Virus record (IMG/VR): IMGVR_UViG_3300037827_000551 | Coordinates: 19,519-83,518 of that record | Direction: 5' to 3' (one strand) | Length of the DNA stretch: 64,000 bases | Origin: a virus | Shown: positions 1 through 64,000 of the stretch, piece after piece | Layout of the letters: each line of letters starts with the position of its first letter | Position numbering within the stretch: position 1 is the first letter of the stretch | Translations under genes and position numbers: made by a program | Notes under the pieces: generated by a model | Database searches by the model: none | Seen by the model: the letters and a program-made list of their open reading frames with translations, nothing else | Told to the model about the DNA's origin: nothing

Positions 1-22
1 TGGTCCGACTGGAGCAGGGCCA

Positions 23-343
23 ATGGGTCAATCAGGTGTAAGCCCGTCGTCCACGATCAGGGAGGCCGCCGAGCGAGAATTCATGGGACGTGGCGGACCT
101 CCTGTTACGGTTCCTCGGAAACTCGACCAGGCCGAGCATGGCGGATGCACCCCACCAGTGTTGCCGCTCCACGATCACTACGACGACTTAATCAAGGCTC
201 TCGATGATCATATCGAGAGCCTCAAGCGATCCCTAGAGACCCAGGGACGGACTATTGACCTCTTGTCCCAAATCATTGACCGGATGACCCAGCAAGAAGA
301 AAGCGCCGACGATGTGGAGCCGGCGAATAAGAGGAGTTTGTGA
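23..343 (+). CDS. hypothetical protein (may start upstream of the window)
   Basis: ORF with a coiled-coil-like C-terminus; its stop overlaps the next start (GTGA). Confidence 0.5.
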   Translation: MGQSGVSPSSTIREAAEREFMGRGGPPVTVPRKLDQAEHGGCTPPVLPLHDHYDDLIKALDDHIESLKRSLETQGRTIDLLSQIIDRMTQQEESADDVEPANKRSL

Positions 344-675
344 GGGAAATTATCAAATGCCTCAAATGCGGCCATGACATGAACGAAGAAGGGATAAGCT
401 TCAATGGTTATCCTAGATTTGTTTGTGGGAATTGCCACGAAGCAATTGCAATTATGGATGGACCAACCACAAAAGAAGTCACTGAATCCAAGTCGTCGAT
501 TTGGCCTCCGCTCATGTTTTTCGCGGACAGGATGTTTAGCGACGAGGTTCGTGTAATCATGAAGGAAAGCATCCTTCGGGGAATTAACAACGGCTTTTTT
601 ATCATCGATGCCTCGACCGATGTTTTTCAGATGGTCGATGGCAGGTGGTCTCGGATTCGGGAGAAGCCAGAGTGA
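340..675 (+). CDS. hypothetical Zn-ribbon protein
   Basis: CLKC...CGNC motifs; GAGGAG SD upstream. Confidence 0.6.
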   Translation: MREIIKCLKCGHDMNEEGISFNGYPRFVCGNCHEAIAIMDGPTTKEVTESKSSIWPPLMFFADRMFSDEVRVIMKESILRGINNGFFIIDASTDVFQMVDGRWSRIREKPE

Positions 676-796
676 CTATCAATGAAGCCAGGATCACGGC
701 GAAGATTGACCTTCTCTCGAATCTCTTGGTATTCTCTAGGGTTGTGAATCGTTACCAGCAATTGCCATTGCTATTGGTTTATAGCCAGAGTTAACC

Positions 797-1060
797 ATGA
801 TTGACATCGCGATCGAAACGATCATATCTCTCAAGGATGCCGCGAAACGATTTCCACCAGGTCGCGGAGGGCGTCCAACCCATCACTCTACGCTTTGCCG
901 CCTAATTCAAGAGCGCAAACTCGAAGGCATTCGCATGGGAAGCCATTGGTGTACCAGCGTAGAAGCTCTTCAGCGGTACGCAGACCGAGAGACTGCAATA
1001 GCTTTAGGAAACAAACCCGTTAGGCGACCCTACTGGAGTCACAATGAAGACGGTGAATGA
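797..1060 (+). CDS. DUF1580-like / excisionase-like HTH protein
   Basis: ISLKDAAKRFP..RGGRPTHHSTLCR...LEGIRMGSHWCTSVEALQRY resembles planctomycete DUF1580 proteins. Confidence 0.7.
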   Translation: MIDIAIETIISLKDAAKRFPPGRGGRPTHHSTLCRLIQERKLEGIRMGSHWCTSVEALQRYADRETAIALGNKPVRRPYWSHNEDGE

Positions 1061-1247
1061 AGCGATCGCTGCTCTTCGGGAAGCCCAGGAGAAGGCTGAT
1101 ATAGCGAAAGCGGCCCATGATGAGGCCGCTACTATTTTTCGCAAAGCCGGCGAGATATTCGAGACCAAAAAATTCGACTACCGAGAGGCCATGCAGGAGA
1201 TCAAGCGAGCCGAAGATGCGTGTCTTGAAGCCATCAGGTGGAATTGA
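1044..1247 (+). CDS. hypothetical helical protein
   Basis: ORF with GGAG SD, overlapping the previous gene. Confidence 0.55.
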   Translation: MKTVNEAIAALREAQEKADIAKAAHDEAATIFRKAGEIFETKKFDYREAMQEIKRAEDACLEAIRWN

Positions 1248-1260
1248 GAGAGGCTGTCAA

Positions 1261-1614
1261 ATGAAATCACCCCCCACCTACAAGCCACGTTGGATGCCGT
1301 CCGCCAAGGAGGTCAAGGCTGATCGTGACAGCCAATATGATCGTACGCGGCGAGATCGCGAGGCCAAGGCGTTTTATAACTCTCAGGCGTGGAAGGCGTT
1401 GGCGAAGTTAGTGTTGGCCAAGCGTCCCTACTGCGAGTGCGAGGAGTGCACCAAGGCTGAGCTTTACACTCCGGCAACCCTGGTGCACCATGTGCGGGAG
1501 TTGTCAGAGTGCCCGGAACTAGGGTTGAATGAGGAGAACCTACGGAGCTATAGCCAGCGATGTCATTCCAGGGAACACTTCAGGAGGGGAAGGCATCAGT
1601 CTACTCAAGGATGA
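1261..1614 (+). CDS. HNH endonuclease (packaging-associated, HK97 gp74-like)
   Basis: FYNSQAWK..L...RPYCECEEC...ATLVHHV...NLRSYSQRCHSREH; start placed at ATG 1261 after GAGG. Confidence 0.85.
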   Translation: MKSPPTYKPRWMPSAKEVKADRDSQYDRTRRDREAKAFYNSQAWKALAKLVLAKRPYCECEECTKAELYTPATLVHHVRELSECPELGLNEENLRSYSQRCHSREHFRRGRHQSTQG

Positions 1615-1881
1615 AATGGCCTACCACATAAAAGCATGCTTAAGCATGCTTTTATACGTATACATCTCTACGTTTATCAAAGTAATCCATGCACCTACCC
1701 ACATGAACGATCAAACATGTAAGATTAATTAATTTTGAGTGCATGCAAATCCGCACCTGCCATATAAAAGCATGCTTAAGCATGCTTTTATAGTATGTCT
1801 ATACTGGGGTTTCACGACATGTTCCTGCCTTGGGTTTACCACCTCTTTCGATAGGTGCATTCAATAACTCCATGCATGCAC

Positions 1882-2097
1882 CTACGTCACATCCTCGTCT
1901 CTCGTCTCGCCCAACTGCTCGCATGCAATCCTGGCTGCATAGCGGATCGCCGCACTGAAACTAGCTACATCCGGAGCTTCGGCTTCAATGCGGGCTAGTC
2001 GGTCGATCGTATCTTGGTCCAGGGTAATGGTTTTGGTCTGATTGAATCGCGTAGCTCGGCCTTGCTTGGTTCGTTCGGTTGTCACTGTCTCGCTCAT
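1882..2097 (-). CDS. small ribbon-helix-helix-like DNA-binding protein
   Basis: KTITLDQDTIDRLARI...SFSAAIRYAA fits the RHH beta-alpha-alpha pattern; GGAG SD. Confidence 0.6.
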   Translation of the reverse strand: MSETVTTERTKQGRATRFNQTKTITLDQDTIDRLARIEAEAPDVASFSAAIRYAARIACEQLGETRDEDVT

Positions 2098-2169
2098 GGT
2101 CGCACTCCACTGTAAAAGATTTTGGTTTCACCACGAATGCCCTGTCACATAAAAGCATGCTTAAGCATG

Positions 2170-2201
2170 CTTTTATACGTATACATCTCTACGTTTATCA
2201 A
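2170..2201 (-). promoter_or_regulatory. sigma70-like promoter overlapping a palindromic operator (identical copy at 1649-1680)
   Basis: minus strand TTGATA-N18-TATAAA, with the -10 overlapping the 28-bp palindrome. Confidence 0.5.
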
Positions 2202-2651
2202 AGTAATCCGCACATTTATCCACTTGTGCACCCATGCACCTACTATGCACCTATACCAATAAACCATCAAACATATAAGCCAAACAGGATTTGAGTGCAT
2301 GCACATTTGAACCTGCTCTACACCTACGTCAATGCGTGCACTTGGAATGCATCCATGCGAAGCAGTAGAATGCATCCATGCGAAGCCATAGATCAATACC
2401 GGTTTACACGTAATCAGAAATTACCCCAAAATAGCGGAAAATATAGGATTTTAGCGGCCTCTAGATTGCCATGGATTCGATCCATGTATCATGCCTCACC
2501 GGTCGATCGACTAGTCGTTCCGACTCGTCCTAAAGCCCGCTAGCCCTTGGAAGCCACAGGATGCCGCAGGGGAAATCCTTGGCTCGGTATCGATTCCACG
2601 CTGGCTGCGCCATCTCGACGCCTAGTCGCTCATCGTAAGACCGTAAACGCG

Positions 2652-2692
2652 AAAAAGGTCAGCGCCTCGCCTGATGGCGAATCGCTGACCTT
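2652..2692 (-). terminator. Rho-independent terminator ending the leftward cassette
   Basis: AAAAAGGTCAGCG-CC-TCGCC-TGAT-GGCGA-AT-CGCTGACCTT: long stem with U-tract on the minus strand. Confidence 0.8.
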
Positions 2693-2720
2693 AGGGTATG
2701 TTCTGGTGGTGGCCCGTACG

Positions 2721-2978
2721 CTAGGCCGAGGCTTGGACCCGAGTCACTAGCTCAGATCCACATGTCGTCTCGTGCTCGCTCTGAAATTTCCGGACTCGGA
2801 CGGTAACTGGCCAGGACGTACATCTACTTATAGTACACCGGCACTCGCAGCATTGATATACCGTTCTTCGGGCGCCAGTGTGAATTATTCCAACAACATT
2901 TTTTCGTCGCAGGCGAGGATAGGCTATCCGGATAGCCTGCGCTATGGTCATTGGTTCTGATTGGGTGATTGTAGTCAT
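2721..2978 (-). CDS. hypothetical protein (CCEC motif)
   Basis: ORF with GAGGA SD in the leftward cassette. Confidence 0.65.
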   Translation of the reverse strand: MTTITQSEPMTIAQAIRIAYPRLRRKNVVGIIHTGARRTVYQCCECRCTISRCTSWPVTVRVRKFQSEHETTCGSELVTRVQASA

Positions 2979-3014
2979 GGTTTTTCCTCGAGTTTCTTGG
3001 ATTCGCGAAACGAT

Positions 3015-3227
3015 TCAGAAAGCAGCCTGGACACAGCCATGCGACATCTCCTCTTTAGAGTTTCGCTCCACTCTCGGGAGACGTCGAACCGCTCGGCATC
3101 CCCTAGAAAGGGCAGTCCAAGCTCCCCAATGCGCTCGACAATCGGAATAACGTTCGGTAAAATGTCGCCCCGATTCGTCGCGGACCGTGAGGCGGGAAAG
3201 CGCAAAAACTCGGGATTCGAGCGTCAT
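3015..3227 (-). CDS. hypothetical protein
   Basis: ATG after GGAG SD (MTLESRVF...). Confidence 0.55.
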   Translation of the reverse strand: MTLESRVFALSRLTVRDESGRHFTERYSDCRAHWGAWTALSRGCRAVRRLPRVERNSKEEMSHGCVQAAF

Positions 3228-3270
3228 CGTTAGATCTCCAAAAGTGTGATTGGATGCAATGCCACGCCGA

Positions 3271-3630
3271 TCAGCGTGGATACCAATCGTCGTCCAGTGC
3301 AAGCCCTGTCGGCTCAAGCTTCTCGGCCAACTCGTCGGCGTCGCCGACATTGGTCTCAAACCACGCTTCCCAGTCGCCGCTCTCGCGCGCGTTCTCGACA
3401 TCTTCGTCGCTCTCCGTCCCTGTACTGGACGTCGACCAGACAGTCACGGTATGCGGCTGGTTGCCGTAATACTCCCCCTCGCTCCAGCATGGAGACGCTT
3501 CAAGGTCACTGTAAACGTCGCCGTTCGGGGTTACCCGCACGGCGTGCCATCCGGGGCACGTCATGGATTTCAGCAAGGCTTCTCGGATCTCTTCGAGGAT
3601 CTTTTTTTTGCTCACAGTCGCGGTCATCAT
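3271..3630 (-). CDS. acidic hypothetical protein
   Basis: ORF preceded by the repeated leader (CACGAATGGAGAC); D/E-rich C-terminal half. Confidence 0.7.
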   Translation of the reverse strand: MMTATVSKKKILEEIREALLKSMTCPGWHAVRVTPNGDVYSDLEASPCWSEGEYYGNQPHTVTVWSTSSTGTESDEDVENARESGDWEAWFETNVGDADELAEKLEPTGLALDDDWYPR

Positions 3631-3711
3631 GGTCAAGTCTCCATTCGTGGTTCGGTGCGGGTTTGGGATTTTGGTGTGCGGGTAATGTGTTGTCCGTGGC
3701 TCGCCTGGTGG

Positions 3712-3942
3712 TCAGATTCGTTTCCCGGAATTTTGGTCGATCAAAATTCCGGATGGATTGGTTCCTCCGAAAGTCACGATTTCGATGGCTTTCCGGGCCA
3801 ACTCGAAAGTGGGATAGCCGATGCCCCAAAATATCGTAATCCGCCTTTCCGCCCCGCGCGGACCATGGTCGATCTGGTCCGAAAACGGACAGAAAAGACC
3901 ATCGATCACAGCGATTTTCGGTTTCTCGTTTTCGGTCTTCAT
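3712..3942 (-). CDS. hypothetical protein
   Basis: MKTENEKP start after leader CACGAATGGAGACCGAG. Confidence 0.6.
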   Translation of the reverse strand: MKTENEKPKIAVIDGLFCPFSDQIDHGPRGAERRITIFWGIGYPTFELARKAIEIVTFGGTNPSGILIDQNSGKRI

Positions 3943-4003
3943 CTCGGTCTCCATTCGTGGAAGATAGCCATGGCTTGGCCAGGGCTTTTGTTTGTGCCTG
4001 GCT

Positions 4004-4333
4004 TCAATACTCGATCTGATGGTTGTCGTCGAATCCGAGTCCACCTGGCTCATACTCGGGAAGCGCTTCAAGCCGTTTCCACTCGGTGTGGAATTCGGAT
4101 TCGCCACTCGCTCCGCTGTAGGTCGTACACCACGTGTTGTGGCTGGAACCGGGTGAATGATCGTTGGCGAACGTACCCTCCCAGATTTGGCCAAACACTT
4201 CATCAATCACGAACCATTGGCCAGAAAGGCCATCGGGGCTATCGGGTTCCTGATTCCGGTACTCGATTGTATCGATGAGATCGTCTGGAATTTCGGGAAA
4301 ATCCGGTTCGTAGCCCTGAATGGTGGTTGTCAT
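4004..4333 (-). CDS. acidic hypothetical protein
   Basis: GAGGAG SD; D/E-rich. Confidence 0.7.
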   Translation of the reverse strand: MTTTIQGYEPDFPEIPDDLIDTIEYRNQEPDSPDGLSGQWFVIDEVFGQIWEGTFANDHSPGSSHNTWCTTYSGASGESEFHTEWKRLEALPEYEPGGLGFDDNHQIEY

Positions 4334-4409
4334 CGTTTGTACTCCTCGAATTTGTGTGTGTTGATGCGTAAAAAACCGTGAAATAGGCGGAATTAACTCC
4401 GAAAAACCG

Positions 4410-4919
4410 TCAGTTGATCAGGCCGACCTTGCGAGCCATTCGCTCGATTTCGTCAAGGTCGCTGGGGAGCGATTTCCGAAGACCGAAGAACTTCGCATAA
4501 GCATTTGCTTTTTCGATGTATTCGCGAGCCGCGACAAGATAAATATCCTTGTATTTCGTTGTTCGCTTTGCCTTGCCAGCATTCTCCCGAATTTGATCCA
4601 TGTAGTGTCGCCAGTTCCAGTTGTGGTCGTTGGCGGACCGAGGATCGACGTTCGGCACAGTGAACGTCTGCACGTCTAATCCGCAGACTGCGGATTGCGC
4701 GGCCTGAACATGGCATGACGTCGTGACTGAGTAGCGGCGAGAGGTGAAGAGCACGGCGCGCGATTTCTTCGAGGTGTGAAATCGAGCTACTTCTGTCGCG
4801 TAGCTAAGGTAAGAGGGACCGTGAAATGACACGTTTCCAGCGCTGCCCGATTTCTTGGTGGATTGTTGTGCCCATGCATGGGCCACATCGTATCGCGATG
4901 TGATTCGAGCGGTTCTCAT
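4410..4919 (-). CDS. conserved-looking phage early protein (YSxTTSxH motif)
   Basis: SYxTEVA...RYSVTTSCH; ACGGAGAC leader. Confidence 0.7.
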   Translation of the reverse strand: MRTARITSRYDVAHAWAQQSTKKSGSAGNVSFHGPSYLSYATEVARFHTSKKSRAVLFTSRRYSVTTSCHVQAAQSAVCGLDVQTFTVPNVDPRSANDHNWNWRHYMDQIRENAGKAKRTTKYKDIYLVAAREYIEKANAYAKFFGLRKSLPSDLDEIERMARKVGLIN

Positions 4920-4991
4920 GGTTCATGTCTCCGTGTGTTGATGGGTGAAAAAGCCTGAAAATAACCCTGAAATAGCGGAAATAAACTCGAA

Positions 4992-5702
4992 TTAGCTGGG
5001 AAAGATTTCGAGTTTACCGTTGTCATTGGGAAGGATCGTGGTCTCGCCGAAAGCTTTGGACGCGGCGGTCAGCCTGGCTGCTCTAGGCTCTACCCAGTCA
5101 CCATCCCAAAAACCGGCTCCGTGACCATTTCGGGTGAGCCAAAAATCATGGCCAGCGCGTTCGCTGTCCGAGAACCTCAGATTAGTCGCGACGCAACCAT
5201 AGCGAATATCGCCAATATTCGCATCAAAGAATGATCTGCATTCGTCTGTAATCAGCTGCATGGCTTCTGGCGTGAAGTCGTCGGTGGAGTAATAATCATC
5301 GAGAGCTTCTCCAGTGTCCATATCCACCGACGACCATAGAGCGCAATCGAGGTAAGCTTGCAGGAATTCGTCGAAGTCCGGCTCGAATGTGTCATCATCG
5401 GGCTCAGGGGGTAGCGGATCGTTGGGACGGATTGCGGCATCGCACCCGAAGCGCCCAGCGTAAGATTCGAGGTCTCCCAACAGTTCGGCTTCACTGTGAT
5501 AATGCGGCCCTATCCGTGGCGCTTCTCCGTTAATTCGAGGCGTGCTCAAATCAACAATTCTCCATAGTCCACGAACTTCACATAGGTAACCGAGTTCGAC
5601 GAATCGGGTTTTGCGAACCACGTGCGTGACTCCGAGAAAAAAACGTTGGATGCGAGACCTGAATGACCGACGCAACCGGACAGGGATCTTAGCGATGATC
5701 AT
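4992..5702 (-). CDS. phage protein with GHDFWLTRNGHGAGFWD motif
   Basis: motif I recognise from phage early proteins; GGAG SD; alternative internal GTG start with a duplicated GGAGTCACGCAC leader. Confidence 0.7.
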   Translation of the reverse strand: MIIAKIPVRLRRSFRSRIQRFFLGVTHVVRKTRFVELGYLCEVRGLWRIVDLSTPRINGEAPRIGPHYHSEAELLGDLESYAGRFGCDAAIRPNDPLPPEPDDDTFEPDFDEFLQAYLDCALWSSVDMDTGEALDDYYSTDDFTPEAMQLITDECRSFFDANIGDIRYGCVATNLRFSDSERAGHDFWLTRNGHGAGFWDGDWVEPRAARLTAASKAFGETTILPNDNGKLEIFPS

Positions 5703-5887
5703 GTGCGTGACTCCGTGATCTGGTTGTAGATGTGGTGGCCAGCAACGCGGAAAATCACCATGAGGGTGATTCCACCGACGATAACCGCGATCGTGAATGC
5801 CGGAATCCCGAGCACTCCATTTACACATCCAATAATGACCATCGTTTCGAGAGTCGCTTGGATGATTTGGCGGGTGGCGGCTGTCAT
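5699..5887 (-). CDS. small membrane protein
   Basis: two hydrophobic segments; leader CACGAACGGAGACC. Confidence 0.6.
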   Translation of the reverse strand: MTAATRQIIQATLETMVIIGCVNGVLGIPAFTIAVIVGGITLMVIFRVAGHHIYNQITESRT

Positions 5888-5889
5888 GG

Positions 5890-6105
5890 TTAGGTCTCCG
5901 TTCGTGGTCCGCTCGCGACTTCGACTAAATCCAGCCATTCGGGTGGCGATCCAGCGTTTTTCAGGATCGCGAGGACCAAGCAAGTCTCCGCGTCGGTAAC
6001 ATAAGAGTTCAGGCCGACTGCGGCTTGGCCGGAATCGACATCGGACCGAATTCCGGCCTTCTGAAGTTCCACACGCGCCCAATCGCTGGCAAATCTCGTT
6101 CTCAT
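5890..6105 (-). CDS. hypothetical protein
   Basis: MRTRFASD start after leader CCCCGAACGGAGACCGAG. Confidence 0.6.
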   Translation of the reverse strand: MRTRFASDWARVELQKAGIRSDVDSGQAAVGLNSYVTDAETCLVLAILKNAGSPPEWLDLVEVASGPRTET

Positions 6106-6149
6106 CTCGGTCTCCGTTCGGGGTTCGGGGTTTGGGGTCAAAATGCGGG

Positions 6150-6497
6150 TCAATCCTCGATATCCGAGACCAACCTTCGATGCAGTTCTTTCAGTTCGTC
6201 CTCGACGTCGCCGTTTTCGCAGCAATCTATGATCACCTCCGCGTCGTCGAGGTCCTCACAATCCCAGCCGGTACGGCACCATGTCGTGTCTATGTTCCCG
6301 ATGCCCGGGCAGCGAGCGGTAACGATCGGGCGCTCGTTGGGATCGATCTCAGCCCCCACAGAGTTGCCGATGTGCACGGACCCGTCAGCATAAAGGCCGA
6401 GAACCCATCCCCATGGAGCGGTCAGAAATTGGGCGAGTTCGGCCGGTCCCACGTTGTCTTGGATTAGGTTTTGGATCTCCGTTTTCGTCGCGGTCAT
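6150..6497 (-). CDS. acidic hypothetical protein
   Basis: leader motif; D/E-rich. Confidence 0.7.
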   Translation of the reverse strand: MTATKTEIQNLIQDNVGPAELAQFLTAPWGWVLGLYADGSVHIGNSVGAEIDPNERPIVTARCPGIGNIDTTWCRTGWDCEDLDDAEVIIDCCENGDVEDELKELHRRLVSDIED

Positions 6498-6529
6498 CGT
6501 TCGGTCTCCGTTCGGGGTTTAGGTATGGG

Positions 6530-6802
6530 TCAGGATTCCGTCGGCGTGAACTCCCAATGCCAGTCGATCGGACCGTCCGAACCTGGGGCATCCTCGTCAG
6601 TAAAATCGCCTGACGTGTCGCCCTGGCGAAGCTCCATCTCTATCACGTCGCATGGCTCTGGCGAAAGCACGATATCACCGCAGGCAAACACCTCGCCTTG
6701 AACCGAGTCATCCTCGACATAGAGTCCCAGGTAGATGCGATCATACCCAGGATGGGTCAGGCGGATCGTTCCGTCAGGAATTCGAGTTAGATTGGTGCTC
6801 AT
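6530..6802 (-). CDS. acidic hypothetical protein
   Basis: leader motif variant; D/E-rich. Confidence 0.7.
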   Translation of the reverse strand: MSTNLTRIPDGTIRLTHPGYDRIYLGLYVEDDSVQGEVFACGDIVLSPEPCDVIEMELRQGDTSGDFTDEDAPGSDGPIDWHWEFTPTES

Positions 6803-6832
6803 GATCTGGTCTTCCCTTCGGGGTTCGGGGTT

Positions 6833-7339
6833 TCAGGCTCCAACCTGAATCATTTTTTCAAGGCATTCGAGACAGTTGGCCCGGATCTCGGCGGAGGACG
6901 TGGCGGACTCGGCGTCGCCCTTGGCACACTCGGTGGCGTACCAGGCGGCGCACTTGGCGGCGTACTCGGCGGAATTGGTGGTGTACTCGGCGTACTCGGC
7001 GGACTTGGCGGACTCGGCGGCGTACTTGGCACACTTGGTGGCGTACTTGGTGGCGTACTCGGCGGCGGACTCGGCGGCGGACTCGGCACACTTGGCGTAC
7101 TTGGCGGACTCGGCGGCGTGCTCGGCCGCGTACTCGGCCGCAATTTCCGCTCTTGCAACCATGCACGCCAGATCACACCTTGTCCCGACGATTCGCGGAA
7201 TAAACGGCTTCAAGTCATCGCGGTGATTCGCGAATAATTCCGAGTCGTTGAGCTGAGTTACGTATACCCCGATTACAGGGCATACGCTCCCATCTCCACC
7301 AGCGAGCCGGTCGTCAGTCTGGCTTTTGATCGTCGTCAT
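6833..7339 (-). CDS. Ala-rich repeat protein; chimeric, N-truncated paralog of 63593-64000
   Basis: VCPVIG..QLND..R.DLKPFIPRI.GT followed by A(A/T)(E/K)(Y/S/C) repeats; 91/92 bp identical to 63753-63844 in inverted orientation. Confidence 0.75.
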   Translation of the reverse strand: MTTIKSQTDDRLAGGDGSVCPVIGVYVTQLNDSELFANHRDDLKPFIPRIVGTRCDLACMVARAEIAAEYAAEHAAESAKYAKCAESAAESAAEYATKYATKCAKYAAESAKSAEYAEYTTNSAEYAAKCAAWYATECAKGDAESATSSAEIRANCLECLEKMIQVGA

Positions 7340-7381
7340 CGCGTTCGGTCTCCGTTCGGGGTTCGGGGTTCGTGGTGAGTT

Positions 7382-7594
7382 TCAAAGTCCCAAAAATCCG
7401 TCCTTGAACCGCACTTTGTACTGCGAGCTGATCGCCCGTGCCCGGAAGATCAGGTTTCCCAGGATGACGGCGTGATTGTTGCGATCAGTGGCCGACCGGT
7501 CCGCGTCCTGGGAAACCTGATTCGCGAATTCGATCCGGCTTCTAAGGCTCGCGATGGCTTTCAGTGCGTCGGCCTGGCTTTTGATCGTCGTCAT
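7382..7594 (-). CDS. hypothetical protein
   Basis: first gene after promoter 7638-7666; shares MTTIKSQ start with the next gene. Confidence 0.65.
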   Translation of the reverse strand: MTTIKSQADALKAIASLRSRIEFANQVSQDADRSATDRNNHAVILGNLIFRARAISSQYKVRFKDGFLGL

Positions 7595-7637
7595 CGTTCG
7601 GTCCTTTGTTTGCGGTTTGCGTTTGCCTTACACTTAC

Positions 7638-7666
7638 AATATACCTGGTCTCTATGTATAAGTCAA
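7638..7666 (-). promoter_or_regulatory. strong sigma70-like promoter
   Basis: TTGACT-N17-TATATT with an A/T-rich UP-like element. Confidence 0.75.
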
Positions 7667-7732
7667 CCTCTTTCTCGGGATTTTCGGAAAATAATTTTCG
7701 AGGGTGAAAATGGCCGTCCATGGCCGTTGCGA

Positions 7733-8173
7733 TCAGACCGTGTGAACAAAATGATATTGCGGCCGGACCGAGAGGGTCGCGTCGACCAGCTCGTTCGCCG
7801 CTACGATGCGTGGGTCGAAAGCCTGGACTAGATCGCACCGGCTGAGAAGATGACGATGGCTGGCCATGAGAGCGCTATGGAAGTCATCCAGGGTGCCGGA
7901 GTAGCCTTTCGCGGATAGGGTCGCGAAGACGTCGTTTATCCACGCCTTTGAGCCGCTGGCGAGCGGCGTGGACTGCGTGGCATTCAGGATGATCGCGTCA
8001 CTGAGCTCGCTGATCGACGGATACAAGATCGGGTCTAGGTCGGTGTTTAGATCGTATAATCGCGCCATCGTGTCCTCATACTCGCTGGCCGACATCGTGT
8101 CGCCTTCGCGACGAAGGTAGGAGACCAGGCTAGCCTTCTCGCTTTTCAGGCTTTCGAGTCTCGCGTTCGTCAT
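7733..8173 (-). CDS. hypothetical protein
   Basis: ACGGAGAC leader; first gene of the cassette. Confidence 0.7.
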   Translation of the reverse strand: MTNARLESLKSEKASLVSYLRREGDTMSASEYEDTMARLYDLNTDLDPILYPSISELSDAIILNATQSTPLASGSKAWINDVFATLSAKGYSGTLDDFHSALMASHRHLLSRCDLVQAFDPRIVAANELVDATLSVRPQYHFVHTV

Positions 8174-8227
8174 GTTCTTGTCTCCGTGGTTCGTGCCCAG
8201 TGTGCTTTCTGTGTGCTCTCTACATAC

Positions 8228-8256
8228 AGTATACGCACTCCGAACCGAAAGTCGAC
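8228..8256 (-). promoter_or_regulatory. sigma70-like promoter
   Basis: (G)TCGACT-N16/17-TATACT with A-tract upstream. Confidence 0.6.
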
Positions 8257-8604
8257 AACATTTTTCGGAATTTTTTCAAAATAGTTTTTTGGATGCATGC
8301 AATGAAGTGGGGTGGGCGAGTCGCTATCCTTATATACTGTGAGCCGATAGCCTACGTGGTGCATGCCGTCCCACGGACGCACCACCAGTCCCTAGCGTGG
8401 GCCGGCGATGCACCATCAGACCATGGCTAGACACCGGGCTGACGCCGGCCCATGTCGCGAGCTATTGGCTCACTCCATGCTTGCGGGCTAGTCTTTACCT
8501 AACATGCGTTCACGAATGATGCATGCATGACATTAATGGCATCACATAAAGGTCCATCGTAGGTGTTATTCATAAGCGTATGATGATTTGAGAGTGCATG
8601 CATG

Positions 8605-8670
8605 GTATAGGGGGTTGATTTTCTGGATGGGTGCAACCACGACCGCTTGCCCCCCACTTACACATTTTTG
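8605..8670 (+). other. putative cos (cohesive-end cleavage) region
   Basis: GTATAGGGGG...ACGACCGCTTGCCCCCC...ACATTTTT just upstream of terS, resembling the G-run/ACCGC/C-run layout of HK97-type 3'-cos sites. Confidence 0.55.
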
Positions 8671-8791
8671 TGGTCATTTTTCGTACCTTGACTCCAGAAA
8701 TTGACATTGACAAGCCCCTTGCGGCCGACCTAGAACCGTGATAACCTGAACCAGAATCGTCCGATCCAATCCTATTTTTTCGAGGACTCCA

Positions 8792-9211
8792 ATGGCTGTC
8801 CGAGGCCAGAAACTCCGATCCGCCGACAATGGCGCGGAACTAACTGTGGACGCAATCAATCATGAAAAACTTGATTCCCCGATCAAGCTTTCCAAGGAAG
8901 CAAAGGTCGAATACGAAAGGCTTTGCAAGGTTCTCATCGCCCGAGCAACCATCGGTCGCGTCGACCTGTCCGTGATAGCGGAATGCGCCAGAATCAAAGA
9001 CTTGCTCAATCGGGCTCACAAGATGTGCGATCTCAGTCTCGATGCCAAGAACGTTTCAATGGTACGCCAATTCACAGCCCAACTCCGTGGTCTGCTTCGC
9101 GAACTGGGGCTTACAACCACACCGTCGCGAAACGTTGTTCGGACCATCGCCAAGTCGGGAGCACCGGCCGAGGCCATTGCCGGCATGATCAAAATTTCGG
9201 AGACAGCCTGA
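8792..9211 (+). CDS. terS: terminase small subunit (P27-like)
   Basis: MAVRGQK..., P.KLSKEAK.EYERL, LLRELGLTTTPSR. Confidence 0.8.
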   Translation: MAVRGQKLRSADNGAELTVDAINHEKLDSPIKLSKEAKVEYERLCKVLIARATIGRVDLSVIAECARIKDLLNRAHKMCDLSLDAKNVSMVRQFTAQLRGLLRELGLTTTPSRNVVRTIAKSGAPAEAIAGMIKISETA

Positions 9212-9537
9212 TGGACGCGGCTTCCAGACTTCGTGAAATACTGGCGGGAATGACTCGGCAAGAACGATTCAAGATGATGTGCATGTCCGGAATCCCCAAG
9301 ATAATCGAAACCGAAATGCTCGATATCGGCCTCGATGAATTCCATGCGATCCTCGTCGCCATGAACACTCGCGACCGGATTGGGATGGCAATCCGAGAAA
9401 ATCCAACCGTGGCCAAGGAGATCCTCAAGGAGATCGATCAAGAGGAGGCCCTGGTCAAGCAATTCACCGACCTCGCAAAATCCCCCGACACCCGCTCCGG
9501 CCACTGGCGGTACGCCGCTGATTCGGAGGATAGATGA
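9211..9537 (+). CDS. hypothetical protein
   Basis: ATG coupled to the terS stop. Confidence 0.55.
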   Translation: MDAASRLREILAGMTRQERFKMMCMSGIPKIIETEMLDIGLDEFHAILVAMNTRDRIGMAIRENPTVAKEILKEIDQEEALVKQFTDLAKSPDTRSGHWRYAADSEDR

Positions 9538-9538
9538 C

Positions 9539-9838
9539 ATGAGATGCTGCGACAAGGAGGCAAAGTACCAAGTTACTCCGGAACATGTCCTCGAATACGT
9601 CTACAGTCGCCGCGCCACCATGACCGTCATTGAGTTTCAAGACCAAGTCATAGCCTCGGTTAGCGTCTTGGACGGACTGATCAATGCCCATGAAATTGGT
9701 ATCTTTGGGGCTGTGGAGTCCTGTCTAAAGCAGGAGGCCACCCTTATCGCCCAGGGCAAGATCACAGGTGGGACATCGGTTGGCGATCGGATTTTGGCTG
9801 ATCATCGGGATATGCCGAAGCTGGAGGTGGTCTCGTGA
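9539..9838 (+). CDS. hypothetical protein
   Basis: ATG after GGAGG. Confidence 0.55.
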   Translation: MRCCDKEAKYQVTPEHVLEYVYSRRATMTVIEFQDQVIASVSVLDGLINAHEIGIFGAVESCLKQEATLIAQGKITGGTSVGDRILADHRDMPKLEVVS

Positions 9839-10221
9839 TCCCATTCGCCATTTTCGCCACAATCTCATTCGCCGTCTGGTTAACCCTCTGGGGCCTCGAT
9901 CGCTTGCCATGGCGGCGATCCGCCATCCCAGATCCAAAGGTTGATCCAGGGCCATCGATCTCGCTGACGCTCAGTGGGGCGACGACATCTTGGACTAACG
10001 ACACCCGCTTCACAGTCACGGGCCTTACCTCGGCGGTAATGACAATAAAGACGAGTGATACGGGATTCACGATTCTAAAGCCGGACCCGATCACGCCGGC
10101 CCCATTTTTCGGTGACGGCCGCACGATCAATCATGTCCGCGATGGTGATACACCTACGACGATCCCGGGATGGGCGTCGACACCGTTCTACCTCGGCGGT
10201 AATGACAATAAAGACGAGTGA
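9835..10221 (+). CDS. hypothetical protein with N-terminal TM helix
   Basis: hydrophobic N-terminus; GGAGG SD; contains a 36-bp direct repeat. Confidence 0.55.
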   Translation: MIPFAIFATISFAVWLTLWGLDRLPWRRSAIPDPKVDPGPSISLTLSGATTSWTNDTRFTVTGLTSAVMTIKTSDTGFTILKPDPITPAPFFGDGRTINHVRDGDTPTTIPGWASTPFYLGGNDNKDE

Positions 10222-10547
10222 TACTTTGTGGTAAACCCGCCAGGTTTATCGGGCGCAGGAACCGGATCGAGATCTGGGCGTGCGACTCGTCCGGTTGCTT
10301 GGCCGAGAAATTTGAGGTTCTAGACCCGGCGAGCACTCAGTGTACAAGCGACAAAAATCTTGTACACTTAGCGGCAACGGAAAATTTTGATTTAATAAAG
10401 AGACCTGCCACCAAAAGCGAACACGCCCGGTGTAAACGGGCGTGCTGCCTTGAGTTGATTCCAGGATTGGCGTCCTGGAAGGCGGCAGGTGGACACGATT
10501 CCTTAGCCTACAAGGACCGAATCCGTGAAACCAATCGTACCCCCTGA
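10218..10547 (+). CDS. hypothetical protein
   Basis: coupled ORF. Confidence 0.45.
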   Translation: MILCGKPARFIGRRNRIEIWACDSSGCLAEKFEVLDPASTQCTSDKNLVHLAATENFDLIKRPATKSEHARCKRACCLELIPGLASWKAAGGHDSLAYKDRIRETNRTP

Positions 10548-11574
10548 CAAGGGAAACGGCAAGTCCACACCACGAAAGATCAGGTATCCCTTCGACCCGA
10601 TCCCGAGGCTTGTCGCCGATTTGGTGGCGAAGAGAACACTTCGGGCGATGGACACCCAAGTCCTGACCCTCCTGCTACGCTACAGATCGCGCCTGCACGA
10701 TTCGTGCTGGACGACGCTCGGTCGGCTTGTCGAGGGCGTAGGACGGTCTGAGGCAACCGTTAAGCGATCTCTCCGCCGACTCAGGGACGCCGGTGTGATC
10801 CTGCATGTCCAGGTTGCCAGTCCCGATCCCGACGAACCTCGCAATCGGACCGGGTGGCGGTTCTACTTCCCATTCATGCAATCGGATGCCTCGCACGCGT
10901 GTGCGCGTAATTTGGGGGTCAATCCCGACCCCCCCCAGAGTGCAGAAATGACCCCCCCTGGGGATCAAGAATGGCCCCCCCCTGGGGTCAATTTTGACCC
11001 CCAAATAGAAACAGAAGGAATTCCCTCCCCTTTGGGGTTAGACAAAATCAACACGACTACGACCTCAGAACCGGAGTCGTCGTTGTGTGATTCTCCTTCG
11101 GATGAAGAAAAAACCACCGAGGAAGAGCAGGCGGAACTGACTTTCAAGGCCGAGAAGCGGTTCAACGCCGAGGGGCTCGATTGGCAGATCGCCAGCCTCT
11201 TGAAAAAGTATCCACGCCATTGGGTGGCGGACGCGCTCAAACGGCCAGGAACCACCACGATGGGTGGCGTCCGCAACACGCTGGAGGAGTACGTGGAGGG
11301 AGGGCGATCGAGGAAACCATCGGCGCCGAAGCGGGTGGAGTTTGACTCGGCCAAGTTCATTGCGACCCTGGATAAACTCGGCTGGCGGCTGGAGTGGGAC
11401 AACAAGCTCGGGCCTGATGGCGGCTTGCGGTGGTCGAAAACCCGGAAGGATGCCGAAAAGCCAAGCCCGGAACTCAAGTCTGAGTATGACACCAACTGGC
11501 GCGACATCGCGACATTTGTGCAATCGTCCCATGATTACCTATGCGTGGCGCCGAAGCTGAGAGTGGTCTCGTGA
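10525..11574 (+). CDS. HTH protein, replication-initiator-like
   Basis: CWTTLGRLVEGVGRSEATVKRSLRRLRDAGVI winged-HTH; iteron-like repeats in the middle of the gene. Confidence 0.7.
   Translation: MKPIVPPDKGNGKSTPRKIRYPFDPIPRLVADLVAKRTLRAMDTQVLTLLLRYRSRLHDSCWTTLGRLVEGVGRSEATVKRSLRRLRDAGVILHVQVASPDPDEPRNRTGWRFYFPFMQSDASHACARNLGVNPDPPQSAEMTPPGDQEWPPPGVNFDPQIETEGIPSPLGLDKINTTTTSEPESSLCDSPSDEEKTTEEEQAELTFKAEKRFNAEGLDWQIASLLKKYPRHWVADALKRPGTTTMGGVRNTLEEYVEGGRSRKPSAPKRVEFDSAKFIATLDKLGWRLEWDNKLGPDGGLRWSKTRKDAEKPSPELKSEYDTNWRDIATFVQSSHDYLCVAPKLRVVS
10910..11006. repeat. four ~23-bp GGGGTCAA-N-GACCCC iteron-like units
   Basis: ggggtcaatcccgacccc / gagtgcagaaatgacccc / ggggatcaagaatggcccc / ggggtcaattttgacccc, bounded by ATTTGGGGGTCAA...TTGACCCCCAAAT. 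Confidence 0.8.
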
Positions 11575-11756
11575 CAAAAAATCCAAAACTGCTCTTGCAC
11601 TCCTTGTGCCGATCGCTCAATATCTTAATAGACTCCCAAAATCCCCAGGTTTCACCCTGTGACCAATCGCCGCAACTTCCTCGAAAAAGCCAGCGTGGCG
11701 ATAGTCACGCCGACTTATACCGACGGCGAAATCGCTAGTCTCCTCATCACAACCCT

Positions 11757-13376
11757 TTGACCACTTCCGCCACAAAGCCGAAGCCTAAAAGCCGCGAACC
11801 AAAGTCGACGCCGAACCCCGCTGTCGACTTTATTAACGCCCTTCATCACACCGGGGATTTCCACGGCCAGCCGTTCGGCCTTCGTCCATGGCAAGAACAC
11901 GGCATCATCAGGAAGATCTTCGACGACAAGGGAAAGCCTAAATACAAAGAGGTATTCATAGGTATTCCAAGAAAATGCGGGAAAACCGAAATTCTTGGCG
12001 CTATCGTCGACTACCTCTTGTTTGGGACCGGGAAACGCTCCCAGCAAATTTACTCAGCTTCCGGTGATCACAAGCAAGCCGCTCTGATTTACAATGCCGC
12101 GACATCCATGATTCGCCAGAGCGAGGCCCTCTCGAACGTCGCCCAGATCTACAAATCGACCAAGCGGATCGAGTGCAATCCGACCGACAGTTTCTACGAA
12201 GCACTGTCATCTGAGCATGCACTTAAATACGGATTGCGCCCAAGCGTTATCATATTTGACGAGATGTGGGTCTTTCCCAACCGGGATCTCTATAAGGCTC
12301 TCACGTCAGCTTTTGGTGCCACGATCAACCCACTGACGATCACGATCACCACGGCGGGTTGGGACCGCTCCTCGCTTTGCTGGGAGCAGTGGAAATACGC
12401 CACCGATGTCCGCGATGGCCTTGTCGATGACCCGAACTTCCTGCCGATTATTTATGCCGCCGATCCAGAGGACGACTGGACTTCTGAAGAGACGTGGCGG
12501 AAAGCCATGCCGGCTCTTGGCGACTTTTGTCAACTCGACTTCATCAAAAGTGAGTGCAGGAAGGCGCAGCAAATCCCGGCTTACGAGAACAGTTTCAAGC
12601 AACTTTATCTCAATGTCTGGACCGACCAGGAACAAAAGTGGCTCTCCACCGAAGAGTGGGCCGCATGCAAGGGCGAATTCGACAGAATCGTGCTTCCCAA
12701 CGGTACTCCCTGTGTCGAGCACCTCTATGGCCAGCCGTGCTATGCCGGCCTGGATATGGGCATCACGGGTGACATGGCCTGCTACTGGATGGTATTCCCC
12801 CAGCCTGATGGCAAGGTTCATATTATCGGTCACGGATGGGTCCCATTTGACGGAAAGTGGCGAGATGAGCTTCGTAACAAGGATCGGTATATCGAGTGGG
12901 AGCGGATGGGGTATCTGACCTTCACCAAAGGTCCTGGCTCTGGCCCGTATCGAGTGGTCGACGAGGATCACATCAAGCGCGACATCATCGCGTGGCACCA
13001 GAAATACCCGGTTCGCGCTCTTTATGCCGACCGAGCTTATGCAATGGCTTTGATCATCGACCTATTTAACCGCGAAAGCATCAATATCAAGGGTATTCCC
13101 CAGGGAGCCGTCACGCTCAACGAAGCGTGTGTAACCCTTGAGGAAATGATACTGGGCAGACTGATATGTCATGATGGGAATCCGATCATGAATTGGAACA
13201 TCGCCAACGCCTCACTGATCCGCACGGTTACCGGCCTAATTTTCCCCAACAAGTCCTCGTCCACCGAGCGCATCGACGGCCTCGCCGCCCTGATCAACGC
13301 CCTGACGGCATACAAGGATGACCCCGAGAATCACGGTGACTCTTACTACAACAATAACCCGATCATGATCTTGTAA
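11757..13376 (+). CDS. terL: terminase large subunit (cos-type, HK97-like)
   Basis: LRPWQ, Walker A IPRKCGKT, Walker B IIFDE, ITTAG, nuclease AGLD...RIDG. Confidence 0.95.
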   Translation: MTTSATKPKPKSREPKSTPNPAVDFINALHHTGDFHGQPFGLRPWQEHGIIRKIFDDKGKPKYKEVFIGIPRKCGKTEILGAIVDYLLFGTGKRSQQIYSASGDHKQAALIYNAATSMIRQSEALSNVAQIYKSTKRIECNPTDSFYEALSSEHALKYGLRPSVIIFDEMWVFPNRDLYKALTSAFGATINPLTITITTAGWDRSSLCWEQWKYATDVRDGLVDDPNFLPIIYAADPEDDWTSEETWRKAMPALGDFCQLDFIKSECRKAQQIPAYENSFKQLYLNVWTDQEQKWLSTEEWAACKGEFDRIVLPNGTPCVEHLYGQPCYAGLDMGITGDMACYWMVFPQPDGKVHIIGHGWVPFDGKWRDELRNKDRYIEWERMGYLTFTKGPGSGPYRVVDEDHIKRDIIAWHQKYPVRALYADRAYAMALIIDLFNRESINIKGIPQGAVTLNEACVTLEEMILGRLICHDGNPIMNWNIANASLIRTVTGLIFPNKSSSTERIDGLAALINALTAYKDDPENHGDSYYNNNPIMIL

Positions 13377-13397
13377 TTCACATCAAGGGGGAATCCC

Positions 13398-14051
13398 ATG
13401 CCTTTGCAAACCAATACGACCGGTGTGTCATTTGTCTACAACAACCTGTCGGCCAGTGTGCAGGCCAACGTCAACGGCAACACCAATGCGGTCATTGCCC
13501 TGCCGACGGTCACGCAACTCGACACCCAGTCCGCCACGATGATAAGCGGCCGTGTTCCTGGGGGCAGCGCTTTCCGCACCGACACGAATGGTGTTGGACC
13601 GAACTTCAATTCCGGCGTCGTCATGTTGGACGGCTTTGAAATTCAGGCGGCCCGGCTAACTGGCAGCCAGATCGTCAATGGTGCCACCAAGTCGGGAGTG
13701 TTTTTTGTTATCCTGTCCGGCACCAATGCGGTGACGGTCCCCTTGACCAATACGAGCACCAACACCAACGGCGCGGCGGGCGATAACGTTTTTGCCAAAT
13801 ACTACGAAGTTACCCTGTACAATCTCTCTGGCCTCGATGGAAACAATTCCGCGAGCATGACCGTCGGCCCATCGGGAACGAACGGCAACAAACTCCAGAT
13901 GCCACTCACGAACTCAACTCTCACTATCGACGGGGCTTCGGCCCACATACTAAAATCAGTCAACGGCGTCGTGATCAATGCGGCTAATACGGCGATCACG
14001 ATCACACCGACCGCCAATTCAACGTTTGCCTGTATTGTCGTGGGAGCGTAA
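13398..14051 (+). CDS. probable virion structural protein (N/T/G-rich, beta)
   Basis: composition and position between terL and portal. Confidence 0.6.
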   Translation: MPLQTNTTGVSFVYNNLSASVQANVNGNTNAVIALPTVTQLDTQSATMISGRVPGGSAFRTDTNGVGPNFNSGVVMLDGFEIQAARLTGSQIVNGATKSGVFFVILSGTNAVTVPLTNTSTNTNGAAGDNVFAKYYEVTLYNLSGLDGNNSASMTVGPSGTNGNKLQMPLTNSTLTIDGASAHILKSVNGVVINAANTAITITPTANSTFACIVVGA

Positions 14052-14296
14052 GCCAGTGAAAACCAGGTCTCTCAAAATCGCCGCCGACCTTTGGATTGGT
14101 ATTCTGATGTACCAAAAACCACAGGTTTTCCGTGTCATAAAAAACGCTCTCCCCGAAGACGCCAAATGCGTCGGTCTTGAATTTGACCCGTTAGCGAACG
14201 TCGTGACAATCAAGATTTCCAGTACCGTTTTTCAAGACAGCGACCCCGACGAACTTCCTCCAGTTCAATTTGAAACATTCCCGAAAGGACAGTAAC

Positions 14297-14710
14297 ATGG
14301 GCGACATGCTCCAAAAACAAGGCAAAATGACCGGCACCGGCGGCATGGTGTCACCTCAGCGAGTTCCGATGGAATGGATGAAAGAAAAACTGCCCATGAC
14401 CAAGGAAAGCCCGCAAGGCCCCGAGGTAACGTCAAAGCCCACGATGCGATCATTGGCCACCGGAGCCGAGTCGCGAGCACTGGCTCCAATCCCCGGTGAT
14501 GTGGTGTCAGCCCTCCAAGTCGGCGACCAGGGCGGCTTCCTGGCTGGTGTTCTGGCCAGCCGCCCCAGTGCCGCGACCAGAACAGCTCCTGGCGACGACG
14601 GCAACCTCTCGATCGGGGCTCAGGGCGAGGAAAAGATAGCCAAGGGCTCGGCGTCACGGACGACGGGTATCCCGGTCAAGGGCGAAACAATGGGCAAGGG
14701 GATGATTTGA
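14297..14710 (+). CDS. hypothetical low-complexity protein
   Basis: ATG after AAGGA. Confidence 0.55.
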   Translation: MGDMLQKQGKMTGTGGMVSPQRVPMEWMKEKLPMTKESPQGPEVTSKPTMRSLATGAESRALAPIPGDVVSALQVGDQGGFLAGVLASRPSAATRTAPGDDGNLSIGAQGEEKIAKGSASRTTGIPVKGETMGKGMI

Positions 14711-15424
14711 ATGTGGTGGGCACCCCATCTCCGAATTCCTGGAGTCAGCGTCAGTTGGCTCCAGGATGAATCCGGCCACGGCGTCTCAGAGATCATCGTT
14801 GAGCCGAGTTATTGGGTCGTGAGCGAGATCATTGCATGATCAACCACGAAATCGCCGCATTGTGGGCCAGCATTTGCCCGACTCCGAAATTAAAGCGTCG
14901 ACTCAAGATCGAGTTCAAGTGCGGTGTACAGTGCGACGAACCGGGCCATTATTGTACTCATGCCACCCGCGAAGGGGCCGTATTTCACATCGAGGCCACG
15001 AATGCGGGAATGCCTCGGAGGATTTTTACGGAGGGCTGTCACTGACATGAGCGATTCCTGGGAAATTAAGCCGCTTCAGTGGTCTCCTGAAGATCTCGAA
15101 TTCATTCGGTTGCGAGACGATCTCGACCGCAGAGCGTCTCACGCCAAGACGATCGGCGGGATTTACGGCGTTTCTCCTGTAGTTTTTGCATGGCACGCAA
15201 TAGCAGTTGGCTATGCATGCGAAGCAGTTTTCGCCCAACTTGTTGCCAATTCGATGCCGAGACAATCCAGAGGTGAGTAATCCCCGCTCATCTCCCGAGG
15301 AGCAACGACTTGAGCGAGAGCGGTTCGCTGTTCTCGCTCAAGCGTTCGAGCGGGCCAAGGCCGAAATAATTGAGCCGGCTCATGCCGCTGTTGCCGCGAT
15401 GGGTGATTTGGTGAAAAACATCAA

Positions 15425-15637
15425 GTGAAACGCCAGCAACTTCGCGACAACCCGAAGAACCGGCACGATTTCAAGATTGGAGACCGGGTCAAGCTTTTGC
15501 CATGGGATGACACGTTAGGAACGGTCTATCGAATACCAAGGCGAATCCACGACAGGGTTGACGTTCGGTTTTTCGTCAACGGGGTTCCCGAGGTTTTCGC
15601 AGAATCTATCCCGGTACGCAGACTAGTCAAAATTTGA
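15425..15637 (+). CDS. small SH3/KOW-like protein
   Basis: FKIGDRVKL...GTVY. Confidence 0.5.
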   Translation: MKRQQLRDNPKNRHDFKIGDRVKLLPWDDTLGTVYRIPRRIHDRVDVRFFVNGVPEVFAESIPVRRLVKI

Positions 15638-17010
15638 GTAAACATGTCCCCTCAATCCTGAAAAAATCCCAAAGCAGGAGTATCGCCAAGAGGCAATATC
15701 AAGCCGCTGCCACCCTGAGCGCTCCCGGCTTCACCGCCAGCCTGACAACGCCGTCGATCGCTGGGATACTCGTCACACCTCAGACCGCCCTTACCTTCTC
15801 GGCCTATTACGCCGGGGTCAGGGTGATCACGGAGGACTTGGCCTCGCTCCCATTTTGTACGTTCCAGCGAATACCCAACGGCGGGTCGAAGGCGGTTCCG
15901 TCGCATCCCGTGTCGGTGCTATGGAATAGATCGCCTGATGGTGAGTCTACTTCCATGAATTGGCGGGAGGCATGGACGGGACACTGCTTAGGTTGGGGCA
16001 ATGCTTTTGCCGAGATCTTCTTTGACGACGCGGGCTACCCCGAACGCCTGTCGATGATACATCCATCCATAATTATCCCAAAGAGATTCCGTGATGGACG
16101 CCTATATTACGAATTGCAGACCAGCATCGGGTCCAACGCATCAGGCCGATACCGCATTATCCCCCCATGGAAAATCCTCCACCTGGCGGGACTCGGCTTC
16201 AACGGTCTTGTGGGTTACTCCCCGGTCGCTCTCGCAAGGGAATCTATTGGGTTGGGTAAAGCGGCCGAACAGTTCGGTGCCAGCCTCTTTGGAAACGGTG
16301 CGATACCACACGGGGTCTTACAGTACCCAGGAGTCCTAAAGGACGAGGCCCGCAAGAACCTCCGTGAAGGATGGAATCAGGTCCACCAGGGTTCAGCGAG
16401 CGCTAATCGTATCGCCGTCCTAGAACAGGGTGTTACCTGGGTTCAGACCCAGATTCAGCCCGAAGACGCCCAATTCCTCGCCGCCAGACAGTTCCAGGTC
16501 GTCGAAATCGCCCGAATTCTCCGCCTCGCCCCGCACAAAATCGGCGACTTCAGTCAGGCTCACTTAGCCAACATCGAGGCCGCGAACGACGACCACATCA
16601 TCTCGTGCATACGTCCTTGGGCCATAAGATTTGAACAATGTTCTGATCTGAAACTTTTTACCAGGGAAGAATACGACGCCGGATTTTATACCAAGCACGA
16701 CTTTCGGCCATTGCTGCTCAAATTAGCCAAGGATCGGGCGGATTACTACAGGAAGATGTTCGAGATTGGCGTATACACAGTCAATGAAATCAGGGAATTA
16801 GAAGGCTTGAATCCAATCAGTGACGCGGACGGTGGTAATCTCCGCTTCAGACCGGCCAACGAGATGGGACTCACGTCACCGGACAAAGCCATCGAAGAGG
16901 GACTGATGAGGAAGGGTGAGGAGGCCACATCGGACAAGACCCCCCGTGGCCTCATGGAATTGATGCACGACCGGAGCGTCATGAACGGAAATGGCTATCA
17001 CGCAGCCTAA
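15634..17010 (+). CDS. portal protein, HK97 family
   Basis: I.EDLASLP, GNAFAEI, G.SPV...ESIGLG, F.NGA.P.GVL, AQFL..R.F...EIAR, TVNEIRELEGL.PI. Confidence 0.95.
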   Translation: MSKHVPSILKKSQSRSIAKRQYQAAATLSAPGFTASLTTPSIAGILVTPQTALTFSAYYAGVRVITEDLASLPFCTFQRIPNGGSKAVPSHPVSVLWNRSPDGESTSMNWREAWTGHCLGWGNAFAEIFFDDAGYPERLSMIHPSIIIPKRFRDGRLYYELQTSIGSNASGRYRIIPPWKILHLAGLGFNGLVGYSPVALARESIGLGKAAEQFGASLFGNGAIPHGVLQYPGVLKDEARKNLREGWNQVHQGSASANRIAVLEQGVTWVQTQIQPEDAQFLAARQFQVVEIARILRLAPHKIGDFSQAHLANIEAANDDHIISCIRPWAIRFEQCSDLKLFTREEYDAGFYTKHDFRPLLLKLAKDRADYYRKMFEIGVYTVNEIRELEGLNPISDADGGNLRFRPANEMGLTSPDKAIEEGLMRKGEEATSDKTPRGLMELMHDRSVMNGNGYHAA

Positions 17011-17195
17011 AAAGCCCCCAAAACGAGAAAATTTCACAAAAATCGACCCGTTGGCGCTCACGGATTACCAAGTCGTGGATCTGGGAAAAGAGTGCGATCA
17101 GAAATGACCAGCGAACGTCTCATGCTTGGATCGAGGAATTTCTCAGTGGCTTGAGGAAAAATACTGATGGTGGGTACAAGAAAATCGGTGGCTGA

Positions 17196-17714
17196 ATGAG
17201 CATAATCGCGGCTAAGATTCACGCGGATTACTACGAAATTGCAGCAGATTCGATCAGTGTACTTGGGCATAGCCAAAGAAAGGACATGGACAAGGCCAAA
17301 CTCCTGGAAGTCAACGGGATTATCGTAGGTGGAACCGGGACCGCCCAAGAAACATCTTTGCTTGAAACCTTCCTTCGTACGCATAAGCCAAGTGAATCAA
17401 AAGACTCCTCGGTGCTCGAATGTTTCATCGAGTTTGCCTCCTGGAAGAAAGAGCGAACCACCAAGTACGAGATAGAAAACGACTATTTGGTAGGTTTTGA
17501 TGGCAAAGTCTGGCTGATCGAGGGATTTTACGTGTGTCAGGTGACCAAATTTCACGCCATTGGAGCTGGGGCCAATTTTGCGACCGCCGCAATGTTCCTG
17601 GGTCACGATGTCACCAAGGCGGTCGAAACAGCGATCGAGTTATCAATTTACTGCGAATCACCCGTCGTTAAATTCAGGCGAAACATGCGAGACCAAAATA
17701 GTGAACGTGCTTGA
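17196..17714 (+). CDS. HslV/proteasome-beta-like Ntn hydrolase
   Basis: M-S-IIA...IAADS...K...IVGGTG...AIGAG.NFA.AAM.LG...AVE.A. Confidence 0.7.
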   Translation: MSIIAAKIHADYYEIAADSISVLGHSQRKDMDKAKLLEVNGIIVGGTGTAQETSLLETFLRTHKPSESKDSSVLECFIEFASWKKERTTKYEIENDYLVGFDGKVWLIEGFYVCQVTKFHAIGAGANFATAAMFLGHDVTKAVETAIELSIYCESPVVKFRRNMRDQNSERA

Positions 17715-17863
17715 TCAGTACGAAGTCAGCATCGCCGCCATCGATTCCGACGCCCAAAACCCGGCAAATATCGCGAAAATCCGCCTGATTTTGCCCAAAA
17801 ACAGCGAAAAACTCGAAAAAACAGCGGTCGCATTGGTAAAAAACGCCGGAAATTGAGGCAAAA

Positions 17864-19078
17864 ATGTCAGTCTACATGAATTACGACGGCTTCAGATCTT
17901 GCCGGGGAATGATCGATCACGGCAAAGTCAGCGAGGAGCCGCTCAACCTGTCCGCCGAGGATGAAGCCCGAATGCTCGGCCCTGAAGGCACTGACGTCCA
18001 CGAGCACGCCAAGCATCACCTGGGCGTCGACGAGGACAAGGTGTGGACTGATCCCAAGCGAAATAAGTACCCATTCGCCAAAGAGGGTCGCGCCCACATC
18101 CCCGCTCTTCACGATATCCGCAATAAAGCCGCCGAAAACGGCCACGAGGACGTCAAGGATGCCGCCAGTATGCTCTTGGGTCACTTCAAGACCAAGCATA
18201 AGCCTGATGAGCGATCCGAACGATCACTGACCTTGGTGGAGATCCTGGACCCCGAGGAGCGTCGGATTGTCAAAAAGACAGACGGCTACCACGTGATGTC
18301 CGAGGATGGACAGAAGCATCTCGGGGGGCCATACAAGACTAAAGAGGAAGCCCTCAAGAGGTTGGGCGAGGTGGAATATTTCAAGCACGAGGGCAAATCA
18401 CAGATTCTATCCCCGGAAAAGCGTGTTCTCCCCTTTAATTTCGCCGATTTCCGGGTCAAGGACGGCGGCGACGGTTCTGATCGGAAACTGGTTGGTTACG
18501 CGGCCAAGTTCGACAAATTGAGCCAAAACCTCGGTGGTTTCCAGGAGAAGATCAACAAGGGGGCCTTCGACGAAGTCTTGAAGACGGCCGACGTTCGGGG
18601 CCTTCGCAATCACGATCCAGACAAGATTCTGGCTCGCACCGCCTCGGGGACCATGCGAATCGGAACCGATGACGTCGGCCTCTGGTATGAAATGTCGTTC
18701 CGCAATACGCAACTCTGGCGTGACACGCTCAGCGACATCGAATCCAAGGACATGGATGGTTCCAGCTTCAGTTTCACGGCCGACGAGAAGGCTGGTGACG
18801 ACGAGTGGGACGAGACGACGAATCCGCCGACTCGGACACTAAAGCGGGTTCGCGATCTCTTTGACGTCGGCCCCGTATCCTATCCCGCCTATCTCGACAC
18901 GACGGCCCATGCCCGCCAATGCCGGTCATACCAACGGTTCCTGGCCTCTCCCGCCCGCGAAGAGATGAACCGCATTCGCGAGGAGGAGGAAAAAAAGGCG
19001 GCCGCGCAGTTGCGGCGAAAGAAAATCCTTGAATTCAAGCTGGGGTTAGCCCCCGGCTTTCTCACGGTGACCACCTGA
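17864..19078 (+). CDS. prohead protease (HK97 family) with ~190-aa N-terminal extension
   Basis: GYAAKF, F.E.I..GAF, NHD...LART.SGT, D..GL, SFSF, DVGPVSYPAY. Confidence 0.92.
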   Translation: MSVYMNYDGFRSCRGMIDHGKVSEEPLNLSAEDEARMLGPEGTDVHEHAKHHLGVDEDKVWTDPKRNKYPFAKEGRAHIPALHDIRNKAAENGHEDVKDAASMLLGHFKTKHKPDERSERSLTLVEILDPEERRIVKKTDGYHVMSEDGQKHLGGPYKTKEEALKRLGEVEYFKHEGKSQILSPEKRVLPFNFADFRVKDGGDGSDRKLVGYAAKFDKLSQNLGGFQEKINKGAFDEVLKTADVRGLRNHDPDKILARTASGTMRIGTDDVGLWYEMSFRNTQLWRDTLSDIESKDMDGSSFSFTADEKAGDDEWDETTNPPTRTLKRVRDLFDVGPVSYPAYLDTTAHARQCRSYQRFLASPAREEMNRIREEEEKKAAAQLRRKKILEFKLGLAPGFLTVTT

Positions 19079-19086
19079 AACCTACG

Positions 19087-19380
19087 ATGGCACAAAACAT
19101 TCGCATTCGCCCGACCCCTACCCGCGATGGCCTCGCCGTTTTCGAGTTCACGGTAACCATCGAGGACGTCGAACTCGGGTCCTGGGAAGTCTCGCGGCGC
19201 CTTCGTAGGCAGTGCGACGATGTTTCGGTTTTGTGGAGCAACGGCGTAACTTCTCTGGCCTTCGCTCGTGCTGGCATCAGCTCATTTTCCGCTCTTGATA
19301 GTGCGTTAAATGACATCATTGCAGCCGGCATCGGTGGCCGAGTCTGTCACGGCCAAGATGCTCACTTGCAGCCCCGGTAA
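19087..19380 (+). CDS. hypothetical protein
   Basis: ORF between protease and capsid. Confidence 0.5.
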   Translation: MAQNIRIRPTPTRDGLAVFEFTVTIEDVELGSWEVSRRLRRQCDDVSVLWSNGVTSLAFARAGISSFSALDSALNDIIAAGIGGRVCHGQDAHLQPR

Positions 19381-19468
19381 GCGTACTCAGACTTCAGTTC
19401 TTTCTCAATTCGATTCGCAGTTACCCAAGGCCCGGCTTTGCCGAGCATACCACGAAAGGTAATTACAC

Positions 19469-20968
19469 ATGCCTGCAATGGCAAAGCCGAAATTGACCGT
19501 ACCCGAGTTGCTCCGCAAGAAGTCGGAGCGCCAGGGAGAACTCCAAAAGCTGTCTAACGAGTGGACCAAGGATGGCCGAGAGACCACCGATGAAGAGATG
19601 GCCACTCTTCAAGAAATCTCGCTTGAAGTCTGCGAACGGGGCTTCTGGGATACGCAGATCGACGCCCGCAAGAAGTGGGACGTGATCGACAATAGCTTGA
19701 AGGGCGGCAAACGCGAGTCAGATCACACCTATGACCATGGCCTGATGCCGCACAACGACGTCATCAACACTCGCAACGGACGCTACGAGTACAGCTTCTT
19801 GAAGGTTCTCCGCCACCAATCCGACCCTCGCCGCTGGCCGTTGGATGGCATCGAGGGCGAAGTCGATACCGAGATGAAAAAGGCTCGATCGGTACAAATG
19901 CTCCCTTCGGCTAGAGGAACCCAAGTTCCTTTGGACCTGCCGATCGACCTGGGTCAATCCCTTCGTTTTGCTCAACGGAATGGCTTCGGTCGTTCGACGC
20001 TCACCCAGATGGCCTTGACTCGCAATAAAATGCGAGCCTTGGTCGGTGACGACGGCACCGAGTCGCGAACCTTGGACACCAATGCTGGTGGGGGTAGCAT
20101 CCCGACAATTCTCGACACGACGATGATCGAGATTTTGCGTGCGCGCATGGTTACGTTTAACCTTGGTGCGCGAGTGATGACTGATATGCAGGGGCTATTC
20201 GCCATCCCTCGGCAAGCGACGGCGTCAACCTTTTATATGGTTGGCCAGGGCTCGGCAGTCACCGGGTCAAACCAGACGATAGACCAAGTCCAGTTCTCGC
20301 CGCACACGGGCGGCGTTTACACGACCTATACTCGCCAATTTTTGGAGCAGACTAATCAGGACGCCGAGATGTTCGTCCGCGAGGATCAAGCGGCGGTTGT
20401 TGCCCGTGGCGTTGAGACCCAGGCCCTGAACGGCCAGGGCAACAACGGCTATCCGCTCGGTCTCTTGAACAACCCCGAGATCGGCGTATATGCCATCGGT
20501 GCCAATGGCGGAGCTCCGACGTGGACGCAGCTTGTTGCCCAGGAAGCATACGTGGCATTCTTCAATGCCGACGTGGGATCGCTCGGATACGTGACCGATG
20601 CCCTTGTTCGTGGCACACTGAAGACCACGACCAAGATCTCCGCCTCGACCTTTCCGATTTACCTCTGGAATACGGAAGCCCCTGATTTCCCGGTCAACGG
20701 CTACCCGTGTGCCGTGACGAATTTGCTGCCTCAGAATATCACCAAGGGCAGTGGCACGAACTTGCACGCCATGATCTTCGGTAACTGGGAAGATCTCATC
20801 TACGCCTTCTGGAGCGGCATGGACGTGATCATCGACCCGTACACCGCCGCAAGCCAAGGTGCGGTCAACGTTGCTACACTACAAGATTTTGATGTGAACG
20901 TACGTCACTATCAGAGCTTCGCCAACTGCACGGACATCATTTCCAGCATCGCGGCACCGAATACTTGA
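19469..20968 (+). CDS. major capsid protein (HK97 fold, N-terminal scaffold domain)
   Basis: GG.IPT, IPRQ, NG.G...P.GLLN, NGYP..VTN.LP, IFGNW, IDPYT, D..VRH..SF. Confidence 0.92.
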   Translation: MPAMAKPKLTVPELLRKKSERQGELQKLSNEWTKDGRETTDEEMATLQEISLEVCERGFWDTQIDARKKWDVIDNSLKGGKRESDHTYDHGLMPHNDVINTRNGRYEYSFLKVLRHQSDPRRWPLDGIEGEVDTEMKKARSVQMLPSARGTQVPLDLPIDLGQSLRFAQRNGFGRSTLTQMALTRNKMRALVGDDGTESRTLDTNAGGGSIPTILDTTMIEILRARMVTFNLGARVMTDMQGLFAIPRQATASTFYMVGQGSAVTGSNQTIDQVQFSPHTGGVYTTYTRQFLEQTNQDAEMFVREDQAAVVARGVETQALNGQGNNGYPLGLLNNPEIGVYAIGANGGAPTWTQLVAQEAYVAFFNADVGSLGYVTDALVRGTLKTTTKISASTFPIYLWNTEAPDFPVNGYPCAVTNLLPQNITKGSGTNLHAMIFGNWEDLIYAFWSGMDVIIDPYTAASQGAVNVATLQDFDVNVRHYQSFANCTDIISSIAAPNT

Positions 20969-21229
20969 TAGGAGTCACCATGAATCGCCGCAGTCTCTTC
21001 GGCGTGATCCCGGCAATTTTCGCGGTGCCGATTTTGAGTAGGATGGCAGCAATGTTTTCACGGAAGCCCTTAGATCGGGATCACGTCAGATACTCGAAAC
21101 GGAAAAAGGAGATCGCGGGGTCCATGTGTGATTCGTGGAACAAGATGTTTTTGGACGACCAAATCGGCGACAAAGGTCGCCGTAGGATCATGACCCCGCT
21201 TACTCATGAAGAATACCAAGAGAGATTCC

Positions 21230-21685
21230 ATGCCTGATAACCCCATCAGCCCTGATTCAATGAAAAAGGGCGTCGCGTCGATCCAAAAGCCAACGGAACC
21301 TCTACGGCTTGGGCATTCGGAAGAGAGGTTGCCCGGTTCGGGCTACAGCCCGAAGAACCTCTGTTTCTACGAGCATGTTTCGCCAAAGTCGATTATGATC
21401 GGCGGTCGAGTCGTCGCGACCGGCGAAGTGATTGCGATCACATCGGAAAAGGAAATCCCCAGCAAATTCTCGCTACAGCCCGACTACCTTTCCACGAGCC
21501 GGGCGAGCGAATTGATCAAAGGGAAGTTCGGCCGCGAACATCCAGGCCCGGCGACGGTCTCGATTCGCAGGCCAGATGTTGAGGATGTGCTCAAGAGTTA
21601 CGGGTTCCAGCCCAAGAGCCTGATGGGCAATCGCATGACCGTCGCACCCCCGGAGGCCGTGAAACAGAAAGCGGGGGCGTTTTGA
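21230..21685 (+). CDS. hypothetical protein (post-capsid)
   Basis: coupled ORF. Confidence 0.55.
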   Translation: MPDNPISPDSMKKGVASIQKPTEPLRLGHSEERLPGSGYSPKNLCFYEHVSPKSIMIGGRVVATGEVIAITSEKEIPSKFSLQPDYLSTSRASELIKGKFGREHPGPATVSIRRPDVEDVLKSYGFQPKSLMGNRMTVAPPEAVKQKAGAF

Positions 21686-21933
21686 TGAGTGTGAATTGTG
21701 GCAAAGTTCTGCCGCTTGGTTCGGTTCACCACTCTATCCACACCGATTACTGGTTCGGCGACACAGTCTATCTCAGGGTTCGCTCCGATCGCCACAAGGG
21801 GATGATCATCGGCATCCGTCTTTGGCCCGACGGCCTGGCTTACAATGTCACGTGGGGTTACAGTGGAGCCGAAACGCCGCATTATGGGATGGAGTTGACC
21901 TCGGAGTTCGAGTCGGATTTGGGGGTTATTTGA
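21682..21933 (+). CDS. hypothetical SH3-like protein
   Basis: FGDTVYL...GMIIGI....Y.VTW. Confidence 0.55.
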   Translation: MMSVNCGKVLPLGSVHHSIHTDYWFGDTVYLRVRSDRHKGMIIGIRLWPDGLAYNVTWGYSGAETPHYGMELTSEFESDLGVI

Positions 21934-22202
21934 TGCCAGGGAATGGACCAGCGCCAACAGGGCAAAAGCCGTCGCCGCCGCCAGCACCGCCATTGCCGAA
22001 GAATTTGACCTATGGGATTCAAGTGACGAACCGAGAAATCAACGCTGTGCCAGCAACGCCTCCTGCCCAATCATGGAAGCCCATGGCTCGTTTGCCGCAG
22101 ATCGACCCGATGGTTATGCTGGAGTTATTGAAGGCCGGCGTGATGACCAAGGACGAGGTTCGGGAGAGGCTGGGGCTGTCGAAAGAGAGCGAGAAGTCAT
22201 GA
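21933..22202 (+). CDS. hypothetical Pro-rich protein
   Basis: ATG coupled to the previous TGA; C-terminal GVMTKDEVRERLGL resembles a portal C-terminal motif. Confidence 0.55.
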   Translation: MPGNGPAPTGQKPSPPPAPPLPKNLTYGIQVTNREINAVPATPPAQSWKPMARLPQIDPMVMLELLKAGVMTKDEVRERLGLSKESEKS

Positions 22203-22822
22203 CGACCATCAATCAAATGCGAGTCGGCTTTGGCTACCAGACAGTCCCTGGTGGCGACCGAGAAATCTCAAAAGGCGGGTTCCGCATGGGCGACAAGCCG
22301 CTTGAAATGTTTGATGTCAGCCCGTCGCCCTACCCGGCGTACCACAGTGCGTTAATTGGGGCTACTGACGCCGACGCCGAGCAGTACGTCCACGAGGACG
22401 CCGCCAGGTTCTTAGCGGAAATCAAGACCACGATCGATGCTCCGCCGAGTCCGGAACGAACATGGCAACTTCAGGTTTATAGTTGGCTCTATGCGATCAT
22501 CAAGGGCAAGGTGAAGTTGTGAGCTTCGATATCAAGGGCATCGATTTCAATTACGCAACCCAAGAATACATGACTGAGGTCATGGTTCGGATTTTGGTCG
22601 AGATTCGCGATGGGCAGAACGAGCAAATCGCTGAGATGGCCGAGGCGAACGAACTGCTCCGGAAGTTGATCGAAGTGACCGGAAATCTCGGTCCTGATAT
22701 TTGGGATATAGCTGAGCGGATTACACACGTGGAAAAACTCGTTCGCTAGGTGAAGCCATGAGCGAAAACAAGTTCAAGGTTCCTGTCAGGACATGGCCAG
22801 AACCCGAGGCCGCTTCCACTAA

Positions 22823-23824
22823 ATGACCTGGCCTGGACTACCATCAGGATTCCAGCAAAACTACTGGCGGATCAATCAGCTTATTCCGCCCGCCCAAGAG
22901 CCGGTCACGCTCTCTGATGCTAAAAATTTCGCCCGCATTGAATTTGACAACGACGACGCGACGGTCACCGACCTGATCACAGCCGCGAGGGAATACGCCG
23001 AAGTAGCCCAGAAGCGGGCTATTCCGACCCAAGTATTCCAGATGTACATGATGGGGTTTTCGTGGTCGGGTGGATATTATGACCGAATCATACGTTCAAT
23101 AGGTCCCAGCCCGTGGTGGCTACCATCGGCCCAAGGGATCATGACCATTCCTCACCCGAACGTTCAGATGGTGCTCTCGGTCCAATACATCGACCCTTCA
23201 AGTGGATTATGGGATTATGTACAGCCTAGCACTTATACATTTAGCTACAATAGTACGCCAGGCCGCATATCCCCTATTGAGGGGGCGGTTTGGCCGTTGC
23301 CTCGACCTCAGCAGGACAACGTTATCATCACGTTTGTGTCCGGTTACGGTCCAACCGCTCAAGGCTCGGCTCAGAGTCAAACCCTCGCCGTCCAGGGTGT
23401 GGCGACGTCGGGCACCTTCGTCTTGAGTTGGAATGGCGACACAACCACGAACCTCAACTGGAACTGTCAAAGCAGCGACATCCAGACCGCCTTGCAGGCC
23501 CTGGGAAACATCGGGGCAAACAACGTCACCTGCATAGGCGGTCCCTTCCCTGTCGCTCCAATTATCGCTACGTGGGCGGGAACGCTCGCTTCCGGGTATC
23601 AACCGCTAATCACAGCGACGAGCAATCTGAGCGGAATCGCAACCAGTCAGCCCTCGGTGCTTACAAATATCGCTCCGCTGATGCCGTCGAGCACTCGCAC
23701 AGCCTTGAAACAAATCGTCGCGGACACATACGAGAACCGTGAAGCGAGTATGGATATCACACTCAAGATTACCCCAACGAGCAATCGGATGTTGCAACCA
23801 GAGATGTGGGGTAGTTACGTATGA
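22823..23824 (+). CDS. head-tail connector (HK97 gp6-like) with inserted beta domain
   Basis: EPVTLSDAK.F.RI...DDA...LI.AARE.AE; V.ITF.SGYG; YENRE. Confidence 0.85.
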   Translation: MTWPGLPSGFQQNYWRINQLIPPAQEPVTLSDAKNFARIEFDNDDATVTDLITAAREYAEVAQKRAIPTQVFQMYMMGFSWSGGYYDRIIRSIGPSPWWLPSAQGIMTIPHPNVQMVLSVQYIDPSSGLWDYVQPSTYTFSYNSTPGRISPIEGAVWPLPRPQQDNVIITFVSGYGPTAQGSAQSQTLAVQGVATSGTFVLSWNGDTTTNLNWNCQSSDIQTALQALGNIGANNVTCIGGPFPVAPIIATWAGTLASGYQPLITATSNLSGIATSQPSVLTNIAPLMPSSTRTALKQIVADTYENREASMDITLKITPTSNRMLQPEMWGSYV

Positions 23825-23852
23825 TTAATTCTATTTATTTTACAGGGAACGC

Positions 23853-25463
23853 ATGAGCGACGCAATCGACTCGATCGACCCCGAAGAAATGACCGTTCGT
23901 CAACTTGTTGATGAGGTTCGCCGATCGCGGGGAACTCCTGTTCAGCCAATGGAGTCGATCCCACCAAAATACAGCATTGTGATCATGTACCCCAACGCGG
24001 GCTATCTGATGCCGTGTGCCTTCGCGTCGTCGCACGGAGCCTCATTCAAGCATCGAGTCAGTGTCTTCCCATTACAATTTGGTGATATCGAACACAATTT
24101 CAACATGATGCTTTGTTCGTCATACAGCGAGAGAAAAGACAAAGAGTTAACCCACATCGCCATGGCCCACAGCGACATCGGAGCCCAATCAGGTTGGCTC
24201 GACGTTCTCCTGGAAGAAATGGACCGACTCGACGCCGATATCATGACCACGGTACTGCCTATCAAGGATGAGCGAGGCTTGACGACTACCGGTATCCGCT
24301 ACCCCGAAGTCTGGGGAACCCGCCGGCTGACGATGCACGAGATTGCCCGGCTCCCCGAAACCTTTTCGATCGACGACACCGACGAGCCAAGGGGCACCCT
24401 GGCAATCAACACAGGGCTCTGGGTCGCTCGGTTTGACGAACGCTCACGAATACCGTGGCATCGCTTTGAGGGCTTTCACCCCAAGCACAAGATCGATTGG
24501 TCAGACCCCGAGAACCCACAGGCGTGGTTCGATTCGGAAGACTGGCTTTTTTCAGACTGGTTAGCCAAAGAAGGCATCAAAGCCTACGCCACTCGCAAGC
24601 CGGTCGCTTTCCATCGCGGAGGCCAGGATTTCGGCAACCAAGGTACATGGGGCACATGGGACAGAGAATTACAGCGGCCTCAACGTCCGGTCGACGAGCG
24701 GATCTCGACCCTTCCCAAGCCGAACCTGACGATCGAGACCGAGCACCCAGTCGCGGTCGATAGCCTCGATCACACGCAGCCGCTTGGCACGGCTCTGGAC
24801 AATTTCTTCAGCTTGGCCTTCAATCGCAAACTCTATGAATTGATCCCTGCCAAGGAAGTCCGTCTCCTCGATCTCGGATGTGCCGGCGGTGGCCTTGTAC
24901 GCTCAATCCTGGAAGACGGCGGGTTCGCAGTCGGGGTTGAAGGCAGCGACTTCAGCAAGGAGCGACAACGGGCCGAGTGGGCGACGATACCGGAGTGGCT
25001 GTTTACCGCCGACGTGACCGAGCCGTTCGCGATCAAGAATTGTGCGACGGCTGATCCGCTCAAGTTCAATGTGATTACGGGCTGGGAATTCTTCGAGCAC
25101 ATCGCCGAGGATAAACTCGAAGCCCTCTGGGCGAACATCCTTAAACACGCCACCAACGACGCGATCCTGATTGGCACCATCTCGCCACGAGAGGAACCGC
25201 ATCACGTGACGGCAAAGCCAAAGAATTGGTGGATCGACAAGATGGCCGAAGCCTCGCTTCAAGCCGATTGCGAGCATGTCATGTGGGTCGGTCACGCTCC
25301 CGAGATCGAGGAGCACTTCGGCACTGATCTTGTTCGCCAAATTGCTCAGGGTAACACTGGATCGTTCGCGTTTGGGATGAGGATAGTGGAAGGCGGCGGC
25401 CGATTCAGCAACAGGATCTCGAACGCGATCAAAGCCAGTGCTTTCGCAAGATCAAAAGCCTGA
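23853..25463 (+). CDS. glycosyltransferase-like + class I SAM methyltransferase fusion
   Basis: GT-A-like HSD and SEDWLF; MTase LLDLGCAGG, GVEGS, FNVITGWEFFEHI. Confidence 0.75.
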   Translation: MSDAIDSIDPEEMTVRQLVDEVRRSRGTPVQPMESIPPKYSIVIMYPNAGYLMPCAFASSHGASFKHRVSVFPLQFGDIEHNFNMMLCSSYSERKDKELTHIAMAHSDIGAQSGWLDVLLEEMDRLDADIMTTVLPIKDERGLTTTGIRYPEVWGTRRLTMHEIARLPETFSIDDTDEPRGTLAINTGLWVARFDERSRIPWHRFEGFHPKHKIDWSDPENPQAWFDSEDWLFSDWLAKEGIKAYATRKPVAFHRGGQDFGNQGTWGTWDRELQRPQRPVDERISTLPKPNLTIETEHPVAVDSLDHTQPLGTALDNFFSLAFNRKLYELIPAKEVRLLDLGCAGGGLVRSILEDGGFAVGVEGSDFSKERQRAEWATIPEWLFTADVTEPFAIKNCATADPLKFNVITGWEFFEHIAEDKLEALWANILKHATNDAILIGTISPREEPHHVTAKPKNWWIDKMAEASLQADCEHVMWVGHAPEIEEHFGTDLVRQIAQGNTGSFAFGMRIVEGGGRFSNRISNAIKASAFARSKA

Positions 25464-25526
25464 TTGGTGCTTGGTACGAATTGACAGCCAAAGGAGAGAC
25501 GGCTTTGGCGGAGATCATGGGCATCC

Positions 25527-25934
25527 GTGGTTAGACCAGTAAAATCCGGGCGAAGCAGGCAGCGAGTGCTCCTCTTCGATGTTCCAGAAAGTGGTGTCGA
25601 TTCATTCGGACAGCCATCGCAGAGCACGGTCCAGATCACGAATACGGCGGCTACCGACGGCGGCTTCTGGGCCGAAGTGATTCCACTTCAGGGCAACGAA
25701 ATGCTGAATGTTAGAACCGTGTGGCCAACGGCTAGCCATATCGTTCACATGCGTTGGCTTGGATCGGTTATTCCATCATCTCCCGATAATCCCAACGGCC
25801 TACTTGTTCCAAATATGAAGCTACAGCTCCTTTTGGACAATTCGATTCTAAATATGCTGTTCTGTGACAATGTCGAGAAAAGAAACCGCCAGTGGACTCT
25901 GACCTGCGAGGAGCACATTAATGCCACCTCTTGA
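25527..25934 (+). CDS. head closure / stopper protein
   Basis: G..RQRV.L....D.FG....WAEV.PL.G.E. Confidence 0.8.
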   Translation: MVRPVKSGRSRQRVLLFDVPESGVDSFGQPSQSTVQITNTAATDGGFWAEVIPLQGNEMLNVRTVWPTASHIVHMRWLGSVIPSSPDNPNGLLVPNMKLQLLLDNSILNMLFCDNVEKRNRQWTLTCEEHINATS

Positions 25935-25946
25935 TGCGGAGATATC

Positions 25947-26339
25947 ATGAGTACCCAAGCCACCGTCACTCGCGGCCTGCAAACAATCCCGTCGTACCCC
26001 TCGATCAGTGGCTACACGCAATCCGTCGGCGGAGTCAATTCGGCGCCGATCTCATATGGGCCCACGGGATTCGCCGCGAACACAAACGCATCCCTGATTA
26101 ACGCCGTGATAACGCATGCCACGGTTCAAGAAGTGGTTCTGTGGAGCGACAAGGGAATTACGCTGAATTTCGGCAATGCCACCAATGGTACTCCGAGCAT
26201 TATTCTTCAGCCGGGCTCGGTTTTCGAGTGGAATTCAAGTGACGGCTATTTCGCGAACCCGTTTTCCACGAACACGAACACGATCTATGTGAGCTGCAAC
26301 GCGGCCTCAAGGCTCTCCATGTTTATACTCCAAGCCTGA
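25947..26339 (+). CDS. probable virion protein
   Basis: position and beta-rich composition. Confidence 0.6.
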   Translation: MSTQATVTRGLQTIPSYPSISGYTQSVGGVNSAPISYGPTGFAANTNASLINAVITHATVQEVVLWSDKGITLNFGNATNGTPSIILQPGSVFEWNSSDGYFANPFSTNTNTIYVSCNAASRLSMFILQA

Positions 26340-26342
26340 TCC

Positions 26343-26774
26343 ATGACCAAAGTCAAAATCATAGTCACTGGAATCCCGGAAATCGATCGCCGCCTTCGCA
26401 CGCTTCCTTACCGCGTTCAGCGGAAAGTCGTCATGCAGAGCATGAGAAAAGGCATGAAGATCGTTCTATCCGAAGCCAAGAAGCAGGTTCCTGTTGATAG
26501 TGGGTTGACCAAGGCCAATATCAAACTCCGTGTATTCAAGTTCAGAAAGCGCGACGAACAGGGGCTTCAGGTCTCCGTGATGTCCAATCCGGGATTCATC
26601 CGGGTCACCAAGGCTGGTATTCGCTATTGGTATCCGGCCATCGTCGAATTTGGGGCGAAAAACAGGAAAGCCAATCCGTTCCTCCGCAGGACGTACACAT
26701 CAATGGGTCCAATGGCCCGCAATATCGCCATGATCGCGCTCCGCGATGGGGTTATAAGAGAAGCCGGATGGTAA
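26343..26774 (+). CDS. HK97 gp10-like tail completion protein
   Basis: G..E..R.L..L, PVDSG, Y...VEFG....ANPFLR. Confidence 0.85.
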   Translation: MTKVKIIVTGIPEIDRRLRTLPYRVQRKVVMQSMRKGMKIVLSEAKKQVPVDSGLTKANIKLRVFKFRKRDEQGLQVSVMSNPGFIRVTKAGIRYWYPAIVEFGAKNRKANPFLRRTYTSMGPMARNIAMIALRDGVIREAGW

Positions 26775-26781
26775 CTACTAA

Positions 26782-29700
26782 ATGAGCTGGGTTTTCGTAC
26801 AGCACGCATTCCAGGGTGGCACCGCCTCGCAGGCATCGGTCACGCTCGCTATGACCAGTGTCGTCGTCGGCGATCTTCTGATTGCCACGGTCTCGTTCTT
26901 CACCGGCACCCACACACCGTATTCGCTCAGTGATTCGAGCGGTAAGAACACGTGGACCGCCGGAGTTCTCCAGGGCATAACGACAAACGTGTGCGTCCAG
27001 GAATGGACAACCATTGTCCAGTCCGGTGGCGGCGGATCGATCAACGTCGAGGTCCAGACGGCATCCAGTACCGACTTCATGGGCTTGAACGTCGACGAAT
27101 ATTCCTTCCTCCAGGGCGCCACGATCACACTCGGGACGCTCGCCCATGCAACCGGCGCCTCACCCACGGCGATCTCCAGTGGCAACGTGAGTTGGACCGG
27201 AACCGGCAATTTCCTCCTGTGGGGGGCGGCGGCATCCGCGAACGCGACGGCCACGTGGTCCGCCGGCACCAATTTCAACCTTCGCTGCAATCAACCGCAT
27301 GCCACGGGCTACGAAGCCCTGATGACCGAGGATCAACTCAATCTCACGTCGGCCGCATCGCCGATCCCAATCACAGCCGGGTCAACGGCGACTTCCGGAG
27401 ACTGGGTGGCGATCGGCCTCGCATTTTTAGAAACGCCAGCGATCGCGATTACACCGGCCACCGTCCCCGCCAACCATTCCGGGCACATCACGCTCACCCT
27501 GGTCGGAACGGGGACGTCGTGGCTTGGCAGTCCGACCTGGACCGTCACTGGGGCCGGAACCTCGTATGTCGCCGGGTCGGCAATCGTTACCACGAATACG
27601 GCCGCGACGATCAAGGTGACGACGTCTGGCTCGACGGGGCTCGCGACGGTCTCTGACGGCACGTTTTCCGGTCAGTTCACCGTCGCCACGGCAACCCTCT
27701 CTGTCGTGCCGGCGGCCGTTGGGACAAGTGTGACAACCAGTCTTACGTTAACCGGAACGAACACGCTCTGGACAACCGAGACGGCGTCAACCCTGTTCTC
27801 GGCGTCAGGCGTCTCGGGAACATCGATCACTGGGGCGAGTATCACTGTCTCGTCCAATACGGCCGCCACAGCCAATCTCGTCAGCGGTTCGACTGTCGGC
27901 ACCGCGACGATCACCGACAATAGCACGACAGCCACGGATACGGTTGTTGTCGAGGCCAATTTCCCAACGATCACGCCGAGTCCGACGATTGTTCCCGTGG
28001 GCATCGGCACAACGAATTACGCAACTTTGCCCAGCAGCTTGGCATCGTCGCCTGTTCTGGTCACCCTGGTCGGATTCAACACGGGCTGGACCGGCGGCAC
28101 GACATTCACCGTTTCTGGGGTTGCTGGCTGCTCGGTCGTCGCGGCATCGACAGTTATTACCTCGGCGACCCTGGCTTCGTTCTGGCTCGAAACGGCTAAG
28201 GCTACGGGCACGCTTACGATCACCGACGGCTCCTATGAGTGCACAATCCAGGTCGTTCCCGGAGCGATTGTCGGGCAGGCTTATGTATGCCGAAGTGCCG
28301 AGACCTTATATTTCTTTACCTATCCGGCAACCGACGCTCCGCTGACGCTTGCTGGCACCTCATCAAGTCAGTCGCTAACCTATGCCATCGTCAATACGAC
28401 GACCACTAACGGCGGCACTGGTTACACCAGCCCCATCGCCTCGATCGTCGGCGGCGTTTCGATCACTCTGACGGCTGGCGGCACAGGCTATGGTTCGGCT
28501 CCGACCGTGGAAATCACCGGTGGTGGCGGCACGGGCGCCAGTGCGACCGCCCTGATCTCGGATGGAGCCGTCTCTGGATTCACGGTTACGCCTGGAACTG
28601 GCTATCAGTCGGGCATGCCGATCACGATCACCATGATCGGCGTCGGCACGGGGGCGGCAGCCACGGCGACAGTTATTGCCAATGGCGGTACTGGATGCCA
28701 ACTGGGCACACCGATCGTGTCCGCCGGAGTCATCACTGGGATTCCAGTTGTAACGACCGGCAGCGGTTATACGGGCGCTCCGTCAATCACGATCACTGAT
28801 TCGACAGGAGTGGGAGCCACAGCGACACCGATCTTGGGGGGCAATCCACTCCTGATCACGGGCGGCACCATGAACCCGGCCGCTCCGATCACCGCGATCA
28901 ACGGCGTACCCACGATCAAGGTCAATGGCAATTCCGTCGAAGTGCCTTTGTATATTAACTCTTATCCCATCAGCAATCCCGGAACGGCTTACGCTTCAGC
29001 TCCAATTGTAACCGTATCTGGGGGCACGGGCACCGGGGCGGCATGCACGGCGGCGATCACGGTAGCAGGCCAAGCCAGCCTCCTGCTGACCAATGGCGGT
29101 AGCGGGTATACGACTCCGCCAATCGTCACCCTGAATGCCAGTTCGTCCGGCTCCCCGGCTGTGGTTCAGACCTTCATCGCTGGTGGCGCGGTCGTCGGCT
29201 TCCGCGTCACTCAGTCGGGCACCTACGCTACGACACCGACAGTGACGATCACGGGTGGTGGCGGTGGCACGGGACTGGCCATTACCGCATCAAACGCCGT
29301 GGGCTGCGTTTATTCAATCACGGCGTCATGTATCGGAAGTAATTATCTATCGACGGACACGATCACAGTCTCGGTGGCCGCCGGGGCGGGCACAACAGCC
29401 GTGGCGAACTCGCTCATTGGGCCGATCTGGGGAAGCCAGTCCCTGAGTGCCCCATTCGTGGCCTATCAGACCATGTGCGGCGGCGTGGCGTCTATCGTAG
29501 TTCAAGCCGGAGGTAGCGGTTACACCAATCCCACGGCGACGGCCAGTGGAGGCGGAGGAACCGGTCTCGTACTGGGAACGCCAATCATCGCTGACGGCGT
29601 GATCACCTCAGTTTTGGTGTCGGGAACTGGACCTGTTTCCAATCAAGTCGGCATCGTCGATGCCAATGGGACGGGCAGCGGGTTCGTTGGCTATTACAAC

Positions 29701-32700
29701 AGTGTCGCCAATTCAATCACTTCGGTCACGATCGAGAATGGTGGAGCAAATTACTCGGCTTCGGGTAGCCTGACCGCCAAGTCGATCACCTCGAATACGA
29801 GCCAGGGTGACGTCGCATCGAACCCAGTTTATAGCACCGTTACCCCATCCAACGGTGTGATCGTCTCAATCCCCGTACTGTCTCCCGGAATTGGGTACAC
29901 CTCGGCCCCGACGATCACTATCACCGACCCCGGCGGAAGCGGTTCAGGGGCCGTCGTCGTGCCGATTATGACCGGGCCGGCGGCGACCGATACGGTCACG
30001 TACTCGGCCCCAGCGGGATGGCTATCCACATCGGTCGGTACGGTGCCGGCAGCGACGAATGCCCCGGTTTACAATTTTGGCGGATCGCTTGAGCCCGCAT
30101 TTTCGCAAGCCCCTGAAACCATGCTCATGGGCATGAACATTAACCCACTCTATGGTTACGGGGCCGGCAAGAATATCAATCAAAGCTGGCTCAAATGGGC
30201 TCTTAACTGGACCGGAGCAACGGCTCCGATTTCGGCGACGACACAGCTAAGCGGGGCACTCTACTCGATCGCTGGAGCCACAACCACAACCGGAACCCCG
30301 ACGACGCTCACGTTCGCGTCAGCTCCGACAGTCAGTATCGTCAACCACTACGTTTGGTTCCCTGGAGATTCGTCAGGCGGAATCTACTTGATCGCGTCAG
30401 GATCAGGGACCTCGTACACGATCTCGCCCGGATTTGGCGGTAGTGCTGGCCTTTCTGGAATCACCTGCCAGATCGTGCCAGCAACTTCACTGGCGGTCTA
30501 CAACGGGGCATCCGACACGGCGGGCGGTGGCGCGATTATCACGGCGACTGTCAATGGATCAGGGGTGATCACCAGCTATACGGTTCTCTATGGTGGCTCG
30601 GGATACACAGCGACACCAAAGATATTTGTGCCGCCTCCGGTTTCCGGGGGAACCCAAGGTTCGGCGACGGCGACCATGTCGGGTGGGTCGGTGACGGCGG
30701 TCGCGGTCAACACAGCGGGAGCCGGGTACACGAATTCAATGCTCAGTAGTTATCCGATGGCAATCGCCACGGTTGTTAGCGGATCGGCGACCGTCACGTT
30801 TTCGGCATCTCAGGCCAGCCTTATCGGCAACTACATCTGGTTTTCGGGCGATTCGAGCGGAAGCCTTTATTCGGTTACGGCGGGCAGCGGCTACTCCTGG
30901 ACGATTAGTCCGGTATTCGCTGGCAATTCCGTCGCGGAGACACAGGCTTTTATCTCCCCCAAGACCAACATCGTGGCCTATAACGCGGCCTCGGATATCA
31001 CGGGTGCGGGGGCCATCATCGCGGCGACCGTGAGCAGTGCCGGAGCAATCACTGGGTTTACGATCCAATCGGGCGGTGGCAATTACACGACGGCTCCGTC
31101 GATTCAACTACCGGCACCGGCATCGGGCGGATCGCAGGCTTCGGCGGGAACGGTGACCGTTTCAGGCGGCGGGATTACAAACATCGCGGCCGGCACGCCT
31201 GGTTCTGGCTATGCGGGATCGACGGTCGATGGCCACCCGATCGCAATCAACGGAACTACGAATCCACAAGGAGCCGCATCAACTCCAACGGCTTACACGG
31301 TATTCGCCGATACGGGTCACTCGCAAACCACGGGAACCACGGCGGCTCCATTGCCAGATCTCTCGGGGGTCTGGACATTCACCGCCAGCGAATCGAATCC
31401 CAGTTCTCCAATGACGGCGACGGTCTACTCGGGAACAACGCCGATCACGGCGGTTCCGGTGAGTGGACCGAATATCGGTGGTGTCGTCAGCAAGACATGG
31501 CAATTTACGGTTCCAAGGAATATCCCTGGATTCTCACTTGTTCTTCTGACTGAAGGCTCTGGATATACCGGCACGCCGACAGCCGCATTCACGGGCGGCG
31601 GTGGCACCGGAATGACCGCCACAGTGCTGACAAATGCGGCCGGAAATGTGATCGGCCTAAAATTAACCTCGATCGGCACCGGGTACACGTCGGCTCCAAG
31701 TGTGGCGATCTCGGGGGCTGGAACCGGAGCGACCGCCCAAGTCTTGGCTTTGGGAAACTCGCAGCTCAATCTCTCGCTGGCGATTGCCGGGCCATCGGCC
31801 GGGGCAGGTTCGGCCTACACACTCTCTAATGAGTTAATGGTCGCCCCTGTTCGCGGTACGGGAGCGGCGGCGGTTCCAAATCAGTCGAACCTGATGGCGC
31901 CCGACGTCAACATGGTGTCGTGGTTGTCGTTGCCCAATGGTTCGGGAGCGGCAACTCTTCGTTGCTGGCCGATGCAGAACAACGCCTGGTACACGAATGT
32001 TGTTGATGTCAGTGATCTTCGTCCAGAAAACGATTTCACGTGGGCCGATGGAACTCAAAGGAATACCGCATTCACGGTCACGGCGATCAGGCAGTACCAA
32101 GTTTCCACGTCTCCTTATGTGTTCACGTCGAATAGCGGATATGCTCCAGCGAATACCACGGGCTATCCCGGCACGATGAGCAGTTCCGGCATCGCTGGAG
32201 CACCACTTTCCAATTGCTGGACGCCAGCGAATATCCAGTGGGCCGGATTCGGGTTTAGCGGCAACACTTGCATCGTCGCCGAGTTCGTCACCGCAGCGGC
32301 ACACGGACTTCGCACCGGTCAGGTCATCACGTTTCCGGGCACTCCTTGGCTTGCGACACTGCCGGTATTTGATGCCAATTTCAACTCGGGGGCAGGGCGG
32401 AATATCGTCACCTCGCTTTCGGGAATCACTGTGACAGCCTTTGTGACCGGTGCCAACACGTTCGCCATTGGATTTAGTGCCAGTGCCAGCGTGATCACAT
32501 CGGGTACTAATTCGGCCTACGTGATCGGCAATATTCCGTGCAACTTCGATGTGTCGATGGTATTCGAGCCGTTCTTCGAGGCTCCCCCTGTCGAAGCGTT
32601 CGTCGGCCTCTGTAACGCGGTTCCTGGTTGTGCTCTGCATATTTTTGTGCCCGACTTCGCGACCGACGCCTGTACGGCGGCGATGGCTCAGCGGATTCGC

Positions 32701-33918
32701 GACTCGCTCGACGTCGGCCGTGATGTTTATATCGAGACCCATAACGAGCACTGGAATTCGGGCGGCTACTTCGTGCAGTATATGGCCGCTTTCCAGATGG
32801 CCAATCTTTGCTCGGGATTCGCCTCAATCATTGGGTCGACCGGCAATGCGAACAACGATTTCTACACCTATGACTCGGCCCACAAGCAGCAAATTTTCAT
32901 AAACGTATTCAATCAAGAGGATATCAACGGCAATACCAATCGCGGCGACTCGATCGTGGGCGTTTTCGGAGCTCAGGCCACGGCGTCAAGCTCGGCCACG
33001 GCAATGGTTGCTTACGCCAACCGATTTAACGCCACGTCACCCGCGACCCCCGTGCAGATCGACGCCATCATGGCGGCCCCGTATTACAATATTCCGACGG
33101 ACCTGCCGATCGCCCAAGTGGCGGCGATGACCTATTCCAACTACCAGGGGAGCCTTCAGTATCAGTGTCTGACGCCATGGACGATCGGTATGTATATCGA
33201 CTTGTTCAGACACTATGCGCTCTATTGCTTGGCGGATAATATCGCGTCCCCGGCGAGCGCAATCCCGAATTACAATCTCAGTTTGGTTCCTGGACAGACC
33301 GTCCCCCCATTCATGATGTGCTATGAGGCCAGCGTTCAAATCCTGGTCTACACCCCGGTTTCAGTCACCGACTGGAGCATGCGAGGATATGTTGCCCACG
33401 ACATGTATTTTCACCCCTACTTCGCTGACTTGAACCAAGCCTTTTATTTAGGCGTTCAGCAATCCGGAGCGAAAATCATGTGCTGCTTCGAGTTGTGCGC
33501 CCAGCGGTTCGCCGAAAACACGAACACGGCATTCACGCTCGTCCAGGGCGTACCAGACGGCTTTGGAGCGACCGTCGCCTGGGGCTTCGTCACCTGGGAA
33601 GGTATGGCTGCCGGTCGCGGAGATGGGACGCTCGACGAGAACGGTAATGCGACCGTCAATCAGTTTTTCAACAACGGCAACAACACGGGTGGCATCGCCC
33701 AGGACCTGGACAACGTCTCGCCAAAGCTTCAGAGTTGGCGGAATTTCGCCGAAGCGGCCAACCCGATACCACCTCCTCCAGCGGGAAGCGGTGGCGGCGG
33801 CATCGCGGGACCTACCGAGGCTCAGCTCGCCATGGTGGCCTATCTGGGCAACATGCCACGGCGACGGCGGAAGAAATTCGGCGGCAAGATTCGGGGCGGG
33901 ATGACCTTCTACGAATGA
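26782..33918 (+). CDS. 2378-aa virion appendage: Ig-like/GGSGYT repeats plus a clan GH-A-like glycoside hydrolase domain
   Basis: many GxGYTxAPTV repeats; C-terminal [10 protein letters not shown]...[11 protein letters not shown]...[10 protein letters not shown]...CYEAS. Confidence 0.7.
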
Positions 33919-34376
33919 GCCAATTCTTTGAACAGGCCCTTGTCGCCAAACTCCAGGCAATCCCCGAACTGGCCGCAATCCTCGGGGCCTGGAATAACGC
34001 GGCGGCGATTTTTAAGACCAGCGTACCGCAGACCTACGACTACGGCCGCAATGGACCCGCGCTCACGTATTTCGTTGCCGAGAAGCCCATGGGCCACGTG
34101 CTCACCGGATCTGATGGGACGGCTGTGGCGAATACCATGCTGGCGGTCTCAAGCTACAGTTACGGTCAATCCAAGACAGCGATCGAGGCGATCTGGAACG
34201 ACATCGACGGCGTGCCCGGACAATGGGGCGATGGGACCTGCGAGATTATCAGTGTGGTCCAACAAGACGACTCCGATCAAGTGACCGAACCCAAGGCGGG
34301 ATCGGATCAATGGCTATATGCTTGTGTATGCGAATATCGGATTTTTTACAGGGTGTCTATCCCTTCTCTCGTTTGA
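33915..34376 (+). CDS. tail terminator-like (DUF3168-like), copy 1
   Basis: FEQALVAKL..., PQ, P.LTY; paralog of 34506-34982. Confidence 0.7.
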
Positions 34377-34505
34377 GGTTTAAATGGCAGTCGGACTCGC
34401 GGTGAACATTGCGCTCGCTCAATTCAATACCCAGGCAGGTGCCGAGACCATCGACACTGGCGTCCATCAACGGCGATCATCCCCCAAGTTTAACGAGTAG
34501 TCAAT

Positions 34506-34982
34506 TTGCCGGCCGCCTTCCAGTTATTCGAGGAGGCCCTTAAAGCGAAGCTGAACGCGACGCTGGGGCTCACGGCACTTCTGGGTGTAATTCCCGGCGG
34601 AGCACCGGCGATCTTCGTCGCGGCGGTTCCGCAGACTTATGATTTTGGGCGAAACGGAGCGGCGCTGACGTATCTGGTGCCTACCAAGCCGCGAGGTCAC
34701 GTTTTGACCGGCTCTGACGGCACAGCCGTGGCACGGGTCCAATTCGACGCCTGGGGATACCAAGAAGGCATCGTCAAGCAAATCATCGAGGCGATCAGGC
34801 AGGCCATTGATGGGGTCCCGGTCAACCCGTGGGGGACGGGCTACGTAAATATCGTGTCCGTGGTTCAGCAGAACGACTTGGATCTGGATGAACCGCCCAA
34901 GGCGGGGACGGATCAGTGGGTCTACCGCACAATGAGTGAATATAACGTAATGTACCGCACGGGTTTGCCCACGCTCAACTGA
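34506..34982 (+). CDS. tail terminator-like (DUF3168-like), copy 2
   Basis: FEEALKAKL, RVQFDAWG, IRQAIDG. Confidence 0.75.
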   Translation: MPAAFQLFEEALKAKLNATLGLTALLGVIPGGAPAIFVAAVPQTYDFGRNGAALTYLVPTKPRGHVLTGSDGTAVARVQFDAWGYQEGIVKQIIEAIRQAIDGVPVNPWGTGYVNIVSVVQQNDLDLDEPPKAGTDQWVYRTMSEYNVMYRTGLPTLN

Positions 34983-35000
34983 GCCGAAAGAGAGGAAGCT

Positions 35001-35249
35001 ATGCCGCACTCCGAGGTGACATTGGGCATGGGGAGAACCTATGCGATCGTCCTTCATGACCGGGTTGTCGATATCGTTGGTCCGATCAAGGGGCCGGGCA
35101 AGTCGGCCTACGATCATGACCGGATCGTGGATATCACGTGGCGGCCCGACATCAAGGTTGGGGATACTTGGCCATGGCTGAATCTGAAGGATTTGGCGGA
35201 AAAACAAGCCAAGGAGAAGGCCGAATCGGAACCTCCCAATACCACGTAA
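35001..35249 (+). CDS. hypothetical protein
   Basis: GAGGA SD. Confidence 0.55.
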   Translation: MPHSEVTLGMGRTYAIVLHDRVVDIVGPIKGPGKSAYDHDRIVDITWRPDIKVGDTWPWLNLKDLAEKQAKEKAESEPPNTT

Positions 35250-35268
35250 TAGAAGGGAAATATAAATA

Positions 35269-35718
35269 ATGGCAACCGTGTGGGGTTCACAGGGCACCAC
35301 GCTAGGCGTCGACGAACTGTCAGGCGCCTCAAATTCATTTACGTTGATCAGCAACGTGACCTCGCTCACCGCTGTTGGAGGCGGCTCTGTCACGCAGGCT
35401 CTTACCACGGCGCTTGCATCTACCGTGCACACCTTCAGGGCAACGATCAAGAAGCCATCTGAAGTATCTTTTGATGTGTGGTACGATCCGACTGATTCGG
35501 CCCACAAGTTCATCCGCAACCTGTGTGACACGCCGTCGAACGGGCCAAATTACTGGCTCGCGACCTACAACACGGGCAACACAAATTCCACCTGCCAGTT
35601 CTTGGGATCGGGCATTTCCAACTTCGACGGTTATTCCACGGCCGACGTCGAAGACAACCTGATGACGACCTTCGCGGTACAACAGACCGGCCTGCCAACC
35701 TGGGTGAATGCAACATGA
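35269..35718 (+). CDS. major tail tube protein
   Basis: SQGTTL..., I.NVTS, TGLP.W; lies before the chaperone. Confidence 0.8.
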   Translation: MATVWGSQGTTLGVDELSGASNSFTLISNVTSLTAVGGGSVTQALTTALASTVHTFRATIKKPSEVSFDVWYDPTDSAHKFIRNLCDTPSNGPNYWLATYNTGNTNSTCQFLGSGISNFDGYSTADVEDNLMTTFAVQQTGLPTWVNAT

Positions 35719-36086
35719 GCGAGATTGGTGAAAAGTTCCTGGCGAAAGCCAGGGCATGGAAGCCCACGTACGAACCGATGGACGTACCAGGAATTGGGAC
35801 CGTCCACATTAAGCGACTTGATGCGGGCGAACGGGACCGGTACGAATGGGCTTCCAAGAAATACGATAGCAACACAAGCCGCTCGCTTGTTCTGGTGCAC
35901 TTCCTATTTGACGGCGAGCGAGGGTCCAGGCTGTTCAGGGATGAGGATTGTGCCGACCTGGACCACCTCGATCCCGCAATGATCGATCCCGTCGTTGCCC
36001 GAGCCCTGACATTCAACGGCTATACCGAAGCCGAGCGTGAGGAACTCGTAAAAAACTTGAACGGCCAGCCCGCCAATTTATCCTGA
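35715..36086 (+). CDS. tail assembly chaperone (gpG-like)
   Basis: G.V.IKRL.AGERD.YE, ends EELVKN; lies before the tape measure. Confidence 0.85.
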   Translation: MSEIGEKFLAKARAWKPTYEPMDVPGIGTVHIKRLDAGERDRYEWASKKYDSNTSRSLVLVHFLFDGERGSRLFRDEDCADLDHLDPAMIDPVVARALTFNGYTEAEREELVKNLNGQPANLS

Positions 36087-36325
36087 AGCTGGCCAGGGAT
36101 CTCCATAAGTTCCCGTGCGAAGTCGAGGCACTTGACGCGGCGGAGTTTGATGAGCTGCAACTCTACTACAATCAAAATCCACCGGCAGACCTCGTGTACA
36201 TGATCGCCCAGCTTTGCTCGATCACGTACAACGCCAATCGCGGCAAGGGGCCAGCGAGGGGTATCGATTACTTTATTCCGAAGGTGGTCGAAGTACCGGC
36301 CCATCTGCGGAAGAAACAAAGGTAG
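36050..36325 (+). CDS. -1 frameshift extension (gpGT-like); slippery site A AAA AAC at 36050-36056
   Basis: the -1 frame is open from the slippery heptamer to TAG 36323-36325 (KLERPARQFILKLAR...HLRKKQR). Confidence 0.85.
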   Translation, partial: KKLERPARQFILKLARDLHKFPCEVEALDAAEFDELQLYYNQNPPADLVYMIAQLCSITYNANRGKGPARGIDYFIPKVVEVPAHLRKKQR

Positions 36326-36328
36326 CCA

Positions 36329-37822
36329 ATGGCGATTATTGGCCGAATCTCGATCCTGATGGCCCTGAACGCGGCGGGTCTAACTAAAGGTGTCGGCTTG
36401 GTCCGCGCCGAGTTGAACATGATGTCTCGGTCATTCGGCGGCCTTGCTCTCGCGGCGGCTGGTTTTGCCGCCGTTACGGTTGCGGCGATCGGCAAGGCGG
36501 TCCTGTCGGCGTCAAATCTTGAAGAACAGACCGACCTGACGCGAGATCAGTTTGGCAAGTTCGCGAGCCAAGTCATCGATCAATCAAATTTGTTAGCCGA
36601 TGCCTTTGGAATGACCAAAGCCAAAACCCTGGAAGCAGCCTCGGCGTTTTCCGGGATGTTCGAGGGGGCTGGATTCGCCGGGAAGGCCGTTGCGGACCTG
36701 AGCGTCCACTTTGTGAAGCTTGGTGCCGATCTCTCGCGAGCCCGGAATATTGACATAGACGAAGCTCTTCTCAAGCTTCAGAGCGGACTCTCCGGTGAAG
36801 AGGAACCCCTCAGGCGATACGGCATTGACTTGCACGAGACCCACGTAAAATCCGTCGCCGCCGCCAACGGAATCGGACACCTCGGCCAAATGCTTACCGA
36901 GTCCGAAAAAAAAACGGCCCGCATGATCATTATCAATGAGGGGCTTACCAAGTCGTGGGGCAATATGGCCAAGACCGGCGATAAGACGGCGGGCGCCATT
37001 CAGGGGCTTCAGGGTCGCACCGAGAACGCCTTCGCGGCAATTGGTGAATCTATGCTCCATATCGCAGCTCCCGCTCTCGAAGAACTCCAGATCGGCATTG
37101 CGGCCCTTCAGAATTGGTGGCTCAGCTCGGCGGATGCTGGGGTCAGGGCGACAGATTTAACAGTGGCCGGCGTCGACAAGGCGGGCAACGCCGTCGGTTT
37201 TCTCCAGAAGGGCATCGGCAATCTCGCGAACATGTGGCAGGTGGTCCAGATCGCATTTACGGGCATGCAAGGCGTCGTGATCACTGGGTTGAATGCGATA
37301 TTTAAAACGCTAATGTATGTGACTAACCAGTACGTAAAACTTTTGGAATGGGCCACTGGAACCAGGGGGTCAAACGGCAAGTCCGAAGGAGAATTCGCCC
37401 AGTTCGGCAAATGGCTCCAGTCACAGGAGGACGCGACCGCCAAACAGGCGTGGCAGCAACTTTCGGCACCATGGAAGAGCGAGGATGTCGACAAGGCTTT
37501 CGCCGAAGAAAGAAAGAAGCGGGACGAGGCCCGCGCGAAACTATCATCCCAAGGCAAACTGGATATCAACAAGTTCAGGCCAACAAATGCCCCTAATGAA
37601 CTTTTGAAGCCCAAGCACGATAAGCAATTCGCTGACGCCGAGACCTACGGATCAAAAGAGGGTGCCAATATTCTAATTCAGTCCATGTACGGTGGCACCA
37701 AGCCAACTGATGCCGCGATTGCTCAGACGGCCCAGAACACAGCGCGGTCCAACGTGCTCCTGGAGGCAATCCGGCAGCAGTTCGCACAGCAGGTTGGCAT
37801 CAATGTACTAAACGGGTTCTAA
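36329..37822 (+). CDS. tape measure protein (short, 497 aa)
   Basis: Ala-rich helical; ADL..., SGL.GE.EPLRRYGI; follows the chaperone. Confidence 0.85.
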   Translation: MAIIGRISILMALNAAGLTKGVGLVRAELNMMSRSFGGLALAAAGFAAVTVAAIGKAVLSASNLEEQTDLTRDQFGKFASQVIDQSNLLADAFGMTKAKTLEAASAFSGMFEGAGFAGKAVADLSVHFVKLGADLSRARNIDIDEALLKLQSGLSGEEEPLRRYGIDLHETHVKSVAAANGIGHLGQMLTESEKKTARMIIINEGLTKSWGNMAKTGDKTAGAIQGLQGRTENAFAAIGESMLHIAAPALEELQIGIAALQNWWLSSADAGVRATDLTVAGVDKAGNAVGFLQKGIGNLANMWQVVQIAFTGMQGVVITGLNAIFKTLMYVTNQYVKLLEWATGTRGSNGKSEGEFAQFGKWLQSQEDATAKQAWQQLSAPWKSEDVDKAFAEERKKRDEARAKLSSQGKLDINKFRPTNAPNELLKPKHDKQFADAETYGSKEGANILIQSMYGGTKPTDAAIAQTAQNTARSNVLLEAIRQQFAQQVGINVLNGF

Positions 37823-37825
37823 TCC

Positions 37826-38956
37826 ATGGGTTTGCCACTTCTAAACTACCCCGCCGTTCTCGGATTCGGCGGTATCATTGAGTCGATCACCAATATCCAG
37901 GGCGAAGGAGGCCAGGGATTAACGTGGGGGATTGACCAGATTGAACAGGCGTGGCAAGGATCACGCCAGTACATGAACACACTTCGCATTATCACTAACG
38001 GTGCGTATACGGGTCCAATCCAGATTATGGAGGAATTGATCGGATGTGGCGTTGTGATTGGTGCTCCATATGTTTACCCGATCCCCGAATTCGGCGTGAA
38101 TGCGAACCCGGCGTCATTCTTTCCGACGGAGCAAGACACGGGTTCGTTCGTCCAGCGAGTTAATCTCGTTCCCGAGGCCGAAGACGGCCTTCAGTGGCTT
38201 TGCCATATCGAGTATGGTTCGTACTATATCTGGCACGAGTTGGGAACGACCAATGCCACGTTTTGCTCGTTCCTGCCGACGGACTTCAAGCCGATAGTCA
38301 GGTGGGGAACACAGAAGTACCAGCGATACTATCCGACTGATGCGTTTGGCAATCCCTACGTGAATACGGCCGGTATTGGATTGATCAATCCGCCGTACCG
38401 CGAAGAATCGACGCAAACCCTGACGATCATCATTTGGCAGTCAGAGTACATCGAACCTCTTTTTCAATCGTACCGGGATACAGTGAATCTCAATCCGTTT
38501 TTTACCTTTGACCCCTACCAAGCTAAATGTAGAGACATTGACGGCGAGCGAATCTACACGGCGGATTATGGCTACGTTTGGCGGGTCAAGTATGAGTTTG
38601 AGATGAGGCAGGTCACGATCAATTATACGCCCCAGTCAGGGGGTCCGGCCGTCAAAAATGTGTACGGGTGGCAAGACTTGGTTCTCAATGCGAGTTATTA
38701 TGCGTTCGGTGGAGCCACGGGTGCCCTGGGGCCGATTTTGCCGATCCTGGTTAATGGCCAGCCGGTATCGCACCCAATGATCCTGAATCAAGACGGAACT
38801 TGTACTCTTATATCGCCATTCCCCAATGTGGTCGGCACTATTCCGGTTCAGAATTTAAAGGGAAACCAAGCCTTGTTCATTCCGTTTTATAACTACCCAT
38901 ACTCAGATTTTGATGATTTCAATTTCCCACCAGACATGCTCTCTACTAATCAATAA
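37826..38956 (+). CDS. tail tip / distal tail protein
   Basis: position after the tape measure; NTAG...PP, Y.DTVN, W.V.YEF. Confidence 0.6.
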   Translation: MGLPLLNYPAVLGFGGIIESITNIQGEGGQGLTWGIDQIEQAWQGSRQYMNTLRIITNGAYTGPIQIMEELIGCGVVIGAPYVYPIPEFGVNANPASFFPTEQDTGSFVQRVNLVPEAEDGLQWLCHIEYGSYYIWHELGTTNATFCSFLPTDFKPIVRWGTQKYQRYYPTDAFGNPYVNTAGIGLINPPYREESTQTLTIIIWQSEYIEPLFQSYRDTVNLNPFFTFDPYQAKCRDIDGERIYTADYGYVWRVKYEFEMRQVTINYTPQSGGPAVKNVYGWQDLVLNASYYAFGGATGALGPILPILVNGQPVSHPMILNQDGTCTLISPFPNVVGTIPVQNLKGNQALFIPFYNYPYSDFDDFNFPPDMLSTNQ

Positions 38957-38963
38957 TTAAATA

Positions 38964-39377
38964 TTGATAGAAATCAATACACGAAATACCCTGTTTAGCC
39001 CCCGAATGGCCCGTCACGTGGTTGACGGCACCGAGCGAATCGAGGGCCAGTTCTATCCGCTTCTGCCAACTCCACAGCGATTCGCCTATTGGACTCCGTC
39101 GATCGTCGAGGCCGTGGTGACCACGGCGATACCGCCTTTCAATTCATCGACGAATTCCTACGGTATCGGAGCGGCCCAGATCTACCTCGATGACGCGAAT
39201 TCGGTGACCCAGGTTGATGCGGCATATTTGCAGCCTGAAGGGGCGAACACGAATTCAGTGGTGGTGCTGAATTGGTTGACAGGGACTGGCACGATCGCCG
39301 TCAACACGCATATTCTGATCGCCCCCCGTAATGGAAACTGGCGACTCGTAACAGGTGATTGCAACAATAGTGGATAG
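38964..39377 (+). CDS. tail tip protein
   Basis: position. Confidence 0.55.
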   Translation: MIEINTRNTLFSPRMARHVVDGTERIEGQFYPLLPTPQRFAYWTPSIVEAVVTTAIPPFNSSTNSYGIGAAQIYLDDANSVTQVDAAYLQPEGANTNSVVVLNWLTGTGTIAVNTHILIAPRNGNWRLVTGDCNNSG

Positions 39378-39402
39378 GAGATAAGACATCGCCACCCTTC
39401 AG

Positions 39403-41337
39403 ATGTATGATCGCACGCGAGAGACTAGTTCTACAAATGGAACCGGCACCATTTCGCTTCTCGGGGCCGTCACGGGGTATCAGTCCTTCGCGGTGAGCGT
39501 GGGCGATGGCAATCAGTCGTATTACACGATCGCGGATCAGACTGGGGGGAACTGGGAGGTTGGGATTGGGACCTACACCCTCTCTGGATCAACCCTATCC
39601 CGCACTACGGTTCTCTCCTCATCCAATTCCAACGCCCTGGTCTCATTCGGATCTAATGTCAAGGATGTCTTCGTCACCTGTCCCGCCACGATCCTGACTG
39701 AGATAGGCACCGGTGGTGGGACTGTCACGTCATTCAACACCGGCGCGGGACTCACTGGTGGTCCTATTACAACAACCGGAACCGTCGCCGTTAACTCTAA
39801 CGGCATCACGGCCGGCCTATTTCGCCAGTCAAATTCATTTAGTCTCGTGGGAAACCCCACGAACGCCACAGCGAACGTCGCCGATATCTCCCTGGGATCA
39901 GGGTTGTCGTTCTCCGGAAATTCCCTGGTTGCGGCTGTCGGCACTGGCACCGTGACCCAAGTCAACACGGGCACCGGGCTTGTGGGTGGCCCGATCAACA
40001 CGACGGGAACGATCAGCCTGAATTCACCTGTGGTGGTCGCCAACGGTGGCACGGGTCTCATGACCCTGCCAAATGGGGCGGTTCTGATCGGCAACGGGAC
40101 GAGCGTCGTCAACTTCGCCGTCACGGGCACGAACGGCCAACTCCTGATCGATCAGGGCTCAGGCAACAACCCAGCTTTCGAGCCCATGTCAGGCGATGCG
40201 GTTATTGCGAAAACCGGAGCGATCACGGTTAGTAAGACCAATGGAACGTCCTTTGCTCCGTCGGCCACGATTGATGCGACTAACGCCGGCAATATCACCA
40301 ACGGCACCCTTGTTGTCGCCCACGGTGGCACGAGCATTAATTCGACGTCGCCGTACGCCCTTTTGTGCGGTGGAACCAATTCCACGGCACCTCTTCAGCA
40401 GGTCGGCAGCCTCGGCAATTCCGGCTATGTACTGACCTCGAACGGCAATGGGTCGCTTCCAGTCTGGACATCGCCATCATCAGGGGGCACCGTCACCTCG
40501 ATCACTGCGGGGACTGGACTAAATGGGGGTACGATCACGACGTCCGGCACGTTCAGCCTGAATTCACCTGTGGTGGTCGCCAACGGTGGCACGGGAAATA
40601 CTAGCCTGACGGCCTACGCGGTTCTTTGCGGCGGCACGAATTCGACGGCGGCCCTTCAGCAAGTGAGTGGATTAGGGACCAACGGACAGGTGCTCACATC
40701 GGCTGGAGCAGGGGCATTGCCGGCATGGCAGCCCGGCGGTGGCGGATCGGGCACCGTGAACTCGGGGACCACCCCGCAGGTCGCCTGGTACGCATCCAAT
40801 GGCACGACCGTCTCAGGTCGAGCTGGACGCTACGCCCTCTTCACGATGACCGCCACGGCGACGGTAGTCAATACGGGCACTGAAACCACCCTGATCGGCT
40901 CGGGTACTGGCTCGCTCACGATTCCAACAGCGGATATTATCGCGGGCAAGACAGTCCGTTTTAGAGCCATGGGCTATTGGTCGAGTTTGGGGGCGGTCGC
41001 GGGTAATGTCACGTTTAACTTCAAGGCTGGCTCGAATGTGCTGGCGACGAGCGGGGCGGTCGCGGTCCCCTTAAGCCTAAGTAACGACTACTGGGAAGTG
41101 ACGGCCGAGATCACGATCTACTCAATCGGGGGCTCCGGCACTGTTTGGACCCAAGGGAAATTCCTATCCGAAACCCCGGCACTCGGGGCCTTTGTCGCGG
41201 GCATGGTGACGACGACGCCATCCAATTTCGCGGGGACTCCGCTCACGAATCCTCTTGATCTCACGATCACGTGGTCGGTGCCGTCGTCGTCAAACACGAT
41301 CACTTGCACTAACGTCGCTGTTGACACCATAAACTGA
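39403..41337 (+). CDS. tail fibre protein (possible real start at ATC 39388)
   Basis: DR.RET.ST.GTGTI.L.GAV.GYQSF...WEVGIGT N-domain; GTVTS..GL.GG and NGGTG repeats; exact 43-bp repeat at 40013-40055 and 40553-40595. Confidence 0.85.
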   Translation: MYDRTRETSSTNGTGTISLLGAVTGYQSFAVSVGDGNQSYYTIADQTGGNWEVGIGTYTLSGSTLSRTTVLSSSNSNALVSFGSNVKDVFVTCPATILTEIGTGGGTVTSFNTGAGLTGGPITTTGTVAVNSNGITAGLFRQSNSFSLVGNPTNATANVADISLGSGLSFSGNSLVAAVGTGTVTQVNTGTGLVGGPINTTGTISLNSPVVVANGGTGLMTLPNGAVLIGNGTSVVNFAVTGTNGQLLIDQGSGNNPAFEPMSGDAVIAKTGAITVSKTNGTSFAPSATIDATNAGNITNGTLVVAHGGTSINSTSPYALLCGGTNSTAPLQQVGSLGNSGYVLTSNGNGSLPVWTSPSSGGTVTSITAGTGLNGGTITTSGTFSLNSPVVVANGGTGNTSLTAYAVLCGGTNSTAALQQVSGLGTNGQVLTSAGAGALPAWQPGGGGSGTVNSGTTPQVAWYASNGTTVSGRAGRYALFTMTATATVVNTGTETTLIGSGTGSLTIPTADIIAGKTVRFRAMGYWSSLGAVAGNVTFNFKAGSNVLATSGAVAVPLSLSNDYWEVTAEITIYSIGGSGTVWTQGKFLSETPALGAFVAGMVTTTPSNFAGTPLTNPLDLTITWSVPSSSNTITCTNVAVDTIN

Positions 41338-42512
41338 TGCTGGGAATCGCACCCGAATCCGCGACTCCGATTTCCGCTCTCTGGCCACTGGAAGTTCCTG
41401 GCCCGGCTCCGAGCGGTGGCCCTGGCATCGGCTGGCTTGCGTGCGGTTGTTGCGCGGGTGGCTGTTCGGTAACCATTTGCATAACCGGCTGCCCGGACGG
41501 AACCCCACTCCCTGGCGCCAGCGTTACAGTCTTGAGCGGTGGCATTCCGGTCAGCGATTGTACCACGTCAGTGATCGCCGGTTGTTGCGTGGTATCGATC
41601 CCGTCAAGCGGACTGTACGAGGTCATGATTGCCGCCAGCGGTTATATCACTTATAGTATAACCCAGACCTTGACATGCGGTGATTCGTACGTGATCGAGA
41701 TGACCCCGACCGGGTTGTCGGCCGTCATGTTTTCGATCGGCGGCTGCAATGCGATATTTTCCATGCTCCCCGGCGCGCTCTGCGAGGTCGCGGGGCAATC
41801 CTGCACTACAGACGCACTTGGCCAGTGCACGATCTCGTACGTGCCCGCTGGAACTTATACTTGGACTGTGAGCAAATCTCGTTATGCCACACAGAGCGGC
41901 TCTATTACAGTTTCAGCTTGCGGTACAGGATTCGTAACTCTTAACCTTTTGCCGGCGAGCGGATATGCCTTCGTCTATTCCAGCCCAGGAATTTGCTGCT
42001 ACCAGGACCCGGCTCCGACCACGCTTTCGTTGACCGACACAGCAACTGGGGCGTGCGCGATGGCGTACAGTTCCTTGACCCAGGTCTGGACTGGGTCAGT
42101 GACATGGGACTTCCCATCTTACTGCGCTTTATCGGCATCTCCAGGATCTGTGATTACTTACACGTGGCCATCAACTGTCGCTGGCTATCCTGGTTGCGGA
42201 GTTGGAATTAGCATCGCTCCACCGTCGTGTGCCAATGGGCTTGAGGTTAGTAATTTCGCTCCACCGCCGAATCCATGCTGCATTAATCAGGTTGGATACT
42301 ATTTGACCGAATGCTGTGTCGGTGACCCGTCTTGTGGGCCGCAGTCATTGACCCTGAGTGCCGACGTTCCGGTCGACGTCGAGCAGGTCATGACACCATG
42401 TGACCCGACTGGGATTTTCGACGGTGATGGCATCTATATTTGCAGTTGCGGAAACACGGGTGGTTGCTGCTATTCGGCTGGAGCCGCCAACACAATCACG
42501 ATCACGGAGTGA
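41337..42512 (+). CDS. Cys-rich tail-associated protein with carboxypeptidase-regulatory-like domains
   Basis: MLGIAP.S.TPISAL N-motif; PLPGA.V.V...Y.V.....GY twice; many CC pairs. Confidence 0.65.
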   Translation: MLGIAPESATPISALWPLEVPGPAPSGGPGIGWLACGCCAGGCSVTICITGCPDGTPLPGASVTVLSGGIPVSDCTTSVIAGCCVVSIPSSGLYEVMIAASGYITYSITQTLTCGDSYVIEMTPTGLSAVMFSIGGCNAIFSMLPGALCEVAGQSCTTDALGQCTISYVPAGTYTWTVSKSRYATQSGSITVSACGTGFVTLNLLPASGYAFVYSSPGICCYQDPAPTTLSLTDTATGACAMAYSSLTQVWTGSVTWDFPSYCALSASPGSVITYTWPSTVAGYPGCGVGISIAPPSCANGLEVSNFAPPPNPCCINQVGYYLTECCVGDPSCGPQSLTLSADVPVDVEQVMTPCDPTGIFDGDGIYICSCGNTGGCCYSAGAANTITITE

Positions 42513-42514
42513 TT

Positions 42515-42904
42515 ATGGAGTGGCCCGAGGCTCTTGAATCCGAGGTGGCTCGCACCAAGAATGAACGACTCCGCGAACTGTGCGGCGAGACACATCCGGA
42601 TCACGTGGTCCACCGCCAGCGAGTCTTGGCTAAGGCAATAAATGGACCGAAAGCCCTCGCGTATCCGTCATTGCTAGAGCAGGCGGGAAACGCCATTGGG
42701 GCTCTCGGTCGAGTTGCTGGAGCGGCTATTCAGGGGAAACCGGTTCTGGTTGATATTGACGAGAAGAACCGACGGCTGGCGATTTGTGACACATGCGAGT
42801 TTTTTGATCACGCTCGGGAGCGATGTTCAAAGTGTGGATGTCCCGCCAAGCTCAAGGTGGCACTAGCTACCGAGATTGGGCACTGTCCTATCGGACTTTG
42901 GTGA
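42515..42904 (+). CDS. DUF6171-like Cys-cluster protein
   Basis: RRLAICDTC...RCSKCGC...K......CPIGLW. Confidence 0.65.
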   Translation: MEWPEALESEVARTKNERLRELCGETHPDHVVHRQRVLAKAINGPKALAYPSLLEQAGNAIGALGRVAGAAIQGKPVLVDIDEKNRRLAICDTCEFFDHARERCSKCGCPAKLKVALATEIGHCPIGLW

Positions 42905-43045
42905 TCTGGGGCATGTAATACGGTTCCAGTTTCGGCGAATGGTTCGGTTTCCCCGCATGTAGATCGGGGACCGAGAGCCGCTCGATGATGAGCGACGCCG
43001 CGATAACCGAGGTGGCAAGCACAAGCCCGACGGCAAGGCACTGGA

Positions 43046-43513
43046 TCATTCCACGCATTTCCGATTCTCCTCAATAAGCCCAAGAGCCGTTCTTAAGCAC
43101 TCTTCCCCAAGTCTGACACAGTCAAATGAACGTTTCTCGCATTCATTGCATCTCTGGGATGCCAGGGAATGGAACAGCGCCAACAGGGCAAAAGCCTCAA
43201 ATGAACGTTTCTCGCATTCATTGCATCTCTGGGGGCAGACCCAAGATGGGTTACCGATGATCGCGGCTACATCTTGGGCGGTCGCAGTTTCCAGGTTTAA
43301 CTGTTCAAGTTTGGCGAAGATGTCATCGCTGCGCTCGTCACCCAGTACTTCAACATCTTGTGGGTACTGCGATTTCCACCGCGATGCCACCGACCGGACT
43401 TGCTCTCGCTCATTCATGATTTGCACGCTATCGACTCCATCAAGAACCTGGGTGATCGACCGAAGATTTTCCGATCGGCTTTTTTCGACCGCCGTCGAGG
43501 TGGCATGCGACAC
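43046..43513 (-). CDS. hypothetical CxxC protein carrying an in-frame 75-bp insertion/duplication
   Basis: QRCNECEKRSF occurs twice. Confidence 0.6.
   Translation of the reverse strand: MSHATSTAVEKSRSENLRSITQVLDGVDSVQIMNEREQVRSVASRWKSQYPQDVEVLGDERSDDIFAKLEQLNLETATAQDVAAIIGNPSWVCPQRCNECEKRSFEAFALLALFHSLASQRCNECEKRSFDCVRLGEECLRTALGLIEENRKCVE
43122..43233. repeat. two 37-bp direct repeats flanking a 38-bp copy of 21933-21970
   Basis: TCAAATGAACGTTTCTCGCATTCATTGCATCTCTGGG at 43122-43158 and 43197-43233. Confidence 0.95.
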
Positions 43514-43954
43514 AGGCTGATCTTGTCGCTTTGGGGTTGCCTACGGCATTGACGATAACTCCGACGAGTTGATCATTGAGATAAAGTTCGTTGGTTATGG
43601 GGTCGAAACAATCGAAGCGGATCGCGTCACCGCAAATCGAGCACGACCTCTCTTTTGCAACCGTCATCATAATCCGTCCTAGTTCTGGTTTTGCCTGAAT
43701 TTTCGCCCATTCCTTGAAAATCACGTCGGGATCAAAATTCGTATTATTGGCGGCATTGAACCGCACCACGACAGCCTTGATCTCTCGTTCCCACACTTCA
43801 TACGATTTGAGAAAGTTGGCTTGGGACACGGGCCAGATCAGGGCGAATAGCTCGGTTTTCACTTGTTCGTGGATTCCGGACACCATTGCCACTGGATTGC
43901 GATTGAAGCGGAGGAGTGCGAGAAAGGGATCAAACTGAGCGTCGTCGTCGATCC

Positions 43955-44329
43955 TCATTGCCACTTCCTCCACAAAAGCACCGCGCTCAATCCAATAGCC
44001 CACAGAACCCACGACGATGGTTCGGGAACGCCTCCGCCTTGTGGTGGGCCTGGCGGTGACGAAGACTGCGTCACGTGTCCTGGAGTCGACGGAGGCGGCT
44101 CGCTCGCGACGAGTGACTCCTTGATCCATTCGCCGAGCCGGGGATGATAGTGAGTGAATCGCAGGGGATTGAGTTCGTACCTGGCCTCGATATAGATCAC
44201 AAATGGCGTGGACGGTAGGATGTCGCCGTGGGTCTCGCGATAGGCTTCGAGGACCTTGTTTTCGTGGGCCTCAAAACTCCGCGTGATCCACTCGGGGTTG
44301 AATTTGGGTAGCGGGTCAACTCGGGACAT
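43955..44329 (-). CDS. PEP-CTERM sorting-domain protein
   Basis: C-terminal VPEPSS + hydrophobic helix + RK. Confidence 0.8.
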   Translation of the reverse strand: MSRVDPLPKFNPEWITRSFEAHENKVLEAYRETHGDILPSTPFVIYIEARYELNPLRFTHYHPRLGEWIKESLVASEPPPSTPGHVTQSSSPPGPPQGGGVPEPSSWVLWAIGLSAVLLWRKWQ

Positions 44330-44424
44330 TGGGGTCTCCTCAGCAAGAACAAGAGAAATACTTGGCTAGTTTGTCTGGGGCGATTAGGTTTCCAGGGCGT
44401 CAGTCGCCACGGTTCGCTTGTTGC

Positions 44425-44928
44425 TCACTGGGTTATCCTTCCGGGTTTGTCTTCTGCCGCGAAGTCCATTCCAGATCGCAAGCCATTGACACTGTCAAGA
44501 ATCGCTGATGGGGCATAACCACCGCGAACCGTGGCGAGCCAACCTTTATAAGAGGCGGTCTCGCCCCCAAAGGCACTGGCCCCATTATCGACCAGCCATT
44601 GGGCCAACTCTTCAGGCGTGGCGAATGCGGGGCTGATTGGGGTCCCTTCGGTCGTGTTCTCATACATCATGTAATGGGTTGGCTCCTCGGTCCACACTGG
44701 ACGATAATAACCTTGTTCCGGAGGATTGCCCGACCAATCCCAATAATAACGATGGTCGGCCTTGTATTCGGCGCAATCAGGATGGGTTCCATCTCGCCAC
44801 GCATCACATTTTTGAAGCCACTCCTCGGCGGCGGAATCGTAATCCTTGTCGTACATTGGCAGGAAGTGGCCATCCTCGTTTAGTGGATGCTGCCAATCTT
44901 TGGGAACTCGTCTCACTTCGCGACCCAT
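44425..44928 (-). CDS. conserved phage protein (MGREVRRVP..W.HP / E.T.EGTPISP.F)
   Basis: recognisable motifs; GGAG SD. Confidence 0.75.
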   Translation of the reverse strand: MGREVRRVPKDWQHPLNEDGHFLPMYDKDYDSAAEEWLQKCDAWRDGTHPDCAEYKADHRYYWDWSGNPPEQGYYRPVWTEEPTHYMMYENTTEGTPISPAFATPEELAQWLVDNGASAFGGETASYKGWLATVRGGYAPSAILDSVNGLRSGMDFAAEDKPGRITQ

Positions 44929-44972
44929 TCGGAATTCTCCTCTGGAGGGATAAACTAGGACTCGAAAATGGC

Positions 44973-45260
44973 TTAGCCCTTCTCCCAATAATGTGGAATC
45001 GGTTCGCCTTTCTTGGCATTGCGGCAAACATTAGCAATCCATTTCAGTTTTTTCTCCAAAAGGTCCGGATTATTATGGCGATAATTGTACTCGACTTCTT
45101 GGAGAGAAGTTTTCTCTAGAATTTTGTGGATCACATCGTCAAAGTAGCGAGCAAGAACGAGAAGTCGAAACTCGTCCGAGTCATGAGAACCACACTGAAG
45201 TCGACTCTGAATCCGCATGAAATCGGGGTCATCCAAGCTGACGCGAAGGATCGGATTCAC
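44973..45260 (-). CDS. hypothetical protein
   Basis: AAGGAG SD before GTG. Confidence 0.55.
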   Translation of the reverse strand: MNPILRVSLDDPDFMRIQSRLQCGSHDSDEFRLLVLARYFDDVIHKILEKTSLQEVEYNYRHNNPDLLEKKLKWIANVCRNAKKGEPIPHYWEKG

Positions 45261-45326
45261 GGTTTAACTCCTTGTGATGTTCGATTGATCGGTGGCCTGT
45301 TCTCGCTTGGTGAACAATACGCAAAC

Positions 45327-45358
45327 TGTATTGACTTGTCAAGACACTTTGGTAATAT
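45327..45358 (+). promoter_or_regulatory. promoter with tandem TGTCWWGACA-like operator
   Basis: TGTATTGACT+TGTCAAGACA; TTGACT-N16-TAATAT. Confidence 0.65.
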
Positions 45359-45400
45359 TTGAGCAGGTAACAGGACTCCCTATTCATAAGGTGAATCACG

Positions 45401-45604
45401 ATGTCTAGAAGCAACCCACGTATTCGTCGCGGTTATCGATTTACCCCCCAGGCCGTCCGCGAAATCAATGCCCTGTCCGTTCACTTTGAGGGATTGGATA
45501 AAACACGGGTAATTGAGAATGCAGTCCATGAAAAGGCTGTACGGGAAGGACTTGCTGAGGATTCTCCGAAAAAACCTTTGAAAAATTCTAGCAAACTGTC
45601 TTGA
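45401..45604 (+). CDS. ribbon-helix-helix regulator
   Basis: RGYRFTPQAVREINAL......KTRVIENAV. Confidence 0.65.
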   Translation: MSRSNPRIRRGYRFTPQAVREINALSVHFEGLDKTRVIENAVHEKAVREGLAEDSPKKPLKNSSKLS

Positions 45605-45629
45605 CACGTCTAGACAGTTTCGATATAAA
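45597..45629 (+). promoter_or_regulatory. near-consensus sigma70 promoter with tandem palindromic operator
   Basis: TGTCTTGACA+CGTCTAGACA; TTGACA-N17-TATAAA. Confidence 0.85.
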
Positions 45630-45683
45630 TTTGGCTGTGGAGACGAGGAGAATCGGGACGACGCGGATGGGGGGGACGAAGCA

Positions 45684-46274
45684 ATGGATCAAGATTCTTC
45701 TGCAAGAGAACCTACCAAGCAAGCTGACGAAAGGCGACCAGAAAAAGCAAGCATGAATCCAAAACTGATCGAACTGAAGGGCGGCGAGTTCATCGACCCG
45801 TCATTTATCATGGCTGTGAGCTGGGGGCCAAATCCAATGAATGCACTTGAAAACTCCGACAGTCTCAAATGCATGAAGCCTTGGGTCACAATCTTCTGGG
45901 GAGAACAGCGATCGACCTGCATTAGATGTGGCAGCACATCAGAGGCCAAGGATTATTGTGGCAGTATCGCGGCAATGGTCAATCAGAATCAGCAAGACAT
46001 GAAGGCCGAGGAAGCCGCCAAACTGCTCGCTGCCTGCAATCGGACAGCCGGTCAACTAATTGCGATTTTGATGAAGGGTGGCCTTGGAGTCTCAGAGGCG
46101 GCGTACAAAGAGCACGACGCCTACAAGGCCGCATTTCGTGCAATGGTCGGCCGCGATCCAGGGTGGGAAGATTACGAAGTTATGGGTGTTCATGATAACG
46201 AGCACAGAGAACCGGTTAGCGGAATGACGATCCGTGAGTGCCATCGGACCTCGTTTAAGGACTATTTTGAATGA
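45684..46274 (+). CDS. hypothetical protein
   Basis: first ORF after the promoter. Confidence 0.6.
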   Translation: MDQDSSAREPTKQADERRPEKASMNPKLIELKGGEFIDPSFIMAVSWGPNPMNALENSDSLKCMKPWVTIFWGEQRSTCIRCGSTSEAKDYCGSIAAMVNQNQQDMKAEEAAKLLAACNRTAGQLIAILMKGGLGVSEAAYKEHDAYKAAFRAMVGRDPGWEDYEVMGVHDNEHREPVSGMTIRECHRTSFKDYFE

Positions 46275-46957
46275 TCCAAGGCCAATCAATTACGGTGACC
46301 GGCACCGAAACCGGTATCGAAATTACCTGGCGGGAAAGCGGTAAGACCTGGATCGCCCGCCACCTGTTCAAGGACCAGGCGGACAAGATTCTCGGCGGCG
46401 CACTGTGGAATTCACAGCGGGATTTTCGGGCGAAGTGGGAACTCGTGGAGGATACTGATGGCATTCAATACCCGAATCATTCGGACGCGGCATCTTGAGT
46501 ATATCGGCACCGCTGGTGGCCACACTGGGGGGGTACTGGGTCGACACAAACGCGATTTTTTGGGGTGGATCGACGATGACAAAGCGTTGGCTCGGTGTCC
46601 CCGCGAATGGCTGGACGAGTTTATCGAGATTCGCGATCAGGTCGAGGAGGATTTTTTTGATTACTACTACGATTGTGGGGTTCATACTTTGAGGGACGAG
46701 TGAATGTGCGTACGAACTTGCCGCGATCTTGAGCCACACAGAAGTCATCTCTGGTGCCCTGAATGCCGGGATGACCTCGAAGCCCAGGATATCGCCAAAT
46801 ACGAGGCCAATACCCGAGCCGAGATGGCGGCGGCTTACTGGCCGAGCGAAGCGGAATTGAATCACTGGTTCACGATGCGGGAGTTGTCGGTGCCTGACGA
46901 CCCATTGGCGGTCTATCAAGAATGGTTTCAGCGGATTTGGGCTAAGGAGGACGAGAC

Positions 46958-47917
46958 ATGAATGATGAAATAGAGGCCCGTAGCTTCGAGAGTGGAGTCT
47001 ACGGAATGAACGTGATACCAACCGAAGGACTTACCAAAGAGCAGGTATTCGCCCTCCGTGGTATCGGAGCCTCAGATGCGGTGATCATATGTGGAAAGGG
47101 CCATCTCGGTTCATCGCGGCTCAAACTGTGGTACGAAAAACGGGAAGGGAAACCCTCGGGCGATCATGACGAATTCACCCGGAATCTTTTCCGTTGGGGA
47201 AACTGGCTTGAGGATGACATCGCGGCTTGTTTTGAGCAAGATCTGGGACTCAAGATCTCGGAAACACAGGTCTTGGTGGCGCACCCTGAATATCCGTGGG
47301 CAACAGCGCTGATCGACATGGTCACCGAGGACGGTCAGATCGCCGATTCCAAGGCTCACACCTGGATTGCGGCACGCAACTTAGTCGACGGCAACCCAAA
47401 TACACTGCCTGCCAAAGCCCACATTCAGGCGGCGTGGCAGATGTGGGTTTGCGACAAGCCATCAGCAAGATGGGCGTGCTTTGACGGAGCCAACCTTAAG
47501 CTCATGCACTTCCTGATCGATCGCGACGATGAACTGATCGAGACTGTCGTCGAGCTTGTCAGCCGATTCAAGGAAAGCGTTGACCTCGGCATTATGCCCA
47601 ACGAGTTTGACCCCGAAGATTGCGACTATCTGAAAAACCGGTTCACGCGGGTTAATGAGCAGGCGGAACTCGTTATCGAGGACCACGAACTTATTGATCA
47701 CGCCCGGCTTTATTTCGAGGCCAAGGAAGCCAGGTCCTACGCGGATGATCAGGTCGCTGTGCATGAGGCGGCATTACGACTGGCGACCGGCGATGCGGCG
47801 TTGGCTCGAATTGGGCCATATACGACAAAGCGGACGGAGCGGTCAAGGAAGGCGTCCACGACCAAGGCGTCGAGTTGGGTGGAGTTCAAGGTAATTGGTC
47901 CGAAGGAGGGGAGATGA
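46958..47917 (+). CDS. YqaJ / lambda-exonuclease-like recombination nuclease
   Basis: GIGASDA, L.LW.EK, G..LE, HPEYPW..A..D, DSK, Q..WQM. Confidence 0.85.
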   Translation: MNDEIEARSFESGVYGMNVIPTEGLTKEQVFALRGIGASDAVIICGKGHLGSSRLKLWYEKREGKPSGDHDEFTRNLFRWGNWLEDDIAACFEQDLGLKISETQVLVAHPEYPWATALIDMVTEDGQIADSKAHTWIAARNLVDGNPNTLPAKAHIQAAWQMWVCDKPSARWACFDGANLKLMHFLIDRDDELIETVVELVSRFKESVDLGIMPNEFDPEDCDYLKNRFTRVNEQAELVIEDHELIDHARLYFEAKEARSYADDQVAVHEAALRLATGDAALARIGPYTTKRTERSRKASTTKASSWVEFKVIGPKEGR

Positions 47918-48241
47918 GTAGGCAGTGTTGGTTTCGTCCGGCCCGCGTCTGGATCAACCCCCAGCCGGAAGCGGGAATTGTGGGCGGCTGGTTTCAGTCC
48001 TATTGGCGGTCTGGGATATTCCATTGTTTCGTGCAAGGTCACCAAGAGGACGAATGGGGACCGGGGAACTTTCCGGCGGCGATTGTCGAAGCATCCGACG
48101 GGACTGTCCATGTCACGTATGCGGAATGTGTTAATTTTGGAGTCACGAAACCGGAGGAGGGGAGATGAGTGAACCTGTCAGGCCGACGTGTGCGACGTGT
48201 CCGTATTGGGCCAAAAACCCTAACAACGAAAGAGGAACCGA

Positions 48242-49321
48242 ATGAATCGCAATGGGGCAGATCTAGTAACAGTCGAACCGACGTCAACGGAGCTGGTTCG
48301 CCGTGAGGGCATGATGGCCTTCGCGGAGATGCGTGAGATGGCGGATGAGATCGCCAAGAGCGGCTGTTTTAAAGCCGGCTACAATCCGATGACCCCCCAA
48401 CAGGTCATGGTCCTCATGATGTTGGCTCGTGCGCGGGGCTTCGCCATGATTGAGGGCGTGATGCGGTACGACATCATCGAGAACGTGCCCGCAATGAAAG
48501 CCAAGTGCCTCCTGGCGGAATTCCAGGCGGCGGGCGGCCAAATCGAATGGCTCGAAACCAATGACAAGGTTTGCCGGGCAACGTTTCGACATCCAGTGCT
48601 TCACCCGGACCCATTCTTGGTGGACTTAACCTTCGACGATTTCGAGCGCAAGGGCGTCGTCTACGGCAAGGATGGCAAGGTCAAGTCTAATTGGCATCGC
48701 TGGCCAGCGGCAATGTTGCGGGCGCGGGCTGAGTCCGAGGGAATCAACGCGATCATGCCTGGCGTGGCAATGGGAATTCCGATGGCCGATGAGATCGAGG
48801 TGATCGAATCTGAGCCCGTCCGCGACCCAGCGATAAGCCGACTCAACGAGCAGCTTCGCAGACGCCTTCCAGCTCCGCCGGTGCCCGCGATTGAGCCACC
48901 GCTTGCTGATTCTGGTCCGCCGGAATCGACTGATCCCGCAAATGAACCCAAGTCAGCCAAACCCACAAAGACCGCGCCCACCACGGAGTTCGGTCGGTTC
49001 ATTCAGGGCCAAATTGACAAGTACGAGTCCGAGCTTGCCAAACTGGCCAAGGATCACACCGAGATGGACTACTCCAAGGATCACGTTGCCTTGGAGCAGG
49101 TAGTTAACCATGTCGCTAAATCGATCGTCGGCGAGGCCAACTATGCCATGCTCCAGACCAATGGCAAGCACGACAAGAACAAGGTCCGAACCCTGATGAT
49201 CGACAAGTGGGAGTCGGACCAGGATTTCATTTCGGATGAGACCAAGGATTACCTGGAGGCCAAGCTTTCGGCTTTGCGTCCAGCCGAGGTTGGGGCGGAA
49301 TTTGATGACCCAGAGAGGTGA
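48242..49321 (+). CDS. single-strand annealing protein (RecT/Bet-like)
   Basis: A..IAKSG, II.N.P.M.A, SNW..WP.AML.ARA, P....G; near YqaJ. Confidence 0.75.
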   Translation: MNRNGADLVTVEPTSTELVRREGMMAFAEMREMADEIAKSGCFKAGYNPMTPQQVMVLMMLARARGFAMIEGVMRYDIIENVPAMKAKCLLAEFQAAGGQIEWLETNDKVCRATFRHPVLHPDPFLVDLTFDDFERKGVVYGKDGKVKSNWHRWPAAMLRARAESEGINAIMPGVAMGIPMADEIEVIESEPVRDPAISRLNEQLRRRLPAPPVPAIEPPLADSGPPESTDPANEPKSAKPTKTAPTTEFGRFIQGQIDKYESELAKLAKDHTEMDYSKDHVALEQVVNHVAKSIVGEANYAMLQTNGKHDKNKVRTLMIDKWESDQDFISDETKDYLEAKLSALRPAEVGAEFDDPER

Positions 49322-49886
49322 TCGGTGACTTCAATCACATTCGAGTTTATCGGTGAAAACTTGCCATCGGAGCACGTTCTCGCTAAGGGTTTCTGGAAAT
49401 TCGCGATCTCCGCCGATGTTTCGTACGACCCTGGAAATACCTGTGGACCTCCGGAGAATTGCTATCCGCCGGAGGGGGAGTGCAATATCACGGCGGTTGA
49501 GTTGATATGGCCCGTCGACTCGGATGATGAATCGAGGGTCCAGGCATCCCCAATCGAAGAGGCGTTCTGGAAACTCTTGCACGAGGATTCGGATCTGCTT
49601 AAAAAAGTCGAATTCGCGTTGTTCGATCGGTACGACGATGACTGTCGATTTGATGATCATGAGACAGGAGACTTTTGATGCAAAGCAGTATGAGTACAGC
49701 ACTGAAAACCAAGCAAGGCGTGATCGACCTGATGAAATCAAGCCAGAATCGCGTCGAGTGGAACGCGAACTGTCTCGCTGTCAAACTGGCCAACCAGGGC
49801 AATCCGGAATATCCACGCATGTTCGTGGAATCGGTTGTTGAGTCGAGGATTGCTGGGGCGGTGATTTCTTCGTTTGGAGACCCATC

Positions 49887-50270
49887 ATGAAGATTACCGA
49901 GATCACGGTCCACGTGGGCCGGGTGATTCCGCATCCGCTTTATAGTTACTCGAACCTCAAGCCGGGAATGAGTTTCAAGGCCACGATCTGCGAGGGAGAA
50001 GATCCCTACGTGCTGATGGCTGCCCTCCACAAGCACGCGGAACGGATGCTCGAAGGGCACTGCGAGTGGTTGAGAAAAAGTCTCGTCAATGCTGACGTGG
50101 AGTCCGAAATTACAGACCCGTCATTCCTGCCATGTGACGAGATCGAGGTTGAGTACGACGAGGACGACGCTGCCAAACGAGATGATCGAGTCTTAGGTGA
50201 GAGTTGCGTTCGGATATCACCCTACGCAAGCACCGATGATTACGAGAACGAGCATCAGGGTAAACCATGA
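49887..50270 (+). CDS. hypothetical protein
   Basis: MKITEITV..GR...HP..SYSNLKP. Confidence 0.6.
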   Translation: MKITEITVHVGRVIPHPLYSYSNLKPGMSFKATICEGEDPYVLMAALHKHAERMLEGHCEWLRKSLVNADVESEITDPSFLPCDEIEVEYDEDDAAKRDDRVLGESCVRISPYASTDDYENEHQGKP

Positions 50271-50438
50271 CCTGGCCGCACAACGCCGCTGATGACGCCG
50301 CTGAACGCCAGCGGCTCAAGCCGGGCGAGCTGGCCGAGGCTGAATTCGCGGCGTGGCTCGCTCGGGTCATTCCGCCGCCATTGGGGTGGGACGAGTATTG
50401 GGCTTGGGCGAAAACGATGACACGAGAGAGACACCTAA

Positions 50439-51461
50439 ATGCCACACGACGCTGAGAGTAACGTGGTTTGGATTGACCCCAATGAACTCCGCACGCGAGA
50501 ACCATTCACGTCACTGTTTACCGCCGACGTAGGCGTGGAGTCACGCATCTATGAGTCAATGAAAGGAGGCTACGACCCCGCTGAGCCCGTGGTGGTATGG
50601 CGACAAGAAAACGTTGTGCTTGACGGTCACACCCGAGTGGCACAGGCGATCAAACACAATATTCTGGTTGCCGTTATTTTCCGGGATGAGCCGGACGAAA
50701 ACGAAGCGATCATCTACGCTTATTGTCGTCAAATCAATAGGCGCCAGTTGTCCCATGGCGCGATACTCGTGGCGGTCAGCGCGGTGGACAAAAGGCGCGG
50801 TTCGGGAGGTGATCACAAGAGTGAAAAATCAAAAGCATCTCGGGATGCTTTTGATTCCAAGCCTCTCTATGGCCACCACAAGACCGCAAAGGAAACCGGA
50901 GACGCTCTTGGAATCAGTCAGGCTACGGTGGAGCGTTCGCGAACGATCCTTGATTATGCCGAGAAGACGGGAGATGACACCGAAATGAAGGCTGTGGCGA
51001 ATGGCAAGAGTATCACGAGTGCCGCTACGGACTCCAGGACTAAGCTTGTCCCCAAGCGGCGAGAGGCGGTAAGAAAGTATTTCGAGGCCAACCCTGATGC
51101 CACGATCAAGGTGGCATCAGTAGACCTCAAGATCGGCATGTCCACGCTTGCCAAGGACAGGGACGCTCTTGGACTGACCGATCGTCGCGGGCCAAGCATT
51201 CAAAAGCCGATCACTCCCAAGGCCCATCTTCCCTACTCGGGCCCGATCTGGAAAAACCTGATCGACGGCCACGCTATTGCAATGAAACGCATCCACGAAT
51301 ATGGCGGCATTAAATTTGTCGCACACGACTGGAAGCCCGATCGTGTCGCGAGCGCCATCGACTTTGCTGAGAGCTCCGCGAAAGACTTTGCCCGCATCGC
51401 AGATCAACTTCGGGAACTTTCCGCCGAGACGACACGCCTTTCTCCAGGAGAAGTTGCATGA
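50439..51461 (+). CDS. ParB-like N-domain protein with HTH
   Basis: P.VVW....LDGHTR, N..RRQL, GGDHKS, A...G.S..TVER. Confidence 0.75.
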   Translation: MPHDAESNVVWIDPNELRTREPFTSLFTADVGVESRIYESMKGGYDPAEPVVVWRQENVVLDGHTRVAQAIKHNILVAVIFRDEPDENEAIIYAYCRQINRRQLSHGAILVAVSAVDKRRGSGGDHKSEKSKASRDAFDSKPLYGHHKTAKETGDALGISQATVERSRTILDYAEKTGDDTEMKAVANGKSITSAATDSRTKLVPKRREAVRKYFEANPDATIKVASVDLKIGMSTLAKDRDALGLTDRRGPSIQKPITPKAHLPYSGPIWKNLIDGHAIAMKRIHEYGGIKFVAHDWKPDRVASAIDFAESSAKDFARIADQLRELSAETTRLSPGEVA

Positions 51462-52315
51462 GCTTACTTCCTTTATCTGATTTCCCCAGAAAGCCCCAGA
51501 TCACACTATCGTGGGAATTCATCACGCCTGACCGCGCGCGGGAATTGATGGAGCGAAACCTTGAGCGAAACCGGACGCTCCGCAAGTTGTGGGTGTCATC
51601 GCTCGCTGCCGCGATCAGAAGCGGAGAATTTCTGCCCACGCACCAGGGAATCGCGCTCGATGAAAATCACGATATGATCGACGGCCAACACAGGCTTCAG
51701 GCGATCATCGAAGCCGACATCGGATGCTGGCTACTCGTGGCACGGAATGTGCCTAAGAACGCGGTCGTCGCAATGGACTTGCACGCCCGGAGAGCGCCCC
51801 ATGATCAGATCAAGATCATGTCTGACAATCTTGATTTTATTCCGGACAACAAGGATGTCGCGATTGCCCGGATGATGAAAAGCGGGGGAGCGAAGAACGG
51901 GGACGCCCGGATCGACCCAGAGACTTCGTTATTGACTACGAATCAGATTCACCACTTCTTGATAAATCACTGGCAAGCAATCCGGTTCTCTCGACAGTTC
52001 TACGCCACAGCTCCTAACTCTGCACCGATCCGGGCTGCTGTCGCACGTGCGTACTACTACATGGATCGCGAGAAACTGTCTCGCTTCATGCAGGTTCTCG
52101 CGACACAATTAGCCGACAATCCCAGCGAGCACGCCGCTGTGAATTTTCGGAAGTGGTGCGACGATCTCAAAAACGCTCACATCGTCCAAGGTGGCCGAAC
52201 AAGCCGCGCCGACCTTTACATGATCACGATATCGGCGATCCATGCATTCTTCAAAGGACAGACAGGCCGTTCATTCAAAGCCGCCGAAATCGATCCATGG
52301 CCGCTCCCTGAGTGA
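51458..52315 (+). CDS. ParB-like (DGQHRL) phage protein
   Basis: ITP..A.EL...N..NR, THQGIA.D....IDGQHRL.AI. Confidence 0.75.
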   Translation: MSLLPLSDFPRKPQITLSWEFITPDRARELMERNLERNRTLRKLWVSSLAAAIRSGEFLPTHQGIALDENHDMIDGQHRLQAIIEADIGCWLLVARNVPKNAVVAMDLHARRAPHDQIKIMSDNLDFIPDNKDVAIARMMKSGGAKNGDARIDPETSLLTTNQIHHFLINHWQAIRFSRQFYATAPNSAPIRAAVARAYYYMDREKLSRFMQVLATQLADNPSEHAAVNFRKWCDDLKNAHIVQGGRTSRADLYMITISAIHAFFKGQTGRSFKAAEIDPWPLPE

Positions 52316-52741
52316 CCTGGATGATAAATAACCAAAGGAGACAAATCATGAGCGACGGCGAATTACTGGTGAAATTGCAGCGAATGGAAAAAGACGAGCG
52401 GTGTGGAAATCAGGTCATGGATCGTGAGACTATTGGCGAGGCCAAACGACGCCTCTCTGAAGTGCTCCATGAGTTGGCCAGCGTTCGGCGAAAGGGAATT
52501 CCGATTTGGGGGCGGTGCATGTGAGCGACGTGGGCCGAAATCCATTTCTAGCCGCCGAAATGATCCGGTGTCCCAAATGCGGATCGATAGAGGCCGCTGC
52601 GAATTTCAAGGTTGTCGCGGCTCCCCTTTACAGTGATATCCGAACCGGGATAGCGAAGTGTCCCAAGTGCAATTACTGGGCCGAGGTGTCGTGGGTCATG
52701 CAACAGCTTTACACGAGTCCGCCGATGGAGGAGGAGGTGAC

Positions 52742-53104
52742 GTGAACAGGAAGCAGCAAAAGAAACAAGAGGATGCCTATTATCGTCACATAGGCATTCG
52801 GATTCGGTCGCTGCGAAAGCAGCTAAATTTAAATCAGGACAATCTTTCCAGGGCTTGCGGCTTGAGCCGAACCTCGATCACCAATATGGAGTGTGGACGG
52901 CAACGGATGACCGTACACTCGATTTTCAGGCTAGCGAAAGCCCTTGGAGTATCCGCGATCTACTTGATCGACGGGGCTGATTCGGTTGACTATGATCCAA
53001 TGCGAGAGGCTGACACAAAAGAGATAATTCGACTCAAGGAAGAGAACCGGAAATTACATATGTGGGCAGACCACATTCGGAAATCAGTGGAGTACCAGCC
53101 ATGA
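52742..53104 (+). CDS. XRE-family HTH regulator
   Basis: IG.RIR.LRK...L.Q..L....GLSRTSI.N.E.G.Q. Confidence 0.85.
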   Translation: MNRKQQKKQEDAYYRHIGIRIRSLRKQLNLNQDNLSRACGLSRTSITNMECGRQRMTVHSIFRLAKALGVSAIYLIDGADSVDYDPMREADTKEIIRLKEENRKLHMWADHIRKSVEYQP

Positions 53105-53445
53105 AACTGATCATCGCGGGAAGCCGGAGTCGACAGTTGACCATGACCCAAATTCTGAAACTCAACGCCCTATACGCGGATTTCAATGTCACTGAAGTGA
53201 TTTCCGGCGGAGCGAAGGGTGTCGATGAATGCGGCGAGAAATGGGCTCGTGCTCATCGGATTCCCGTCACGCAGTTCAAACCGGACTGTGAAGCCTTTGG
53301 AAAACGTGCGGGGCCGCTGCGAAACGAGGTGATGGCCCGCTATGCCGACGCTGTGGTTTTGTTTCCTGGTGGTCTCGGGACTGAATCGATGTTCGTGGAA
53401 GCGACCAAGGCCGGGATTCAGATTTTTGATTGGAGAGACGAATGA
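53101..53445 (+). CDS. SLOG / YspA-like (DUF2493) protein
   Basis: LIIAGSR, VISGGAKGVD, AGPLRN..M, FPGG.GT..M. Confidence 0.85.
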   Translation: MKLIIAGSRSRQLTMTQILKLNALYADFNVTEVISGGAKGVDECGEKWARAHRIPVTQFKPDCEAFGKRAGPLRNEVMARYADAVVLFPGGLGTESMFVEATKAGIQIFDWRDE

Positions 53446-54531
53446 GTAAGTTTACAGAAATCGCAAAGCGTTTCGCCAGGATCGCCGAGAAATACCAGTC
53501 GGCGAAAGAGGCGACCAAGGAAGCCGAATCCGAATGTAATGACACCTCCGAATGGGTTGACGCATTTGAAAACGAGGAGCGGATCGGCGAGAAGTTCAAT
53601 CAAGCTTTGGCCGAATTTATTGAAGCGGCGGGAGGATTCGATGACTGAATCGGAAATCATGCCATGCGAGCATGATGGATGCGTTCGGGTTGGCAATCCT
53701 TGCTACACGAATGCGTGTGACATAGACGGCGAAGGCCCGAATGGTTACTGGTGCCCCGAGCATTCCCAAGAAGCCGGGTTCTGCTATTTATGCGGATTGT
53801 TCTGGGGTGGCATCGAATCATTTGAATTTGGAAATGGGTTGTGCGACAACTGCCGGGATTCTGGCGATTACGACGATTGCAGTTATTTTGATGAGGTGGA
53901 ACTATGACTGACGCGGAAGAGTTATGGTTTCTCACGGCCGCTCGCAGGGACCCCGATGGTCCAGAGTCGGCAATGCTAGCCAAGATGGCGGACCTGCGAC
54001 TATTGGCCACTTTGGCTATCTACGTGATCCAGAACGAGGGATTAGACCCGGTCATAGCTTTGACGCAAACCGCCGAGAATTTTCGGTTCGGGATAAACCA
54101 AGACATGCTTGAGGAGATCGAATTTCTGGTCAAGGCGACACGAGAGATGTTTGAGGCGAAAACGAAGGGAGGCCGAGATGAGCGAAACTGAGACCAAGAT
54201 TGATTGGATTCAAAGCGACCACGGCGACCTGATCGCAGTTCGCAATACAGATCGGCGATTGACCAGGGTGATGTACCGGGTTGTCTACCGGGAATTCAGC
54301 GGCCAGAGGTGGCAACCATTTATTGGGAAAATCATGGGCGACCCAGGGACGCTCTGGGAATGCCTTGAGGTTTGCGAGAGACATGAGAATGGGGTGGCGC
54401 GATGAGCGACTTCTTCATGTCAGTTACCGTCGGGCTTTTGGTGTCCATTTCGTGGGGAATCATGACGATCAATATCACTCTTGATGGGATTTTGGATGAG
54501 ATGCGCAAGAGGAAGTTGTGAGGAAATTGAG

Positions 54532-54560
54532 TTGACTAACAGTACGCACGGAGTTAGTAT
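54532..54560 (+). promoter_or_regulatory. sigma70-like promoter
   Basis: TTGACT-N17-TAGTAT, 8 nt before the ATG (possibly leaderless). Confidence 0.6.
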
Positions 54561-54568
54561 CTAAACCC

Positions 54569-54760
54569 ATGCAAACAGCAAATCCCCCCAAAAGACGACA
54601 GAAGCGAGTCCTCTCCGTCAAGGCTACTCCTGAGTGGCACGACTGGCTCGATGGACTTGCAGGTCATGCTGGACGCGACAAGTCCACCACAATCGAGGAT
54701 GCCGTGCGAGAGCACGCAGTGAGACTTGGATATGACCGAAGACCCCCCCGGCGCGTCTGA
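54569..54760 (+). CDS. ribbon-helix-helix protein
   Basis: VLSVKATPEW..WL..LA......S..IE.AV. Confidence 0.65.
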   Translation: MQTANPPKRRQKRVLSVKATPEWHDWLDGLAGHAGRDKSTTIEDAVREHAVRLGYDRRPPRRV

Positions 54761-54773
54761 TGGGGTCAATTTA

Positions 54774-54914
54774 ATGAAGTGGTTTCGGTTTTACAACGAG
54801 GTTTACCGCAACGACAAGGTGCAGTCCCTGCGCCCGGAACTCTTCCGGTTTTGGGTCAACCTGTGTCGTGATTGTCACGACCTATTCCACAAACATGGCA
54901 GACTTGCAAAATAG
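54774..54914 (+). pseudogene. remnant: replication-initiator N-terminus fused to an HNH-like tail
   Basis: MKWFRFYNEV...KVQSL...WVNL + CRDCH...H. Confidence 0.55.
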
Positions 54915-54916
54915 TC

Positions 54917-55406
54917 AAGTCACGGCATTGTCACGGCACTGTCACGAAAATGTCACGTGACATGTCACGTGGAAAGTCACAAGGGTAGTCACGTGCATAA
55001 GCCTTGGCTCAAATTATGGTCGACAACGCTCGACAACGAGAAAATTCAATCGCTAAACGGCGACCAAGTCAAGGTGTGGCTCAACCTCTTGCTAGTGTCG
55101 TTGCGGTTCGATCGGGACGGCCTATTGCCACCACTTTCGACCATCGCGTTCCAGTCCAGGACGACCATCGAAGAGGCTCAAAATATGATCGACAAACTTG
55201 TTGACAAGGGCCTGATCGAAAAACGCCTAAGTGGTTACGTGGTACACGATTGGAAACACTGGCAAGGCGACGGAATGAGCGACGCGGAACGCCAGCGAAG
55301 GAAGCGGAAAAGGGACCGCCAGAACCCCGGAAAATGTCACGTGACAGGTAACGTAACGGGCAACGTAACTGGTAACGTAACTGGTAACGTAACAAGTCAC
55401 ACGCCT
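54917..55406. repeat. GTCAC/GTAAC iteron clusters (54917-54995 and 55331-55406), putative origin
   Basis: ~12-bp periodic GTCACG and GTAACGTAAC repeats. Confidence 0.8.
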
Positions 55407-55913
55407 GTCACGCACATGTCACGTAATCGCGCGCCCGAAGATTCAGATTCAGAGAAAGAGAAAGAAAATACCCCCCATAAGCCCCCCAAGGGGCATGTTG
55501 TCGCGTTCGTTCTTCCGGACTGGATACCCCCGACGGACTGGGCTGACTACCTGGCCATGCGGCAACGAATCCGGAAGCCAGCCACCCCGCGAGCCAAGGA
55601 GCTCGCCGTGAAGACCCTGGAGCAACTCCGCTCCGAGGGCCACTCCCCGGCGGATGTCCTCCAGCAATCGATCCTGAAGTCCTACCAGGGGCTTTTCCCT
55701 GTCACGCCGAACGGCAACGGCTTCCACCGTCCGGATAGCAAGCCGGCGCAGCCACCGACTAACACGCTTCGACCGAGCCAGGCGGCTTGCGATGCCGCGA
55801 TAGCACCCGCGCTCGAACTGAGACGCCAACTCGACGAAAGGAAAGCTCATGCCGCCGAACAACGCAAACTCGCCGACACCGCCAATGGGGGCTCTCCAGC
55901 AAGCCAAAACTGA
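54957..55913 (+). CDS. replication initiator (replisome-organiser / O-like)
   Basis: W.KL....D.KI..L...WL.LL; V..W..WQ...AERQRR.R; LPDWIP..W..Y..MR....KP.T; internal iterons. Confidence 0.8.
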   Translation: MTCHVESHKGSHVHKPWLKLWSTTLDNEKIQSLNGDQVKVWLNLLLVSLRFDRDGLLPPLSTIAFQSRTTIEEAQNMIDKLVDKGLIEKRLSGYVVHDWKHWQGDGMSDAERQRRKRKRDRQNPGKCHVTGNVTGNVTGNVTGNVTSHTPVTHMSRNRAPEDSDSEKEKENTPHKPPKGHVVAFVLPDWIPPTDWADYLAMRQRIRKPATPRAKELAVKTLEQLRSEGHSPADVLQQSILKSYQGLFPVTPNGNGFHRPDSKPAQPPTNTLRPSQAACDAAIAPALELRRQLDERKAHAAEQRKLADTANGGSPASQN

Positions 55914-55917
55914 GAGC

Positions 55918-56361
55918 ATGAACTGTCCGTTCTGTGGTGGCGAGGGGATGGTCACGATTTTCCACCGGGACTATGAGGGAATTCCCTCGGTTTTGGTCGA
56001 AACGGCCGATGGATTTCGCAAGTCGAAGGTTCTGAGAGCGACGGCCTACTGCGCTTGCACGGCGGGTCAAACCATCTCCGTGAATCACCAGCACACAGCC
56101 AAGGATGTTTACGACCGGACACCAAGCCTCCGCATTCTAATGGGCAATCCAGGCTCTCTGTGGTCGTCTGACGACCCTTCCACGCCCAAGTCCATCCAAC
56201 AGACGGACTGGGGCGATCAACGCCACCAGGTGGCATCCTTGCCCCTCACACAGAATCGCCCAGAATCGCCAACCCGCGCATCCATTTTCGGTGCCGGTCC
56301 CCGCGCCAAGCCGCCGGCGCCCCACGTTGTACCGACGACTGACGACGAACCCGCGTTTTGA
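55918..56361 (+). CDS. hypothetical Zn-binding protein (helicase-loader position)
   Basis: CPFC.G.G...CAC..G. Confidence 0.55.
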   Translation: MNCPFCGGEGMVTIFHRDYEGIPSVLVETADGFRKSKVLRATAYCACTAGQTISVNHQHTAKDVYDRTPSLRILMGNPGSLWSSDDPSTPKSIQQTDWGDQRHQVASLPLTQNRPESPTRASIFGAGPRAKPPAPHVVPTTDDEPAF

Positions 56362-56426
56362 ATGGTGGAGGTCGTTCCCCCGCCGGTGCAGGACCTGGTG
56401 GCCAAGTGGATGAGGAGAAAGGCGAA

Positions 56427-56951
56427 GTGAGTGATATCCAATTCTATCGGGCGAATGAAAAGCCGTACGGGTGTTTCTCTAATCTCCGTTGCGCCACATT
56501 CGTTTTTGATGGACTGGTTTTTCCAACCGCCGAGCATGCGTATCAATTCGGAAAGCCTCGGAAGCCAGAGGTGCGAGAATGGCTTATGGCGGCGCCCAGT
56601 CCTTCGTTGCTGGCAATGGCAGCCCATGGGCTTTACGCCTGGGATATCTCGCCCGGATGGTCGCAAGGTCGACGGGACAGGATGCGGCGCGTCGTCGAAT
56701 CCAAATTTCGACAGTGCCACGACTATGCCAATATCTTGTTGTCGACCAGCGACTCGCGAATTGTTGAGTGCGCGACGGTCGATAATGAAGTCAATCGGCG
56801 CTGGGGTGAAGTGAACGGAAAGGGCCAGAACTGGCTTGGCCTGATCTTGATGGAGGTTCGCGATTCGCTGCGCGCCGATCCACCCCCGCGAGACTTGGTG
56901 GTCAAGTTGTTCCCTGGACATTACCAGCTCACGGAGGGCGCAATCCCATGA
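56427..56951 (+). CDS. NADAR (YbiA-like) family hydrolase
   Basis: FY....YGCFSN, FPT.EH.YQ..K, KF.Q, LLST, WG....G.N.LG..LM.VR. Confidence 0.9.
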   Translation: MSDIQFYRANEKPYGCFSNLRCATFVFDGLVFPTAEHAYQFGKPRKPEVREWLMAAPSPSLLAMAAHGLYAWDISPGWSQGRRDRMRRVVESKFRQCHDYANILLSTSDSRIVECATVDNEVNRRWGEVNGKGQNWLGLILMEVRDSLRADPPPRDLVVKLFPGHYQLTEGAIP

Positions 56952-57217
56952 GTGTCTACGTTGATGACATGCGAGCGCCGTACGGCCGAATGATCATGTG
57001 TCACATGGGCGCCGACACAGCCGAAGAGTTGCACGCGATGGCCGACGCGATCGGCGTTTCCAGGCGATGGTATCAGGATAAACATTACGACATATGCATG
57101 GCTAAGCGCGCAAAGGCAGTCGAGTTGGGTGCGATTGAAACGACCCGGATGAAGCTTGGTCGCATGATCGTCAAACAGCGAACCGGCGTGGACATCGGAG
57201 AGGAGTCTATCCCATGA
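56948..57217 (+). CDS. DUF4031 protein
   Basis: VYVDD.....GRM.MCHM.AD..EELH.MA..IG....W.Q..HYD. Confidence 0.85.
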   Translation: MSVYVDDMRAPYGRMIMCHMGADTAEELHAMADAIGVSRRWYQDKHYDICMAKRAKAVELGAIETTRMKLGRMIVKQRTGVDIGEESIP

Positions 57218-57389
57218 GTAAGCACGTCGAGTGGTATCAGCCTGGCTACTGGCAACAACAGATCCGCCTGGCCCTTGCGGACATCAGCGTCAGATGCCCC
57301 TGGTGTGATGGCAACGGGTGCGACATGTGCGGCCAGTCCGGTCTTGTCTCGCCGCAGTTGGCCGCGAAACACAAGGAGGGCGCCATCCC

Positions 57390-57914
57390 ATGACCATCAC
57401 GGCAATTGTCGCCATGGACTACAACGGTCTGATCGGCTCGGGCGGCAAGCTTCCATGGCACATCCCAGACGACTTGAGGCGGTTCAAGGATTACACGATC
57501 GGCAAACCGTGCCTGATGGGACGGAGGACGTGGGAATCGCTTGGCGGAAAGCCTTTGCTTGGGCGAAAGAATATCGTGATCAGTCGCACTCTTTCACCAG
57601 GGTTTCAAGATGCCGGCGGATTTCACCCATTCTCGGTGTACTGGTCTCCGGTAACCGCGATCATACACCTAGATGCTGTTGGAACACCCGAGCTTTGCAT
57701 CATCGGCGGTGGCGAGGTTTACCGGTCGACATCGGATTTATGGGACAAGGTGATCGCCACGTGGGTTCACGGGGATTACCAGGGCGACACGTGGTTTCCC
57801 CACGAAGAACTCTTGGCGGATGAATGGCAAATTGTGGGAGATTCGATCCGAGTCATAAAGACATCCGTAAGCTGCACGACTGTTACTTATGAGCGCAGGA
57901 GGCCCATCCCATGA
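57390..57914 (+). CDS. dihydrofolate reductase
   Basis: IVAM..NG.IG..G.LPWH.P.DL..FK..T.GKP..MGR.TWES, PL.GR.NIV, IIGG, GDT.FP. Confidence 0.92.
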   Translation: MTITAIVAMDYNGLIGSGGKLPWHIPDDLRRFKDYTIGKPCLMGRRTWESLGGKPLLGRKNIVISRTLSPGFQDAGGFHPFSVYWSPVTAIIHLDAVGTPELCIIGGGEVYRSTSDLWDKVIATWVHGDYQGDTWFPHEELLADEWQIVGDSIRVIKTSVSCTTVTYERRRPIP

Positions 57915-58039
57915 CCCCCCGCCAAGCCGCCGCGCAACTGGGCGTATCAGTCACCAAGGTTCGCGAGTTGTACAGAGACCGGCGCATCGGACACTACCGT
58001 GTGTCAGTCTTGTACGGCCGCAAGCGTGACGAATCGTGA
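57911..58039 (+). CDS. small excisionase-like HTH (possibly truncated)
   Basis: MTPRQAAAQLGVS...V..L.......YRV. Confidence 0.55.
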   Translation: MTPRQAAAQLGVSVTKVRELYRDRRIGHYRVSVLYGRKRDES

Positions 58040-58085
58040 CAGGAGTGCCAAAACGCCAATCTCAAAATAATTCCTGACATGCCTA

Positions 58086-58114
58086 TTGACTGGACATGTC
58101 CTCGGCGGTATTAT
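58086..58114 (+). promoter_or_regulatory. sigma70-like promoter
   Basis: TTGACT-N17-TATTAT with palindrome GGACATGTCC in the spacer. Confidence 0.7.
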
Positions 58115-58381
58115 CAGGGTGTTGGATGTGAGTGAGACCCCGAACCGCGAACGGAGACATGAGATGACGACCTGCGGCAACTGCGAACGGGAGATTAACG
58201 GAGAGACGTACGACGCGACCCAGGAGATCGCCCAGGAGCGTCTCGACGCCGCCAAGGAAGCCGCCCAGGCGGTGTTCGACGCGATCCTGGGCGCCAACGA
58301 CGTCGACGTCATCCAGCGGATGACCGACGCCTTGAGGCGTCTCACGAAGTGACGACGCCCGAATCACGAACGGAGACCGAG

Positions 58382-58630
58382 ATGACTGAAACCGAACGCC
58401 AAGCCCTGGTCGCTCTGCGACGATCCATGCAGCGAGACATGTTTACTTTGAACGGGCGAATCGATGCTCTCCGAGAAAGCATCCTTTCCACCCATGCCGG
58501 AAAGAGTGATCCTGACATCGTGTTGGATAGCCCAGAACTAACCGCTCTGCTCGCCGAACGCCGCGCTCTGATGGATGCAATGCCGAAAGCGTCAGAACTC
58601 GGCTTGGTAATCGGAGCACCCAATGCCTGA
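58382..58630 (+). CDS. hypothetical protein
   Basis: leader CACGAACGGAGACCGAG-ATG. Confidence 0.6.
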   Translation: MTETERQALVALRRSMQRDMFTLNGRIDALRESILSTHAGKSDPDIVLDSPELTALLAERRALMDAMPKASELGLVIGAPNA

Positions 58631-58820
58631 AACCAAGCCCAAGCGCGTCCGCCCCCGGCCGTGCTATCTCCAGGTTGAGTTGACACGTGATGAGTCAAAC
58701 TGCCTGGACGCCATCGTGACTGGGTGGGAAGCGAGTGGTGGACTGAGGTGGAATCGCGCCGCTGTGGTGCGCGAGTTGATCATTCAGGCGAAGAGAGCGC
58801 TGAAAGCGCCGAGAGGGTGA
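58623..58820 (+). CDS. RHH-like small protein
   Basis: LQVELT.DE...LD.......NRAAVVRELI. Confidence 0.5.
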   Translation: MPETKPKRVRPRPCYLQVELTRDESNCLDAIVTGWEASGGLRWNRAAVVRELIIQAKRALKAPRG

Positions 58821-59322
58821 GATGTATTACGTATGGTCAATAGTCGATGACTATACCGACACGGTCCACCTGGAAGGATATCGCTCGCGCATGAGCGCGG
58901 CGTTCGCGTTGGCCCGCAAGCGCTTTCGGGAATACAGAGGCAAAGTCGGCATCCGGGTCACTCTAATCGATGGATCGATTGTCGCCGATGATGTGTCGGA
59001 TTTTACAATGCGCCGCCAGGCAAGCTCGACACCATCCCCCCACCAAGCCGCCGGCGCCCCACGTTGTGCCGACCGACGATGACCATGAACCCGCGTTTTG
59101 ACCAGGAGGAGGCCGTGCGAACCAAGAAACCCAAGAGATGCCTTCGATGCGGAGTACCCGCCCAAGTGATCGGGGAGCGGTTAGCGATGATCGGCCCCGA
59201 CAAGTTCGCGATCGTGTTTTGTTCGATCGACTGCGCTGCCGAATGGGCATTATGCGAAGTGCAAAATCGACGTCGAGCTATGCGACGTGACCGAGAGTTG
59301 AACCAACCAAAGGAGGTGTACC

Positions 59323-59727
59323 GTGCCGATTACTGAGGGAAAGTGGGCGATCGACCCACCAACATGTGCGAGAGACCAGGGTCTCATCACTATCTCGGCA
59401 GTGGACGAAAAAGGCAAGACGTACACCGACGTCTGCATGGTGTTCGCTGATTCGTTCGCAGACAACCCTGATGAGGCTGACGCCAACGCCCGTGCCATCG
59501 CCGCGTTGCCGATGCTCTTGGCCGCGTGCCAGATGCATGAACTTTACGAGCGTTGGTATGAATCTAACCTTTCCAGTCCCAAAGAATCCGAAAACTTGCG
59601 GGAACTCACAGAATTATTGATAGCGCATGGATATGTCGTTGGCGGTGACAAACACCGGTGCGATTTCATTACTGACTTCCGCCGTGACGTCATCGCTGCC
59701 GCAACCGGGCAGGAGGTGGCATCGTGA
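59323..59727 (+). CDS. phage protein (T.G.W...ANAR.IAA.P.LL.A family)
   Basis: motif; AAGGAGG SD. Confidence 0.7.
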   Translation: MPITEGKWAIDPPTCARDQGLITISAVDEKGKTYTDVCMVFADSFADNPDEADANARAIAALPMLLAACQMHELYERWYESNLSSPKESENLRELTELLIAHGYVVGGDKHRCDFITDFRRDVIAAATGQEVAS

Positions 59728-60053
59728 CACTGGACGAGATGGTCGACGCACTCAATGTGGCTAAAGAAGCGTGCCAAAACCACGGGTGGCACGCCTCGGC
59801 CGAAAGGCTCGATCTGATTGCCGCCCGACTTCGCGAGACGGCGAATCACGAGGCATTGGCCGAGACTGTCCGCGACAAAGTCTTGTGGATCGATGATCTC
59901 CTCGAATCAGTCGAAAGTCGCACTGTTTACGACGCCAAGGGAAATCCTTCCAACGGATTTGGATTTGCTGCCGCTCCCGACTGGGAGCTTCGCCAGAAGC
60001 GCGACGACCTGACCGAAGCTCTCGCCGCAACCGGGCAGGAGGTGACGAAGTGA
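59724..60053 (+). CDS. hypothetical protein, modular paralog
   Basis: shares RLRETANHEA and ALAATGQEV blocks with its neighbours. Confidence 0.65.
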   Translation: MTLDEMVDALNVAKEACQNHGWHASAERLDLIAARLRETANHEALAETVRDKVLWIDDLLESVESRTVYDAKGNPSNGFGFAAAPDWELRQKRDDLTEALAATGQEVTK

Positions 60054-60475
60054 CAGCCGAGCAAATTGAGGCAATGATCGCCGACGTTCGCAAGATTGCC
60101 GAAGGGATCGAAGGAAATTTCCCCGAATGCGCCAGGGTTCTCGACGTCGTAACTGATCGCCTTCGCGAGACGGCGAATCACGAGGCTTGCGTGCGTGCCC
60201 TACACGCTTTCTGGGAATCATGTTTTGGCGACGACGACGAGCGGATCGTCGCCGACAACATGGTAATTCACGCTTTGAGGGCCGAGGAAGCTCTCGCCGC
60301 AACGCAACCCCCAGCCGAGGAGCAACCGAGCCGCATTAAACGCGAATTAGCCGTCGCACTCAAACTCTATGCCAAAGCTCGCAAGATCACCATTGACGAA
60401 GCCACCGAGAACGTACGTGACGCCGTTGATATCAACACAACCGAGGAAACCGATGGGAAAAGTCACGTGGATTGA
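60050..60475 (+). CDS. hypothetical protein, modular paralog
   Basis: shares RLRETANHEA and EALAAT blocks. Confidence 0.65.
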   Translation: MTAEQIEAMIADVRKIAEGIEGNFPECARVLDVVTDRLRETANHEACVRALHAFWESCFGDDDERIVADNMVIHALRAEEALAATQPPAEEQPSRIKRELAVALKLYAKARKITIDEATENVRDAVDINTTEETDGKSHVD

Positions 60476-60784
60476 GTGTCCCCATTGCGGTGGGACCGGC
60501 ATTGAAACTGACGATGACGACAACGACGTCGACTGCATCGCATGCGATGGCAAGGGTGTGGTCGTTGAGTCCGAAGAACCCGACGAACCAACCGAGGAGC
60601 AACCGCAGTGATCGTCTTGAAGTTTAAAGATCTCGACGAGATTCAATTGCGATTATGGCTAATCATGAAAGGCCATGATCCAAACTCGATCGATCCCGCG
60701 TTCGCCACGACCGACGTGATTGAGCTCTTGGTTTCCGACATCCGGAAACTGAGAGACAAGCAGACCCCGAAAGGAGAGTGATCC

Positions 60785-61120
60785 TTGAGCCGTACCGCAT
60801 TCAATCTCAAATCGATGTCAGTCTTAGATGATGGCAAGACCGCAATCGCCGTCGGGAAACATCTCGAACGGGCCGCTCGTGACTGTTACGACCGGCCTAC
60901 CGACTTCAAACCGCGCGTCGTCATTCTCCAGATCGAGGTCACCCCGATCGAGAACGATGACCAAAACGTGATGGTGCAGTGCTTCGCGTCCTCGAAAGTC
61001 CCCCCTCATCGGAGCCGGACTGTCGAGATGCGGGTCCATGGTAACGGCCAGTTGCTGTTCAACCCGGACAGCCTTGACAACGTCGACCAAGAAACCATGT
61101 TTGGAGATAACGAGCCATGA
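60785..61120 (+). CDS. YfdP-like phage protein
   Basis: DC.DRP.D.K.R.V.L; paired with the next gene. Confidence 0.6.
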   Translation: MSRTAFNLKSMSVLDDGKTAIAVGKHLERAARDCYDRPTDFKPRVVILQIEVTPIENDDQNVMVQCFASSKVPPHRSRTVEMRVHGNGQLLFNPDSLDNVDQETMFGDNEP

Positions 61121-61878
61121 TCAAGGAAGCATTGGAATTTCTGGCGAGCCAGGCGCGACTTGCGGCTGATGTCAATGTACTCGACAACATCAAAGACCCG
61201 CGCGCCGCTCACATGAGCGATTCTTACGGCAAGCCGTTCACGGTAGCGCAGCCCAAGCCGCCCCGCAAACACGTGATCGAATCGCTGGTCGATCTGATCC
61301 AGCTCGCGAACCGATTCGCGCAGAACTGCGAGGTCGTGACCTGGTACAACGAATCATGTGTCACTGTTGTACTGGACGACGACGGCCACCGGATCGAACG
61401 AGCGACTTTCACGTTGAACGAATCCGAGCTGTTCCAGAGGGTCCGCGAACTCAAGAAACAGCGATTCGACATCAAGGCATTCGTGCGACTTCTAAAGGTT
61501 GAACTGGTTGGCACACTCGATCCGCACATGCTGTTGAATATCGTGCGTTCCCTGAAATTCGAGAACGGCATCGTGGTCAAGGCCAAGCTCGACCGACAAT
61601 CCGAATCCATGGGTCGCGAGATCGTTTCGGCGGTGTCAGGCGATAAGGACATTCCCGAGTTTGCGACGCTTCAACTCCCGGTCTACCGCAACCTCGGCGA
61701 ACGAGAGCGATTCGCACTGATCTGCTCTGTCGAGGTCGATCCCTCCGAGGGTCGCTTTGCACTGATCCCGTTCCCAGACGAGATCGAGCGCGTTCAGCAA
61801 ATGGCCGTTCAATCGATTCATGCTCGGCTGGAGGGGGGGCTTCTCGATACCGCTCCCTGTTACTACGGCAGTCCATAA
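61117..61878 (+). CDS. YfdQ / DUF2303-like phage protein
   Basis: MIKEAL.FL, SL.DLI, F...L, IPE...L..PVY. Confidence 0.6.
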   Translation: MIKEALEFLASQARLAADVNVLDNIKDPRAAHMSDSYGKPFTVAQPKPPRKHVIESLVDLIQLANRFAQNCEVVTWYNESCVTVVLDDDGHRIERATFTLNESELFQRVRELKKQRFDIKAFVRLLKVELVGTLDPHMLLNIVRSLKFENGIVVKAKLDRQSESMGREIVSAVSGDKDIPEFATLQLPVYRNLGERERFALICSVEVDPSEGRFALIPFPDEIERVQQMAVQSIHARLEGGLLDTAPCYYGSP

Positions 61879-62337
61879 CCAAACCAACCGTCGGCCCGCT
61901 CAGTTGGCCTGGACTGATCAAAGGAGATAAACATGGGGTGGATCAGAATACTCGTATGTGATGGGTGTTTCGAGAGAATCGAGCCAGAGCCGTCCGGACG
62001 AGTGTCGTCCACCGACACGGCGTGCGACCAAGATGCGATCCACTACGCGAAGAGCCGAAAATGGACCAAATCGGGCAAGCGCAAAGACCGCAAATATTAT
62101 TGCCCGACTTGCACGCGAATCCTTCGCGACAAAGGTATTCCAGAAGCCAAACCAACCGCCGGCCGCTCAACCGGCTTGGACTGATCGTGGATAACCCATG
62201 ATCGGTTAAGCAAACGAGCAAGTGAGGTTCCTTGGTTCCGTCGATATCATTTCAGGGTTTGTGTAAGTCAGTACCACAACCTCTGGCCATGCCGTCGAAC
62301 AGCATGGCCAGAGGTTTACCAAGAGAGAGGTGAGGAG

Positions 62338-63000
62338 ATGGAGTGGAGCGAAAACGTTCGTGCATTGCTTAAAGGCACAGATTTATGCGGGTTCTGTCGT
62401 GATTCGGCCAAAGAATGGGCCAAATCCGCCCTGGCCGAGATTGACCGGCTGCAAGGCGAATTCACAAAGGCGGCTACGAATCGTGACAACTGGGCGAGAA
62501 CGGCGGAACTCAATAGAGCCGACGTCGAACGGCTGAAGATCGAGAACGCGATGCTTCGGGAGGATCAGAATCGATGGGAGAATCGAATCGATGATCTCAG
62601 GGACCAACTCGCCGCCCGAGAACAGCATGGCCAGAGTGGTTTAACACAAGAGAGAGGTGAGGCGACGGAGTGGAGTCAAGATAGATGCGAACTGGAATCA
62701 TGCCTCAAAGCAGGAGCATTTTCGGCCACCAGAGGCGCGATGATTTGGAGTGCTCTGGCCGAGATCGACCGGTTGACGAAAGTTGGCAACGGGCTGCTGG
62801 GTTCCTACCGTGCGATGGAGTCGGAACTCGCCTCGCTCAAGGATCAACTCGCCGCCCGCGACGCGTTGTCGCGGGCGATCGCCAGCCTGATTGAACGGGT
62901 GACAAGCCTGGAGAAAAACACTGACGAGCACGAAAGTCTGATCGACGACCTTGATAATTTACTGAGCAAGATCAGGGATGTTTTAAACAAGGAGTCCTGA
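62338..63000 (+). CDS. coiled-coil protein built from a tandem duplication
   Basis: EWS...L...SALAEIDRL...L.DQLAAR occurs twice. Confidence 0.65.
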   Translation: MEWSENVRALLKGTDLCGFCRDSAKEWAKSALAEIDRLQGEFTKAATNRDNWARTAELNRADVERLKIENAMLREDQNRWENRIDDLRDQLAAREQHGQSGLTQERGEATEWSQDRCELESCLKAGAFSATRGAMIWSALAEIDRLTKVGNGLLGSYRAMESELASLKDQLAARDALSRAIASLIERVTSLEKNTDEHESLIDDLDNLLSKIRDVLNKES

Positions 63001-63001
63001 C

Positions 63002-63178
63002 ATGTTGGTACTTTCACGCCACGTCTGCGAAAAGATCATGATCGGCGACGACATCGTGATTGAGGTTATTTCCATTCGCGGTGACAAGGTGCGTTTGGGA
63101 TTTACCGCACCCATTGAGATCCCGGTTGATCGCGAAGAGATCCGCGATGCCAAACTCAGAGACGGGAGCTTAAGATGA
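63002..63178 (+). CDS. csrA: carbon storage regulator CsrA/RsmA homolog (58 aa; absent from the ORF track)
   Basis: MLVLSRHVCEKIMIGDDIVIEVISIRGDKVRLGFTAPIEIPVDREEI with the RNA-binding R44 retained; AAGGAG SD. Confidence 0.92.
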   Translation: MLVLSRHVCEKIMIGDDIVIEVISIRGDKVRLGFTAPIEIPVDREEIRDAKLRDGSLR

Positions 63179-63291
63179 CCAACACCGAGTTCGTCGACAT
63201 CCTGCTCTGGAACCGGAATGTCGGATCAGCCGCGAGGACGAAGCGGGAAGCGACGCGAACCTTCTTGTTGCTCCAAAATAATTCCCCGAAC

Positions 63292-63324
63292 TGTCTTGAC
63301 ACGTCTAGACACTTTCCGTATGTT
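63292..63324 (+). promoter_or_regulatory. promoter with the same tandem operator as 45597
   Basis: TGTCTTGACA+CGTCTAGACA; TTGACA-N17-TATGTT. Confidence 0.8.
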
Positions 63325-63592
63325 TTGGGTGCTGGATGTGACTGAGACCTAAGTGGAAAGCAAGAGAAAAGCCATGGTGAGCAACACAGAATCACGCGAG
63401 GCAACGGTTGACAATTCGCCCAGGTGGATTTGCCGATGGAAAATCAAGTTGACCGGAATGTGCGGGCAGGGGCCGCCGGCAACCAAAGAACATGCCCAAG
63501 CCCTAGCCGACTATGGAAACGCCAGGTCTCATGGTACTACATATTGGATCGAACCTGTTTTTACACCAGACCCCCAACCCGGAGACTAAGCC

Positions 63593-64000
63593 ATGTCCAA
63601 AGTTCAAATTATGCCTGATCGCCTCGAAAGATTTTCGTCTGTCCGCCTTCGCAAGGGGAAGGGCGAAGGCGGGAATGGTCACATCGATGTCTGCGCCATG
63701 CAGGCCGCCGACTGGCTCGCTGGTGGAGATGGGAAAACCGACGCTCCTGAATGCGTATGCCCTGTAATCGGGGTATACGTAACTCAGCTCAACGACTCGG
63801 AATTTTTCGCGAATCACCGCGATGACTTGAAGCCGTTTATTCCGAGGATCATCGGGACGAGGGGCGACCTGGCGTCCGTGGTTGCAAGAGCGGAAATTGC
63901 GGCCAAGCATGTTGCCCAGTACGCCGCCAAGTGTGCCGAGTCCGCCGCCGAGTACGCCGCCGAGTCCGCCACCAAGTGTGCCAAGTACGCCGCCGAGTCC
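63593..64000 (+). CDS. Ala-rich repeat protein (runs off the window end)
   Basis: MSKVQ...CAMQAADWLAGGDGKTDAPECVCPVIG...A(A/T)(E/K)(Y/S/C) repeats. Confidence 0.8.
   Translation, partial: MSKVQIMPDRLERFSSVRLRKGKGEGGNGHIDVCAMQAADWLAGGDGKTDAPECVCPVIGVYVTQLNDSEFFANHRDDLKPFIPRIIGTRGDLASVVARAEIAAKHVAQYAAKCAESAAEYAAESATKCAKYAAES

What the first reader, a model, noticed from the sequence alone, without database searches (positions are those of the whole stretch)
43122..43233. Repeat-spacer-repeat unit whose 38-bp spacer copies the first codons of a late-region gene 21 kb away
Seen: two identical 37-bp repeats flank ATGCCAGGGAATGGAACAGCGCCAACAGGGCAAAAGCC, which matches 21933-21970 at 37/38 and begins exactly at that gene's ATG. 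The 75-bp unit keeps the minus-strand ORF in frame, and the minus-strand mRNA would be antisense to the target's start. The geometry (repeat duplicated, 30-40-bp insert) resembles a Cas1-Cas2 integration product, and the repeat has an AATGAA..TTCATT hairpin, but the repeat is also coding sequence (CxxC). Inference: off-target spacer integration into phage DNA, a template-switch insertion, or a newly born antisense/mini-array regulator.
Basis: partly seen in the sequence, partly recalled or inferred. Interest (0 to 1): 0.7.

Follow-up and report, generated by a model that had tools for sequence, protein, structure and literature searches.

The report
Spacer-sized self-insertion scar in phage gene
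A soil phage carries, in frame inside a small zinc-finger gene, a 38-base copy of the start of one of its own late genes flanked by an exact 37-base duplication of the insertion site, which is the footprint expected if a bacterial CRISPR spacer-inserting enzyme hit the phage DNA instead of a CRISPR array.

Summary
Exact 37-bp direct repeats (43122-43158, 43197-43233) enclose 38 bp that match 21933-21970 at 37/38. The 75 bp are in frame in a minus-strand gene (43046-43417).

The repeat is not an imported CRISPR repeat. A profile of 34 homologues maps both copies onto the same conserved Cys-x-x-Cys positions, and none of the 34 has the duplication. Rfam gives no CRISPR repeat family, and the hairpin is no better than shuffles.

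The same phage holds a second, older unit outside the window: a 36-37-bp duplication (32-33/37) around 32-33 bp copied from the giant virion gene. The equal duplication length, prespacer-sized inserts and homology-free joints favour off-target Cas1-Cas2 integration.

Neither the enzyme nor the host was found. No raw reads were available, so spanning reads were not checked. A working mini-array is not supported.

Earlier notes of this scan report similar scars on other DNA (11 findings in at least 9 genomes). I did not check those. My literature searches found no such report for phage genomes.

The parts
43122..43158 (.). Copy 1 of the duplicated target site (37 bp, or 36 if the last G came in with the insert). 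Encodes residues 87-99 (QRCNECEKRSFD) of the carrier protein.
   Evidence: Maps to profile positions 64-83 of the homologue family.
43159..43196 (+). 38-bp insert, a same-orientation copy of the first 38 nt of the late gene at 21933 (37/38). Read on the minus strand it adds the foreign residues AFALLALFHSLAS.
43197..43233 (.). Copy 2 of the duplicated target site (37 bp, identical to copy 1). Encodes residues 62-74.
   Evidence: Lies within the stretch that maps to profile positions 4-77.
43046..43417 (-). Carrier gene, 123 aa. A diverged member of a large uncharacterised family of small zinc-finger-like proteins (typical length about 105-115 aa). It would be 98 aa without the 25-codon unit.
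   Evidence: (gene call of 123 aa). No Pfam or PHROGs family.
21933..21970 (+). Donor (protospacer-like) segment: the first 38 nt of a small + strand gene in the structural region.
21933..22202 (+). Donor gene, 89 aa, Pro-rich N-terminus, no family found. Its ATG overlaps the stop codon of the upstream ORF.
28572..28603 (+). Donor of the second unit, inside the 2378-aa virion gene. The second unit itself lies outside the window at record positions 14882-14987: a 36-37-bp duplication (32-33/37 identical) around a 32-33-bp insert (30/32 or 31/33 to this donor), 69 nt in frame in a 101-aa + strand gene.

Best explanation
The unit is a scar of off-target CRISPR adaptation.

Proposed sequence of events (all steps inferred):
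1. During an infection, or in a lysogen, a Cas1-Cas2 integrase whose arrays have 36-37-bp repeats captured a 38-39-nt fragment of phage DNA, the start of the late gene at 21933.
2. It joined the two ends of that fragment to opposite strands of the phage genome, 36-37 bp apart, inside the segment that codes for a zinc knuckle, rather than at a leader-proximal CRISPR repeat.
3. Gap filling then duplicated the 36-37 bp between the two attack sites.
4. The genome survived because 37+38 = 75 nt is in frame and falls in the linker between the two Cys pairs of a small zinc-finger-like protein.

The same kind of event had happened earlier in this lineage at record positions 14882-14987.

What is shown: the geometry, the native coding nature of the duplicated segment, the origin of the insert, and the second unit. 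What is inferred: the enzyme, the cell in which it happened, and the order of steps.

The unit most likely has no CRISPR function. It is a tolerated insertion.
For: (a) Two exact 37-bp copies enclose 38 bp that are a 37/38 copy of the phage's own DNA 21 kb away.

(b) The joints share at most 1 nt with the donor flanks.

(c) A profile built from 34 homologues, with the query left out, hits the protein in two pieces. Profile 4-77 matches residues 1-75 (95.4 bits). Profile 64-83 matches residues 87-106 (12.2 bits, E 6.7e-6). Both repeat copies are therefore the same ancestral coding segment, and none of the 34 aligned homologues carries a duplication.

(d) A second unit has the same duplication length (36-37 bp), a different target sequence (best 11/36 identity in either orientation) and a different self-derived insert of 32-33 bp. 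It is more diverged, so it is an independent and older event.

(e) In a scan of the whole record for 36-nt windows with at least 25 matches at offsets 60-85, these two units stand out. There were 17 hits against 0 in each of 5 codon-shuffled controls. Thirteen lie in two tandem-repeat protein regions, and two are weak protein-level repeats with no donor match.

(f) Off-target integration by Cas1-Cas2 outside arrays is documented for E. coli, as described in passages of PMC7054753, PMC11788318 and bioRxiv 10.1101/148544 that cite Nivala et al. 2018.

(g) Insert sizes of 32-39 nt and a 36-37-bp duplication lie in the usual range of CRISPR spacers and repeats. This point is recalled, not tested here.
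Against: - No Cas1, Cas2 or Cas4 is encoded in the record, which is 78% complete. The host is unknown, so the key prediction that the host CRISPR repeat is 36-37 bp is untested.
- The two donors share no evident PAM: TTG and CGT upstream, GTC and ATC downstream. With n = 2 this is inconclusive.
- The two target sites share no motif, and the hairpin in the repeat is not significant (z -1.66). Nothing explains why these sites were hit.
- No near-identical uninterrupted allele was found.
- No raw reads were available to confirm the junctions.
- Nivala et al. 2018 could not be read.
Confidence: 0.6

Rival explanations
1. Illegitimate recombination without Cas1-Cas2. A break with staggered nicks about 37 nt apart (for example from a phage or host nicking endonuclease) was filled in, and a stray 38-bp fragment was captured by end joining. 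Alternatively, a replication template switch copied 38 nt from the late gene and resumed 37 nt behind.
For: The phage encodes a YqaJ-type exonuclease. Earlier notes of the scan also mention an HNH gene (not checked by me). No Cas gene or host CRISPR array could be tied to the event. The enzyme in the favoured model is inferred only.
Against: The joints have at most 1 nt of homology, which is poor for template switching or annealing. Two independent events share the same 36-37-bp duplication length, and both inserts are spacer-sized. That points to a fixed molecular ruler rather than random nick spacing.
Confidence: 0.2
2. An integrase other than a host Cas1-Cas2 made both units, for example a casposase-like or unknown enzyme of the phage itself (the record is only 78% complete) or of a co-resident element.
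For: 22% of the genome is missing by CheckV's estimate. The two units show a ruler but no known sequence preference.
Against: The record gives no hit to Cas1, RVT_1, tyrosine recombinase or serine recombinase. The only rve hit is sub-threshold, 12.9 bits against a cut-off of 32.6. From recall, known transposases and casposases give target duplications of 2-15 bp, not 36-37.
Confidence: 0.07
3. A working virus-borne mini-CRISPR array or repeat decoy (Racr-like). The unit is transcribed and handled by host Cas proteins, either to target a competing phage that carries the A variant of the late gene or to soak up Cas proteins.
For: The architecture is repeat-spacer-repeat with CRISPR-like sizes. 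The spacer differs by one base from the carrier's own copy. Virus-borne mini-arrays whose spacers target close relatives are known (PMC6858448, passages read).
Against: The repeat is a conserved coding segment of the carrier gene's family. It matches no Rfam CRISPR repeat family at E up to 10. It was not found elsewhere in the viral or metagenome collections. There is no leader, because the unit lies inside an ORF. The spacer matches the carrier's own genome at 37/38, which would be self-targeting. The second unit's repeats differ completely in sequence, so no single Cas6-type enzyme would read both.
Confidence: 0.05
4. Whatever its origin, the unit has been taken into use as an antisense regulator. 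The leftward mRNA of the carrier gene pairs with codons 1-13 of the late gene's mRNA and delays its translation.
For: The orientation is right: the insert is + sense, the carrier gene is on the minus strand, and there are 38 nt of complementarity with one mismatch.
Against: There is no expression data; none of the 23 listed runs is RNA. The second unit is a sense copy in a + strand gene, so antisense action is not a shared property. The unit shows no sign of age or conservation, with 0 differences between the repeats.
Confidence: 0.05
5. Assembly artefact: the unit does not exist in any real molecule.
For: Depth is low (word depth of about 2-8 for the laid contigs). None of the 31 listed contig pieces (of 47 laid) bridges the unit.
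Against: An artefact would need reads that join the repeat end to the insert start and the insert end to the repeat start, with no shared sequence. The insert differs from the donor by one base. The unit is exactly in frame. A second, diverged unit of the same geometry cannot be a graph artefact. The X1 contig ends at 43151, 30 nt into the repeat, where a k=31 graph would break if the repeat has two contexts. The k value is recalled and this reading is an inference, so it is a weak hint only.
Confidence: 0.03

Closest known systems
Off-target (non-canonical) spacer integration by Cas1-Cas2, 'neo-CRISPR' units (Nivala, Shipman and Church 2018, Nat Microbiol 3:310). The paper is not held. I know it from citing passages and from recall.
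   Same: A spacer-sized fragment is inserted outside any array. The target is duplicated over a repeat-like length. The joints carry no homology, and the result is a repeat-spacer-repeat unit.
   Different: The published case is E. coli over-producing Cas1-Cas2, with integration into the bacterial chromosome (passages). Here the target is a phage genome in nature and the inserts come from the phage itself. The units lie in frame in protein-coding genes, and the enzyme is unidentified.
Virus-borne mini-CRISPR arrays (Medvedeva et al. 2019, PMC6858448; passages read)
   Same: One spacer between two repeats on a viral genome without cas genes, with a spacer that matches viral DNA.
   Different: In the known arrays the repeats and leaders resemble the host's arrays, and the spacers target related viruses rather than the carrier. 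Here the repeat is the carrier gene's own conserved coding sequence, there is no leader, and the spacer matches the carrier itself at 37/38.
RNA anti-CRISPRs (Racrs) and solitary repeat units in phages (PMC10651486; only the start of the abstract seen in the search listing)
   Same: Repeat-like elements on phage genomes without cas genes.
   Different: Racrs mimic host CRISPR repeats. This repeat matches no Rfam CRISPR repeat family, and the two units of this phage have unrelated repeats.
Transposon and casposon target-site duplications (recalled)
   Same: A staggered attack on the two strands followed by gap repair duplicates the target.
   Different: Those duplications are 2-15 bp, and the inserted element encodes or is mobilised by a transposase. 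Here the duplication is 36-37 bp and the insert is a 38-bp copy of a gene start.

Membership tests
Off-target Cas1-Cas2 integration product (neo-CRISPR unit) | Insert of prespacer size (about 30-40 bp) | tested here: met
   38-39 bp here and 32-33 bp in the second unit.
Off-target Cas1-Cas2 integration product (neo-CRISPR unit) | Target duplicated over a fixed, repeat-like length, the same in independent events of one system | tested here: met
   36-37 bp in both units, with unrelated target sequences.
Off-target Cas1-Cas2 integration product (neo-CRISPR unit) | Duplication length equals the repeat length of the CRISPR arrays of the cell in which it happened | not testable with these tools
   Host not identified. 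The genome-contig scans gave nothing or a chance hit.
Off-target Cas1-Cas2 integration product (neo-CRISPR unit) | Joints without homology between insert and target | tested here: met
   At most 1 nt is shared at either joint.
Off-target Cas1-Cas2 integration product (neo-CRISPR unit) | The duplicated segment is pre-existing local sequence, not imported | tested here: met
   Both copies map to the same conserved profile positions of a family with 552 homologues. None of the 34 aligned homologues is duplicated.
Off-target Cas1-Cas2 integration product (neo-CRISPR unit) | PAM next to the donor segments | tested here: inconclusive
   There are only two donors: TTG and CGT upstream, GTC and ATC downstream.
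Off-target Cas1-Cas2 integration product (neo-CRISPR unit) | A Cas1-Cas2 integrase is available | not testable with these tools
   Not encoded in the 78%-complete phage record. The host is unknown.
Virus-borne mini-CRISPR array | Repeats resemble the CRISPR repeats of the host | tested here: not met
   No Rfam CRISPR repeat family at E up to 10. No other exact copy in viral contigs or metagenome contigs. The repeat is conserved coding sequence. Limits: the host's own arrays were not seen, and genome contigs was not scanned with the repeat.
Virus-borne mini-CRISPR array | The spacer targets related viruses or other elements, not the carrier | tested here: not met
   The spacer matches the carrier's own genome at 37/38.
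Virus-borne mini-CRISPR array | Leader with promoter in front of the array (archaeal cases) | tested here: not met
   The unit lies inside an ORF, at residues 62-99 of 123.
RNA anti-CRISPR (Racr) / solitary repeat unit | The repeat mimics a host CRISPR repeat in sequence and hairpin | tested here: not met
   No Rfam CRISPR repeat match. The hairpin is -3.6 kcal/mol, and 16 of 200 shuffles fold at least as well.
Transposable element insertion | The element has terminal inverted repeats or a transposase, and a short (2-15 bp) target duplication | tested here: not met
   The insert is a 38-bp copy of a gene start and the duplication is 36-37 bp. No transposase, RT or recombinase family scores over its cut-off in the record.

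The most novel reading that the evidence does not exclude
Phage genomes keep a fossil record of mis-aimed CRISPR adaptation. The host's Cas1-Cas2 writes phage-derived prespacers back into the phage DNA itself, repeatedly in one lineage (two clear units here, perhaps a third). Each scar's duplication length reports the repeat length of the CRISPR system the phage met. The scars are a so far undescribed source of in-frame insertions and duplications in phage proteins, and possibly the seeds of phage-borne arrays.
Probability: 0.5. Interest if true: 0.8.

Novelty: new variant of a known kind. Interest (0 to 1): 0.6.

Why it matters
If the reading is right, CRISPR adaptation is not only a memory device of the cell. 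It is also a mutagen of the invading genome, and phages can survive the hit and carry it on.

Three consequences follow:
- It would give a natural counterpart to the laboratory finding of off-target Cas1-Cas2 integration.
- It would give a sequence-only clue to the CRISPR type of an unknown host, through the duplication length.
- It would give a route by which repeat-spacer-repeat units first arise on viral genomes.

It also shows how short foreign peptides and duplicated motifs, here a duplicated Cys-x-x-Cys knuckle, enter phage proteins.

Five literature searches turned up no report of such scars in phage genomes. Earlier notes of this scan list similar cases in at least 9 genomes (not checked by me), so a systematic survey is feasible.

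Tried and rejected
Uninterrupted allele
- The exact 37-mer gave no hit in viral contigs or metagenome contigs.
- The protein-guided scan of viral contigs with the carrier protein found no relative, and neither did the scan with a neighbouring gene.
- The word-based protein search found only the protein itself.
- Only the full HMMER search found distant homologues.

Spacer in a host array or a related phage
- A 22-nt piece of the insert gave one hit in metagenome contigs. It was a chance match in an unrelated contig with no array.

Host
- TerL gave no relative in genome contigs.
- A degenerate motif of the carrier family gave one chance hit, in an adenylation enzyme of an Actinomycetota MAG.
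- The capsid protein has only distant relatives (at most 37% identity) in cultured phages of many hosts.
- The carrier protein has no match in cultured phages.
- The host stays unknown.

Read support
- Only Logan contigs were on offer.
- None of the 31 listed pieces (16 more were not shown) bridges the unit. No joints or left-out letters were reported.
- This neither confirms nor refutes the junctions and says nothing about an allele without the insert.

CRISPR-repeat likeness
- Rfam gave none.
- The hairpin is not significant.

Function of the carrier family
- No Pfam, PHROGs or PDB relative, beyond weak Cys-pattern matches to C2H2 fingers.

Other units in the record
- Two further offset hits (record 12318 and 49223) are protein-level repeats without donor matches.

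Shared target motif
- None between the two units.

Papers
- Nivala 2018 and Nunez 2015 are not held.
- PMC10011333 had nothing on the point.
- Supplementary files were not asked for. Those of Nivala 2018 may list natural candidates that bear on novelty.

Full report
WHAT IS THERE

The window is positions 19519-83518 of an 83,518-bp IMG/VR virus record (CheckV completeness 78%, GC 55%).

- At 43122-43158 and 43197-43233 there are two identical 37-nt copies, 75 nt apart start to start.
- The bases outside the copies differ, so the duplication is at most 37 bp.
- The 38 nt between them match 21933-21970 at 37/38, in the same orientation. The one difference is at insert position 16: A in the insert, C in the donor.
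- The G that ends copy 1 is also the base before the donor's ATG. The unit can therefore be read as 37+38 or as 36+39.
- Self-BLAST E-values within the record are 4e-13 for the repeat pair and 6e-12 for the insert/donor pair.
- With up to 3 mismatches, the 37-mer occurs only at these two places in the record.

THE CARRIER GENE

The unit lies in a minus-strand gene, 43046-43417, of 123 aa. The longer 155-aa ORF starts upstream, but both the public gene call and the homologues start at the Met of MNEREQ. The 75 nt are 25 codons: residues 62-74 are copy 2, 74-87 the insert, and 87-99 copy 1.

The word-based search saw only the protein itself. A full HMMER search of 1.84 billion representatives found 552 proteins at E up to 0.001 and 38 at E up to 1e-10. 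Most are 100-115 aa long.

I aligned 34 of the 149 listed homologues, chosen because their matched stretch ran past the first Cys pair. The family has a helical N-terminal part, an IIGN-x-SW motif and two Cys-x-x-Cys pairs. None of the 34 has a duplicated knuckle.

I then built a profile from these 34 with the query left out. It hits the query in two pieces:
- Profile positions 4-77 match residues 1-75 (95.4 bits).
- Profile positions 64-83 match residues 87-106 (12.2 bits, E 6.7e-6).

Both repeat copies are therefore the same ancestral, family-conserved coding segment (Q-R-C-N-E-C-E-K-R-S-F). The 13 residues between them are foreign.

The family has no Pfam, PHROGs or solved relative and no member among cultured phage records. 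The carrier is a diverged member: where at least 90% of the aligned sequences have the third Cys, it has Gly.

THE DONOR

21933-21970 is the start of an 89-aa + strand gene in the structural region. Its ATG overlaps the TGA of the upstream ORF and follows a G-run. The start is plausible but not proven.

The carrier gene is on the minus strand, so its mRNA would carry the complement of the donor's first 38 nt.

A SECOND UNIT IN THE SAME PHAGE

I checked it myself.

- At offset 69 there are two 37-nt copies that are 32-33/37 identical.
- They enclose 32-33 nt that match record 48090-48121/2 (window 28572-28603, inside the 2378-aa virion gene) at 30/32 or 31/33, again in the same orientation.
- The 69 nt are in frame in a 101-aa + strand gene.
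- The target sequence is unrelated to the first: best 11/36 identity in either orientation.
- The second unit is more diverged, so it is an older and independent event.
- Both units fit a duplication of 37 (inserts 38 and 32) or of 36 (inserts 39 and 33).

I scanned the whole record for 36-nt windows with at least 25 matches at offsets 60-85. There were 17 hits, against 0 in each of 5 codon-shuffled controls. Thirteen lie in two tandem-repeat protein regions. Two are weak protein-level repeats without a donor match. The other two are these units.

WHAT IT IS NOT

Not a mini-array or repeat decoy:
- The repeat matches no Rfam family of CRISPR repeats. Only two chance-level matches to unrelated families appear at E up to 10.
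- Its hairpin (-3.6 kcal/mol) is matched or beaten by 16 of 200 shuffles.
- The exact repeat was not found in viral contigs or metagenome contigs.
- The unit has no leader, and its spacer matches the carrier itself.
- By contrast, the virus-borne mini-arrays of Medvedeva et al. have host-like repeats and leaders, and spacers against related viruses (PMC6858448, passages). Racrs mimic host repeats (PMC10651486, start of the abstract in the listing).

No candidate enzyme in the record:
- There is no Cas1, Cas2, Cas4, reverse transcriptase, tyrosine recombinase or serine recombinase.
- The only rve hit is sub-threshold, at 12.9 bits against a cut-off of 32.6.

Probably not an assembly artefact:
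- An artefact would need reads joining unrelated sequence.
- The insert differs from the donor by one base.
- A diverged second unit exists.
- However, I could not check reads.

READS

- 23 runs in 16 studies hold words of 41600-44600, and none of them is RNA.
- I laid the contigs of X1-X4, which come from four studies (root, soil, leaf litter and rhizosphere). They are nearly all identical to the window where they cover it: 42 of the 47 laid pieces are 99% or more alike.
- None of the 31 listed pieces (of 47) bridges the unit, and no joint was reported.
- X1's contig stops at 43151 and X2's at 43158, both inside or at the end of repeat copy 1. A k=31 graph would break there if the repeat has two contexts (the k value is recalled). 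This is only a weak hint.

MECHANISM

A staggered attack on the two strands 36-37 bp apart, insertion of a 32-39-nt fragment and gap repair is what Cas1-Cas2 does at a CRISPR repeat.

Integration outside arrays has been shown for E. coli over-producing Cas1-Cas2, and it has been proposed to seed new arrays. I take this from passages of PMC7054753, PMC6698737, bioRxiv 10.1101/148544 and PMC11788318, all citing Nivala et al. 2018. The paper itself is not held.

The favoured reading is this. A Cas1-Cas2 complex of a host with 36-37-bp repeats took a prespacer from the abundant phage DNA and integrated it into phage DNA. The genome survived because the unit is in frame and sits between the two Cys pairs. 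Only in-frame hits in genes are expected to survive, which fits the totals of 75 and 69 nt.

Shown: the geometry, the native origin of the duplicated segment, the self origin of the inserts, and the recurrence with a constant duplication length.

Inferred: the enzyme, the cell and the steps.

Against the reading, or still open:
- No host and no array were found.
- No PAM is shared by the two donors.
- No target motif is shared by the two sites.
- No uninterrupted near-identical allele was found.

I put this reading at 0.6. The rivals are:
- Cas-independent staggered break with fragment capture, or template switch: 0.2.
- Another integrase: 0.07.
- Working mini-array or decoy: 0.05.
- Antisense regulator: 0.05.
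- Assembly artefact: 0.03.

NOVELTY

The kind of event, off-target spacer integration, is known from the laboratory. A natural, repeated occurrence in a phage genome, with self-derived inserts written in frame into genes, is a new variant.

Five searches found no such report. 'Ectopic spacer acquisition' in the papers listed refers to positions inside arrays, judging from titles and abstract starts.

Earlier notes of this scan describe similar scars in at least 9 genomes. I did not test those, and they are not independent evidence.

Noticed in passing
window 43893-43927 (record 63411-63445), in the next gene upstream on the minus strand: A 35-nt stretch matches an apparently intergenic stretch at record 10755-10789 at 33/35 (E 4e-7). 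It is flanked by an exact 10-nt direct repeat at offset 72, which equals 37+35. The downstream copy of that 10-mer holds what may have been the gene's original ATG. The rest of the would-be 37-nt duplication matches only 10/27. The background rate of exact direct repeats of 10 nt or more is about 1e-5 per base per offset. This may be a third, reworked unit or a different kind of insertion. Unexplained.
   Followed up: partly
window 43046-43417 and proteins P0002-P0150: The carrier gene belongs to a large family of small proteins: 552 representatives at E up to 0.001, about 105-115 aa. They share an IIGN-x-SW motif and two Cys-x-x-Cys pairs. The family has no Pfam or PHROGs family, no solved structure and no member in cultured phage records.
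   Followed up: partly
window 45594-45621 and 63289-63316: A 28-nt stretch occurs twice at 27/28 identity. It holds a TTGACA and an inverted repeat. One copy lies in the divergent region between the leftward gene cluster and the rightward early genes. It may be an operator/promoter site.
   Followed up: no
record 1-351 and window 63576-63926 (record 83094-83444): The two ends of the record share 351 nt at 91% identity. Related repeats lie at record 26400-26860 on the other strand. This looks like a repeated Ala/Gly-rich coding module rather than terminal repeats.
   Followed up: no
window 40013-40055 and 40553-40595: An exact 43-nt repeat, 540 nt apart, inside the 644-aa gene at 39403-41337.
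   Followed up: no
window 10026-10061 and 10189-10224: An exact 36-nt direct repeat with 127 nt between the copies. The spacing is too wide for a spacer-type unit.
   Followed up: no
window 46958-47917 and 57318-57914: The phage encodes a YqaJ-type exonuclease (E 1.5e-13) and a dihydrofolate reductase (E 3e-40).
   Followed up: no
window 40000-46000 in runs X1-X4: Contigs that are almost all identical to the window where they cover it (42 of 47 laid pieces 99% or more alike) occur in runs of four studies labelled root, soil, leaf litter and rhizosphere metagenome. The same phage strain thus appears in several plant and soil samples, though these may belong to one campaign.
   Followed up: partly
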